From NCBI GenBank assembly GCA_965226555.1, contig CBDDDG010000010.1, positions 416,001 through 480,000 of the forward strand: DNA of 64,000 bases, written 5' to 3'. Made by a program: the position numbers and the translations under genes. Under the pieces are notes generated by a model, which was given only the letters and a program-made list of their open reading frames with translations, made no database searches and was not told the DNA's origin. Source of the stretch: Salinispira sp. (GTDB lineage: Bacteria > Spirochaetota > Spirochaetia > DSM-27196 > Salinispiraceae). Shown piece after piece: positions 1 through 64,000 of the stretch (positions within the stretch are counted from its first letter, which is position 1; each line of letters starts with the position of its first letter).

Positions 1-90
1 TCTAAGGTACTATAATATCAAATATCATCCAAAAATAAGTATATGTCAAGCACTTCTGCCATTTTGCCAGAACTTCCCCAACAAATTTTT

Positions 91-1446
91 TCAGACCATT
101 GGAAGCCCTGCCAGCGCCATTGCCACTTCCTGTTCAGGGTAGGAGTACGATTGAAGCTTTCCCGCATTATAATCGAGGTAGGCCTGCATATCAAAATGTC
201 CGTGACCGCAGAGATTAAAGCAGATCGTTTCCTTCCTGCCTTCCACCTTGCAGCGTTCTGCTTCAATAATTGCCTGAGCAACGGCGTGGTTTGCCTCAGG
301 CGCGGGGAGAATTCCCTCTGCGCGGGCGAATTTGATTCCGGCGGCAAAGGCAGTAAGCTGATCAAGCGACTTCGGGTCAACAAGACCCAGATCGACAACA
401 TGGCTCACCAGCGGAGCCATGCCGTGATAGCGTAATCCTCCCGAATGAAGCGGCGGCGGCACAAAGGTGCTGCCCAATGTGTGCATTTTCACAAGAGGGG
501 TAAGGTGAGAAGTATCGCCAAAGTCATAGGCAAATTTTCCCTTCGTGAGCGATGGACAGGCAGATGGCTCCACAGCCACAAAGCGTGTTTTTCCGCCTTC
601 ACGAAGCTGCTTGCCGAGAAAGGGAAAGACAAATCCGGCAAAGTTTGATCCCCCGCCGGTACAGCCGATCATTACATCCGGCCAATCATCGGCAATTTCA
701 AACTGCTTTATTGCCTCAATTCCAATTACTGTCTGATGCAGCAGCACATGGTTAAGAACACTTCCGAGGGCATAATTGGCATCGTCACGTTGAACCGCCT
801 CTTCGCAGGCCTCAGATATGGCCATGCCGAGGGAACCGGGAGAATTCGGGTCTTCGGCAAGAATAGCGCGTCCGGAGTTTGTTTCGTTGCTCGGGCTGGG
901 TATAACAGCCGCACCGAAGCTCTCCATGAGACCACGGCGGTACGGTTTTTGATCGTAACTTACCCGAACCATAAAAACCCGGCACTCCAGACCAAGAAAG
1001 GCACTGGCCATTGCCAGAGATGAGCCCCACTGTCCGGCTCCGGTTTCGGTAATGAGAGCCTTTTTACCTTCTTCGCGATTATAGAAAGCCTGAGGAACCG
1101 CTGTGTTCGGCTTATGACTGCCTGCGGGACTAACCCCCTCATATTTGTAGTAGATGTGTGCCGGCGTATCAAGCATCTTTTCCAGACGCCGCGCGCGAAA
1201 AAGCGGTGTTGTACGCCATTGCCGGTAAATATCGCGTACCGGCCTGGGAATTTCAATTTCACGCTCATGGCTTACCTCCTGCATAATCAGGGCCATGGGA
1301 AAAAGCGGTGCCAGATCGTCAGGACCGACAGGCTGTTTTGTACCCGGATGAAGTACCGGATCAAGTGGTTTGGGTAAATCCGCCTGAATGTTGTACCATG
1401 AACGCGGAATGTCTTCGTCTGATAATAAATATTGAACAGTATCCAT
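91..1446 (-). CDS. trpB2: TrpB-like PLP-dependent enzyme (tryptophan synthase beta, TrpB2 type)
   Basis: 451 aa; GSHKPN PLP-lysine motif, TETGAGQWG, GGGSN, NLCGHG. Confidence 0.92.
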   Translation of the reverse strand: MDTVQYLLSDEDIPRSWYNIQADLPKPLDPVLHPGTKQPVGPDDLAPLFPMALIMQEVSHEREIEIPRPVRDIYRQWRTTPLFRARRLEKMLDTPAHIYYKYEGVSPAGSHKPNTAVPQAFYNREEGKKALITETGAGQWGSSLAMASAFLGLECRVFMVRVSYDQKPYRRGLMESFGAAVIPSPSNETNSGRAILAEDPNSPGSLGMAISEACEEAVQRDDANYALGSVLNHVLLHQTVIGIEAIKQFEIADDWPDVMIGCTGGGSNFAGFVFPFLGKQLREGGKTRFVAVEPSACPSLTKGKFAYDFGDTSHLTPLVKMHTLGSTFVPPPLHSGGLRYHGMAPLVSHVVDLGLVDPKSLDQLTAFAAGIKFARAEGILPAPEANHAVAQAIIEAERCKVEGRKETICFNLCGHGHFDMQAYLDYNAGKLQSYSYPEQEVAMALAGLPMV

Positions 1447-1484
1447 GCCGTATTATATATCAGAAAAAAAATATAATGGCAATA

Positions 1485-1511
1485 CAAAATTGTGCATTTT
1501 GCAAAACTTTG
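1485..1511. repeat. 27-bp AT-rich palindromic element (family P)
   Basis: CAAAATTGTGCATTTTGCAAAACTTTG; hybrid of the two hairpin modules seen elsewhere. Confidence 0.7.
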
Positions 1512-1618
1512 TTCAGGACTATTAAGGGCAGACAGATAGTTCGCTGTGCGTTATACACGACGAAAGATGGAGATGTGGAGATTTATGTGAAGGAGACTGA
1601 AGTTGGGGGTTGCGGCTA

Positions 1619-4248
1619 CTAATGTGAGTTCACTATCTCTTTCACTTCCTGTACGCAACGCTTCAAGTCATTTTGGAGCTCATATACCCAAAATCGTTTG
1701 ACCCGCCAGCCGTGCATGGTTAGATGGTGGTCGCGTTTCAAATCCGAGGACATACGCCCGCCATCAATGTCGCGATGCCACATCTCGCCATCAACCTCAA
1801 TATTAATCGGGATTTCAGAATCAAACACGGCAAGGTCAAGGCGGTATTGGTAAATCGGATATTGAGGGATGGGTTTAATTCCTTCCTTTACGAGAGCATC
1901 GTATAAAATTTCCTCCCATGGCGACTCAAACTTTCCGCCATTTTTTTCTTGTTCAATCCCCTGTTCAATCTCCTCGACATATTTTACGAATTCGGAAAGA
2001 TAAGATATGCCGGAGTTTGCACAAGCTTCCCTATCGCCAACAATGTGCAATTCCGCCCTCGCACGTGTGATAGAAACATTGAACAAGTTGGCATTACTGC
2101 CCAAGAACCGGAGCGAAGAACGTTGCTGGATTCCACGTGATACGACTGGAGAGAAAATCATGACATCACGCTCATCACCTTGATACTTGTGTGCGGTATC
2201 AACAATAAAGTCCATGCCTCGTAGTTGTGCAGCGCCTATTTTTTTCTCCGCCAAAATCCTCATTTTGTTCGCCTGCTCTCTAAATGGTGTAACAACGCCG
2301 AGCGAAACATCGTTGCCGCCCTCCTCAATTTTTTTGATAATATCCTCAATTAATTCAACAACCGCTTTCGCTTCATTCAGGTTGTATGCGCTTCCGGCAC
2401 TTGGGCGAACGGTCTCGCCAACGACATTGTGCCAAACAAGAGCGCTTGTGTTCCCCGCGCCGCGCAATTTCCGATAGTCTGTCCAAACACTCAATTCGCC
2501 ACCGTAAAACTTCCTGTTTGAAAAACCGATGATTTCGGCACGACTTCGGTAATGTTCAATGAGGTAAACAAACTTTGCTCCGGTTGCGATAACGCTCCGC
2601 GCCAATTCAAAAATAGAGTTTGTGCTGTAGGAAAAACGCAAGTCGTCAGCAGAGATCAAGCCAACCTGCTCTTGCAGTTGATAATCGTCCGATTGATTCA
2701 AAGAAGAGATATGAGTGAGCTGATGCGGGTCGCCTATGATGACGGCGCGTTTTGCGCGATAGAGAAGCGGAAGCGCGGAAGCAATATCGCATTGAGAAGC
2801 TTCATCAATAATCGCAATATGAACGGCATCCGCACACAAAGGAAGTGTGTTATGGACGGACAAGTTCGTTACCGCCATCGCCGGAAACGCCTTTGCAACG
2901 CTTTTGAACATGTGCTTGCTCTCATTTATTAAACGCTGGTTAATTCCACCCCTTTCATAGCCCTGCAACCGACGCACAGCCTGTACATAATCCGCTATAT
3001 CACTCCGCTCTTTAGAACCGAGTGATTTTAGGCGACGCTTCATAAGTACATCAATGTACTTGACGCTGATGTCTATCATGAGCTCCGTGCACTCTGTAAT
3101 TCTTTCCCGCAAAACCTCTACTCGCGCCTCATTGTCGTTTTCTCTGACTGTTCCCAGCAGTTTTGATTGATTATCAATCCATTCCTTCAAGGCTTGGCAT
3201 GTCGTCAGGAGGTCGCGGCAGTTACGAATAGAATCAAGAGAGAACGTAAACCCCTCAACGGGAATGACTGCAAGCAAAGGTATTGCGGCTTTCAAGACGG
3301 CTAATACAATTACGGCGATCCAAAATGCGGGACAATGTTTGCTGTGCTTTCTTTTCTTCCGAGCACAAATATTCAATCTCTTTTTTGTATGCGTCTATTT
3401 CCCGTTCCAGTGTTTGTCTGTCACAGGTTGATGCTCGTTCTACCGCAGCTAAAAGTTCTTCCGCGAATGCAAGACCGCGCTGTGTCTGACCGTACTTGAG
3501 AATTACCGGCTCGCCTTGAAGCCGCCGTAACCGCTCAACAACAACATCAACCGCCTTGTCGGTTTTTGCTTCCAAACAAGACGGTCTCGTTGTGAAGTAG
3601 CGCGTTAGCAATAATGTTGAGAATGATTTGCGACTTTCCGCTTCCGGGCGGCCCGGTAACAACCGTAACGGTATTATTGAAAGCACTTTTGACCGCGCCC
3701 CGTTGTTCATTGTTCAAACCTGTTACCTCAATCAATCCGACATCTTTGCCTTCTTTGACTTTATCTTTTCTATCCAGAATCACGCGCCAGACATCGTTTG
3801 GTACGGCAGATTTACGCAATTCTCCCAATTCCTGTTCCAATCCACGCGTATATTGTGAGCCTGTGCTTTTGAAGATGACACCAACGGGCAAAATCCCAGT
3901 TTCAACATTCAATTCGGTTGTTTTGCCACTCAAAATATCCTTTGAAAATGACACCTCTTCGGGCAGTATCTTGGCGAACACTCCCAAAATCATTTTCAAG
4001 TTCTCTCCTCTGCTTCTCTCTTCTTTCCACGACTCTAATACCTTTTCGGCAATGCGTTTTCGCTCCTCAAACTCCAATTTCTCCTTGCCGGAAACAACCC
4101 ACTCTTGTTCCATCGCCCGAACCTGCAAAAAATCAGTTCCTTCTTTAGACGAATGAAGAATTATGTTCCCGGTGTTCTCAACGGAAATGCAGGAACCGTA
4201 GTATCCGAGAAGTTTTTGCCAGCGTGAGGATGTTGGATTGGTTTGCAT
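1619..4248 (-). pseudogene. Superfamily I helicase (Upf1/DNA2-like) with C-terminal DUF559/Vsr-like endonuclease, split by two frameshifts
   Basis: Walker A GPPGSGKS in ORF 3547-4248; KAVDVV motif continues in ORF 3255-3710; DEASQ, GDPHQL, EHYRS, YQGDERD, NVSITRAR and ESPWE..EVDG..H..RD in ORF 1619-3376; shifts near 3563-3567 (A5) and about 3290. Confidence 0.85.
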
Positions 4249-4302
4249 CAGGCTGAGGGTATAGGAAAATCGGGGAAAAAGTCAACGGGGTGGATTTGTG
4301 AA

Positions 4303-5913
4303 TTAAGGTATTACCGATTCAATTGCGGCCTGTTCAATTCTGAGACCTGCCTGATATCGACGGAAAAAGTTCAGGAATCCATCCATATCCTTCGGCTCGG
4401 GGGCTACTTTTGTTTCAGAATCGCCCACAACTGAATTGAGAAAGTTCCTGAGTTCGGGAAATTCAGATTTCCGGTCAAGATATGCCGCAAGTAAGGCCAT
4501 ACCCCATGCCCCTCCCTCACCGGCAGAGGCAGCAACGCTCACCGGCACAGCCGCAGCCGCAGCAAGCATCTTCTGCCCTACATCCGCTGTGCGGAAAATA
4601 CCGCCATGCCCCTTAAGACTGTCAATAACAACCCCTTCTTTTTTCCTGAGAATATCGAGACCAATCCGCAGAGCGCAGAAGGAACTAAGCACAAGAGAGC
4701 GCAAAAAATTCGGCAGGGTAAAATTACTTTCCGGGGCGCGGACTACCAGCGGGCGGCCTTCAGTGAAACCGGTGATATGTTCACCCGAAACATAGCCAAT
4801 GCTCAGAAGTCCGCCGGCATCGGCATCGCTTTGCAGAATAAGCGGCATGAGCGTTCGGTAAAAATCGTCTGTCGGAACCTGAACACCCATGGCAGTACAG
4901 GCCTGTGAAAAAACATTCATCCAGGCATCGAAATCGGATGTACCGTTGTTCGAATGTACCATAGCTACCGGATTACCATCGGGGGTAGCAACAATATCAA
5001 TTTCTTCATGAACACTGCGGAGGTTTTCTTCGAGAACGACCATGGCGAATACCGATGTTCCGACCGATACATTGCCCCCCCGCGGTTCAATGCTGTTCGT
5101 GGCAACCATTCCTGTTCCCGCATCACCTTCAGGAGGACAGAGGGGAATGCCCGCCTCCAATTCTCCCGAGGGGTCGAGGAGGGCGGCGCCATCACCGTGA
5201 ATTGAACCGGCGGCTTCGCCTGCGCTGAGAACGCGGGGGAGAATGTCCCGAATGCTCCATGAGTAGCCCCTGTTTGCGATATGTTTGCCGTAGGCATTGA
5301 GCATGCGGCTGTCGAAGTCGGCCGTCTTCGGATCAACGGGGAACATTCCTGAAGCATCGCCAATACCCAGAACCTTTTTTCCACTGAGCTGCCAATGCAC
5401 ATAGCCCGACAGGGTAGTAATGAAGGAAATGTTCCCGACATGTTCTTCGCCGTTCAGAATGGACTGATGAAGATGGGCAATGCTCCAGCGCTGAGGTATG
5501 GCAAAATGAAACAATTGTGTTAATTCTTCAGAAGCGGTGCCGGTAATGTTGTTCCGCCAAGTTCTGAAGGGAACGAGAAGCTTTCCTTCACTGTCACATA
5601 CCACATAGCCATGCATCATGGCACTGAACCCGGCGGCGGCAACGCGGGAGAATGATACTTCATAATTACGGATTACATTCTTCCGCAGATCAGCAAAGCA
5701 GGAGGCCATTCCCTGCCAGACACTCCCAAGATCGTAGGTCCACATTCCATCTACCATCGTATTTTCCCAGGCATGCGTACCGAATGCCAGCGGCACTCCT
5801 TCCGGCGATACGAGGGTTGCCTTAATTCTCGTGGAACCGCATTCAAGTCCCAAGTAACATGCGCCTAATTCAATGTATTCCCGAATTTTTGTTTTTTCTG
5901 CAGTAGTTATCAT
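4303..5913 (-). CDS. FGGY-family carbohydrate kinase (xylulokinase/ribulokinase-like)
   Basis: GLECGSTRIKA, SAMMHG, PFRTWRN, GDASGMFP, PPEGDAGTGMVATN, EGGAWG. Confidence 0.88.
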   Translation of the reverse strand: MITTAEKTKIREYIELGACYLGLECGSTRIKATLVSPEGVPLAFGTHAWENTMVDGMWTYDLGSVWQGMASCFADLRKNVIRNYEVSFSRVAAAGFSAMMHGYVVCDSEGKLLVPFRTWRNNITGTASEELTQLFHFAIPQRWSIAHLHQSILNGEEHVGNISFITTLSGYVHWQLSGKKVLGIGDASGMFPVDPKTADFDSRMLNAYGKHIANRGYSWSIRDILPRVLSAGEAAGSIHGDGAALLDPSGELEAGIPLCPPEGDAGTGMVATNSIEPRGGNVSVGTSVFAMVVLEENLRSVHEEIDIVATPDGNPVAMVHSNNGTSDFDAWMNVFSQACTAMGVQVPTDDFYRTLMPLILQSDADAGGLLSIGYVSGEHITGFTEGRPLVVRAPESNFTLPNFLRSLVLSSFCALRIGLDILRKKEGVVIDSLKGHGGIFRTADVGQKMLAAAAAVPVSVAASAGEGGAWGMALLAAYLDRKSEFPELRNFLNSVVGDSETKVAPEPKDMDGFLNFFRRYQAGLRIEQAAIESVIP

Positions 5914-5995
5914 AATGTGTGAAACTATAACAAAATTTTTCCTAAAACGCTAATGGGGTGTAATTATGTCTGGGATATAAATAATTACTTTTGTA

Positions 5996-7090
5996 TTATT
6001 CCAGTACGGCAGAAACTGCGCCAATGAGTATATCCGGCGAAAGAGGCAGCGCTTCAATGAACAGCAGATTTTCATCGGTTTTTATGTTGATGTCCTGCCG
6101 ATACTCTGCCGCTGAACGGCCCGGAAACATGATCTCCAGTTGTCTGCGCAAAACGAGCCGCAGAGTTGCAGTGAGCGCGCGGGCAGCGGATATATCTGCC
6201 GTTAATACACGCGCCGATAGACGCAGTTCCTCAGTAATAATAACAAAGGCATGTTGTATGCGGCTAAACTCAGGCTGGAATCTATTCGGAAGATTCAAAC
6301 CGGCAGCCCCTTCCCCGAGCGGATTCGCGGTAACATCGGCACGTCCATACAGCAGCGGCACTATACCTTTTTCATCAAGCGAAGCCAGAACAATGACCGC
6401 TCCTTCGTCAATAGGATTGAAAAAATCATCGGCAGCGGAATTCAAGGATGATGTCAAGGATGATGTCAAGGATGATGTCAAGGAGGCGGCGGAATGCGCA
6501 GGAGCGATGTCGGACGGCGCTGGTCTGCCTGCTTCGGGAAGGAAAATAATATCGTCAATAAGCGCGGGAGATTCAGCATCGTCCTTTCCGTACATGAGGA
6601 GCAGGGACGGCACAGGATTCTTCCATGCAATACCTCCCCGAGAACTGAAAAATGGTTCAAAAATTTCCATAATTTCCTTCCGAAAAAGCGTATTCCGCAG
6701 CAGAACAGCGCCCCCCCCTGCGCCCGCGCCGCTTCCAGTATCCCCGGCAGCCCCAGCGTCAGGGGCGCCCCCTTCCCCGGAGCCCTTCTCCGCACTGCCC
6801 GTACTCCCTTCCGCGGCATTTTCTGCGGGAGCAAAGAAAAATTCAGGGCGCGTAATAAGCACCTCGCCCAACTGACTGCGGAGCAGCCGCAGCTCTGGTT
6901 CACTGAGGAGGGTTTGGAGGAGAGATGACGGCATATCCTCAACGGAAACCTGAATGAAATTCACTTCCCGTTCATACAAACGGGTGAGATGCGGCGGCAG
7001 CTGTCCGCCGGAAATACTCTGAAACGACAGGGTTCGGCAGGAGGCAAGAAATACTGCGGAGAGTATCCCGAAAAGAAGTCGCCCCCGCAC
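5996..7090 (-). CDS. Hypothetical lipoprotein
   Basis: Signal peptide with lipobox FLASC; Gly/Ala-rich linker; LTSS repeat. Confidence 0.65.
   Translation of the reverse strand: MRGRLLFGILSAVFLASCRTLSFQSISGGQLPPHLTRLYEREVNFIQVSVEDMPSSLLQTLLSEPELRLLRSQLGEVLITRPEFFFAPAENAAEGSTGSAEKGSGEGGAPDAGAAGDTGSGAGAGGGAVLLRNTLFRKEIMEIFEPFFSSRGGIAWKNPVPSLLLMYGKDDAESPALIDDIIFLPEAGRPAPSDIAPAHSAASLTSSLTSSLTSSLNSAADDFFNPIDEGAVIVLASLDEKGIVPLLYGRADVTANPLGEGAAGLNLPNRFQPEFSRIQHAFVIITEELRLSARVLTADISAARALTATLRLVLRRQLEIMFPGRSAAEYRQDINIKTDENLLFIEALPLSPDILIGAVSAVLE
6442..6485. repeat. 12-bp tandem repeat (TCAAGGATGATG x3.5), in frame
   Basis: Encodes SLTSSLTSSLTSSL in the lipoprotein. Confidence 0.85.
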
Positions 7091-7185
7091 TCAGTATGCT
7101 CCGCCTGCGGGCAACGGGATAGGGGGCAGAGTCGGGATGCAGGACGCATCAGCAAAAACACGGCGCGCATCCGCCAAAACGAGAG

Positions 7186-10100
7186 TCATACGCGCTCCAC
7201 GGTAACACTGCACTCTCCGGAGAGCAGCGGTGTTTCCTGAGCAACATCGCGTATCATAAGCTTCCGGCAGAGAACTTCCTGCTCAAAATACTTTTTGTGC
7301 TGTGTCAGCGCCTCAATTACTTCTTCGCTGCCCTTAATGGCAAGCGATATACGGTCACTCACCCGATAGTCCCGTTCCTTTCTCAGGTTCTGAACTGCAC
7401 GGACAAGATCACGGACTAATCCCTCCTGCCGGAGCTCTTCGGTAATGTTCGGATCAAGGGCAACCGTCAGACTGTCTTCATTAAGAACCTTGAGCCCTTC
7501 CTTTTCATGGCGGCGGATAATGACCTCGTTAACAGTAATGTCAAAATGCTGATCTCCCAGCTCAAGACTCAGGGTATTGCCGTCCAGCAGGCTCTGAATT
7601 TCACGGGTGCTCAACTGCTCAACCTTCACGGAAACATCCTTCATCTTACTGCCGAGCTTTTTCCCCAGCTCACGAAAATTGGCCTTGGCGCTGTAGCTGA
7701 CCAGATCGCTCTCATTGTCTCTCAGAATAACTTCCTTAACATTGAGTTCTTCGCGAATAATATCTTCCATCTCAATGAGAATGTTTCGCTCTTCACGGTT
7801 GCGGGTAACAAGATGAATGGCGTTGAGCGGCTGCCGGATTTTAATGCTCCGCATACTTCTGAGCGCGCGCCCCATGCTCACTGCCTGCTGTACAAGCGAC
7901 ATTTTGCGCTCAAGTTCCGCGTCGCGGCGCTTCTGCCCGGTCTGGGGAAAATTGCAGAGGTGCACCGATTCCGGCATGTCCGCGCTGCGCAGGTTGCGGT
8001 ATATGCTCTCGGTAATGAATGGGATGATGGGAGCCGCCGTTTTTATGAGTTTCACGAGAACTTCATGGAGGGTGGCATATGCCTCCATTTTATCGGCATC
8101 GTTTGCGCTCCGCCAGAAACGGCGGCGGCTGCGTCTGATATACCAGTTATTCAACTGATCAATGAAGCGCACAATGGGGGCGACAGCTTTTTGGAGGTCG
8201 TAGTTGTCGAGATGAGTGCTGACCTGCTCAATGAGGGTTTCGAGAGCCGAAAGCACCCAACGGTCAAGCGGGTTTGCCGGGTTTTCAGGCGCTGCCTGCG
8301 GTTCTACCTTATCAATGTTTGCATAGGTTACAAAGAAGCTGTAGGCGCTCCAGAGGGGAATAATTACCGATTTGAGTACATCCTTTACCCCGTTATCCGA
8401 ATATTTCAGGTCCTCACCCTTTACCAGCGATGAATTTGTGAGAAAGAGCCGAATGGCATCGGCGCCGTAGGTATTGATAACATCCTCAGGATCGGAGTAA
8501 TTTCTCAGGCTCTTCGACATTTTCCGCCCGTCTTCCGAAAGTACCAGCCCGCTGACAATAACATTCCGAAATGCCGGTTTTTCAAAGAGGGCGGCAGCCA
8601 ACACAGTGAGTGTGTAAAACCACCCCCTGGTCTGATCAAGCCCCTCTGCGATAAAGTGCGCCGGATAATTCATGTCAAAATTGTCTTTATTCTCAAAGGG
8701 ATAGTGCTTCTGCGCATAGGGCATGGCTCCCGATTCAAACCAGCAGTCGAGCACCTCGGGAACACGGGACATCGCGCCCTCTCCGCAGGAACAGGGCCAG
8801 TGGAGGTCATCGACAATGTGCTTATGCAGATCCTGAACCTCCCTGCCGCTTTTCTGCTTCAGTTCCGTCAGACTTCCCACACATTCAACACGATCGCATG
8901 TGTCGCACTTCCATATCGGAATGGGATTACCCCAGAAGCGGTTCCTGCTTATTGCCCAATCGCGGGCATTTTCCAGCCACTTACCGAAACGGCCCTGCTG
9001 AAGATGCTCGGGCATCCAGTGTACTCGGTTATTTGCCTGAATCATGGTGGATTTCAGCTGAGCGATATCAACAAACCAAGACGAAATAGCGCGGTAAATA
9101 AGCGGCCCGCCGGTACGGTAGCAGTGGGGGTAACTGTGCAGGTAATTTTCCCGGCGCAGGAGCTTATCCCGTTCCTTCAGATCCTTGATAATATGCCGGT
9201 CGGCATCTTTTACAAACATGCCCGCAAACTCAGGAATTTCTGCGGTGAATTTCGCCTCCGCATCCAGAGGGACGGGAACAGGCAGTCCGCTGTTTTTGAG
9301 CGCCTGATAATCATCTTCACCAAAGCCCGGCGCAAGATGCACAATGCCGCTGCCCTCATTCGTGGTAACAAAGCCGCCTGCGCGGGTGCGGAAGGCGCCC
9401 TGCGCGCTCAACTCCGCATAGTAGGGAAACAGAGGTTCATAACGCCAGTTCAGCAGGTCCGAACCGGGCAGCCGTTCCAGAATTTCATACTCATCGGCAT
9501 TCGCATAAAAATGCTCCAAGCGGTTCTCAGCCAGAATGTACTCTTCATCGCCAACTGCAATACGGACATAACCGATATCTTCTCCAAGCGCAAGCGCAAG
9601 ATTTGACGGAAGGGTCCAGGGCGTTGTCGTCCACGCGAGAAAGGAAAGCTTCCCGGATGGCCGTGAACCATCACCCTGTTCAAGAACCCTGAACTTGACA
9701 GTTATGGCCGGATCGGTAACATCCTTATATCCGCCAAGATTCACCTCAAAGTTAGAAAGCGGGGTTGCAAGCTGGGGACTGTAGGGGAGGATGTATGCGC
9801 CTTCGTAAATGAGTCCCTTTTCCCAGAGCTGCCGGAAGACCCACCATATCGTTTCCATATAGTCCAGGTCCATGGTCTTATAATCATTTTCAAGATCGAC
9901 CCAACGCCCCATCCGGGTAACCACCCTGTTCCACTCAGCCGTATACCGGAGAACAATGCTCCGGCAGGCCTCATTGAACCGGGCAACACCGTATTCTTCA
10001 ATCTGGCTGTGCCCGGATATGCCGAGTTCTTTTTCCATTTCATATTCAACCGGTAAACCATGGCAGTCCCAACCGAAACGGCGTTCAACCCTCAGCCCCT

Positions 10101-10323
10101 TCATGGTCTGGTAGCGGGGTATAATGTCTTTAATTGTTCCCTGAACAATGTGCCCGAAATGCGGAAGTCCTGTAGCAAAGGGAGGGCCATCGTAGAAGAG
10201 AAATTCCTCATTATTTTCACGCTGATCAATGGATCGCTGAAAAACATTCTCCCTCTTCCAGAAATCCAGCACATCTTCTTCCATGCGGGGAAAATCAACT
10301 CTAACATCTACCGGTTTATACAA
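7186..10323 (-). CDS. ileS: Isoleucine-tRNA ligase (type 2, eukaryote/archaea-like)
   Basis: DGPPFATGLPHFGH, GWDCHGLP, WTTTPWTLP, KMSKS; TTG start with GAGGAG RBS. Confidence 0.97.
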   Translation of the reverse strand: MYKPVDVRVDFPRMEEDVLDFWKRENVFQRSIDQRENNEEFLFYDGPPFATGLPHFGHIVQGTIKDIIPRYQTMKGLRVERRFGWDCHGLPVEYEMEKELGISGHSQIEEYGVARFNEACRSIVLRYTAEWNRVVTRMGRWVDLENDYKTMDLDYMETIWWVFRQLWEKGLIYEGAYILPYSPQLATPLSNFEVNLGGYKDVTDPAITVKFRVLEQGDGSRPSGKLSFLAWTTTPWTLPSNLALALGEDIGYVRIAVGDEEYILAENRLEHFYANADEYEILERLPGSDLLNWRYEPLFPYYAELSAQGAFRTRAGGFVTTNEGSGIVHLAPGFGEDDYQALKNSGLPVPVPLDAEAKFTAEIPEFAGMFVKDADRHIIKDLKERDKLLRRENYLHSYPHCYRTGGPLIYRAISSWFVDIAQLKSTMIQANNRVHWMPEHLQQGRFGKWLENARDWAISRNRFWGNPIPIWKCDTCDRVECVGSLTELKQKSGREVQDLHKHIVDDLHWPCSCGEGAMSRVPEVLDCWFESGAMPYAQKHYPFENKDNFDMNYPAHFIAEGLDQTRGWFYTLTVLAAALFEKPAFRNVIVSGLVLSEDGRKMSKSLRNYSDPEDVINTYGADAIRLFLTNSSLVKGEDLKYSDNGVKDVLKSVIIPLWSAYSFFVTYANIDKVEPQAAPENPANPLDRWVLSALETLIEQVSTHLDNYDLQKAVAPIVRFIDQLNNWYIRRSRRRFWRSANDADKMEAYATLHEVLVKLIKTAAPIIPFITESIYRNLRSADMPESVHLCNFPQTGQKRRDAELERKMSLVQQAVSMGRALRSMRSIKIRQPLNAIHLVTRNREERNILIEMEDIIREELNVKEVILRDNESDLVSYSAKANFRELGKKLGSKMKDVSVKVEQLSTREIQSLLDGNTLSLELGDQHFDITVNEVIIRRHEKEGLKVLNEDSLTVALDPNITEELRQEGLVRDLVRAVQNLRKERDYRVSDRISLAIKGSEEVIEALTQHKKYFEQEVLCRKLMIRDVAQETPLLSGECSVTVERV

Positions 10324-10390
10324 AATATCTCCTCAGAACCATGAACAGAAACGATTCCTCGCACAGCAGCGTAATTCTTGGATTTGTCAT
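10316..10390 (-). pseudogene. Possible truncated partner gene of the AAA ATPase (24-aa remnant)
   Basis: ATGA overlap with the ATPase stop; MTNPRITLLCEE resembles the hydrophobic-strand-CE start of TOPRIM-like ATPase partners. Confidence 0.4.
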
Positions 10391-11523
10391 GGAAGCATTT
10401 CCAGAGACCACAGTTTGGATATGGTCAGTTCGCTGTCATTGCGTACATCTTGTTGTCTGGTATAACTGGAAGGATCTCGGTCAAGCCATACCATGTTTTT
10501 AAGAGATATGGAATCCATTGCTTCAGGGTGATGCGATATGACTATGGACTGAGGCAGCTCGCTACCGGCCGCATCTTCCAACTCAAGAAACAGAGGTTTT
10601 ATTTCCTGGAGCATGAGAAAATTATCGGGTTCATCGAGCAACAGTAATCGCTCATTACTGTCGCCAAAAACGATATTAAACAGGACAATAACAAAGTTTT
10701 GCATTGGAAAATTGTGCTTGCACAATTTCCATGAGCAAAACTTTCTATAAAATAGGAGAATACTAAGCACAAAGAAAGCATTCCAGATCGGAAACTTTTG
10801 CTTTATGCAAAAGTTTCTAATTATGATTTGCCCGATCGATAGTTGATCACAATGAAATAAGAATGAGAATTCTTCATTTTTTTCTGAGCGAAATGAGGCT
10901 TTTAATTCACGATATTTTTCCCCGCCTGTTCCATGAAAATGAAGACCATTATACCCGGGAAGAATTTCTTGAATTCTTGTATCAACTTTTTCGTTTATAT
11001 TCTGGTAATTTGCAAGGAGGTTATTTCTATACCACGACGCAAAATTTTCTGCATGAGAATGTAAAAAAACAGATTCAGAAATGGAGCTGGGCACTATCTG
11101 CCATGGATCAGGACTGAGCGCAACTATTCCCTGCACCCACTTCCGAAAGAGTAAAAGAGATCTGTTGAATTCTTCTTTAAACTCCAAGGTAAAACCTGAA
11201 ATAGTCCAATTAAAGGGAAATGTGGGACCTTCCCTATATTCATGATTAGGTGTTTCTTCGGAAAACATATGCGCCTCGCCCATTTCTATTTTCAATATGG
11301 GCCGATCATTCAAAAGAAGTTCTTCCTTTTTTACGCGCGCTTTTTCAGTGCCGCGCTCATGTTCAATAATGAGCTTATACACATACCGAAATTCTTCAGC
11401 ATCATCTAACACTTCCAGTTCAAATGTTTGATCGCTGTGAGTCATGAACTTACTCATACATTTGTAGTTATCAATGTGAATTCGCCGTAACAAAAGGCGA
11501 GGCTTATCCGACTGCGCTACCAT
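10387..11523 (-). pseudogene. AAA_15/AAA_21-type ATPase with no Walker A and an in-frame repeat insertion
   Basis: RRIHIDNYK start, LSIGQ signature, LLLLDEPDN Walker B, ISHHP; no GxxGxGK(S/T); 43 extra codons at 10692-10820. Confidence 0.75.
10692..10817. mobile_element. 126-bp family P element with TAA duplication, in frame in the ATPase
   Basis: TAA at 10689-10691 and 10818-10820; shares modules with 14241-14370. Confidence 0.85.
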
Positions 11524-11539
11524 AGAGAAAAACATATCA

Positions 11540-11682
11540 TAAAGTTTTGCAAAATGCAAAAGTTTCTATTACAAAGTTTTGCCTGTGGCAAAACTTTCTA
11601 TACCTTGAGAGAATCAAGAATAGAGATGAGAGAATCCTCATTGGAAAATTTTGCAAAGCAAAAGTTTCTATTACAAAGTTTT
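11540..11682. mobile_element. Stacked family P elements (27 bp plus 97 bp)
   Basis: TATTA at 11567-11571 and 11669-11673 flanks 11572-11668; shares the CTATACCxTGAGAGAATCAAGAATAGAGATGAGAGAATCCTCATT spacer with 14427-14553. Confidence 0.8.
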
Positions 11683-11845
11683 TTCTTTGACACAGAAATT
11701 CAGCGCCTCCGCGGCGACCGTCTTCTCATTCCGGCTTCCCATTCCGGCAATTACCGACAGGCGCCATGCGCGCGCCGCCGCGGCGGCGATCGACTTCCCA
11801 TTCCGGCTTCCCAGAAGCTCTGCGCTATGGTATTGTGGGAATCTC

Positions 11846-13027
11846 ATGAATCGGGCAAAAGAACGCATTCTTTTTTTATACCTCGCAACGGGCGGCGGTC
11901 ATATTTCCACAGCGCGGGCTCTGGCTGCCGAATTCAACCGGCGCTATTCTCCTGAAGAAGTCGAAACCCATCTCCTCGACGGTATACCCCCGGGGGCAGC
12001 GCTATGGCGGGTACTCATTGAGGGCGGCTATCGTTTTTCCACGCTTGTTATTCCCGTATTCTGGAAAATTCTGTACCGAATAGGAACCATACCCATTTTC
12101 ATGCACGGTAATTCCCAGTCCATGATCCTCATTTCCTGCGCGCATATCCGGCGCTATATCCGAAAGCACAGAATAACCCGTATTGTGAACCTTCACTTTC
12201 TCATGAACACGCCTCTGTACCGGGCGCTGAGACAATTGGGCAGGCTCGATATGCCCGCGGTTACCGTTGTTTCAGATCCCTTTACCTGCCATCCCATCTG
12301 GTTTTTCCGCCAGTTTACCTCCCTCATTGTATTTTCAAAACGAATATGGAAACAGGCACTGGAATATCTGCCATGGTTTGGCGTTCCTTCCCGGCTTCTC
12401 CCGAGAGAGCGGGAGGTGCGAATTTTTCCTCCGGTTATCAATTCACAGTTTGATAAGCGCCTCAGCAGAGAAGATTGCCTGAAACTGAAACTGAAGCACG
12501 GATTTTCCCCGGAAAAACCCCTCATTCTCATCATCGGCGGGGGAGAAGGCCTTCCCGGAGGAGAGAGATGCCTGCGGGCAATACTCGCAGCAGCAGAAAC
12601 ACACATCCACGTTGCCTTCATCTGCGGAAGGAATGTCAGCCAGTATAAGCGGATACAGCACATTGCCGAAAATTACCCGCAAACAACTATAAAGGCATAC
12701 GGCTTTATCAATTTTGTATATGAACTTATGAACATGGCCGACATCATCCTCGCAAAGGCAGGCCCTGCAACCATTTTTGAAGCTCTCATGCTCGGCAAAC
12801 CCCTCATTATCACCAAGCGAATTTACGGTCAGGAACAAGGCAATGTGAATTTTGTCATCAACAGGGGCTACGGGTGGTATATCATCCGCCCGGGAAATCT
12901 CATGACGAAAATCCGTGAAATACTGACGAATCCTGAAATTACTCATCAGATTGTCTCACACATTACCGAGGGCAGTATCACTAACGGAACCTCGCGCATT
13001 GTCGACTATATAATCACATTATCCTGA
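11846..13027 (+). CDS. MGDG synthase / diacylglycerol glycosyltransferase (GT28, UgtP-like)
   Basis: ATGGGH, IGGGEG, CGRN, KAGPATIFEA, GQEQGN; the longer ORF start lies inside a repeat. Confidence 0.88.
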   Translation: MNRAKERILFLYLATGGGHISTARALAAEFNRRYSPEEVETHLLDGIPPGAALWRVLIEGGYRFSTLVIPVFWKILYRIGTIPIFMHGNSQSMILISCAHIRRYIRKHRITRIVNLHFLMNTPLYRALRQLGRLDMPAVTVVSDPFTCHPIWFFRQFTSLIVFSKRIWKQALEYLPWFGVPSRLLPREREVRIFPPVINSQFDKRLSREDCLKLKLKHGFSPEKPLILIIGGGEGLPGGERCLRAILAAAETHIHVAFICGRNVSQYKRIQHIAENYPQTTIKAYGFINFVYELMNMADIILAKAGPATIFEALMLGKPLIITKRIYGQEQGNVNFVINRGYGWYIIRPGNLMTKIREILTNPEITHQIVSHITEGSITNGTSRIVDYIITLS

Positions 13028-13248
13028 AATTGGGATGGGAGAGACACGGATACAATAACCGATATCTGATTGTCTTCAGACAGGGTTATTCAATCTATTT
13101 TATGGTGTTTGATGTGAAATGCAGGACTGCATTCACGTGTACATCAAATGAGAAAGTTTTGTAATTATTTTTGTTATTTTGAGATAGTGACCTGATCCCG
13201 CAGCATGGGTGAGCCGGATGCGTGGTCGAGCAGGCCGAGCAACGCCAA

Positions 13249-13488
13249 TTAATGCGATCCGTTCCGCACTGTCCGCATTTCCTCATCGCTCAGCCCGGTA
13301 ATTCTCTGAACAGCCTCTGTCGACAACCCTTCCAAAAACATACTGCGGGCGTTTTTTCTCCGCTCCTCAATATGCCCCTCCGCGCGACCTTTCAGAATAC
13401 CTTTCTCCATACCCTGTTCAAGTCCCTCAATCCGGCCCTTCGCAATGCCTTCCCTGACAAAGGCGTTGGTTATGTTATATGTCCGCAT
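13249..13488 (-). CDS. Predicted small intragenic product (RpnS-like antitoxin), 79 aa, intact
   Basis: GGAGGAG-AAAACAGT-ATG internal start; EGxxxG repeats and HTH-like tail. Confidence 0.6.
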   Translation of the reverse strand: MRTYNITNAFVREGIAKGRIEGLEQGMEKGILKGRAEGHIEERRKNARSMFLEGLSTEAVQRITGLSDEEMRTVRNGSH

Positions 13489-13561
13489 ACTGTTTTCTCC
13501 TCCAGGGAACAGTTCCCTGTTAATTTTCTCAAACTGTTCATACAGTCCCAGATCTTTTATA

Positions 13562-13762
13562 CCGAAAATTGTGCTCCGCACAATTTTCTAATCTGGATTC
13601 TCTCATCTCTATTCGTGATTCTCTCAAGATATAGAAAGTTTTGCCTTGGAAAATTGTGCTCTGCACAATTTTTCAATGAGGATTCTCTCATCTATACTCT
13701 TGATTCTCTCACGGTATAGAAAGTTTTGCCTCAGGCAAAACTTTGTTGTGGCAAAACTTTGG
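13562..13762. mobile_element. Family P insertion 1 in Rpn copy 1 (201 bp, TA duplication)
   Basis: Absent from the paralog; two tandem hairpin-spacer units plus terminal hairpins. Confidence 0.9.
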
Positions 13763-13860
13763 TATAACCCAGCACACTTTCTGCCAGATCAGTAAAGTCT
13801 TGTGAAGACAGACCGTTCAGGAGCTGCGCAATCTCTTTCAGCCCCTCAGCATCCATCTCA

Positions 13861-13960
13861 CTGAAAATTGTGCTCTGCACAATTTTCAAATGAGGATTCT
13901 CTCATCTATACTCTTGATTCTCTCACGGTATAGAAAGTTTTTCCTAAAGGAAAAACTTTG
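13861..13960. mobile_element. Family P insertion 2 (100 bp, TCA duplication)
   Basis: Absent from the paralog; TCA at 13858-13860 and 13961-13963. Confidence 0.9.
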
Positions 13961-14240
13961 TCATTATCTCGCATTATATACCACAACGCAGTTGATGTAT
14001 ATCGGTTTCCATCGGAGCGCAATGCCAACTGCTTCTTTGTCATTCTCCTCAGATCGCGCACAATGTACGACACTTTCACCTTGACATCTACCGTGCCTTC
14101 GATCATGGATTCGGAAGCAGCATTTCCATGAGAACTGTAAAATGTGAGGGGGAGGTTCCATTCCTTTTTTCCATGGTAGAGCAGCAGTATATAGATAGCA
14201 TCATTTTCATTGTACACATTGCTGTTTCTGAGGGCATGCT

Positions 14241-14370
14241 ACAGAAACTTTTGCATTGGAAAATTGTGCAAGCACAATTTCCAGTAGCAAAAGTTTCAAA
14301 TTCGGAATGCTTTCTTTGTGCTTAGCATTCTCCTATTTCATAGAAAGTTTTGCCTGTGGCAAAACTTTGT
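14241..14370. mobile_element. Family P insertion 3 (130 bp, 0-1 bp duplication)
   Basis: Paralog reads CATGCT-GATA contiguously at this point. Confidence 0.9.
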
Positions 14371-14426
14371 GATAATTATCAATCTGTGTGAGAGCATGTT
14401 TATTCAGGTAGCTTTTATGCTCAATA

Positions 14427-14553
14427 CAAAAGTTTTGCTACTGGAAATTGTGCTTGCACAATTTTCCAAGGCAAAACTTTCTATACCGTGAGAGAATCAA
14501 GAATAGAGATGAGAGAATCCTCATTTGAAAATTTTGCGGAGCAAAATTTTCAG
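14427..14553. mobile_element. Family P insertion 4 (127 bp, TA duplication, opposite orientation to 1 and 2)
   Basis: Absent from the paralog; lies just before the EHK catalytic motif codons. Confidence 0.9.
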
Positions 14554-15079
14554 TAATGAATAGAGCCTTCCGCTTGGGGTCTGACAGGAAGGGGGCGCTG
14601 ACAACGAGATCGCAGAGAAGGTTCTTTTTTCCCGCAATGTAGCTGGGGGTTTCAATGCGGATTTTGCCCAGATCCAGCTTGGCAAGCGTTGTATCCTCAC
14701 AGAACAGCCGCAGCAGGTCGAGAATCATCCGGGGGGTTCTGTAGTAGGCGATCTTGAAGGCTATGTCGTGGATGTGGCCTGTGCTGTGGGATGATTTTTT
14801 CATACATTTTCCTCCTACATCTGTGACGGGTAAAATGTCATTCTCGACTATGTATTTTGAAAGAATGTTGTGATTTTTTTCGGGGAGTCGGGAATGGGGG
14901 CTGGTATGCTCTGAGTCGATACTCTCCACGATCCCCGGAACAATGCTCCGCGCGAGGTTTTTGTTGAAGTATGAATATATGAAGTCCCAGAATATCTGAG
15001 CATTCCTGAAGGAACTGGTATGTGAGGTTGATCTGGATGTTGATGTTATCCGCTCTGCGCGCAGGCCGAGCAGCGATAA

Positions 15080-16093
15080 TTAATGCGATCCGTTCCGCAC
15101 TGTCCGCATTTCCTCATCGCTCAGCCCGGTAACATCCTGAATGTCATGAGCTAAAAATCCTTTGGAAAACATACTGCGAGCGTTTTTTCTCCGCTCCTTA
15201 ATATGCCCCTCAGCGCGACCTGCCTGAAGTCCTTCCTGTCGGCCCTTTGTGATACCCTGCTCAAGACCTTCAACACGGCCTTTCAGAATACCCTTCTCCA
15301 TACCTTCCCTGACGAAGGCGTTGGTTATGTTATATGTCCGCATACTGTTTTCTCCTCCAGGGAACAGTTCCCTGTCAATTTTCTCAAACTGTTCATACAG
15401 TCCCAAATCTTTTAGATAGCCTAGCACACTCTCTGCCAGATCAGTAAAGTCTTGTGATGACAGACCGTTCAGGAGCTGCGCAATTTCTTTCAGCCCCTCA
15501 GTGTCCATTTCATTATCTCGCATTATATACCATAACGCAGTCGATGTATATCGTTTTCCATCGAAACGCCATGCCAACTGCTCCTTTTTCATTCTACAAA
15601 GATCGCGCACAATGTACGACACTCTCGCCCTGACATCTACCGTGCCTTCAGTCATAGATTCGGAAGCTGGATTTCCATGCGAACTGTAAAATGTGAGTGG
15701 GAGGTTCCATTCCTTTTTTCCATGGTAGAGCAGCAGTATATAGATAGCATCATTTTCATTGTACACATTGCTGTTTCTGAGGGCATGCTGATAGTTATCA
15801 ATCTGTGTGAGAGCATGTTTATGCTGGTAGCTTTTGTGTTCAATAATGAATAGGGATTTCCGCTCGGGGTCTGACAGGAAGGGGGCGCTGACAACGAGAT
15901 CGCAGTGAAGGTTCTTTTTTCCTGCAATGTAGCTGGGGGTTTCAATGCGGATTTTGTCCATGTCCAGCTTGGCAAGCGTTGTATCCTCACAGAACAGGCG
16001 CAGCAGGTCGGGAATCAGCCGGGGGGTTCTGTAGTAGGCGATCTTGAAGGCTATGTCGTGGATGTGGCCTGTGCTGTGGGATGATTTTTTCAT
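15080..16093 (-). CDS. Rpn/YhgA-like recombination-promoting nuclease / putative transposase, copy 2 (intact, 337 aa)
   Basis: HDIAFK, CDLVV, IIEHKS, LLYHGKKEW; AGGAGG RBS before MKKSSH; internal RBS and ATG at 15343. Confidence 0.88.
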   Translation of the reverse strand: MKKSSHSTGHIHDIAFKIAYYRTPRLIPDLLRLFCEDTTLAKLDMDKIRIETPSYIAGKKNLHCDLVVSAPFLSDPERKSLFIIEHKSYQHKHALTQIDNYQHALRNSNVYNENDAIYILLLYHGKKEWNLPLTFYSSHGNPASESMTEGTVDVRARVSYIVRDLCRMKKEQLAWRFDGKRYTSTALWYIMRDNEMDTEGLKEIAQLLNGLSSQDFTDLAESVLGYLKDLGLYEQFEKIDRELFPGGENSMRTYNITNAFVREGMEKGILKGRVEGLEQGITKGRQEGLQAGRAEGHIKERRKNARSMFSKGFLAHDIQDVTGLSDEEMRTVRNGSH

Positions 16094-16314
16094 ACATTTT
16101 CCTCCTACATCTGTGACGGGTAAAATGTCATTTTTGACTATGTTTTTTGAAAGAATGTTGTGATTTTTTTCGGGGAGTCGGGAATGGGGGCTGGTATGCT
16201 CTGTGTTGATATACTTTTTGCTCATACTATATAGACGGGTAAAATATGAACGGTGAATATGAAAAATTTTTGTAATTATTTTTATTATTTTGAGATATTA
16301 CTATTGACCTGATC

Positions 16315-16410
16315 CGGACGCATAGGAGAGCAGGAGGCGCAAACCTCCGACCAGCCCCCGTCTCAGCAACAGTCGCATGGGCGAGCAGGCGCGGAGCGCG
16401 CCGACCAGCC
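16315..16410. repeat. GC-rich REP-like repeat (family G), two degenerate units
   Basis: CGCATGGGCGAGCAGGCGCG..GCGCCGACCAGCC matches 58794-58910. Confidence 0.7.
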
Positions 16411-16444
16411 TAGGAGACTCCGCTGCCGACCAGCCGTCTTATCG

Positions 16445-16480
16445 AAAAAAGGCAGGCACGGGAAAATCCGCGCCTACCTG
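16445..16480 (-). terminator. Intrinsic terminator of the FN3/BspA gene
   Basis: AGGTAGGCGCGG-ATTTTC-CCGTGCCTGCCT followed by a T run on the minus strand. Confidence 0.7.
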
Positions 16481-16529
16481 AGTTGAATTGCAACGTTTCA
16501 TTAGCCGCTGCGGGCTATGGGCTATGAAA

Positions 16530-18062
16530 CTAATACCATGACGGCACCAGACTACCTGTCACGCCGGAACCACCAAACACATTTTGTTTGCTTCCGGTAT
16601 ATTTGCCATTGGCATCAAGCGTCCAATGATCCTTCCACTCCTCAAGATTCTGATTGAATGCGAGTGCGATACGGAACATCTCGTCCATATTCGTTACCGA
16701 ACTGACATCCCAGCCGGAGATATCGCCATTGAACACACTTATTCCATAGAACATATAGCCCATATTCATTACCGAACTGACATCCCATCTTGAGACATCG
16801 CCATTGAATGCGTTTGTAGCACGGAACATTTCGTACATATTCGCTACCGAACTGACATCCCAGCCGGAGATATCGCCATTGAATGCGGTCTTACTCTTGA
16901 AAACAGTGGACATATCCGTTACCGCAGTGGTAATAATGTAGTTGAAATTGCCAGTATTTCCCCATGTTGATATCCCGTCAGTTACCGCTGTTTTCAGTAG
17001 AGCGTTAGTTGTTGGACTCACGGTAACATATAAATACTCGGCAAAGACTATGTCTCCGCTTCCGGTTTCACCATATACCACATATGTTCCTGCCGTTGTA
17101 CTCGCGGTAACCGTAACAATTCCGGTAGTCGTATCAACTGTCGGAATGGTGACCGTTCCGGGCGGAGTTGCGGGGGTTACCTTCAGGTCTCCTCCTTCAA
17201 TCGTGAGAGTGCCCGGTTCTACCGTGGTCAAAGAAACACTGAGGTTCTCATTGGCAATAATGGCAGTAACAATGGCATTGAAGGCATACGAAAGGGTAAT
17301 AGTCACTTCCTCCCCAGGAGTCTGTGTCACAGAATCTGTTGGTGTTTTCATTGCGATTTCCGACCAGTCGCCAGCGCCAACTGCATTGACGGCGCGTGTC
17401 TGTACTTGGTAGATGGCGCCGTTTATCAGGTCGCTAATGACGTGGCTTGTACTTGTACCGTCAATGCCTTCGGTAATAATTTCCCAGCTTCCGCTACCGT
17501 CTTCCCTATGGCGCAGGTGGTATGCGGTAATTTCGCTGCCGCCGTTATCGGTTGGCACAGTCCATGTGGCAACGAGCTGCTCAGGGCCCGCATAAAGGGT
17601 TGGAGTAGCCATTGTACCCGGCGCAGCGGGGGGCACCACAGTTGGTGGCGCAATAGGTGTTGCAGTGGAAGACGCTGACCAGCCACCGGTGCCCTGCGCG
17701 TTGACGGCGCGCACCTGCACAGCATAATTGACGCCGTTTGTTAGTCCGGTAATGGTATGACTTGCGCCGGTAATACCGGAGGTAATTTCCGTCCAGTTCT
17801 CGCTGCCGACTTCACCATAGCGCAGATTGTACGCGGTAATATCGTTTCCTGCGTTGTTCTCCCCCCAATTCCATGTAGTCGGATCGATCCACGATGCAGT
17901 AAGCTGTTCGCTCCCTTCTATGAGAGTTGGAGCATACATGGCAGGCGGCGCAGTCAGCATGGGGCATGCAGCGACGAGCACTGTCAGGATGACGATAAAA
18001 CCGCTCAGCACATAGGCGCTGACAGGCTTCTTGTTTTTTCGGTTAATGCGTAAAATTTGCAT
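16530..18062 (-). CDS. Surface lipoprotein with two fibronectin type III domains and C-terminal BspA/DUF285-type repeats
   Basis: Lipobox LVAAC; two FN3 units (W..ITAY..Y.VQVRAVN..G.G.WS); 25-aa repeats FNGDISGWDVSSVxNMxxMF; GGAGGT RBS. Confidence 0.85.
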   Translation of the reverse strand: MQILRINRKNKKPVSAYVLSGFIVILTVLVAACPMLTAPPAMYAPTLIEGSEQLTASWIDPTTWNWGENNAGNDITAYNLRYGEVGSENWTEITSGITGASHTITGLTNGVNYAVQVRAVNAQGTGGWSASSTATPIAPPTVVPPAAPGTMATPTLYAGPEQLVATWTVPTDNGGSEITAYHLRHREDGSGSWEIITEGIDGTSTSHVISDLINGAIYQVQTRAVNAVGAGDWSEIAMKTPTDSVTQTPGEEVTITLSYAFNAIVTAIIANENLSVSLTTVEPGTLTIEGGDLKVTPATPPGTVTIPTVDTTTGIVTVTASTTAGTYVVYGETGSGDIVFAEYLYVTVSPTTNALLKTAVTDGISTWGNTGNFNYIITTAVTDMSTVFKSKTAFNGDISGWDVSSVANMYEMFRATNAFNGDVSRWDVSSVMNMGYMFYGISVFNGDISGWDVSSVTNMDEMFRIALAFNQNLEEWKDHWTLDANGKYTGSKQNVFGGSGVTGSLVPSWY

Positions 18063-18619
18063 ATCTTACCTCCGTAAAGTTTTATTCACAGAAACTTTTG
18101 CATTGGAAAATTAATGCTTGAGCTGACCCTCCTCCCAGTGTGAAACGAAAGGTATTCGTATACACTGGGGCGAGGCGGATGACTCATGAAAATTGCCGGA
18201 CTTCTCACTGAGCCTGACTCACCGACCGCCCGGGCAGTATGAAAGCGGGGAGCGGAAGCTCGGCGTTGCTGTTCTTGCTACCTGCGGGCGCGGGCATTCG
18301 GCTCATCTGATATGGCGCGCGGTATTTCCCGAGAGAACCGTGTGCGCTCATCTTCTCTACAACGAATTTTCTTCAACAGAGGCGATAAGGGACGGAGCGC
18401 CCGCCTCCTCCTAGGAGAAACCGATGTTCACCAGCTCACCGATGCCCTAGTCGATGCCCTCTCATCAGCGCATCCCCCAGCAAAAACCACATCAAAAAAC
18501 GCAAAGACGGCAACATCGGATCATGCAATAGTAACTGCCAATTTTGAATATGCGTGGGCTTAGCGGGGCTGACGATTATACATTAGGGCAGAACTTCCCG
18601 GAACCAAAAACAATATGTT

Positions 18620-18724
18620 TGAAATTTTTGCATTTTGCAGAAATTTTTTGCATTTTGCAAAACTTTCGAGTATACTTTTATATCTGGTAAACATTTTTGC
18701 ATAAATAAAATTTTGCAAAGCTTT
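18620..18724. repeat. Degenerate family P cluster
   Basis: AAATTTTTGCATTTTGCA repeated, ending GCAAAACTTTC. Confidence 0.65.
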
Positions 18725-18753
18725 ACGGTAAAAAAAATATGGAGGTGAGTACC

Positions 18754-20403
18754 ATGAAAAATACAGTGCTTACTACCCCGCTTATTACGTATGTTATTCT
18801 CGTTGCCGCAGTTCTGGTATTGACAGGATGCCCGGAAATTATCGAACCGACTTCGGAAATACGAACATTTTCGGTAATGTCTCAACGAAATAATAATAAC
18901 AGCTCGTATACTATCACTGCGAGTTTACGGGCGCAAAACAATGATGCGATCATTTATGTTGATAAGACAGAGACTGTCGATGATGAAACTCTCAACAGTA
19001 TTCTCGATGAATTTTCTTCCAACATTCTTCCTCTGGTGGAAAATACATTCAACTCCCGCATCACGGATCTTGATGATAATGGAAAAATCATACTGCTCCT
19101 TTTCGACATAGATGATGGATATGAGCAGTCAGATGATGAAGATGATTCCTACATTGCAGGGTATTTCGATCCAAACGATTTCTTCCGCACAAATACAGAT
19201 TCCTCAAACTACGGTGAAATACTGTACATCGACACCGATCCCGGCCTCACAATCGGCGACTTCCATTCGACCATATATTCGACCATAGTACATGAATTAC
19301 AGCATATGATTCAGTTTTCTTCCCGATTGGCAGCCAAACCCACCCTTCCGCTTCAGGAAACATGGATACTTGAAGGCAGCGCAGTTCTTACCGAACATCT
19401 GTACAGAGGCGCGCCCATTACTGAACGTATTCTCTATTATTATCTTAATCCTGATGTTCATCCGGTAGATGGAGGAGGCGGAGGAGATGAAATAGCCAAG
19501 GGCAATAATTTTCTTGTGTGGGGAGACGGTCCGAAACTGCTTGTTGATTATGCATCTGCCTACCTATTCTTCTGGTGGCTCAGTCTCCACGGAGGCGAGG
19601 AGATTCTGCCTGCAATTTCCGCTTCAGATCATGCCGATTATAAGGCCGTTATTGATGCACTACCGGCATCCTCCGGTTTTTCAGGAACTGTCGGCTCATC
19701 AAGACCTTCACAGGATATCTGGGAGCTGTTGCTTGCCCAGTGGTTTACGGCAACCATTGTTCAGAACCCAACAGGACTCCTCGGGTTTAAGGGCTGGCCG
19801 GGTATTCCCTCCGACAACTTGGTAGAATGCACCAACCCGAAAGACCCCACTAATGTCCGTTACTTCTACCCCATAAACGGAATTCTGTCCAGCTCGATCA
19901 CCCTCTACGTTGATAGCATGGGCCAACAGAGATTCTCCGGCGATCCTAACTTGACCAACTTCAATAATTATAAGCTACTGCCCGGCAATCGCCTTGCTGT
20001 TCTGAGCTATATCACCCATAGCGGCGGTACCGGCAGTCCTGCCGTCTATGGTATTGATATTTCTCTGGCATGTACAAATAAGTATGGCAGAGTACTCGGT
20101 ATTGATACGGGCACTAACACACTCGAGGCATCTGAAACCGCAAAAAATCTTCTCATTGTTTTCAATTCTTCCACCAATCCTGACGATAAAACCCCCACCA
20201 GAACCGGAACCTTTACCATACCACAACCGCCGCCTGCTGCAAGCGTGCAGGCGAGCCGATCTGCAGGATCGCAGGGCTTCTCTACCGCGCCGGATTTCTC
20301 TACCGTACAGGGTTTCTCCGTTAGGCAGGTGCCGATCCCGCAGATGCCCGATGACATACCCCCGCTGCCGCGCGGCATATACATTCGGCCACCCAATGAA
20401 TAA
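18754..20403 (+). CDS. Lipoprotein zinc metalloprotease (M30/hyicolysin-like), paralog A
   Basis: GGAGGT RBS; lipobox VLTGC; DLDDNGKIILL, AGYF, HELQH, WILEG. Confidence 0.8.
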   Translation: MKNTVLTTPLITYVILVAAVLVLTGCPEIIEPTSEIRTFSVMSQRNNNNSSYTITASLRAQNNDAIIYVDKTETVDDETLNSILDEFSSNILPLVENTFNSRITDLDDNGKIILLLFDIDDGYEQSDDEDDSYIAGYFDPNDFFRTNTDSSNYGEILYIDTDPGLTIGDFHSTIYSTIVHELQHMIQFSSRLAAKPTLPLQETWILEGSAVLTEHLYRGAPITERILYYYLNPDVHPVDGGGGGDEIAKGNNFLVWGDGPKLLVDYASAYLFFWWLSLHGGEEILPAISASDHADYKAVIDALPASSGFSGTVGSSRPSQDIWELLLAQWFTATIVQNPTGLLGFKGWPGIPSDNLVECTNPKDPTNVRYFYPINGILSSSITLYVDSMGQQRFSGDPNLTNFNNYKLLPGNRLAVLSYITHSGGTGSPAVYGIDISLACTNKYGRVLGIDTGTNTLEASETAKNLLIVFNSSTNPDDKTPTRTGTFTIPQPPPAASVQASRSAGSQGFSTAPDFSTVQGFSVRQVPIPQMPDDIPPLPRGIYIRPPNE

Positions 20404-20830
20404 AAGTACGCATGGCGGAGCGTTGCCCGTTGCCCGTTGCCCGGCGCGCGCGGCGCTCATTCCGGCGGCGTTGCTGCTGTTTCTGTCCATGGGCGGGCGG
20501 GAAATGACCACAGAATATGTATACGGGCAGGCCTTTCCAGCCGCAATACAGCCCAATGAAGCAGTCCCCGAGGCTGTGGAATATGGACTGGTAACCGTGG
20601 AGGGTCACCTAGCTTCTGTTGGGCATGAACCCTTCACGCAGTTGGCTCTGAAGATGGAACGGGAGGAAGATCTCGTGTATTACATTCTCAACGATGGCAT
20701 TGAGCACCTTCGCGGAGAACAGCGCATGATCACCCTTCAGGGAATGCTTTCAATTACCCCGATCTATTTCATCGATAACCGTCTCGCCTTTATTGAATAC
20801 CATCTCAGCGATGTACAAAAACTCCCCTAA
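20396..20830 (+). CDS. Small exported hypothetical protein (144 aa)
   Basis: ATG overlaps the upstream stop; hydrophobic signal-like segment; beta-rich C-terminal domain. Confidence 0.6.
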   Translation: MNKSTHGGALPVARCPARAALIPAALLLFLSMGGREMTTEYVYGQAFPAAIQPNEAVPEAVEYGLVTVEGHLASVGHEPFTQLALKMEREEDLVYYILNDGIEHLRGEQRMITLQGMLSITPIYFIDNRLAFIEYHLSDVQKLP

Positions 20831-20837
20831 GGTTTCT

Positions 20838-22628
20838 ATGATGAAAACACCATTATTTACGGCAGCCCATATTATCGGACTGCTTCTTATTGTTCTGGTA
20901 CTGACGGGTTGTCCCGAGGTAATACCTATGGACGATCCTGAGCCCGATCCCAATCCAATTCCGGCGATTCCCGCAGACACGCGGGAATTCATGGTCTACT
21001 CTTTCGCGAATAAGGAATGGCATTCTATTAACACCATTCTCAGGGCAGAGAGCGATGCCTCCCTCATCTATGTGGAAGAATCGAAGGACATTCCTCAGGA
21101 TATTATTGATGAGATTCTCGATGAATTTTCCGACAACATTCTTCCGCTGGTGGAAGGTATTTTCGGCGCGAGCAGCGATCTTGATAAAAATGGAAAAATC
21201 ATACTGCTCCTTTTCGACATTGATAATGAGTACAACAGTTCTTCCTACATTGCAGGGTATTTTCATCCGAACGATCTCCGCATAATGGAAAATTCAAACC
21301 ACGGCGAAATACTGTATCTCGATACTAACCCGGGACTCAGCCTTCGTTCATTGGAAGACTTCTACTCAACCATTACACATGAACTCCAGCATCTCATCAA
21401 TTTTGCTTCACGAAAGGCATCGAATAAGCCGACACAGGAAACTTGGATAATAGAGGGCAGCGCGGTGCTCACCGAGCATGTGTATCGCAAAGAACCGGTA
21501 ACCCGACGCATTGAATATTATTACCTCTGGGGAGGAGAAGAAATTGCCCGAGGCAACAGTTTTCTCACATGGGGAGACGGTGAACAACCGGTTGTCGATT
21601 ATTCATCATCATATCTCTTTTTTCTGTGGCTCTGGCTTCATGGAGGCGAGAAGATTCTGCCTGCAATTGTTTCTTCGGTGTATAGGGGGTATGAAGCTGT
21701 TATTGATGTAATACCCCGTTCTTCCGGCAGTACCTTCTTTAAGAACCTTGTCGACCCGAAGCAGACCAACGCGAAGAACTGGGAACAGATACTCGCGCAC
21801 TGGTTTGCGGCAACCATTGCCCAGAACCCAGCGGCAGAAAATGATGAGGCAACTGCCGCCGAACTGCTGGGCTTTAAGGGCTGGCCGGGGATCGGCGAGG
21901 AATGGGGAATAGCGTATTTCGGAGGCGGCTCTGCTGATCCCGACAAGTCCGACGACTCCACCGGCATTATCCGCTACCGAATAGACAGAATCCTCATCGA
22001 CCCGAGCGGCCCACCCGCCCCGGACACAGACACAGACAGCATGGATGAGACGAACGAAGAAATGCCCGACTGTCCCGACCCAGAATTTGAAATTGCGCTG
22101 CAGCCCGGGGGGCGCTATGCCGTTATGGCGCAGACAAGCATAGATGAGGACGATACCGATTTTACAACAATTAGCCATACCGACTCGCCCGCAGAGCTTG
22201 CGACCTACGGCATACATGTCGACTGGCCCCCGTACTACTTTTCCGACCCTACCGCCGGTAATTTTCACATTGTCGGCGTTGACACCGGCGATAACCCATT
22301 AATTGAATCACCGACCGCAGCCGACATTCTCATTGTATTCAACAAAGCACCAAGCAGCCTCGTGGTGGGAGCCGTGCCAGCCTGCGCGGGCACCTTCGCC
22401 GCCGCGCAGCCCCCGACGCCCCCGGCGCCAGTGGCGTCAGCGGTGCCGCATCAGCTCATGGAACAACCCGGACACTTCAGAAAAACAGAGCGCTTCGGAC
22501 GGGCAGCAGAGAGCCCGCGCATTCCCTTAGAAGAACTCCCAACCTTCATTGACTTCGCCGGCTTCATTGAACCGGAACCGCCGTTACTGCCGGTTAATCC
22601 ATTCATTGATCTTAGAAATGAGAATTGA
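20838..22628 (+). CDS. Lipoprotein zinc metalloprotease (M30-like), paralog B
   Basis: Lipobox VLTGC; HELQH, WIIEG; N-terminal two thirds similar to paralog A. Confidence 0.8.
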   Translation: MMKTPLFTAAHIIGLLLIVLVLTGCPEVIPMDDPEPDPNPIPAIPADTREFMVYSFANKEWHSINTILRAESDASLIYVEESKDIPQDIIDEILDEFSDNILPLVEGIFGASSDLDKNGKIILLLFDIDNEYNSSSYIAGYFHPNDLRIMENSNHGEILYLDTNPGLSLRSLEDFYSTITHELQHLINFASRKASNKPTQETWIIEGSAVLTEHVYRKEPVTRRIEYYYLWGGEEIARGNSFLTWGDGEQPVVDYSSSYLFFLWLWLHGGEKILPAIVSSVYRGYEAVIDVIPRSSGSTFFKNLVDPKQTNAKNWEQILAHWFAATIAQNPAAENDEATAAELLGFKGWPGIGEEWGIAYFGGGSADPDKSDDSTGIIRYRIDRILIDPSGPPAPDTDTDSMDETNEEMPDCPDPEFEIALQPGGRYAVMAQTSIDEDDTDFTTISHTDSPAELATYGIHVDWPPYYFSDPTAGNFHIVGVDTGDNPLIESPTAADILIVFNKAPSSLVVGAVPACAGTFAAAQPPTPPAPVASAVPHQLMEQPGHFRKTERFGRAAESPRIPLEELPTFIDFAGFIEPEPPLLPVNPFIDLRNEN

Positions 22629-22700
22629 AAGGGACGGGGATCGGCGAGGAATGAGGGCGCGCAGCGGGCATGCGTATGCGAGAGGGCATGAATAGCCCGA

Positions 22701-25484
22701 TTATGTCTGAAGGTCTTCGATATAGGCGCGCATTTTTTCAATTCTGCGGCTGAGGTCTTTGTGCTTTCTCCGCTCCTGTTCAATAATTTCTGCCGATGCT
22801 CCCGAAAGAAAGCCCTTATTGCGCAGTTTCCCTTCGGTCTGTTCAAGCGCAGCAGATTCCTTACGGATAGTCTTTCTGAAACGCTTCAGAACTTCATCCA
22901 CATCTATCATGGAACGAATGTAGACAAATGCTTCATACCCCTTTCCAACAACGGCAACAGCGCCGGCTCTGTCCAGCCCCGCATTGCCCCTTCTCCACTC
23001 AAGATCGGCAGTGCAGAATGTACTAACAACATTCTCTTCACTCTGTATACAGTCCGCCCAGGGGTAATTTTCCTCAAAACACACCGCCACGCGAATTCGG
23101 GAGCGGGAAGAAATGTTGAACTCAGAACGCAGGGTACGTACTGAACGAACAAGCTCCATGAGGTCTTCAAAGCCCTCTTCCGTGAATTCACGCCATTCTT
23201 CCACCACCGGATAGGGCTCTGCCATAAGTACCCGCTGCCCGCTGCCGCCATCGCCTGCGCCGGGCGCTTTCGCAGGGCTGGCTGCTCCATCGCCATCTCT
23301 GGGCGCTACTCCGCCATCGCTGGGTGTTTTGCCGTTACCGCCGCCGGGTAATTTCTGAAATATCTCTTCGGTAATATAGGGAAGAAAGGGGTGCAGGAGT
23401 TTCAGCCCCTCTTCGAGAACATATATGAGCAGGGTATAAATGCGTCTTCGCTCCGAGGCATCCTCGGAATAGAGGCTGAGTTTTGAAATTTCAATGTACC
23501 AGTCGCAGTATTCACTCCAGAAAAATTCATATACGGCCGCAGCAGCAGCATCGAATCGGTACAGGCCAAGGGCGCGGCCGACCTTTTCGGCAACTCTGTT
23601 GAGCCGTTTAAGTATCCAGCGGTCTGCCGCCCGGAGGGCATTGTTCTTCCTGACATTCTCAATGGGCATGGTTTCTTCCGGGTTCATAAGCAGATACCGC
23701 GCCGCATTCCATATCTTGTTGGCAAAGCGGCTGCCCATGGAAAATTTCTCCTTATCGAGAAGAATATCCTGCCCCTGAGTACAGAGATAGGCCAGCGTGA
23801 AGCGCAGGGCATCGGCGCCGTATTCATCCACAATCTCCAGAGGATCGAAACCATTCCCAAGACTCTTGGACATCTTTCGTCCCTTCTTATCTCTCACAAG
23901 ACCGGTAATATAAATATCTCTGAAGGGCGCCTTCCCCGTAAACTCCATGCTCGCCATAACCATGCGGGCAATCCAGAAAAAGATAATATCGTACCCGCTC
24001 ACGAGGGCAGTGGTTGGAAAAAAATCTTTCATGTCATTGGTATCTTCCGGCCAGCCCATAACCGAAAAGGGCCACAACCAGCTCGAAAACCATGTGTCCA
24101 ATACATCTTCGTCCTGAACAAAGGAACGCCCGGCATACTCGCTTTGCTGGGAGGGGTCCGACTCGGACACAAGCATTTCACCGCTCTCCCTGTCGTACCA
24201 GGCAGGAATACGGTGCCCCCACCACAGCTGACGGCTTATACACCAATCTCGAATGTTCTCAAGCCATGCCCGGTAGGTATTTTCCCATTTTCGGGGAAAA
24301 AAGCGAATGTCGCCATGCTCCAGCGCGCGCAGTGCCTTTTCGGCAAGGGGTTTCATTTTCACAAACCACTGCGTGCTCAAATAGGGTTCAATAACGGTAT
24401 TACTCCGGTAACAATGCCCCACGGGGTGCCTATGCGCAGCCTTTTCCACGAGAAGTCCCCGTTCTTCAAGGTCATTCACCACCGCAGTACGGGCGGCGCG
24501 CATGGTCAGTCCCCGATACTTTTCGGGCACATGCTCATTCAGGGTGCCATCGGGGTTCATAATATTAATTTCCGCAAGCTCATGCCGCTTACCCATATGA
24601 TAATCGTTGAGATCATGAGCGGGAGTAATTTTCACGCAGCCCGTTCCAAATTCAGGATCAACATATTCATCGGCAACAATCGGAACAATGCGGCCGGAGA
24701 GCGGCAGCTGTATTGTTTTCCCAATGAATTCGGTATAGCGCGCATCCGTGGGGTGTACGGCAACTGCGGTATCTCCCAGCATGGTTTCGGGGCGGGTTGT
24801 CGCAATTTCCAGCATTCCGCTCCCATCTTCCAGAGGATAATTGATGTGGTACAGAAAGCCATTGACGTCTTTGAATTCAACCTCGTCATCGCTTACGGCC
24901 GACTGCACGCCAACGCTCCAGTTTACGAGATAACTCCCCTTGTACACGAGCCCCCGGCGATAGAGCTCAATAAACACCTTCCGCACCGCAGCGCTCAGTC
25001 CCTCATCAAGAGTAAAGCGCTCACGGGTCCAGTCGCAGGATGCGCCGATTTTCCTGAGCTGGTCAGTAATGACCGCATGGTGCTCCTCCTTGACCTTCCA
25101 AACCCGTTTAACAAAGGACTCCCTTCCCATCGATTCTTTCCTGAGCCCCTCTTCCCGCAATTTTTTTTCAACAAGATGTTGGGTAGCAATGCCTGCATGG
25201 TCGGTTCCGGGAACCCACAGGGTTGGAACTCCCGTCATACGATGATAGCGGATGAGAATATCCTGAAGGCTGTTGTTCAGACCATGACCAATGTGGAGCA
25301 CTCCTGTAACATTGGGCGGAGGAATAACAATAACAAAGGGAAGCTCGCCGGCGCGGGCGTCCTTGCCCATCCTCTTGCGGGGCGCGCTGGACGCGCGGGG
25401 AGAGAAATGGCCGCTGTTCAGCCAGAGCTCATACATTGCGTCTTCGAATTCTTTTGGATTATAGGATCTGCTTAAGGTCGTCAT
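22701..25484 (-). CDS. valS: Valine-tRNA ligase
   Basis: PPPNVTGVLHIGH, DHAGIATQ, DWCISRQLWWGH, KMSKS, C-terminal coiled coil. Confidence 0.97.
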   Translation of the reverse strand: MTTLSRSYNPKEFEDAMYELWLNSGHFSPRASSAPRKRMGKDARAGELPFVIVIPPPNVTGVLHIGHGLNNSLQDILIRYHRMTGVPTLWVPGTDHAGIATQHLVEKKLREEGLRKESMGRESFVKRVWKVKEEHHAVITDQLRKIGASCDWTRERFTLDEGLSAAVRKVFIELYRRGLVYKGSYLVNWSVGVQSAVSDDEVEFKDVNGFLYHINYPLEDGSGMLEIATTRPETMLGDTAVAVHPTDARYTEFIGKTIQLPLSGRIVPIVADEYVDPEFGTGCVKITPAHDLNDYHMGKRHELAEINIMNPDGTLNEHVPEKYRGLTMRAARTAVVNDLEERGLLVEKAAHRHPVGHCYRSNTVIEPYLSTQWFVKMKPLAEKALRALEHGDIRFFPRKWENTYRAWLENIRDWCISRQLWWGHRIPAWYDRESGEMLVSESDPSQQSEYAGRSFVQDEDVLDTWFSSWLWPFSVMGWPEDTNDMKDFFPTTALVSGYDIIFFWIARMVMASMEFTGKAPFRDIYITGLVRDKKGRKMSKSLGNGFDPLEIVDEYGADALRFTLAYLCTQGQDILLDKEKFSMGSRFANKIWNAARYLLMNPEETMPIENVRKNNALRAADRWILKRLNRVAEKVGRALGLYRFDAAAAAVYEFFWSEYCDWYIEISKLSLYSEDASERRRIYTLLIYVLEEGLKLLHPFLPYITEEIFQKLPGGGNGKTPSDGGVAPRDGDGAASPAKAPGAGDGGSGQRVLMAEPYPVVEEWREFTEEGFEDLMELVRSVRTLRSEFNISSRSRIRVAVCFEENYPWADCIQSEENVVSTFCTADLEWRRGNAGLDRAGAVAVVGKGYEAFVYIRSMIDVDEVLKRFRKTIRKESAALEQTEGKLRNKGFLSGASAEIIEQERRKHKDLSRRIEKMRAYIEDLQT

Positions 25485-25498
25485 TGTACTTATTGGCG

Positions 25499-26731
25499 CT
25501 AATTCCCTGCCCGCTCCCTGTTACGGGAAATACGCTGCATTTTACGATAGTATTCTGCCTGCTTCTGTATTTCATCAACATCCGAGCAGGATAGTTTATT
25601 GTCCATGACCTGCAGGCACTTATTGGAAAGCATTTCCGAAATAGCCTGATGGCCTTCCTGCTGACTGAGTCCAACCATCTGAATAAGTTCCTGAGTTCCA
25701 AAATTAAAGGTATACCCTTCTTTACGGGATATATTCACCCTGTTTTTCTCAAGCTGTATAAGAAGGGCATCGTAGAGTTTTCCCACAGGATTATCGAGGA
25801 GGGTATTTGCCAGCTGCTTGTAGATAAACCACATGCGTTCCGACATAAGGGTTGTTATTCTGCTGATAATTTGGGGTTGGGTCCGAACCATTGTCTGAAA
25901 ATTTCTCCGGTTTACCGCCAGAAGAACGGAATTTTCAAAAGATATGGCAGATGCCGAGCGGGGCTTGTTTTCGAGCAGGCTCATTTCTCCAAAAATATCT
26001 CCCGGCTTGAGCATCGCCAGAAGCACCTCATTATTGTTCATAATCTTTGTAATCTTCACCTGCCCGCTCTGGATAACATACAGCTGGCGTCCGGGCATTG
26101 TTTCTGTGAAGATCATGGTATCCTTGGGATAGGACCGTGTAAACTCTGCGGTTTCTTCATCGAGATAGACAGCCTGCTGGTAGGGCTGTATTTTTCCCAT
26201 GTTTCTTTCGGCATCGGATCGGTTCGCGCCATTGGGACAAAAGCGAAGGTACTGATAATAGGAAAAATAGGCCTGATTATATTCATTCCGCTTTGAGTAA
26301 TACTCTGCCACATAAAAAATATGCTCGGCTCCCGTCTGGCCATCATCGCCGGACTGCTGGGTGAGTCGGGTGAGCGATTCATCTAAGTAGCGCATTCGCC
26401 GGGAAAACGATTCAATTATTTTCATTGCCACAGAGGTATTGTTTTCAATGAGGAGACCATAGTGTTCGCGTTTTATTGATATGAGGGAAACATCGGTTAC
26501 CGCCTGCGCTGTCTCAATGTGGCTGTGCCCGCTCATCGTGGAAACAATACCGAAGAAATCGCCGGCACTGAGTAAGCTTTCTCCTTCCTCGGTTACTACC
26601 TCAATTTCCTTACTCAGCCGAATTTTTCCGGTTCGTATAATAAAAAACTTGTCGGCATGCTGCTTACCTTCAACAGTAATGTATGCGCCCTTCTTAAAGG
26701 ATATTACCGATAACCGAATTGCTGGGGCCAT
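25499..26731 (-). CDS. Crp/Fnr-family protein with two cyclic-nucleotide-binding domains
   Basis: GDFFG and GDIFGEMSLLENKPRSASA; central TPR-like segment; C-terminal HTH. Confidence 0.85.
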   Translation of the reverse strand: MAPAIRLSVISFKKGAYITVEGKQHADKFFIIRTGKIRLSKEIEVVTEEGESLLSAGDFFGIVSTMSGHSHIETAQAVTDVSLISIKREHYGLLIENNTSVAMKIIESFSRRMRYLDESLTRLTQQSGDDGQTGAEHIFYVAEYYSKRNEYNQAYFSYYQYLRFCPNGANRSDAERNMGKIQPYQQAVYLDEETAEFTRSYPKDTMIFTETMPGRQLYVIQSGQVKITKIMNNNEVLLAMLKPGDIFGEMSLLENKPRSASAISFENSVLLAVNRRNFQTMVRTQPQIISRITTLMSERMWFIYKQLANTLLDNPVGKLYDALLIQLEKNRVNISRKEGYTFNFGTQELIQMVGLSQQEGHQAISEMLSNKCLQVMDNKLSCSDVDEIQKQAEYYRKMQRISRNRERAGN

Positions 26732-28092
26732 TATACGTAAAACTCCCTACTCACTTCATGCCGGGGAAATGATCTCGTGAACTCGTAAACCTCTCCGGCA
26801 ATGCGTGTAATTGTATTCTGATCGTTCCCGTTTCTGAGGGCTCTCACAATAAAATCGGCAATTTGTTTCATATGGGGCTCTTTCATACCGCGGGTTGTTA
26901 CTGCGGGAGTTCCAATGCGGATACCGCTGGTTACGAAGGGGCTCTTGGTATCGTAGGGGATGACATTCTTGTTCACGGTGATATTGGCCTGATCAAGTAT
27001 GGCCTCGGCATTCTTTCCTGTCATATCAAGATCACTCAGGTCCAGAAGCATGAGATGATTATCTGTTCCCCCCGAAACAAGCCGCATTCCATGGTCTTCA
27101 AAACAGGATGCAAGGCAGGAAGCATTTTTGAGAACCTGCTTCTGGTATTGCGCAAATACGGGACTGAGCGCCTCAGCGCATGCCGCAGCCTTTGCCGCAA
27201 TGATGTGCATGAGGGGTCCGCCCTGCAAACCCGGCATTACCGCTGAATCGATAAGTTCGCCCCATTTTTTTGTTTTTCCCCCCACCGTATGCACTCCCAG
27301 GGTATTTTCACCATCGGTTCCGATGAGTATGAGCCCGCCCCGAGGTCCCCTGAGTGTTTTATGGGTGGTTGTGGTAACAAAATGAGCATGCGGAAGCGGA
27401 CTGGGATGAAGACCAACAGCGACAAGCCCTGCAATGTGGGCAATGTCTGCCATAAAAAATGCTCCCACTGAATCGGCTATGTGCCGAAAACGCTCAAAAT
27501 CGATAATCCGCGAATAGGAGGATGCTCCAGCTATAATAAGTTTCGGCTTATGTTCTCTGGCAATTTTCTCCACCGCATCGTAGTCGATGCGCTCACTCTC
27601 CCGGGAAACGCCATAACTCAGCGCATTGTAAAATTTTCCCGAAAAATTGACGCTCAGGCCATGGGTGAGATGCCCGCCCTGCGCAAGATCCATTCCCAAA
27701 ATGGTATCTCCATGATTCAGAAGCGTGAAATACACCGCCATGTTCGCATTACTGCCCGAATGCGGCTGAACATTTACATAATCGGCTTTGAAGAGTTTCT
27801 TTGCACGTTCCCGCGCCAAATTCTCAATCATATCCACATATTCACAGCCGCCGTAATACCGCTTACCGGGATACCCCTCTGCGTACTTATCGGTAAGGAC
27901 AGTGCCGGCTACTTCCAAAACTGTTTCAGAAGCAAAATTTTCACTGGCAATGAGCTCAATTTTTTGCATCTGCCGATTTTCTTCTTTAATAATATAGCCA
28001 TAGAGCTCGGGATCCGATACCCGGACACGAGTATAGGGATCATTTCTCTGTTCTTTTGTACGAGTACTCCGAAAACTTCTCCGATTATACAT
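26731..28092 (-). CDS. glyA: Serine hydroxymethyltransferase
   Basis: [32 protein letters not shown]. Confidence 0.97.
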
Positions 28093-28110
28093 TGACCACC
28101 CTCTGAAGGA

Positions 28111-28139
28111 ATAATAATTCAGAATATATTGATTGTCAA
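28111..28139 (-). promoter_or_regulatory. Sigma70 promoter of glyA-crp-valS
   Basis: TTGACA-N17-TATTAT. Confidence 0.65.
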
Positions 28140-28265
28140 TAAAGGGGCTTGTGGATTTATGGGATTTTAACGGCGCACGCGCATGAAGCGCGCAACGCCG
28201 GGCAGCCCCACGGGCTCCCGAAATGCAATATTTTCACAGCTCCCTACTGATTACTCCCTCAGGAG

Positions 28266-28317
28266 CGGAAGCAGCATTTCCATGCGAACTGTAAAATGAT
28301 CGCTGGAGGTTCCATTC
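28266..28317 (-). repeat. About 50-bp fragment of Rpn coding sequence
   Basis: CGGAAGCAGCATTTCCATGCGAACTGTAAAATG...GGAGGTTCCATTC matches about 14112-14163 and 15661-15712. Confidence 0.8.
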
Positions 28318-28402
28318 ACCCTTATTTTCTCTTACGGCTTGACTCCTCTCTCACATTCCACTACAACTAAAGAAGTTCATTCTTTGCCTCCCGGAGATTA
28401 CC

Positions 28403-30084
28403 GTGATTACCATAACAGACCTGTCTCTTACTTTCGGCAGCAAGCCCTTGTTTAAAGAGGTTAACCTGAAATTCACCCCCGGAAACTGCTACGGCATTAT
28501 CGGAGCAAACGGCGCCGGAAAATCGACCTTCCTGAAAATTCTCAGTGGAGAAATTGATAATTACAGCGGTGAGCTGAGTATCGTGAAACGGGCGCGTATT
28601 TCGGTATTGAAGCAGGATCAATTCGCCTATGATGAACATTCAGTTATGAACACCGTTATCATGGGAATCCTGAACTCTATGAGATAATGATTGAGCGGGA
28701 AAGACTCTACGCGAAAGAGGACATGACCGAAGAAGAAGGCATGCAGGTTGCGGAACTGGAGGGTACCTTCGGAGAGATGGGCGGCTACGAGGCAGAATCG
28801 GAGGCGGGCATTCTCCTTTCCGGTCTGGGTATCGACACCGATGTGCATGAGGTACCGATGGCAGACCTTGAGGGTCCGCAGAAATTTCGGGTGCTTCTCG
28901 CGCAATCGCTCTTCGGAAACCCGGACATCCTCCTGCTTGATGAGCCGACAAATCACCTTGACCTTGAATCGATTAACTGGCTTGAAGAATTTCTCGGTAA
29001 GTTTGAAAACACCGTTATTGTTGTGAGCCATGACCGGCATTTTTTGAACAAGGTCTGTACCCATGTCTGCGACATCGACTTTGCCCGGATACGGATGTAC
29101 CTCGGCAACTACGATTTCTGGTATCAGGCAAGTCAGCTCATTGCGCGGCAGAAAAAAGACGAGAAGCGCCGCGCCGAAGACAAGGCAGCCGAATTACGGG
29201 AATTCATACAGCGGTTCAGCTCCAACGCAAGCAAGGCCCGGCAGGCAACCAGCCGAAAGAAAATTCTGGAAAAACTCAACCTCGATAACCTGCCTTCAAG
29301 CAGCCGGCGCTTCCCCTATGTTGCCTTTCAGCCTGAAAGAACCTGCGGCAAAGAAGTGCTCCACATCAGAAACCTGAGCGCGGACAGCGGCGCTCGCGCG
29401 GGCGCAGCACACGCAGGCGGCGCGAACACAGCCGCGCAGGCACCGGCGCTTTTCAGCGGTCTGAACCTGTCGGTCAACCGCGGCGACAAAATTGCGCTTA
29501 TCGGCCCCCTGAGTCAGCACAAGCAGATACTCTTTTCCCTGCTCTCAGGCGATCTGCCGTCAGACAGCGGCGAAATCGAATGGGGGAGCACCATCAACAC
29601 AGCCTATCTGCCCTCCGACAGCAGCTCCTATTTCACCGGAAAGGAAAGCATTATTGAGTGGCTGCAGCAGTTCAAACCCGAAGAGGACGAGACCGCCCTG
29701 CGGAGTTTCCTCGGACGCATGCTGTTCTCAGGCGAGGATGGCATCAAACCCGTCAATGTTCTCTCGGGGGGTGAACGTGTCCGCTGTATGCTCAGCCGTA
29801 TGATGCTCTCCGGCGCCAACGTTCTGCTGCTCAATGAACCAACCAACCATCTGGATCTTGAGAGTATCACCAGTCTGAATAACGCTCTCATAAAATTCGG
29901 TGAAGTCATTATTTTTAATTCTCATGACCACGAATTTATCTCATCCATTGCTAACCGCATCATCGAATTCACTCCCGCGGGAATCATCGACCGTTCAATG
30001 CCCTTTGAGAATTATCTGGCAGATAAAAATGTCGGCGAACTCCGCGACAGCATGTGGCACGGACATCAGCGGATAAGTATTTAG
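28403..30084 (+). CDS. ABC-F family ATPase (YbiT/YkpA-like), frameshifted near 28665
   Basis: GANGAGKST, LLLDEPTNHLD, VSHDRHFL, LSGGE; one missing base would restore MG[H/N]PELYEIMIERE. Confidence 0.88.
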
Positions 30085-30104
30085 CATTGGGGTAATATGA
30101 GAAA

Positions 30105-32690
30105 ATGGAACATCGCACAGAATCCCTGCACATAAAAATAAAGGCAGAAGTTACTCAATGGAAACGAAATAACTACGCATCTCATACAGATGAAATAGCG
30201 CAGATATTAAACTTTCAGTTCATTAATGAAGAACGAACAACCCTGCGATACTTACGAAAACCGCAATTTGAAGCAATAGAAACATATCTTTACCTGCGAT
30301 TTGTCAAAAACACCCCGCATATTATTGACATATATAAGGCCTATTATCCCCAGCCTGCTGATGTACTACGAGCACTCAATATGCGCAACCCAGATATTTC
30401 GGATATTGTAATGAATGAGGGTATTGACGGTCTTTTTGAAAAAATAAAGACCGACAGCGCCTTTGTCAAAAAATACCGACTGGAAAATTTACGGGAAAGT
30501 TTATCCCTGTCGTATCCAAGTTACATTTTATCTTTGGTTATGGGCGCCGGTAAAACCATACTCATTGGCGCAATAGTCTTTATTGAATTTGCGCTGTCAT
30601 TGAAAACGCAAAAAAATGAATTTCTGAAAAATGCGCTCATTTTTGCGCCGGGAAAAACCATACTCGGTTCCTTAAAAGAAATTTCTTTTATTGATGTTGC
30701 GTTGATTCTGCCCCCGCACATGGCCAAAATAGTAGAAAGCAATATAAAAACAACCTATACGCACGATAAGCAGAAGAACATTCCTGTTATCAATAGCAGC
30801 AACTACAATATCATTGTTACTAACATAGAAAAAATACGAATACAGTCGAGAAAAAAAACAGCGTTATTTAATTCGAATATAAAGAATGATGAAAGAGAAA
30901 ATATTGTTAACCAGAGATTACAGACACTTTCGAGCCTAGATAATTTGGGGATTTTTTCCGATGAAGCCCATAATACCTACGGTCAGGATTTGGACAAAGG
31001 TATTAAGAAAGTACGGCAGACCATTGACTATCTTGCCGATAAAACCAATCTGAAAATAGTTATTAATACCACGGGAACCCCCTACTTCCGAAAGCAAATT
31101 TTAAAAGATGTTGTCTTCTGGTATGGCCTGTTAGAAGGTATTGAGGAAAATATTTTGAAAGATATTAGAGGCAACAATATCTATTCCTATGCTCAGGTTG
31201 AGGGAGAAAAGTTTATTGCTGAAGTTTTAGACGATTTTTTCAAGACCTATGCGAACATAAAAATTGAAGGCGGGCATAAGTCAAAAATAGCACTGTACTT
31301 TCCCAGAATTGAAGATGTCCGGAATGTTAAGCCATTCATAGAAAAAAAAGTAACAACATACGGCCTTGGACTGAATGCTGTTTTTGAGGTAAATTCACAA
31401 TCAAGCAACAAAGATAAAGATATTTTTATTAATCGTATTAACGATAAGCACCTGCCGTACAGGGTATTTTTATTAGTGGGAATGGGGAAAGAAGGCTGGA
31501 ATTGCCCATCGCTTTTTTCCTGCTGCCTCGCGCGCGACCTTGGCAATAGTAATAATTTTGTCTTGCAGGCAGCAACACGATGTTTACGGCAGGTTACCGG
31601 TAATACTCATCATGCCCGCATTTATTTATCAGAAAAAAACACTCAAATTTTAGACAGGCAACTGCAGGAAAATTATGGGGAAACTCTGACGAACATTAAA
31701 AATCAACACAACAAATTTGTGGAGCAGAAAATTACCCTCATAAAATACGATGATAAACTACCTCAACTGCAAATCAAAAAAAAGGTCAAAAAATATATTA
31801 AGAAAAACGAAACAATTACAAACATTGTAATTAAAAAACCACAGATACAACAGGAAACGGCAAAATTAATTACATACGATTTTTCAGAACTCACAAAAAA
31901 CACAACAGCGCATTTGACTGAGAAAGAAATTACCGATTTGAAGAATGAGAACGAACAGCTCCTTTCTGTTTTTGAAGCCGCTCAAAAAATTGCAGCCCTG
32001 TATTCCATTGACTACTTTGTTGTTTTTTCACAATTACAAAAACATTTTCCGGGCTGTGAAATATCAGTACGTGAATTTTTCGATATAAAACAGCAGATAG
32101 AAGAACAGATAAACAATTACACGGTAAAAGAAATTGAGGTACATGAGTTATTGACCATTATTAAAAAAGAAGGGTTTCAGGAAGAAATTGATGATCGGGG
32201 AGTAAAGGTGTATACGACCACCATTTTGGTCAACACCGAAAAACTGGAAGCGCTGCTCAAGAAAAAAGCAGGGTATCGCAATATTGATGATCTGAGTTTT
32301 CATTATGACCCCTACCGATTTGACTCCGGGCTGGAAGTTGCAGTATTTGAATATACTCTCGCAATGATTCAGGAGAAAAGGGAAAATATAAAGGATTTTC
32401 TGTTTACTGGCGGTATAACCGACAAAAATAAAACTGATTTAGTTTTCGAATATCGCGACAAGGAAGGTATGCTCAGAAATTATACCCCGGATTTTCTCAT
32501 TATTAAAAAGAATGGTGAATTTATTTTCATAGAAAGTAAGGGAAAACATTTAGCAGAAAACTTCAAAATCAAGGAAGAATACTTCCTATCGTATCTGACA
32601 GAAAATTGTACATATAAATTGCTTGTAAGTGAAAATGAGAATATTCTTATGGATGATAAGCAATGGATACAGAAACAGATTGATAAATGA
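30105..32690 (+). CDS. res: Type III restriction endonuclease Res subunit
   Basis: MGAGKT, DEAH, TGTP, KEGWN helicase motifs; C-terminal YTPDF..IESKG nuclease; low GC. Confidence 0.85.
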   Translation: MEHRTESLHIKIKAEVTQWKRNNYASHTDEIAQILNFQFINEERTTLRYLRKPQFEAIETYLYLRFVKNTPHIIDIYKAYYPQPADVLRALNMRNPDISDIVMNEGIDGLFEKIKTDSAFVKKYRLENLRESLSLSYPSYILSLVMGAGKTILIGAIVFIEFALSLKTQKNEFLKNALIFAPGKTILGSLKEISFIDVALILPPHMAKIVESNIKTTYTHDKQKNIPVINSSNYNIIVTNIEKIRIQSRKKTALFNSNIKNDERENIVNQRLQTLSSLDNLGIFSDEAHNTYGQDLDKGIKKVRQTIDYLADKTNLKIVINTTGTPYFRKQILKDVVFWYGLLEGIEENILKDIRGNNIYSYAQVEGEKFIAEVLDDFFKTYANIKIEGGHKSKIALYFPRIEDVRNVKPFIEKKVTTYGLGLNAVFEVNSQSSNKDKDIFINRINDKHLPYRVFLLVGMGKEGWNCPSLFSCCLARDLGNSNNFVLQAATRCLRQVTGNTHHARIYLSEKNTQILDRQLQENYGETLTNIKNQHNKFVEQKITLIKYDDKLPQLQIKKKVKKYIKKNETITNIVIKKPQIQQETAKLITYDFSELTKNTTAHLTEKEITDLKNENEQLLSVFEAAQKIAALYSIDYFVVFSQLQKHFPGCEISVREFFDIKQQIEEQINNYTVKEIEVHELLTIIKKEGFQEEIDDRGVKVYTTTILVNTEKLEALLKKKAGYRNIDDLSFHYDPYRFDSGLEVAVFEYTLAMIQEKRENIKDFLFTGGITDKNKTDLVFEYRDKEGMLRNYTPDFLIIKKNGEFIFIESKGKHLAENFKIKEEYFLSYLTENCTYKLLVSENENILMDDKQWIQKQIDK

Positions 32691-32711
32691 AGTTAAAGGA
32701 ATAAATAAAAC

Positions 32712-34460
32712 ATGAAAATAACTGAAGTCAAAGGCCGTCCGCTCCTCAACTGGATAGGCAAAAAGACCATCGACATTTATGAAAACTACCCCGCCCAGCT
32801 CATTGAAACCTTTAACAGTGATATGCGCAATGACAGCACACAGGCCCCGCTGCAATACAGCGGCTTAATGAAAGACTGGCACAACCTGCTTTTTCATGGC
32901 GACAATATGGAAGTGTTAATCAACCTCTTACAAAACGGCTTCAGAGGAAAAATTGATGTAATTTACATAGATCCGCCCTTTGACAGCAAGGCTGACTATA
33001 TTAGAAAGGGAGAATTGCGCGGGGACGCAAGCAGCGAAAAAATGGAGGGGGAAGGACACAACCGTTTAGAGCAAAAGCAATATTTTGATATTTGGAAAAA
33101 TGACGACTACCTGCAATTTATGTATGAACGGTTAATTTTACTCAAGGAATTATTGAGTGACAGAGGAAGTATATACCTGCACTGCGACTGGCACAAAAAC
33201 CACCTTTTGCGATGTTTATTAGATGAGGTTTTCGGGGAAGAAAATTTTGTTAATGAGATTGTTTGGAATTATAGGAGTGGTGGAGCTTCAAAAAATGGAA
33301 CCCTCGCAAGAAAACATGATACTATATTATTTTATTCAAAAAATAAAGATTATTTTGAAATTAACACAATTATAGAAAGACAGTATTTGCAAAAACCATT
33401 TATGAATAGTAAAAAAGATGAGCACGGGAGGTTTTATGTAGATACTATCCTGACTGATACAATTAATGGAATAATACATAGAGTTATATCTAATAATAAT
33501 ATAAAAGAGTATAATACTAGACCAGTATTAAATTTATCGTATGAACGAACTGATTATCCCACCCAAAAACCAGAAGGCTTAATTAATATATTATTAGAAA
33601 TATCATCTAATGAAGACTCCATTATCTTTGATTGTTTTATGGGTAGTGGGACAACCCAAGCTGTAGCTCAAAAATTAAATAGAAGATGGATAGGAGCAGA
33701 TATCAATAAAGGTGCTATTCAAACTACTTCTAAAAGAATTCAAAAAATTATTAAAGAACAAGAAAAGAATTTAGATAAAAATCATTTCAATTTGAAATTT
33801 GCTCATTTCAAAGTCAATGATTACGATTTGCGCATATTACGAACTGAGGCAATAGAACTTGCCGTTGAAAAACTGGGAATTGAAAAACTCAACGATGTTT
33901 TTTTTGATGGCAAACGTGGTGATGCCCTGATCAGAATAATTGAATTTAATCATCCCCTGAGTCTTTTTGACCTCACAGATATTCAGGAAGAACTTAAAAA
34001 GAGACCGGAGGAAACACGGAACATTGCTATTGTCTGTCTTGGTGTGCGGGAAGACAGCAAAGCCGAAATTATCCGCTGGAATAAAAAAACACCGGTTAAC
34101 ATTCTTGAGATTATCGATTTGAACGAAAAGAAGTTTATGCTGCACGAACCCTGTAAGGCAGACATAGACTTTCATGATAATGTCCTTATTATCAACAATT
34201 TTTTTAGTCCGACAATTATCAAAAGGTTATATCACGATAAGAAACTTTACACTCCCGAAATAAAAGATTTCAGAGCGATGATAGATTGTGTATTAATTGA
34301 CAATGACTATAACGGCAAAGTTTTCAATATTGTTTACAGTGATGTTCCAGAAAAGAAAAAAGATCTCATACAGGGAAAATATAACATAGACGTCAAAGGA
34401 ATCGTCGCCATTAAAATTATAGATATGCTTGGAGAAGAATATTTTCAGATTTTGCGGTAA
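32712..34460 (+). CDS. mod: Type III DNA methyltransferase Mod subunit (N6-adenine)
   Basis: IYIDPPF, YPTQKPE, DCFMGSGTT. Confidence 0.9.
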   Translation: MKITEVKGRPLLNWIGKKTIDIYENYPAQLIETFNSDMRNDSTQAPLQYSGLMKDWHNLLFHGDNMEVLINLLQNGFRGKIDVIYIDPPFDSKADYIRKGELRGDASSEKMEGEGHNRLEQKQYFDIWKNDDYLQFMYERLILLKELLSDRGSIYLHCDWHKNHLLRCLLDEVFGEENFVNEIVWNYRSGGASKNGTLARKHDTILFYSKNKDYFEINTIIERQYLQKPFMNSKKDEHGRFYVDTILTDTINGIIHRVISNNNIKEYNTRPVLNLSYERTDYPTQKPEGLINILLEISSNEDSIIFDCFMGSGTTQAVAQKLNRRWIGADINKGAIQTTSKRIQKIIKEQEKNLDKNHFNLKFAHFKVNDYDLRILRTEAIELAVEKLGIEKLNDVFFDGKRGDALIRIIEFNHPLSLFDLTDIQEELKKRPEETRNIAIVCLGVREDSKAEIIRWNKKTPVNILEIIDLNEKKFMLHEPCKADIDFHDNVLIINNFFSPTIIKRLYHDKKLYTPEIKDFRAMIDCVLIDNDYNGKVFNIVYSDVPEKKKDLIQGKYNIDVKGIVAIKIIDMLGEEYFQILR

Positions 34461-34476
34461 TAGTCTTCCTGAATCC

Positions 34477-36021
34477 TTAGTTCTGCCGAAAATGACAGCC
34501 CTGCGATACCGGATTCGCCTGAGCTGCGCGCGCAACAATGCCCGCAGTAAGTACTGCGTTTCGGAGCTGGATGATGTTCCGGCTGGCATGCGCTTCCTTA
34601 TAAAACTGTTCAATGCGGTGGGAATAATAGTTCAGGTCGGCGAGGGCGCGGTTAAGGCGTTTTCGGCTGCGGGTGATGCCGACATAGTTCCACATTGTTG
34701 TCTGAATGTTTCGAATGTCATGATCGATGAGCAGGGGGTCGAAATCTGTTTCTTCCTTCGGATATACCCAGCCCGGAATGCTCTCAATTAGCTCGGGCTT
34801 GAGTCGGCGTTCCTTCTTTGCAATGTCGCCGGCTGCCCGCACGGCAAAAACCAGCCCCTCGAGCAGGCTCATGCTTGCCAGACGGTTAGCCCCATGCAGT
34901 CCGGTGCAGGCGCTCTCGCCAACAGCATACAGACCCCGAATGTTCGCAGCTGCGTTCATATTGGTTTTAATGCCGCCGCAGAAATAATGCGCCGCCGGTA
35001 CCACCGGGAAGGGCTCTTTCTCAATGTCCATATCCAGTTCACGGCAGCGCCGGTAAATTTCGGGGAAGCGTTCGGGCACATTGACCTTCAGGCCGCGGGC
35101 ATCGAGGAGGACAAAGCCGCTTGAGCTGTCCATTTCAGTATATATGGCTCGGGCGGTTTCATCGCGGGGGGCAAGGTCGCGGAGGTGCGGATGATACCGC
35201 TTCATGAAGTATTCCCCGCTGCGGTTCATGAGCCGCGCGCCTTCTCCCCGAAGAGCTTCGGTAATGAGAAAACGTTCGGCATCACGGTGAAAGAGCGTGG
35301 TTGGATGAAATTGAACATACTCCGCATTAATGATCTCGCAGCCAGCGCGGTAGGCCATGGCAATTCCATCGCCGGTGGCAGACGGCGGGTTTGAGCTATG
35401 AAGATAGATTCGCCCGATACCGCCGGTTGCCAATACCACCGCAGGTGAAAACATGGGCTGAATTTCTTCATTCTGCATAACATAGGCCCCGACAATACTG
35501 CGTTTGCGGTATTTCTGCTGCGGATCGCTGCTGTTGTGGGTGTTTGTTATAAGATCAACGGCAATAGATTCAGGATAAAAGCGTACCCGCTCTTCCCGCC
35601 GAAGAGTTTCAAGCAGGGCATCCTGTATTGCCTTGCCGGTCTGATCTTTCCGGTGAAGAATGCGTCGGAGTGAATGCCCTCCTTCACGGGTCCAGTCGAA
35701 GGCGCCGCTGTCATCGCGGTCGAAGGGTACTAATTCAGCAAGATATTCTTCAAGCAGACGCGGCCCCTCCCGGGCGACAAGCCGCACGGCCCGCGCATTA
35801 TTAATGCCGTCCCCTGTCCGCACAATGTCTTCAGCGAGGAGTTCGGGGCTGTCGCCGGGGCCGGAAGATACAATACCGCCCTGTGCCCACCAGCTGCTGT
35901 TGCGGGTAATATCGGCATCTTTTGAAAGGATACTCACCTGTAATCCGGCCCGTGAAGCCGCAAGGGCAGTAACAAGACCGCCTATCCCGCTGCCGATAAC
36001 CAGAACATCATGTACTTCCAT
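34477..36021 (-). CDS. nadB: L-aspartate oxidase
   Basis: GSGIGG, AQGG, EGGHS, QFHPT, EALRGEG, HGANRLAS. Confidence 0.95.
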   Translation of the reverse strand: MEVHDVLVIGSGIGGLVTALAASRAGLQVSILSKDADITRNSSWWAQGGIVSSGPGDSPELLAEDIVRTGDGINNARAVRLVAREGPRLLEEYLAELVPFDRDDSGAFDWTREGGHSLRRILHRKDQTGKAIQDALLETLRREERVRFYPESIAVDLITNTHNSSDPQQKYRKRSIVGAYVMQNEEIQPMFSPAVVLATGGIGRIYLHSSNPPSATGDGIAMAYRAGCEIINAEYVQFHPTTLFHRDAERFLITEALRGEGARLMNRSGEYFMKRYHPHLRDLAPRDETARAIYTEMDSSSGFVLLDARGLKVNVPERFPEIYRRCRELDMDIEKEPFPVVPAAHYFCGGIKTNMNAAANIRGLYAVGESACTGLHGANRLASMSLLEGLVFAVRAAGDIAKKERRLKPELIESIPGWVYPKEETDFDPLLIDHDIRNIQTTMWNYVGITRSRKRLNRALADLNYYSHRIEQFYKEAHASRNIIQLRNAVLTAGIVARAAQANPVSQGCHFRQN

Positions 36022-36039
36022 TAATCCCCCGCGCCCGCA

Positions 36040-36918
36040 TCAGTCTATCCGCATGGAAAAATTATGATTCATTGCCGAATGCGTAATTGCCCCTGCCGAT
36101 ATGTATTCTAAGGGTAGATCGGCAAAACGCCGGATTTTTTCCGCATTGAAATCGCCCGATGCCTCAAAGGAAACCTGCCCATCCCGACCAAGCTCCTTCC
36201 TGAGCCGTAGCGCCGCGCGGCACTGCTCATAGCTCATATTATCGAGCATAATGCGGTCAACGGCGCCAGCGGGCATCGAAAGCGCTTCCCGAACATCTTC
36301 AAGATCTGCGCATTCCACTTCCACCGCATAACGCGCGCCCACGGCAGCGCGGATTTTTTTCACCGCCTGTGTAATGCTCCCGGCAGCGCTTATATGATTA
36401 TCCTTGATCATGATCATATCATACAGACCCATCCGATGATTCACCGCCCCGCCATCGCGGGCTGCCGCCTTGGAAAGCCGCCGATAGGCAGGCACTGTTT
36501 TGCGGGTATCAAGAAGGCGGGTGGGGGAATCGCCGAGCGCCGCGCTCAGGCGCCGCGCGCATGCCGCAACACCCGAAAGGAATCCTAAAAAATTGAGAGC
36601 AATTCTTTCAGCGCGCAGAAGATCACCGGCATTACCCTGAATTTCCATAATCTGACGTCCGTCTTCAAGTTCTTCCCCGTCACTTGCGGTACGGGTGATC
36701 CTCGGCTGTGCGCCGAGAGCTGCGGCAATAAACACCTGCTCCGCGCAATCAATACCCGAAAGCACACCCCATTGCCGGGAAAAGACGCTGGCGCGCATGT
36801 GTTCGGCAGAAAACAGCACTGTTCCTGTTATATCACCCGCATCACCAAGATCTTCCGCCATCGCCCTGCTGAGAAGAACATTGAACTCATCTCTGAGAAG
36901 CGGATCATTCAGATTCAT
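36040..36918 (-). CDS. nadC: Quinolinate phosphoribosyltransferase
   Basis: DTRKT, NHRMGLYD, KDNH, IMLDN, EASG. Confidence 0.95.
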   Translation of the reverse strand: MNLNDPLLRDEFNVLLSRAMAEDLGDAGDITGTVLFSAEHMRASVFSRQWGVLSGIDCAEQVFIAAALGAQPRITRTASDGEELEDGRQIMEIQGNAGDLLRAERIALNFLGFLSGVAACARRLSAALGDSPTRLLDTRKTVPAYRRLSKAAARDGGAVNHRMGLYDMIMIKDNHISAAGSITQAVKKIRAAVGARYAVEVECADLEDVREALSMPAGAVDRIMLDNMSYEQCRAALRLRKELGRDGQVSFEASGDFNAEKIRRFADLPLEYISAGAITHSAMNHNFSMRID

Positions 36919-36984
36919 AGTGTTCCATCCTCATAATGCGCATTCACTGGTATTCTGATATTTCCCACAGTCCCGGGGGCTTGC

Positions 36985-38118
36985 TTACCCCTTACCGTTT
37001 TCCCTGCTGTTTTCATGGCCGTTTTGCTGAAATGCTCGAATTTCATCTTCGCTGATCCCGGTAATTCTCTGGATGACCTCAGCCGACAATCCTTCAGAAA
37101 ACATACCGCGGGCGTTTTTTCTCCGCTCTTCCATATGCCCCTTCATTTCGCCTTCTTGACGACCTTCTTGACGACCTTCTTGACGACCTTCTTGACGACC
37201 TTCCTGAAGTCCTTTCTGAAGTCCTTTCTGAAGTCCTTTCTGAAGTCCTTCCTGCAGTTTCTGCCTGATCTCGGCTTGTACCTCAGCGTGGACTTTGGCT
37301 TGAAGATCATTGTACACGTCCAATTGCCATGGGTGTACTATTTCTATCCCTTCTTTTGTAATCATATTAACTACCTCCTCCATAGTATGATTGTTAACAG
37401 TGACTTTTGATACATGAGTATTATAAAGTAGATCGCTCATAATGAGCAAGGACTCCTTCGCCTTATTCCCCGCGTCATGCTGGAGAATGTTCAAAAGATG
37501 TTTCTTGAACTCAGCGCGATTATCATCATTCAAATTTTTTCCGTAGCGCGAAAGATAAAAATAGGCAGCGACGCGACCGCTGGAATTGAGTATTTTATCC
37601 TCCTCAAGCGCTCTCACATCGATAACAGGATATTCGAAAATTTGGCGATATATACTCGGGATATTCTCATCTTCGGTAGTTATTTCCGGCCATTTATCCG
37701 ATCCTGTGTACAGAACAATGGGATATACCCAATGATGTCGGCGCATTTTCGAATTTCGAATATGTCGCTTGAGCATATTAGTATATTCGAATAGGCGATC
37801 ACTCATGGCATAGTCCACAGATGACTGATGCTCCAGAATAATATACACCATTTTCTCTTCCTTCTCTTTCCCGCAGCAGAAGGAAACTTTCGCAACAATG
37901 TCCGATATTTTACGCCTGAAATTCTTCGACTGCTCTCTGCCGAGCACTCTCTCGATGAACTCGTTGCTCATAAGGGTAATGTTCTCAGGGCGAACATACC
38001 GTATCCAGTCATCATTAATAAATTGCAGCAGTTGATGTATGGACTCCGCATCGCCAAACAAGAATTTGTGAGCTTCGTCCCATTGTTTTCGCTGCCGTGG
38101 AAGTGGGGATTTTTTCAT
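36985..38118 (-). CDS. Rpn/YhgA-like PD-(D/E)XK nuclease, copy 3 (divergent)
   Basis: SDIV..YIILEHQS, YPIVLYTG..W; GGAGG RBS; internal GGAGGAGGT-AGTTAAT-ATG at 37365. Confidence 0.88.
   Translation of the reverse strand: MKKSPLPRQRKQWDEAHKFLFGDAESIHQLLQFINDDWIRYVRPENITLMSNEFIERVLGREQSKNFRRKISDIVAKVSFCCGKEKEEKMVYIILEHQSSVDYAMSDRLFEYTNMLKRHIRNSKMRRHHWVYPIVLYTGSDKWPEITTEDENIPSIYRQIFEYPVIDVRALEEDKILNSSGRVAAYFYLSRYGKNLNDDNRAEFKKHLLNILQHDAGNKAKESLLIMSDLLYNTHVSKVTVNNHTMEEVVNMITKEGIEIVHPWQLDVYNDLQAKVHAEVQAEIRQKLQEGLQKGLQKGLQKGLQEGRQEGRQEGRQEGRQEGEMKGHMEERRKNARGMFSEGLSAEVIQRITGISEDEIRAFQQNGHENSRENGKG
37150..37255. repeat. 12-bp tandem repeats encoding (E/K)GLQ x4 and EGRQ x4
   Basis: CCTTCTTGACGA and CCTTTCTGAAGT units. 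Confidence 0.9.
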
Positions 38119-38184
38119 AAACATTCCTCCTATATATATCAAACGGGAGAAATGCTATTTCTGAATATGTTTTCTGAAAAAAAT

Positions 38185-38588
38185 TTATTTTTTTTCGGGA
38201 TGGGGCAGGCGAGGTCTGTCCAAAGGTTTATATCCCACCAGTTCATACCGAAGGATATCGCTGCCGCCGTTGTCGGTCGGAGCAGTCCATGCAGCGGTGA
38301 TATAATTCTCTCCAACGGTGAACGTGAGAGCTGTCGGCGCCATGGGAACGGCAACGGGGGTTGCGGCGGCGCTCCCCGACCAATCACCATCGCCCTGAGC
38401 GTTCACGGCGCGTACCTGTACGCGGTAATTGCCGCCGTTTGTGAGTCCCCTCATGGTGTGGGCTGCGGGACGCGGGGACTTCGATAAAAATATTTACGGT
38501 TGTGCCGCCGTCCGCGTTATGGCGAAGGTGATATGCGGTAATGGCGCTGCCGCCGGTATCGGTCGGCGCAGTCCATGCAGCAATTAAT
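38185..38588 (-). pseudogene. Fragmented FN3 surface-protein gene remnant
   Basis: GLTNGGNYRVQVRAVNAQGDGDWS, AWTAPTDNGGS and an upstream piece LIAAWTAPTDTGGSAITAYHLRH similar to 16530-18062. Confidence 0.8.
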
Positions 38589-38589
38589 G

Positions 38590-39018
38590 CTATGCAAAAG
38601 TTTCTAACAGGCGGGCGCCTCTTCCTGTCCAGAAACCTTCAATATCGTAGTACTCCCGTGCATCTTCAATCATAAGATGAATAACGAAGTATTCACAATC
38701 GAGGAGCAGCCAGAGGTCATCGCCGTCCTGCTGTTTTTTGCCGCCGCGGCAGGCAATGTTGTGCCGATAAAAGTACTCATGAAGACGTTTTACCGATCCT
38801 CTCAACTGTCCGGCAGAATGCACCGTTGCGCACAGAAAATAATCGGCAACATCTGAAATGCCCCGGAGATCCAGCGCAATAACATCGGCAAGACCGCAGC
38901 TCAGCATAAACGCGCCAAGCTGAGTAATCATTTCATCGGGCGCCCGCATCGGCTTCTGCCCCTGCTCCCGCGCTGGCTGGAGCGTTTTTTTGCCGTTTTC
39001 ATCATGCTCTTTCATCAT
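38590..39018 (-). CDS. rsfS: Ribosome silencing factor
   Basis: ALDLRGISDVADYF, WLLLD, IHLM..AREYYDIE; start uncertain. Confidence 0.9.
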   Translation of the reverse strand: MMKEHDENGKKTLQPAREQGQKPMRAPDEMITQLGAFMLSCGLADVIALDLRGISDVADYFLCATVHSAGQLRGSVKRLHEYFYRHNIACRGGKKQQDGDDLWLLLDCEYFVIHLMIEDAREYYDIEGFWTGRGARLLETFA

Positions 39019-40217
39019 TCTCCCTCACTCGATTGCACATGCCAACCGTTAAAGTCAGAACCCAGAATAATGGTTATATCAATTTCAGGATATTTTTCAA
39101 GCGGCTGCTCTGTTGTAATGTTCTCCGCCTGTATGAGGCTCCCGACTTTTCGGGCGTCTGCAACAGTACCGGAGCGGTTGACAATAACAGTTTTCTCATA
39201 GTCATCGGTTTCGGCATTGCCAATTCTGATAACCTCAAACCCAAAGTTCTCATAGAGCGACCGTGTTCGCGCGGCAAGCCCGTTCGCGCGGGTTCCGTTG
39301 AGGATCTCAAGCCGTTTTGAGAGCGCCAGTATGTACCCTTCTTCCAAATAACCGAAATTTCGGGATATCTGCGCTATGGAATCGCGGAGGAGCTTGCCTT
39401 CGAAGTGGGGAAAGAGGATGATCTCTGTTCCCTGAGACGTTTCTACTTCCCGCTCATTGCCGAGAATTCTCTGGGTGAGTATATCGTCTAACTTAAGATC
39501 GTTCAGAATAACAAGGAGGGCTCTGAGGGCGTTTTTTTTGAAATTCGCTCTAATGTGCCGGAAAAATCTGTTGAGATTGTCCGGCTGATTAAGCGGATAT
39601 TCCCGCATTGAGCGGAACAATTCACGCACGAAATTCCAGCGCCTTCCGATCCACTCCAATTCGGTTTCATCGCTGCTTTCGTATACAACAAAATCGACTG
39701 TTTTCTCGCCATCCAGACGGACATTGCCCCCCGGTATGAGAACGGAATTGCCGCCTTCCCCGCCGTCAATGGCAGTGGGAAGAAAAACCGTTATTCCCTC
39801 TATGAGATCAACAATGGTTTCAACATCCGATATGTCCATATCCAGAAAGAAATCGATGCGGGTATCGAAGATGTTCTGAAGAATGTCCCGTGTTTCAGAT
39901 GCGCCGAGTTCCCGATACAAATTGTCAATGCGGTCGACCCGTCCGAGCCGGGGTATAATGGTACCGAGTCGGCGGGGAACATCGTATACCGCCATATTCT
40001 TCGTGGCGCTGTCGATGAAGACTAACTGAACAAGAATGAGGTTTTTATCGTCAGAAATGAACATAAGAAGGGGAATGAGGGAGTTGTCTTCCAGAGATGC
40101 GGTAATATCATCATTCTGAACACCGATGAGCACAACACTAATAAATACCGCAATGAGAACAATAATACATAACATGGCAAGCATTGCAGGATTAAATAAT
40201 TTCTGATTCCGCTGCAT
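39015..40217 (-). CDS. LCP family protein with LytR C-terminal domain
   Basis: N-terminal TM; ILNGTRANGLAAR, GNA, IILGSDF. Confidence 0.85.
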   Translation of the reverse strand: MQRNQKLFNPAMLAMLCIIVLIAVFISVVLIGVQNDDITASLEDNSLIPLLMFISDDKNLILVQLVFIDSATKNMAVYDVPRRLGTIIPRLGRVDRIDNLYRELGASETRDILQNIFDTRIDFFLDMDISDVETIVDLIEGITVFLPTAIDGGEGGNSVLIPGGNVRLDGEKTVDFVVYESSDETELEWIGRRWNFVRELFRSMREYPLNQPDNLNRFFRHIRANFKKNALRALLVILNDLKLDDILTQRILGNEREVETSQGTEIILFPHFEGKLLRDSIAQISRNFGYLEEGYILALSKRLEILNGTRANGLAARTRSLYENFGFEVIRIGNAETDDYEKTVIVNRSGTVADARKVGSLIQAENITTEQPLEKYPEIDITIILGSDFNGWHVQSSEGE

Positions 40218-40222
40218 TATAA

Positions 40223-40813
40223 TTACTTTCCTTCCTTCCTGAGCATGTCATCGGCATACTTGTGAAGTTGACGGGTCAGTGGACCCATTTTTTTGCGGCG
40301 CTTTTTAGCATGGGCGTGAATAGCGATCACCATCTCCCAGGGAGACAAATTCATAACCTTATTCCGGAATTTTTCGCTTATATATTTTCTCTCAGGTTCA
40401 ATGTAATCGCTCACATAGAGTAATATACCAAGTTTATCCATACCCTTTCTGCCAAAGGTATGATCTTCAAGCGCGTTCAGCACCGAAGTATTTTTTACGC
40501 CGAAATTCCGCTGCAGCAGCAGAGCCGCGCAGCGTCCGTGAAGGAGCATGGGCTGCCTTTCCTCCGCCTTCCTCGGTTTGTAACCCGATGACAGGGCAAG
40601 CTTCAGAAGTTTCTTCGGCGTCCATTCACGAACCATATCGTGGGCAAGTCCAACCAATTTTGCATCCGCCTTTTTTACTCCGAACTGCTTCGCAAGTTTC
40701 GCGCAGGTCTGCGCCACTCTCTGAATATGCTCATACCGGCGTTTGCTGCATTGTTTCCGGAGAAAGGGCTCAAGTTCTTCAATAACTTCCTTTGTCTTCA
40801 TACCGTCCTGCAT
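40223..40813 (-). CDS. yqeK: HD-domain Ap4A hydrolase
   Basis: RYEH, HD, LLHG, HT.G, DYIEP.R; follows nadD. Confidence 0.88.
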   Translation of the reverse strand: MQDGMKTKEVIEELEPFLRKQCSKRRYEHIQRVAQTCAKLAKQFGVKKADAKLVGLAHDMVREWTPKKLLKLALSSGYKPRKAEERQPMLLHGRCAALLLQRNFGVKNTSVLNALEDHTFGRKGMDKLGILLYVSDYIEPERKYISEKFRNKVMNLSPWEMVIAIHAHAKKRRKKMGPLTRQLHKYADDMLRKEGK

Positions 40814-40877
40814 CTCTCATCTGTATATCTCAATTCATATGCCGATTCATATGCCGATTCATATCAATGTATATTGA

Positions 40878-41513
40878 TCATCGGATATAGAGGGAATGTT
40901 CCCGAATATAGCGATGAACAGCTTCATCAATAAACATTTCAACAGGCATCTTCTGAATGAGCGCTTCTCTGAGTTCTGCCGAAGAAATGTGGTATATCTC
41001 ATTTTCCATAAAATGCACCGAAGACGCATATTTTTCAAGCTCATTGGGCATTTTCGCATGCGCGCCGCTCCCGTTTCCCGCGTTTCCCGCACGGCTTCCG
41101 CTCCTCGCGAATACCGCGATCTGCGCGGTACTGAAAATACTCTGCCAGTCCTTCCACTTCGGCAGATCATTCAGTATATCATCGCCAACAATGAGGTACA
41201 GTTCGGCATCGGGATATTTTTTCCGCAGTGTCTGAATGGTCTCGCTGGTATAGCTTGTTCCCGCTCTTTCCAGTTCGGCAGAAAAAATGCGGATGTCATT
41301 TTCCGGCATCTTCCGCTTCAGAACATCGCGCATTAATTCCAGCATTGCGAGGCGTTCCTGCGCGCCGGCATGGTGCGGGTTTTTCAGGGGCGACTGGAAG
41401 GCCGGCACGAGGTAGAGACAATGTGGACGCAGAAGCCGAAACACTTCCTGCGCTATATGCCCATGCCCCTTATGCGGAGGATCAAAGCTCCCCCCAAACA
41501 GTGCTACTCGCAT
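40878..41513 (-). CDS. nadD: Nicotinate-nucleotide adenylyltransferase
   Basis: GGSFDPPHKGH, SYT, IVGDD, ISSAELR. Confidence 0.93.
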   Translation of the reverse strand: MRVALFGGSFDPPHKGHGHIAQEVFRLLRPHCLYLVPAFQSPLKNPHHAGAQERLAMLELMRDVLKRKMPENDIRIFSAELERAGTSYTSETIQTLRKKYPDAELYLIVGDDILNDLPKWKDWQSIFSTAQIAVFARSGSRAGNAGNGSGAHAKMPNELEKYASSVHFMENEIYHISSAELREALIQKMPVEMFIDEAVHRYIREHSLYIR

Positions 41514-41525
41514 TTTTTCATGTTC

Positions 41526-42623
41526 TCATTCCCCGGCGATATCATCTTTTTCTCCACGCTCATCTTCCTCGGCGATATTGGCAAGATCATTGCCGAAGCG
41601 GTAATAATCCGGCACTGTTCTTTCAGGAATCGTAATAATTTTGAGGAGATAATCCATGAGCTGTTCAAGACCTTCATGTGTTGCCGAAGATATCGGAATG
41701 ACCTTTTCCCCCGCTTCCTCCTCGGCTTTCTCCTTGAATTCCGGCAGTTTCTGCATGGACTCAAGAATATCCATTTTTGATGCCACGATGTACCGCTGAC
41801 GATCAAGGAGTTCCGGGTATGAGTCCGCAAGTTCCTTTCGAAGTCCTTCGAAAACTTCCATGGGATCATCATCTGTACTGAGATCGATAAGAAAAAGGAG
41901 GGCGCGGGCACGATTGATATGCTTCAGAAAACGGTAACCAAGCCCCACTCCCCGAGCTGCCCCCTTTATTATACCGGGAATGTCTGCGAGTACCATTTCC
42001 CGCCCGCGGTGGCGCAGCACACCCAAATGCGGAACCTTTGTCGTAAACGGATATGCGGCAATTTTGGGGCGCGCGGAAGTAAGCGCGGCAAGCAGGCTGC
42101 TTTTACCTGCGTTCGGAAGGCCAACTAAGCCGACATCGGCTATTATTGAAAGTTCCAGCCTGATTTTCCGTTCTTCGCCGGGCATGCCCGTCTGCGCGAA
42201 GCGGGGAGCCTGTTTGCGGCTGGTAGCAAAGTGAACATTACCTCTTCCGCCTGCCCCGCCGGAAAGAAATGGAACATCCTGTTCCTTCTCAAGGAGGTCA
42301 AGAAGAATTTCTCCGCTTTCCGCATCGAATACCCGGGTTCCGGGCGGAACGGTAATAATAACATTCCGGCCGTCTCGGCCGTAGCGCTTGCGTCCTTCCC
42401 CGGGTAAACCTCTTTCAGCCCGATATGTCTTATTAGCCCGCAGGTGTGAAAGCGTTTTCAAGTTATTCTGCACCGTGAACAAAACATTACCGCCGCGACC
42501 GCCATCGCCGCCATCGGGACCGCCGCGGGGAACGTATTTTTCCCTTCGAAAGGAAACGGCGCCCGCGCCTCCATGACCGCTTTCAAGGGTAATGACTAAT
42601 TCATCTGTAAAAAAGGAAGACAA
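41526..42623 (-). CDS. obgE: GTPase Obg
   Basis: Gly-rich Obg fold, GLPNAGKSS, YPFTT, DIPG; TTG start. Confidence 0.96.
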   Translation of the reverse strand: MSSFFTDELVITLESGHGGAGAVSFRREKYVPRGGPDGGDGGRGGNVLFTVQNNLKTLSHLRANKTYRAERGLPGEGRKRYGRDGRNVIITVPPGTRVFDAESGEILLDLLEKEQDVPFLSGGAGGRGNVHFATSRKQAPRFAQTGMPGEERKIRLELSIIADVGLVGLPNAGKSSLLAALTSARPKIAAYPFTTKVPHLGVLRHRGREMVLADIPGIIKGAARGVGLGYRFLKHINRARALLFLIDLSTDDDPMEVFEGLRKELADSYPELLDRQRYIVASKMDILESMQKLPEFKEKAEEEAGEKVIPISSATHEGLEQLMDYLLKIITIPERTVPDYYRFGNDLANIAEEDERGEKDDIAGE

Positions 42624-42631
42624 TTAGAACT

Positions 42632-42658
42632 CAAACTTTTGCTTTATGCAAAAGTTTC
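42632..42658. mobile_element. 27-bp family P element with 5-bp duplication GAACT
   Basis: GAACT at 42627-42631 and 42659-42663. Confidence 0.85.
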
Positions 42659-42904
42659 GAACTGTATGTTTACGAATTTTCTGCCCCGCCGTTCCGTGAA
42701 TTCCACAGTTCCCTGGGCCTTTGCGAAAAGGGTATCGTCTTTGCCGCGTCCAACATTAATACCGGGATGAATTCGTGTTCCCCGTTGGCGAATAAGTATT
42801 TCACCCGCCTTCACCAGCTGACCGCCGAAACGTTTTACTCCAAGCCGCTTACTCTGTGAATCGCGGCCGTTTTTTGTGCTGCCGCCGCCTTTTTTATGAG
42901 CCAT
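42644..42904 (-). CDS. rpmA: 50S ribosomal protein L27
   Basis: [27 protein letters not shown]. Confidence 0.98.
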
Positions 42905-42959
42905 ACAGTTTTTCTCCGTTCATTTTTTAACCGCAGGTATAATTCCAATGAGGTTATTA

Positions 42960-43033
42960 AAGAACGTTTTGCTACTGAAAATTGTGCTTGCACAATTTTC
43001 CAAGGCAAAACTTTGTTCAGGCAAAACGTTCTT
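42960..43033. repeat. Nested family P hairpin in the rpmA upstream region
   Basis: AAGAACGTTTTGC...GAAAATTGTGCTTGCACAATTTTC...GCAAAACGTTCTT. Confidence 0.85.
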
Positions 43034-43077
43034 ATACTTATCAATAATACATTCCGGTGTCAAGCGCCGTATTTAGA

Positions 43078-43104
43078 GAAAGTTTTGCAAAATGCAAAAG
43101 TTTC
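43078..43104. mobile_element. 27-bp family P element with 5-bp duplication TTAGA
   Basis: TTAGA at 43073-43077 and 43105-43109; duplicates the stop codon of the adjacent gene. Confidence 0.85.
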
Positions 43105-43815
43105 TTAGAGAATCAGCATGACCCCAATGGTGGCAAAAAAGCCCCCTGTCTGAGAATGATAGTCCGTAACGCCATTGTACAGGTACATAAGATTATCGTA
43201 CACGTAATATCCGCCCTCCGCATAGATTCCGAAGGGTTTGTCAATTGTTACTTCAATGCCTCCTCCAAGCTGTCCGAAGAAGTACCCCGGCAGATACGCG
43301 TCATCAGGGTGGACAGACAGGAGATACGTAGCATGGTCAGCATTAAAGGCATACCCTGCCTTCAGCAGTCCGTACAGAGCAATTTCAAAACTGCTCAGGG
43401 AACTTGCATAGCTAACTGCATCAATACGCACAAGGGCATACAGGGGAAAATAGGGTTCCAATTCAGAGTCTGTTAGGTTATACTTGTAGAGATTCTTTAT
43501 ATCAAACAGTCCGGGAAAGACTGCGCCCCCGCCAAATCCAAGATGAAGTCCGCCCGCCGACAGAGTACCTCCCGTTACAGGAACATCCAGAATGTTGAAA
43601 ATCTTAAAACTAATATTCGCAAGAATCCCGAGAGCATCGGAAGTTTCTTCCTGACTATTGGAATCACCGACACTGAAAATCTCTGTGCCCTGCCGATTAA
43701 ACCCCGGAAAGAAATACGATGTCCCTAAATCGACACGGGCCTGCGCACCGATAGAAAACCCACCTAAGATAATAAGAAACAGAACAAACATACATTGCTT
43801 AATACTATTTGTCAT
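43105..43815 (-). CDS. Putative outer-membrane beta-barrel protein
   Basis: GAGGAGG RBS, signal peptide, amphipathic Gly/aromatic-rich strands. Confidence 0.65.
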   Translation of the reverse strand: MTNSIKQCMFVLFLIILGGFSIGAQARVDLGTSYFFPGFNRQGTEIFSVGDSNSQEETSDALGILANISFKIFNILDVPVTGGTLSAGGLHLGFGGGAVFPGLFDIKNLYKYNLTDSELEPYFPLYALVRIDAVSYASSLSSFEIALYGLLKAGYAFNADHATYLLSVHPDDAYLPGYFFGQLGGGIEVTIDKPFGIYAEGGYYVYDNLMYLYNGVTDYHSQTGGFFATIGVMLIL

Positions 43816-43886
43816 ACATTGCCTCCTCGCAATTTCAGCCACAGATCCGATAATATCATCGGCCAATGGCAGTTTATATTATATAT

Positions 43887-43985
43887 GAAACTTTTGTATA
43901 AAACAAAAATTTCAAATTTGGAATGCTTTTTATGCTTAGCATTCTCTTAATAATAATACATAGTTTTACAAAATGCAAACCTTTG
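43887..43985. repeat. Degenerate family P element
   Basis: Contains the GGAATGCTTT..TGCTTAGCATTCTC spacer seen in 14241-14370. Confidence 0.7.
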
Positions 43986-44288
43986 TATTATTATTTATCA
44001 AAATTATCTGAATTTCAAATAAAATAATAGGGAAGCTCTGGTATTTCACACTGCATCGTGGAAATAGCGTTTTTTCAGGTTCCACTATACTCCATTATCA
44101 TCAAAAATAATTTTATGTCAAATTCTGCTCCCATTTTTATGGGATATTAATATCTCATCATTCTCATCATTTTACCGATAATCAACGTAGAAACTTTGCC
44201 GTAGAGGAAGTATCTTCGCCGCGCAATTCCGCAGGAATAAACGGGCGGGGCACATTTCATAAACGGCGGGGGCATTACATGAGGCAGC

Positions 44289-44768
44289 ATGAGCATTGAT
44301 ACCTTCGGGGACATTATTGACGGACAAACAGGGCTCTTTGAAGAATTGACCGAGCATCAGCAGAATCTTCAAAAATCGATACTCAATAAGAATTACCGCC
44401 TCACCCAGCGGAGCATACGGGAAATGGGCAGAATAGCAGAGAACATTCAGCATGGGGAACAGGCGCGTGAACAGGCGCTTGCCATTCTGATGAAGGAGAA
44501 TGAGCTTTCCGAGGAACTCGGCATACATTCCCTTCTGGCAACCCTCGCAGCGCCCCTGCGCACAAGCATCGGAGAAAAAATCCGCGCCTTCAAAACAGCA
44601 GTATATACGGCAAGAACCTTTAATGAAGGAATTGCGGCATATTCCTCCAGCCAGATAGATGTGCTGGAAGATGTCATTACGGAATTGTATCCGGGCGGGA
44701 GCGCCTATACCGCCACAGGGCAGCGCCGAAGCGCCGAACCCGCCATGGTTCTCGACCACAGCCTTTAG
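44289..44768 (+). CDS. flgN: Flagellar export chaperone FlgN-like
   Basis: Helical 159 aa protein directly upstream of flgK. Confidence 0.7.
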   Translation: MSIDTFGDIIDGQTGLFEELTEHQQNLQKSILNKNYRLTQRSIREMGRIAENIQHGEQAREQALAILMKENELSEELGIHSLLATLAAPLRTSIGEKIRAFKTAVYTARTFNEGIAAYSSSQIDVLEDVITELYPGGSAYTATGQRRSAEPAMVLDHSL

Positions 44769-44777
44769 GAGCATTGC

Positions 44778-46655
44778 ATGCAAAGCACATTTTCAGGAAT
44801 TGAAATTGGGAAACGTTCCCTTTTCGCGCATTCCCTCGCGCTGTCTACCGTGGGGCATAATCTCAGTAACGCCTCCGCGGAGGGCTACAGCCGCCAGCGG
44901 GTTGAACTGGAGGCAACGCAGCCGATCTATCGACCGCAGCTTAACCGCGCCGTCGGCGCCGGGCACATAGGACAGGGAGTGGACGCAGCCCGCGTATCGC
45001 GCGTGCGCGATGAACTTCTTGAGGGGCGTATTGTTTCAAACACCAGCGGCGAGGGCTACTGGACTGCCCGCGACAATTACATTCTGCAGCTTGAGCAGAT
45101 ATACAATGAGCCGAGTGAATTGTCGCTGCGCGGGGCTATGGACCGATTTTGGGACGGATGGGAAGAATTATCGATCTATCCCGATCAGATGGCTGCGCGG
45201 CAGGTGGTCGTGGAAAACGGACGGGCATTGGTAAACGGTATGAAACTTCGCTATGAATCGCTGGAGCAGATACGATCCATGCTCAATGATGACATTACCG
45301 CCGCTGTCGCAGAGGTCAATGATCTCAGCTCCGAAATAGCGGGGCTGAACCATGAAATTGTGAATTCAAAGGCGGCGGGCGATGAGCCGAATGATCTCCT
45401 GGATCGCCGCGATCTGCTCATTGAAAACCTTGGGAAGCTCATTGATATTACTGTTGATTACCGCGATCCCGATGAGGTTAATGTTCATACAGCAGGTTTC
45501 CAGCTCATTCAGGGGGGGAGTTTCAAAACATTTTCACTTGAGGCAGATCCCCTGAATGAAGGATTCTCCCGCATACGCTGGGCATATAATGGAGAAGAAG
45601 CTTCCTTCAATAGCGGTAAGCTTGCAGCCCTGTTTGAACTGAGGGATGTGGACATTCGTGAAGAAATTCAGGGGCTCGATAATATGGCAGTCAATTTTAT
45701 TGATCTGGTCAATGAAATTCATCGGGAAGGATACGGTTTAAGCGGTCAGACAGGAGTTGCCTTCTTCAATTACGAACGATTCGTTAACAATGTAAACGGC
45801 AATTTCGATGCCGATGGAGACGGCGCCTTCGATTCATCGTATATATTCCGCATAACCGGCGCCAATGCTCTTGATCCCCAGCAGGAAATAGGATTAGCGG
45901 GAACAATAACCCTCAACGGCGCTGAGGGTCCCGTGAATGTTGCCTACCGCCCCGAAGATACCGTACGCGACCTTATTCTGCGCATGAACAATTCCGGCGC
46001 GGAGGTGGTCGCTCGGCTCGATCGGGGAGGACGGCTGAGCCTCAAAGCAACGCCATCGGAGGCCTTTGACAGACCGGATTTTGTCATACAGCAGATAGAA
46101 GACAGCGGGCAGTTTCTGGTAGGGTACTCGGGTATTCTCCTTGAGAGCGGAGCGGGCGGCGCATACAATTTTGCCCAGCCCGATGCTGTTTCAGCGCTGC
46201 GCGGGGGGGCATTGAACTTTGAAGTATCGCCCCTCGGGCACCCCTCGGCATGGATGAGCCTGAATGACCGCATACGCAATGATCCGGGAACAGTGGCAAC
46301 CAGCTTTGGTTCGCAGGGAAGAAGCGGTGAGTTGGGAGACGGCAGGGCGGCTCTGGAAATAGCGGGCATCCGAAATCAGCCGGTTATGCTCGGGCGCATT
46401 CCCAGCTTCGATGACTATTTTGCCGACACCGTTGTCTTTGTCGGCCTCAAGGGTCAGGAAGCCGAAATTGCCATGCGAACTCAGGAACTCATTAGGAAAG
46501 ACCTTCGCGATGCCCGAGCTTCAATTTCAGGAGTAAACATCGATGAAGAATTGGCCCAAATGATAAAATACCAGCACGGCTACAATGCGGCATCGCGCTT
46601 TATCAACACCATGAACAGTATGTTAGATACCATTATCAACCGGCTTGGCGTCTAA
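44778..46655 (+). CDS. flgK: Flagellar hook-associated protein 1
   Basis: GHNLSNA..EGYSRQRV; SGVNIDEE..YQHGYNA. Confidence 0.96.
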   Translation: MQSTFSGIEIGKRSLFAHSLALSTVGHNLSNASAEGYSRQRVELEATQPIYRPQLNRAVGAGHIGQGVDAARVSRVRDELLEGRIVSNTSGEGYWTARDNYILQLEQIYNEPSELSLRGAMDRFWDGWEELSIYPDQMAARQVVVENGRALVNGMKLRYESLEQIRSMLNDDITAAVAEVNDLSSEIAGLNHEIVNSKAAGDEPNDLLDRRDLLIENLGKLIDITVDYRDPDEVNVHTAGFQLIQGGSFKTFSLEADPLNEGFSRIRWAYNGEEASFNSGKLAALFELRDVDIREEIQGLDNMAVNFIDLVNEIHREGYGLSGQTGVAFFNYERFVNNVNGNFDADGDGAFDSSYIFRITGANALDPQQEIGLAGTITLNGAEGPVNVAYRPEDTVRDLILRMNNSGAEVVARLDRGGRLSLKATPSEAFDRPDFVIQQIEDSGQFLVGYSGILLESGAGGAYNFAQPDAVSALRGGALNFEVSPLGHPSAWMSLNDRIRNDPGTVATSFGSQGRSGELGDGRAALEIAGIRNQPVMLGRIPSFDDYFADTVVFVGLKGQEAEIAMRTQELIRKDLRDARASISGVNIDEELAQMIKYQHGYNAASRFINTMNSMLDTIINRLGV

Positions 46656-46666
46656 GGAGAGAACGA

Positions 46667-47905
46667 ATGAACAGGATCAGCACAAATCTTCCAAACGATA
46701 ATCTGCAGTATTATACGCGGCAGCGCCAGGTGGCGCTGAACGAATCGCAGAACCGCATGGCGGCGCAAACACGTATTCTGAACCTGCGGGATGACCCTGC
46801 GGCAGCGGCTCATGCCACCCGCCATCAGAGTTATCTCACACGGCTTAAGCGCTATAACGACAACATCGGCAATTCCATTAATCATTACCGGGTTGCTGAA
46901 GGGCATATCCGCCATTCTGTCGACATTCTGCAGGAGATCCGCGCCATTGCCGTTATGGGCGCGAACGGCACCTATTCCGCAGAAAACCTCAAGGTAATGG
47001 GAACGGAGGTAAATGAACTGCTCAAAGGATTTATTGAATCGGCAAATGCCGTTGATGCGGATGGCGCTTCAATCTTTTCAGGAAATCGCAGCCAGAACCG
47101 CGCGTGGCGGGTAATAAACGGGCGCCTCCCCAATGTCAGCGGCAGCGTTGCGCAGAATGTGGAATATATCGGCGACATTGGAACACGTCAAATTGAAATT
47201 GCAGACGGCACATACATTGAAATAAATTTTCCCGGCAATAAGCTATTCTGGGCTGAAAAACAGCAATTATATTCTCCCAACGATGCCAGAGATTATGTTG
47301 TATCGGAAGATTCAATAATTACCGTAAACGGGGAAAACATTCAACTCAGGGAAGGCGATAATATCTACCAGATCATCGCCCGCATTAATGACGCTCCCGC
47401 GGAGATTAAGGCAGGCCTTGATCCGGTGAGTAATGGTCTGGTACTTGAAAGCAGCGTTCCGCGGCAGATATGGATCGCCGATGAAGAAGGTTCGGCACTT
47501 CAGGACCTTGGCATTATCGACGACCAGCGCCCGCCCGGGAATGTTGCGCCGGGCGTTCAGGTTTTCGGAGGCAGCGCCTTCGATGCCATTATCCAACTGC
47601 GCGACAATCTCTTTCAGGGAGATACTCTGGATGTTGGCGGCGATGGAATTCGTTCAATCGATTCTGCCCTCAATACTGCGCTTTCAAGTCTTGGAGATCT
47701 CGGGGCAAAAACAAGCCGTATGGAAATAGCCTTGAAACGTAATGAAAAAGAAATTGGCGATGTAACGGAAAATTCTTCCCGCATAACCGACATCGATTTC
47801 ACCAAAGCGCTCACGGAATTCTCCATGCTTGAATTAACGCACCGAGCGGCGCTCTCCATAAGCGCCCGGATTATTCAGCCGACCCTCCTCGATTTTCTGG
47901 GCTAA
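46667..47905 (+). CDS. flgL: Flagellar hook-associated protein 3
   Basis: MNRIST, RDDP, ANGTYS, C-terminal PTLLDFL. Confidence 0.95.
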   Translation: MNRISTNLPNDNLQYYTRQRQVALNESQNRMAAQTRILNLRDDPAAAAHATRHQSYLTRLKRYNDNIGNSINHYRVAEGHIRHSVDILQEIRAIAVMGANGTYSAENLKVMGTEVNELLKGFIESANAVDADGASIFSGNRSQNRAWRVINGRLPNVSGSVAQNVEYIGDIGTRQIEIADGTYIEINFPGNKLFWAEKQQLYSPNDARDYVVSEDSIITVNGENIQLREGDNIYQIIARINDAPAEIKAGLDPVSNGLVLESSVPRQIWIADEEGSALQDLGIIDDQRPPGNVAPGVQVFGGSAFDAIIQLRDNLFQGDTLDVGGDGIRSIDSALNTALSSLGDLGAKTSRMEIALKRNEKEIGDVTENSSRITDIDFTKALTEFSMLELTHRAALSISARIIQPTLLDFLG

Positions 47906-47908
47906 GTA

Positions 47909-48406
47909 ATGCGTATTAACACACGGACACTTGGAAAAGTTGATATAGATGATCGCCAGTTCATTACCTTTCCCCGGGGAATTCTTGGTTTTGAAACACA
48001 TAAGCGTTTCGCCCTTCTGGATGCTCCCCAACCGCCCTTCTACTGGCTTCAGTCGCTTTCCGATGTACAAACGGCCTTTGTGCTCATATCGCCCGATGTT
48101 TTCCGTAACGACTATGCGCTCAGTCTTGAAAGTAATGAACTGGAGGTTCTCGAAGTTCAGGAATTGGAAGATGGTAATCTCACTCTGAAGAACGGAGAGC
48201 GGGCGCAACTGCTCGTTTTTGCCATTGTTACCGTCAGTACCGATGTCAGCAATATGACTGCAAATCTCCAGGGGCCTGTTATTATTAACCCATACAACCA
48301 CTGCGGCCTTCAGGGCATTCAAACCGATTCACGATGGAAAACAAAGCACTTTGTTCTTGAAGAAATGTCTGCAAGAAGCGCGGTATTATCCGGAAAGGGT
48401 TCCTGA
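47909..48406 (+). CDS. fliW: Flagellar assembly factor FliW
   Basis: [26 protein letters not shown]. Confidence 0.95.
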
Positions 48407-48639
48407 TGCTTGTCCTCACACGGAGAATGAATGAAGCAATAATGATCGGCGATGAAATTGAAATTGCCATCGTCGACATTAAAAACGACCAAGTCAAAAT
48501 TGGCATCCGCGCCCCCCGCAATATCAAAGTATTCCGTCACGAAGTGTACGCAGCCATCCAGAAAGAAAATCGCCTCGCAGCAGAGTCCAGTTCCGATCTG
48601 CCGAATCTCGAAGACTTCCCGCATCCCCTCAAAAAATAA
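48406..48639 (+). CDS. csrA: Carbon storage regulator
   Basis: [21 protein letters not shown]. Confidence 0.97.
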
Positions 48640-48687
48640 TTGTCAAAGTCAGAAGAAAATCTTTACTCCTCTCCATAGAAACATCAA

Positions 48688-48834
48688 GAAATTTTTGCAT
48701 TTTGCAAAACTTTCTATTATAATTTTACTTGAAAGTTTATTGAAAATTTTGTATAAATAAAGTTTTGCCTGAGGCAAATTTTCTGAGATGAGAAAATCCG
48801 CATTGAAACTTTTGCATAAAGTACAATTTTCCAG
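48688..48834. repeat. Family P cluster (27-bp unit plus a degenerate longer unit)
   Basis: GAAATTTTTGCATTTTGCAAAACTTTC; AAAGTTTTGCCTGAGGCAAA..GAGATGAGAAAATCC..CAATTTTCCAG. Confidence 0.75.
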
Positions 48835-48879
48835 TATAATTGTAATATAAAAATAAATTGCATTTTATAATAAGGAAAT

Positions 48880-49728
48880 GTGTTGCAGATAAGAAAATTA
48901 ACCGATACTCTTAAGCTCTCAAACGATGGTCAACTTACCTTATTTCCTATTGGTACCGGCAATGCCTTCACAAAAACAAACTATCAGAATAATTACATTA
49001 TCATCAAAAATGATGAACATATCCTCATAGACTGCGGAACCATGGCCTCCATGGCTCTCTATAAACTTGGGATTCCCATTACGGATATCCGCCATGTCTA
49101 TGTCACACATTCGCATGCGGATCATACCGGCGGTATTGAAGAAATCATGCTGACGAACCGCTATGTTACCCAGAAAAAAACCAACATAATTATAACAAAG
49201 GAATATGAACATCTTCTCTGGGAGAATACGCTCAAGGGAGGCGCTACCTTTAATGAATGGAAGAACGGAGCATATCTGAAATTTAACGATTTCTGGAATG
49301 TTCACCGTCCGGTTGAATGCAGGGCGCTCAACCGCAGTGCATGGGAGATCGATTACCAGAATATCAACCTCATTTTTTTCAGAACAATGCATTATCCCGA
49401 CAGCGCGTCAAACTGGAAAAACAGCGCGCACAGCACAGGTCTCATTATTGACAAGCGGATATTATTCACTGCCGACACCCGCTTCGATGAAGAATTAATT
49501 CTGGATATTACCAGCACCTTTGATATAGAAACGATTTTTCATGATGTGCAGTTTTTTCCCGGCGGAATTCACGCTTTTTTTGATGAACTCATAACGCTTC
49601 CCGACCATATACGGGCAAAGACTCTTCTCATGCATTATCCCGACAACTACCGGCAGTTCGAAGATATTGTTTCAAATGCAGGATTCATGGGCTTCGTCCA
49701 AGCACATCAGTACTACGACTTTATGTGA
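48880..49728 (+). CDS. Metallo-beta-lactamase fold hydrolase (phosphodiesterase-like)
   Basis: GTGNAF, IDCG, THSHADH, TADT, LMHY. Confidence 0.85.
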   Translation: MLQIRKLTDTLKLSNDGQLTLFPIGTGNAFTKTNYQNNYIIIKNDEHILIDCGTMASMALYKLGIPITDIRHVYVTHSHADHTGGIEEIMLTNRYVTQKKTNIIITKEYEHLLWENTLKGGATFNEWKNGAYLKFNDFWNVHRPVECRALNRSAWEIDYQNINLIFFRTMHYPDSASNWKNSAHSTGLIIDKRILFTADTRFDEELILDITSTFDIETIFHDVQFFPGGIHAFFDELITLPDHIRAKTLLMHYPDNYRQFEDIVSNAGFMGFVQAHQYYDFM

Positions 49729-49794
49729 GAAATTTTTGCATGCGCCGCGGCAGATTATTAAACAGATGTAGGGCGCTATCTGCTGTTGGGCGCG

Positions 49795-50379
49795 CTATCT
49801 GTTATCTGCTCTCCGCCGATTTTTCGCAGGCATTTTTTCAGCAAGCATGGAGGTGTACCTCCGATGTTCTATTTTTTCAGCGCCGATTCCAAGCTGCGTA
49901 AAGAGCTTGCGAAATTCTTCTCTGGCTTCTTCTTTGACCTGATGGATCTTATCCCCGGGAACCTGTCCATCCAGCAATAATTCAAGTTCCAGAAAGTGTC
50001 CCAGCCCCGGAATTTCCGAAAGCTCAATACTATAATTCCTGTACTGCCAAGAGGTTCCGCGTTTTGATTTTCGCATGGATTCCCGGTAGCCTGCGCCTTT
50101 AATCATATACGTAAAATGCTCAGGATTTGAAACAGTGAATTCCCGTTCGAAATTTACTTCAAGCTCCTTATCAAGCGTCTTTTCCTTAATGGTAACAATG
50201 GCAGAGTCTGCATCGCTGCGTAAACGTAGTTCCTGTTTGATCCTTCCGTTCTCCAGCAGGTGAAAATATATGTCTGTTTTGTTATATTCCCGGATTTTTC
50301 GGGCCGGAAGCGCAAGAATTTTCTCCCGTATCAGATCAGGATTATCTATCCATGCCTTCATTTCAATTTCAGTGTTCAT
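49795..50379 (-). CDS. CYTH-domain protein (class IV adenylate cyclase-like)
   Basis: EIEMK, DIYF, LRLR, K.R, GLGHFLELE. Confidence 0.85.
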   Translation of the reverse strand: MNTEIEMKAWIDNPDLIREKILALPARKIREYNKTDIYFHLLENGRIKQELRLRSDADSAIVTIKEKTLDKELEVNFEREFTVSNPEHFTYMIKGAGYRESMRKSKRGTSWQYRNYSIELSEIPGLGHFLELELLLDGQVPGDKIHQVKEEAREEFRKLFTQLGIGAEKIEHRRYTSMLAEKMPAKNRRRADNR

Positions 50380-50383
50380 ACTG

Positions 50384-50461
50384 TCCGATTTCCTGCTGGC
50401 GATTGCGCTGGCTACTGGCGGTTGCGCGGTTTCCGATTTCCTGCTGGCGATTGCGCTGGCT
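50384..50461. repeat. 30-bp direct repeat x2, intergenic
   Basis: TCCGATTTCCTGCTGGCGATTGCGCTGGCT twice. Confidence 0.85.
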
Positions 50462-50486
50462 GCCGGCTGCCGGCGACCGTGCCGGC

Positions 50487-64000: not shown

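Follow-up and report, generated by a model that had tools for sequence, protein, structure and literature searches.

The window, a 64,000-nt stretch of DNA, carries two adjacent rpn genes on its minus strand, one interrupted by four hairpin inserts (classed below as MITEs) and one uninterrupted. The interrupted gene belongs to subfamily F2, whose members carry inserts at sites designated A to E. Coordinates refer to the window unless preceded by a contig of the genome assembly analysed here (G000).

13249..14803, minus strand (G000:C10:429249-430803): interrupted rpn gene, subfamily F2; 329 codons open without the four inserts
14428..14551, minus strand: MITE at site A; 124-nt core, net 129 bp; sense to rpn; 13/63 paralogs filled
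14244..14369, plus strand: MITE at site B; 126-nt core, net 130 bp; 5/63 paralogs filled
13973..14001, minus strand: internal promoter-like TATACA-17-TATAAT, predicted RpnS promoter; -35 in 63/63 copies, -10 in 56/63
13863..13960, plus strand: MITE at site C; 98-nt core, net 103 bp; flanks TCACT/TCATT; 18/63 paralogs filled
13564..13761, plus strand: composite (double) MITE at site D; 198-nt core, net 203 bp; 5/63 filled
13497..13503, minus strand: GGAGGAG RBS-like site; site E, empty here and filled in 13/63, lies at its 5' edge
13249..13488, minus strand: predicted RpnS-like ORF of 79 aa with four-residue repeats
15080..16093, minus strand: uninterrupted paralog, 337 aa, with an 87-aa RpnS

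Global alignment with the paralog at 15080-16093 reproduced the four net insertions of 203, 103, 130 and 129 bp given in an earlier note on this DNA, and confined the length difference to two 12-nt gaps in the C-terminal repeats; upstream of the repeats the identity of the exon blocks is 91-95%. Once the inserts are omitted, the frame is indeed open for 329 codons plus a stop and retains D13, D65 (within CDLVV) and E85-H-K87. One insert (14428-14551) lies immediately before the catalytic EHK, as had been noticed, one codon ahead of E85; it is in frame but holds one TAG, and the other three shift the frame. The internal GGAGGAG-N8-ATG at 13488 and its 79-aa ORF are both present in the sequence, and the adjacent paralog is free of inserts, again as first described. 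The description of the inserts as palindromic holds for three of them and for the first unit of the fourth, which form strong hairpins (z -3.9 to -8.3). At site D the other four filled paralogs carry a single MITE unit, not a double one, and the site C MITE lies ∼10 nt downstream of the internal -10-like box. The neighbour differs from the interrupted copy at 49 positions in 750 nt and is not its closest relative, which is a copy on a different contig (94.5%).

Assignment of the gene to the Rpn family is confirmed by the intact paralog, which scores 37.5 bits against PF04754 (Transposase_31; cut-off 21). The same protein scores 28.8 against NCBIfam TIGR01784, below the 52.1 needed, and therefore represents a divergent subfamily. 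The genome contains 140 PF04754 matches, compared with 0-4 in seven relatives of the same family. F2 comprises 63 near-full copies, 62 obtained from chained BLAST hits and one merged by hand, shorter fragments being excluded. Within F2, D13 is conserved in 62/62 copies, D65 in 55/62 and E85 in 61/61, and K87 and Q97 stand at the spacing of RpnA Q84 and R94 (mapped by spacing). PMC5350276 gives D11, D63, E82, Q84 and R94 as the PD-(D/E)XK residues of RpnA and reports RpnA-Q84K to be inactive; because F2 proteins carry EHKS, their nuclease activity is not assured.

No solved structure was found for any relative, and two homologues are labelled Salinispira sp. in the database. DNA of the 13249-14803 locus was absent from 30 relatives (one 31-bp chance match only), a search for the orthologous locus through the neighbouring glycosyltransferase found only relatives at 34-36%, and the GTDB genomes yielded one distant rpn locus. 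The idea that rpn units are composite transposons bounded by MITEs was discarded, as the flanks of 13 copies show no constant ends.

Several other features of the region were recorded. The spacer between the two rpn copies (14850-15060) resembles, by eye, a decayed 5' part of an F5-like rpn gene. A GC-rich second repeat family (GCGAGCAGGC-type) occurs in the window at 13200-13250 and 16310-16440, and after rpn stop codons at many loci. At 10692-10817 a 126-nt MITE of the same family as the inserts lies in frame and stop-free inside a 390-aa ORF (10387-11559, minus strand) that has no Pfam or NCBIfam match. Fibronectin-III/DUF285 (121 ORFs), ankyrin-like and other repeat proteins are greatly expanded, both at 16530-18062 and genome-wide, and at least eight IS families are present. 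Repeat-protein expansions and many IS families are typical of a host-associated bacterium.

The MITE family and its likely mobiliser

The four inserts match 493 merged loci amounting to 43 kb (BLAST against the 2.98-Mb genome), and 370/493 have the end word on both sides. The elements are short, with inverted ends, many copies and no transposase ORF. Among the 370 two-ended loci, a perfect flanking repeat of 5 bp was found in 84, of 4 bp in two and of 6 bp in one, shifted controls giving 0-5; duplications of 2 or 3 bp were rejected since these counts favour 5 bp. Comparison with empty paralogous sites implied a 5-bp duplication in 48/68 flank pairs and a 4-bp duplication in 11, variants of one site being counted separately. 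The MITE family makes fixed-length 5-bp target duplications.

An IS5-family element of 1,340 bp, with a 338-aa transposase, is present in the genome (NF033581 228.7 bits, cut-off 140). Its ends, GAAACCTTTGC, are 10/11 identical to those of the MITEs, GAAACTTTTGC; 5-bp repeats flank five of its six uninterrupted full copies, and its targets are similar to those of the MITEs, A/T-rich and TA-ending. The genome, a 26-contig assembly that is 93.5% complete with 6.7% contamination, holds 0 matches to PF01797 (Y1_Tnp) and 0 to PF13358, and an HUH/REP and an IS630 mobiliser, respectively, were rejected on these counts. Because of the 5-bp duplications, the matching IS5 ends and the lack of a Y1 or IS630 transposase, the hairpin inserts were classed as MITEs, likely IS5-mobilised. 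Mobilisation in trans by the resident IS5 transposase is likely as judged from similarity of ends and targets; another IS5-type element also produces 5-bp repeats.

MITEs resident in rpn genes differ at their junctions from those elsewhere. A perfect 5-bp repeat flanks 1/89 of the MITEs inside rpn genes versus 31/70 elsewhere, and at the four sites of 13249-14803 the target duplications have decayed to 2-4 matching bases of 5. Because the duplications at rpn sites have decayed, these MITEs are probably no longer mobilisable. A C stands two bases ahead of the left end in 85/89 rpn-resident MITEs (16/17 independent sites) versus 13/70 elsewhere; the left junction is usually AC-N-GAAA, whatever the empty target carries, and one possible reading of this class is an element with AC..GT ends and no duplication. 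Plain decay does not account for this change. A junction change that closes the stem across the insert base was considered and is unsupported (10 sites stronger, 6 weaker). The C at -2 could be the mark of elements locked against excision.

Related observations were made elsewhere in the genome. Three copies of the second IS5-type element, ∼1.5 kb long, carry the same MITE at the same site (G000:C26:9485, C10:540010 and C10:480602) and further copies are empty there, a shared-allele pattern in another multicopy family. Derivatives (∼225 bp) of the right end of the 1,340-bp IS5 lie at G000:C2:84360-84578, C1:328979-329196, C1:218509-218741 and C23:24484-24699, and some such derivatives adjoin hairpin MITEs, upstream of genes. 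The MITE pattern was present in 0/40 related genomes searched. No sbcD match was found in the genome, which is incomplete; absence of sbcD from the assembly may explain the tolerance of hundreds of long hairpins.

Shared insert alleles in a mosaic gene family

Thirty of the 63 F2 copies are interrupted by inserts, which are confined to five sites and occur in 14 combinations, with 13, 5, 18, 5 and 13 copies filled at A, B, C, D and E, respectively. The copy at 13249-14803 is ABCD and the copy at C13:6003 is ABDE. The nearest relative of a site's MITE occupies the same site in 18/18 cases at C, 13/13 at A, 10/11 at E, 4/5 at B and 3/4 at D, and the best unlabelled matches outside are fragments of the same sites. 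Since each site holds one MITE subtype in 5-18 paralogs, the inserts are shared alleles derived from five insertion events. These results contradict the earlier proposal that four independent hits on one locus had piled up faster than point mutations; moreover, the exons are overwritten by recombination and this copy has 0 private SNPs. At the per-site frequencies, the probability of a copy with at least four inserts among 63 is p=0.16 (two were seen against 0.17 expected, p=0.01 for two). The four-insert copy is therefore the tail of a family-wide distribution.

Other rpn subfamilies repeat this pattern, with 17 distinct full MITE sites overall (15/17 antisense) and large upstream inserts in 56/145 near-full rpn genes. 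In F2, inserts are concentrated in already broken copies (33 clean versus 24 expected, p=5e-5), as expected from inactivation with a subset of copies kept intact; shared ancestry could contribute. In each of F1, F2, F4 and F5, a MITE site that is filled recurrently lies 14-40 nt ahead of the RpnS start. Site A of F2 and site 240 of F4 occupy the homologous position before IEHK and hold the same MITE subtype, in proteins that are ∼43% alike.

When the inserts are left out, 27/30 interrupted and 29/33 uninterrupted F2 copies have no premature stop; the remaining three interrupted copies have lost large segments, in one case without a frameshift. Computed pairwise on the first 250 codons, dN/dS is 0.25 between intact copies and 0.24 between interrupted copies, and even the private changes of interrupted copies include fewer replacements than expected (22 N/15 S, p=0.009). 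The ratio between the interrupted copy and its neighbour, suggested earlier as a check for pseudogene decay, is 0.29; it cannot decide for the branch of the interrupted copy because that branch has no private substitutions. The copy can be tiled by exact matches to many different paralogs. In F2 as a whole, SNP-SNP r2 falls from 0.36 at 1-2 nt to 0.19 at 4-6 nt, 0.05 at 13-25 nt and 0.03-0.04 farther, with non-independent pairs here and in the other pair-based linkage statistics, whose p-values overstate; trees of the two gene halves have 5/55 splits in common. IS copies in the same genome recombine too, with slower linkage decay, and ectopic recombination is therefore genome-wide and not rpn-specific. 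Loss of mismatch repair as the source of the mosaic was rejected, mutS and mutL being present with open frames. Conversion tracts in the Salmonella tuf genes are mostly contiguous and are shortened by mismatch repair, according to PMC5485169. Many rounds of conversion among 60 donors would yield the observed F2 mosaic, and the interrupted copy is likely intact because recombination among paralogs keeps overwriting its coding blocks.

The state of an insert is largely unlinked to the bases beside it. At 4-12 nt, insert-SNP r2 in F2 is 0.012 (n=14) compared with 0.155 (n=240) for SNP-SNP pairs, and the values in F1 are 0.017 (n=4) and 0.216 (n=142); a residual insert-flank link is weak at C (p=0.04) and D (p=0.05) and absent at A, B and E. 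Among pairs identical for 60 nt on each side, an insert differs in 5/38 and a SNP in 15/574. C13:6003 and C16:41029 have the same sequence throughout nt 1-504 but not the same state at sites A and B, and C10:500715 and C10:502489, tandem siblings with 98.4% identity, have different states at C and E. Junction bases of the filled type occur in 2/48 empty alleles at A, 7/44 at C and 4/49 at E. On the simplest reading, conversion tracts would end at the heterology or bypass a looped-out hairpin; precise loss or gain of inserts could give the same unlinked picture, the direction of change being unpolarised.

Taken together, we consider it likely that the rpn copy at 13249-14803 was disrupted by four MITEs shared with its paralogs and that its coding blocks are renewed by gene conversion among ∼60 copies. 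The resident 1,340-bp IS5-family transposase would have placed each MITE once, and ectopic recombination would then have spread it among paralogs. A conversion tract that halts at the looped-out hairpin, or crosses it, would replace the exon and leave the insert in place, and occasionally the insert itself may be copied in or lost during conversion. The locus would thereby be able to pass between broken and intact states, and broken copies could donate sequence. The earlier idea of removable inserts is right in that inserts can apparently come and go without harm to the gene, but nothing shows the change between broken and intact as regulated or specific to 13249-14803. The gene behaves like a MITE-inactivated member of a concertedly evolving family, and a dedicated locus-specific switch is not supported.

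Alternative readings

An unlikely alternative to renewal by conversion is active and frequent ON/OFF switching of the Rpn repertoire at the DNA level, with broken copies serving as silent cassettes. The IS5 transposase or hairpin slippage would excise a MITE, with an empty paralog as template for repair of the gap, or the MITE would be copied in from a filled paralog. The more frequent difference of inserts than of SNPs within long identical tracts, the tandem siblings that differ by two inserts, the filled-type junction bases in empty alleles and the paucity of replacements among private changes of interrupted copies are all consistent with switching, as are repertoires that vary between assemblies and hairpin loops and inner arms that occur in both orientations among MITE copies at the same site. 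Slow neutral conversion with tracts ending at the insert, however, predicts all the same; in addition, the decayed duplications suggest that the rpn-site MITEs can no longer be mobilised, and the recombination of IS copies indicates a process that is not rpn-specific. One public-run junction skips insert A, on a contig too short to separate an empty allele of this locus from that of a paralog.

The earlier note had also proposed that the locus is kept as an antitoxin donor, such that nuclease halves may die and RpnS is retained by selection to neutralise other copies; we regard this as improbable. E. coli RpnS is described in PMC10400941 as having an internal start of translation and an internal transcription start and as blocking its cognate RpnL only, equal repeat number being needed; stand-alone rpnS genes exist in E. 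coli (PMC10400941) and speak for the proposal. Tails of at least 63 aa are open in 136/138 located cases (7/145 were unlocated) while more than a third of near-full genes bear the large upstream inserts counted above, and every one of the 17 full MITE sites that count as independent precedes the internal start. One 31-bp MITE fragment truncates a tail, and the expected share of insertion targets within the tail is 18-25%; the family-wide sparing signal is therefore modest, and 1/18 sites does not differ significantly from that expectation (about p=0.04-0.14, by hand). For the copy at 13249-14803 itself, the 0/4 inserts in the tail give p=0.33.

The tail is, moreover, common to the subfamilies and also refreshed by conversion, and three of the five F2 sites (C, D and E) lie in the predicted RpnS leader. 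Here inserts C and D would place 301 nt of hairpins in that leader, between the promoter-like site and the RpnS start; a scan for TATACA-17-TATAAT found 8 sites versus 5.3 expected, a weak match on its own with hexamers that are also coding-constrained. Tail lengths vary in 4-aa steps across the rpn family. The 79-aa RpnS differs in repeat number and tail from the 87-aa RpnS of the neighbour, and no intact F2 copy has an identical RpnS (best intact match 87%, 71 aa). The sparing of tails may alternatively arise because selection would immediately remove an insertion that, by disrupting the tail of an intact gene, left its nuclease without an antitoxin.

It is very improbable that the mosaic and the insert combinations are an assembly or polishing artefact of a 140-copy family. 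Only 0.66 of sampled words occur in the best public run, and no public-run contig spans the locus, the contigs being too short to confirm the four-insert haplotype. Against an artefact, ten proteins from contigs outside G000 show the same residue alphabet in new combinations (0-7 unseen residues each, 90-95% to the best G000 copy), and four proteins outside G000 continue from rpn into MITE sequence, or the reverse, at sites C and E, which argues against an origin in one assembly. The unique flank has a depth tens of times lower than the sum over the gene, and zero-difference junction-spanning contigs exist (13559-13644).

Removal or skipping of the hairpins at the RNA level, which would leave a functional gene, fits the putative catalytic residues and purifying dN/dS kept in interrupted copies and the strong secondary structure of the inserts, but it is scarcely credible given that inserts cluster in already broken copies, that the MITEs lie in both orientations with most sites antisense, and that only 22 of 214 elements outside rpn zones give a frame of at least 70 aa on both sides once removed, these 22 being, by eye, intergenic positions, frames on the opposite strand, fragments of rpn or transposase genes and a single in-frame case, with no split housekeeping gene among the 214.

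Relation to known systems and implications

REP/REPIN and PATE elements are moved by HUH (Y1) enzymes, occur as hairpin doublets and singlets, and are species-restricted and abundant between genes; IS200/IS605 derivatives insert without target duplication. The MITE family resembles REP/REPIN and PATE elements in its hairpin doublets and singlets, species restriction and abundance between genes, but differs in its 5-bp duplications and IS5-like ends and in that Y1_Tnp has no match in the genome. Silent-cassette gene conversion systems, in which silent donors pass sequence one way to a single expression locus, are exemplified by Borrelia vlsE and Neisseria pilE/pilS. The rpn family is like these systems in its short-patch paralog mosaics and in having inactive but intact copies that appear to donate sequence. 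It differs in having no single expression locus, with 29/63 F2 copies being intact genes, in encoding a cytoplasmic nuclease silenced by MITE alleles, and in that neither directionality nor a dedicated cis signal is evident.

With the RpnL-RpnS proteins (Rpn/YhgA-like), as described in PMC10400941 and PMC5350276, the family shares PF04754, acidic residues at the spacing of the catalytic acids of RpnA, an internal RBS-ATG and short tail ORF with four-residue repeats, an internal promoter-like site, tandem arrays and the lack of defined ends. It departs from them in its 140 matches in one 3-Mb genome, against a high example of 26 copies in PMC10400941, in EHKS where RpnA has EHQS (PMC5350276), and in the interruption of half of F2 by MITEs; fine mosaicism extends over the whole gene and is not a change of repeat number alone. 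The definition of MITEs was taken from PMC3852290, and like the elements moved in trans by IS transposases in that source, the inserts lack an ORF, are 54-230 bp long, resemble a resident IS at their ends, duplicate a fixed length of target and occur in hundreds of copies. Unlike those elements, they have two or three internal hairpins in place of one long terminal stem, with loops that flip, and the rpn-resident copies have remodelled junctions and would have spread by recombination rather than by new transposition. No report of MITE insertion polymorphism or gene conversion in rpn families was found in the literature searched.

A broken bacterial gene can thus appear perfectly preserved without hidden function, as recombination with paralogs renews the sequence around a stuck insert. 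The analysis also brings to light a very large Rpn expansion in which two peculiarities can be measured: inserts that are unlinked to nearby bases and a uniform junction change in rpn-resident MITEs. A broader reading, which we offer as speculative, is that the 140 copies form an Rpn nuclease-antitoxin repertoire diversified by short-patch conversion, in which transposase-resistant MITEs would be portable alleles that turn a copy ON or OFF and come and go precisely, with no shift of neighbouring bases, silenced copies would be an intact archive, and Rpn cuts would possibly drive the recombination. If copies toggle within populations, this would be cassette-like diversification of an anti-phage nuclease family, and it would offer a natural setting in which to ask if Rpn proteins stimulate recombination of the genes that encode them.
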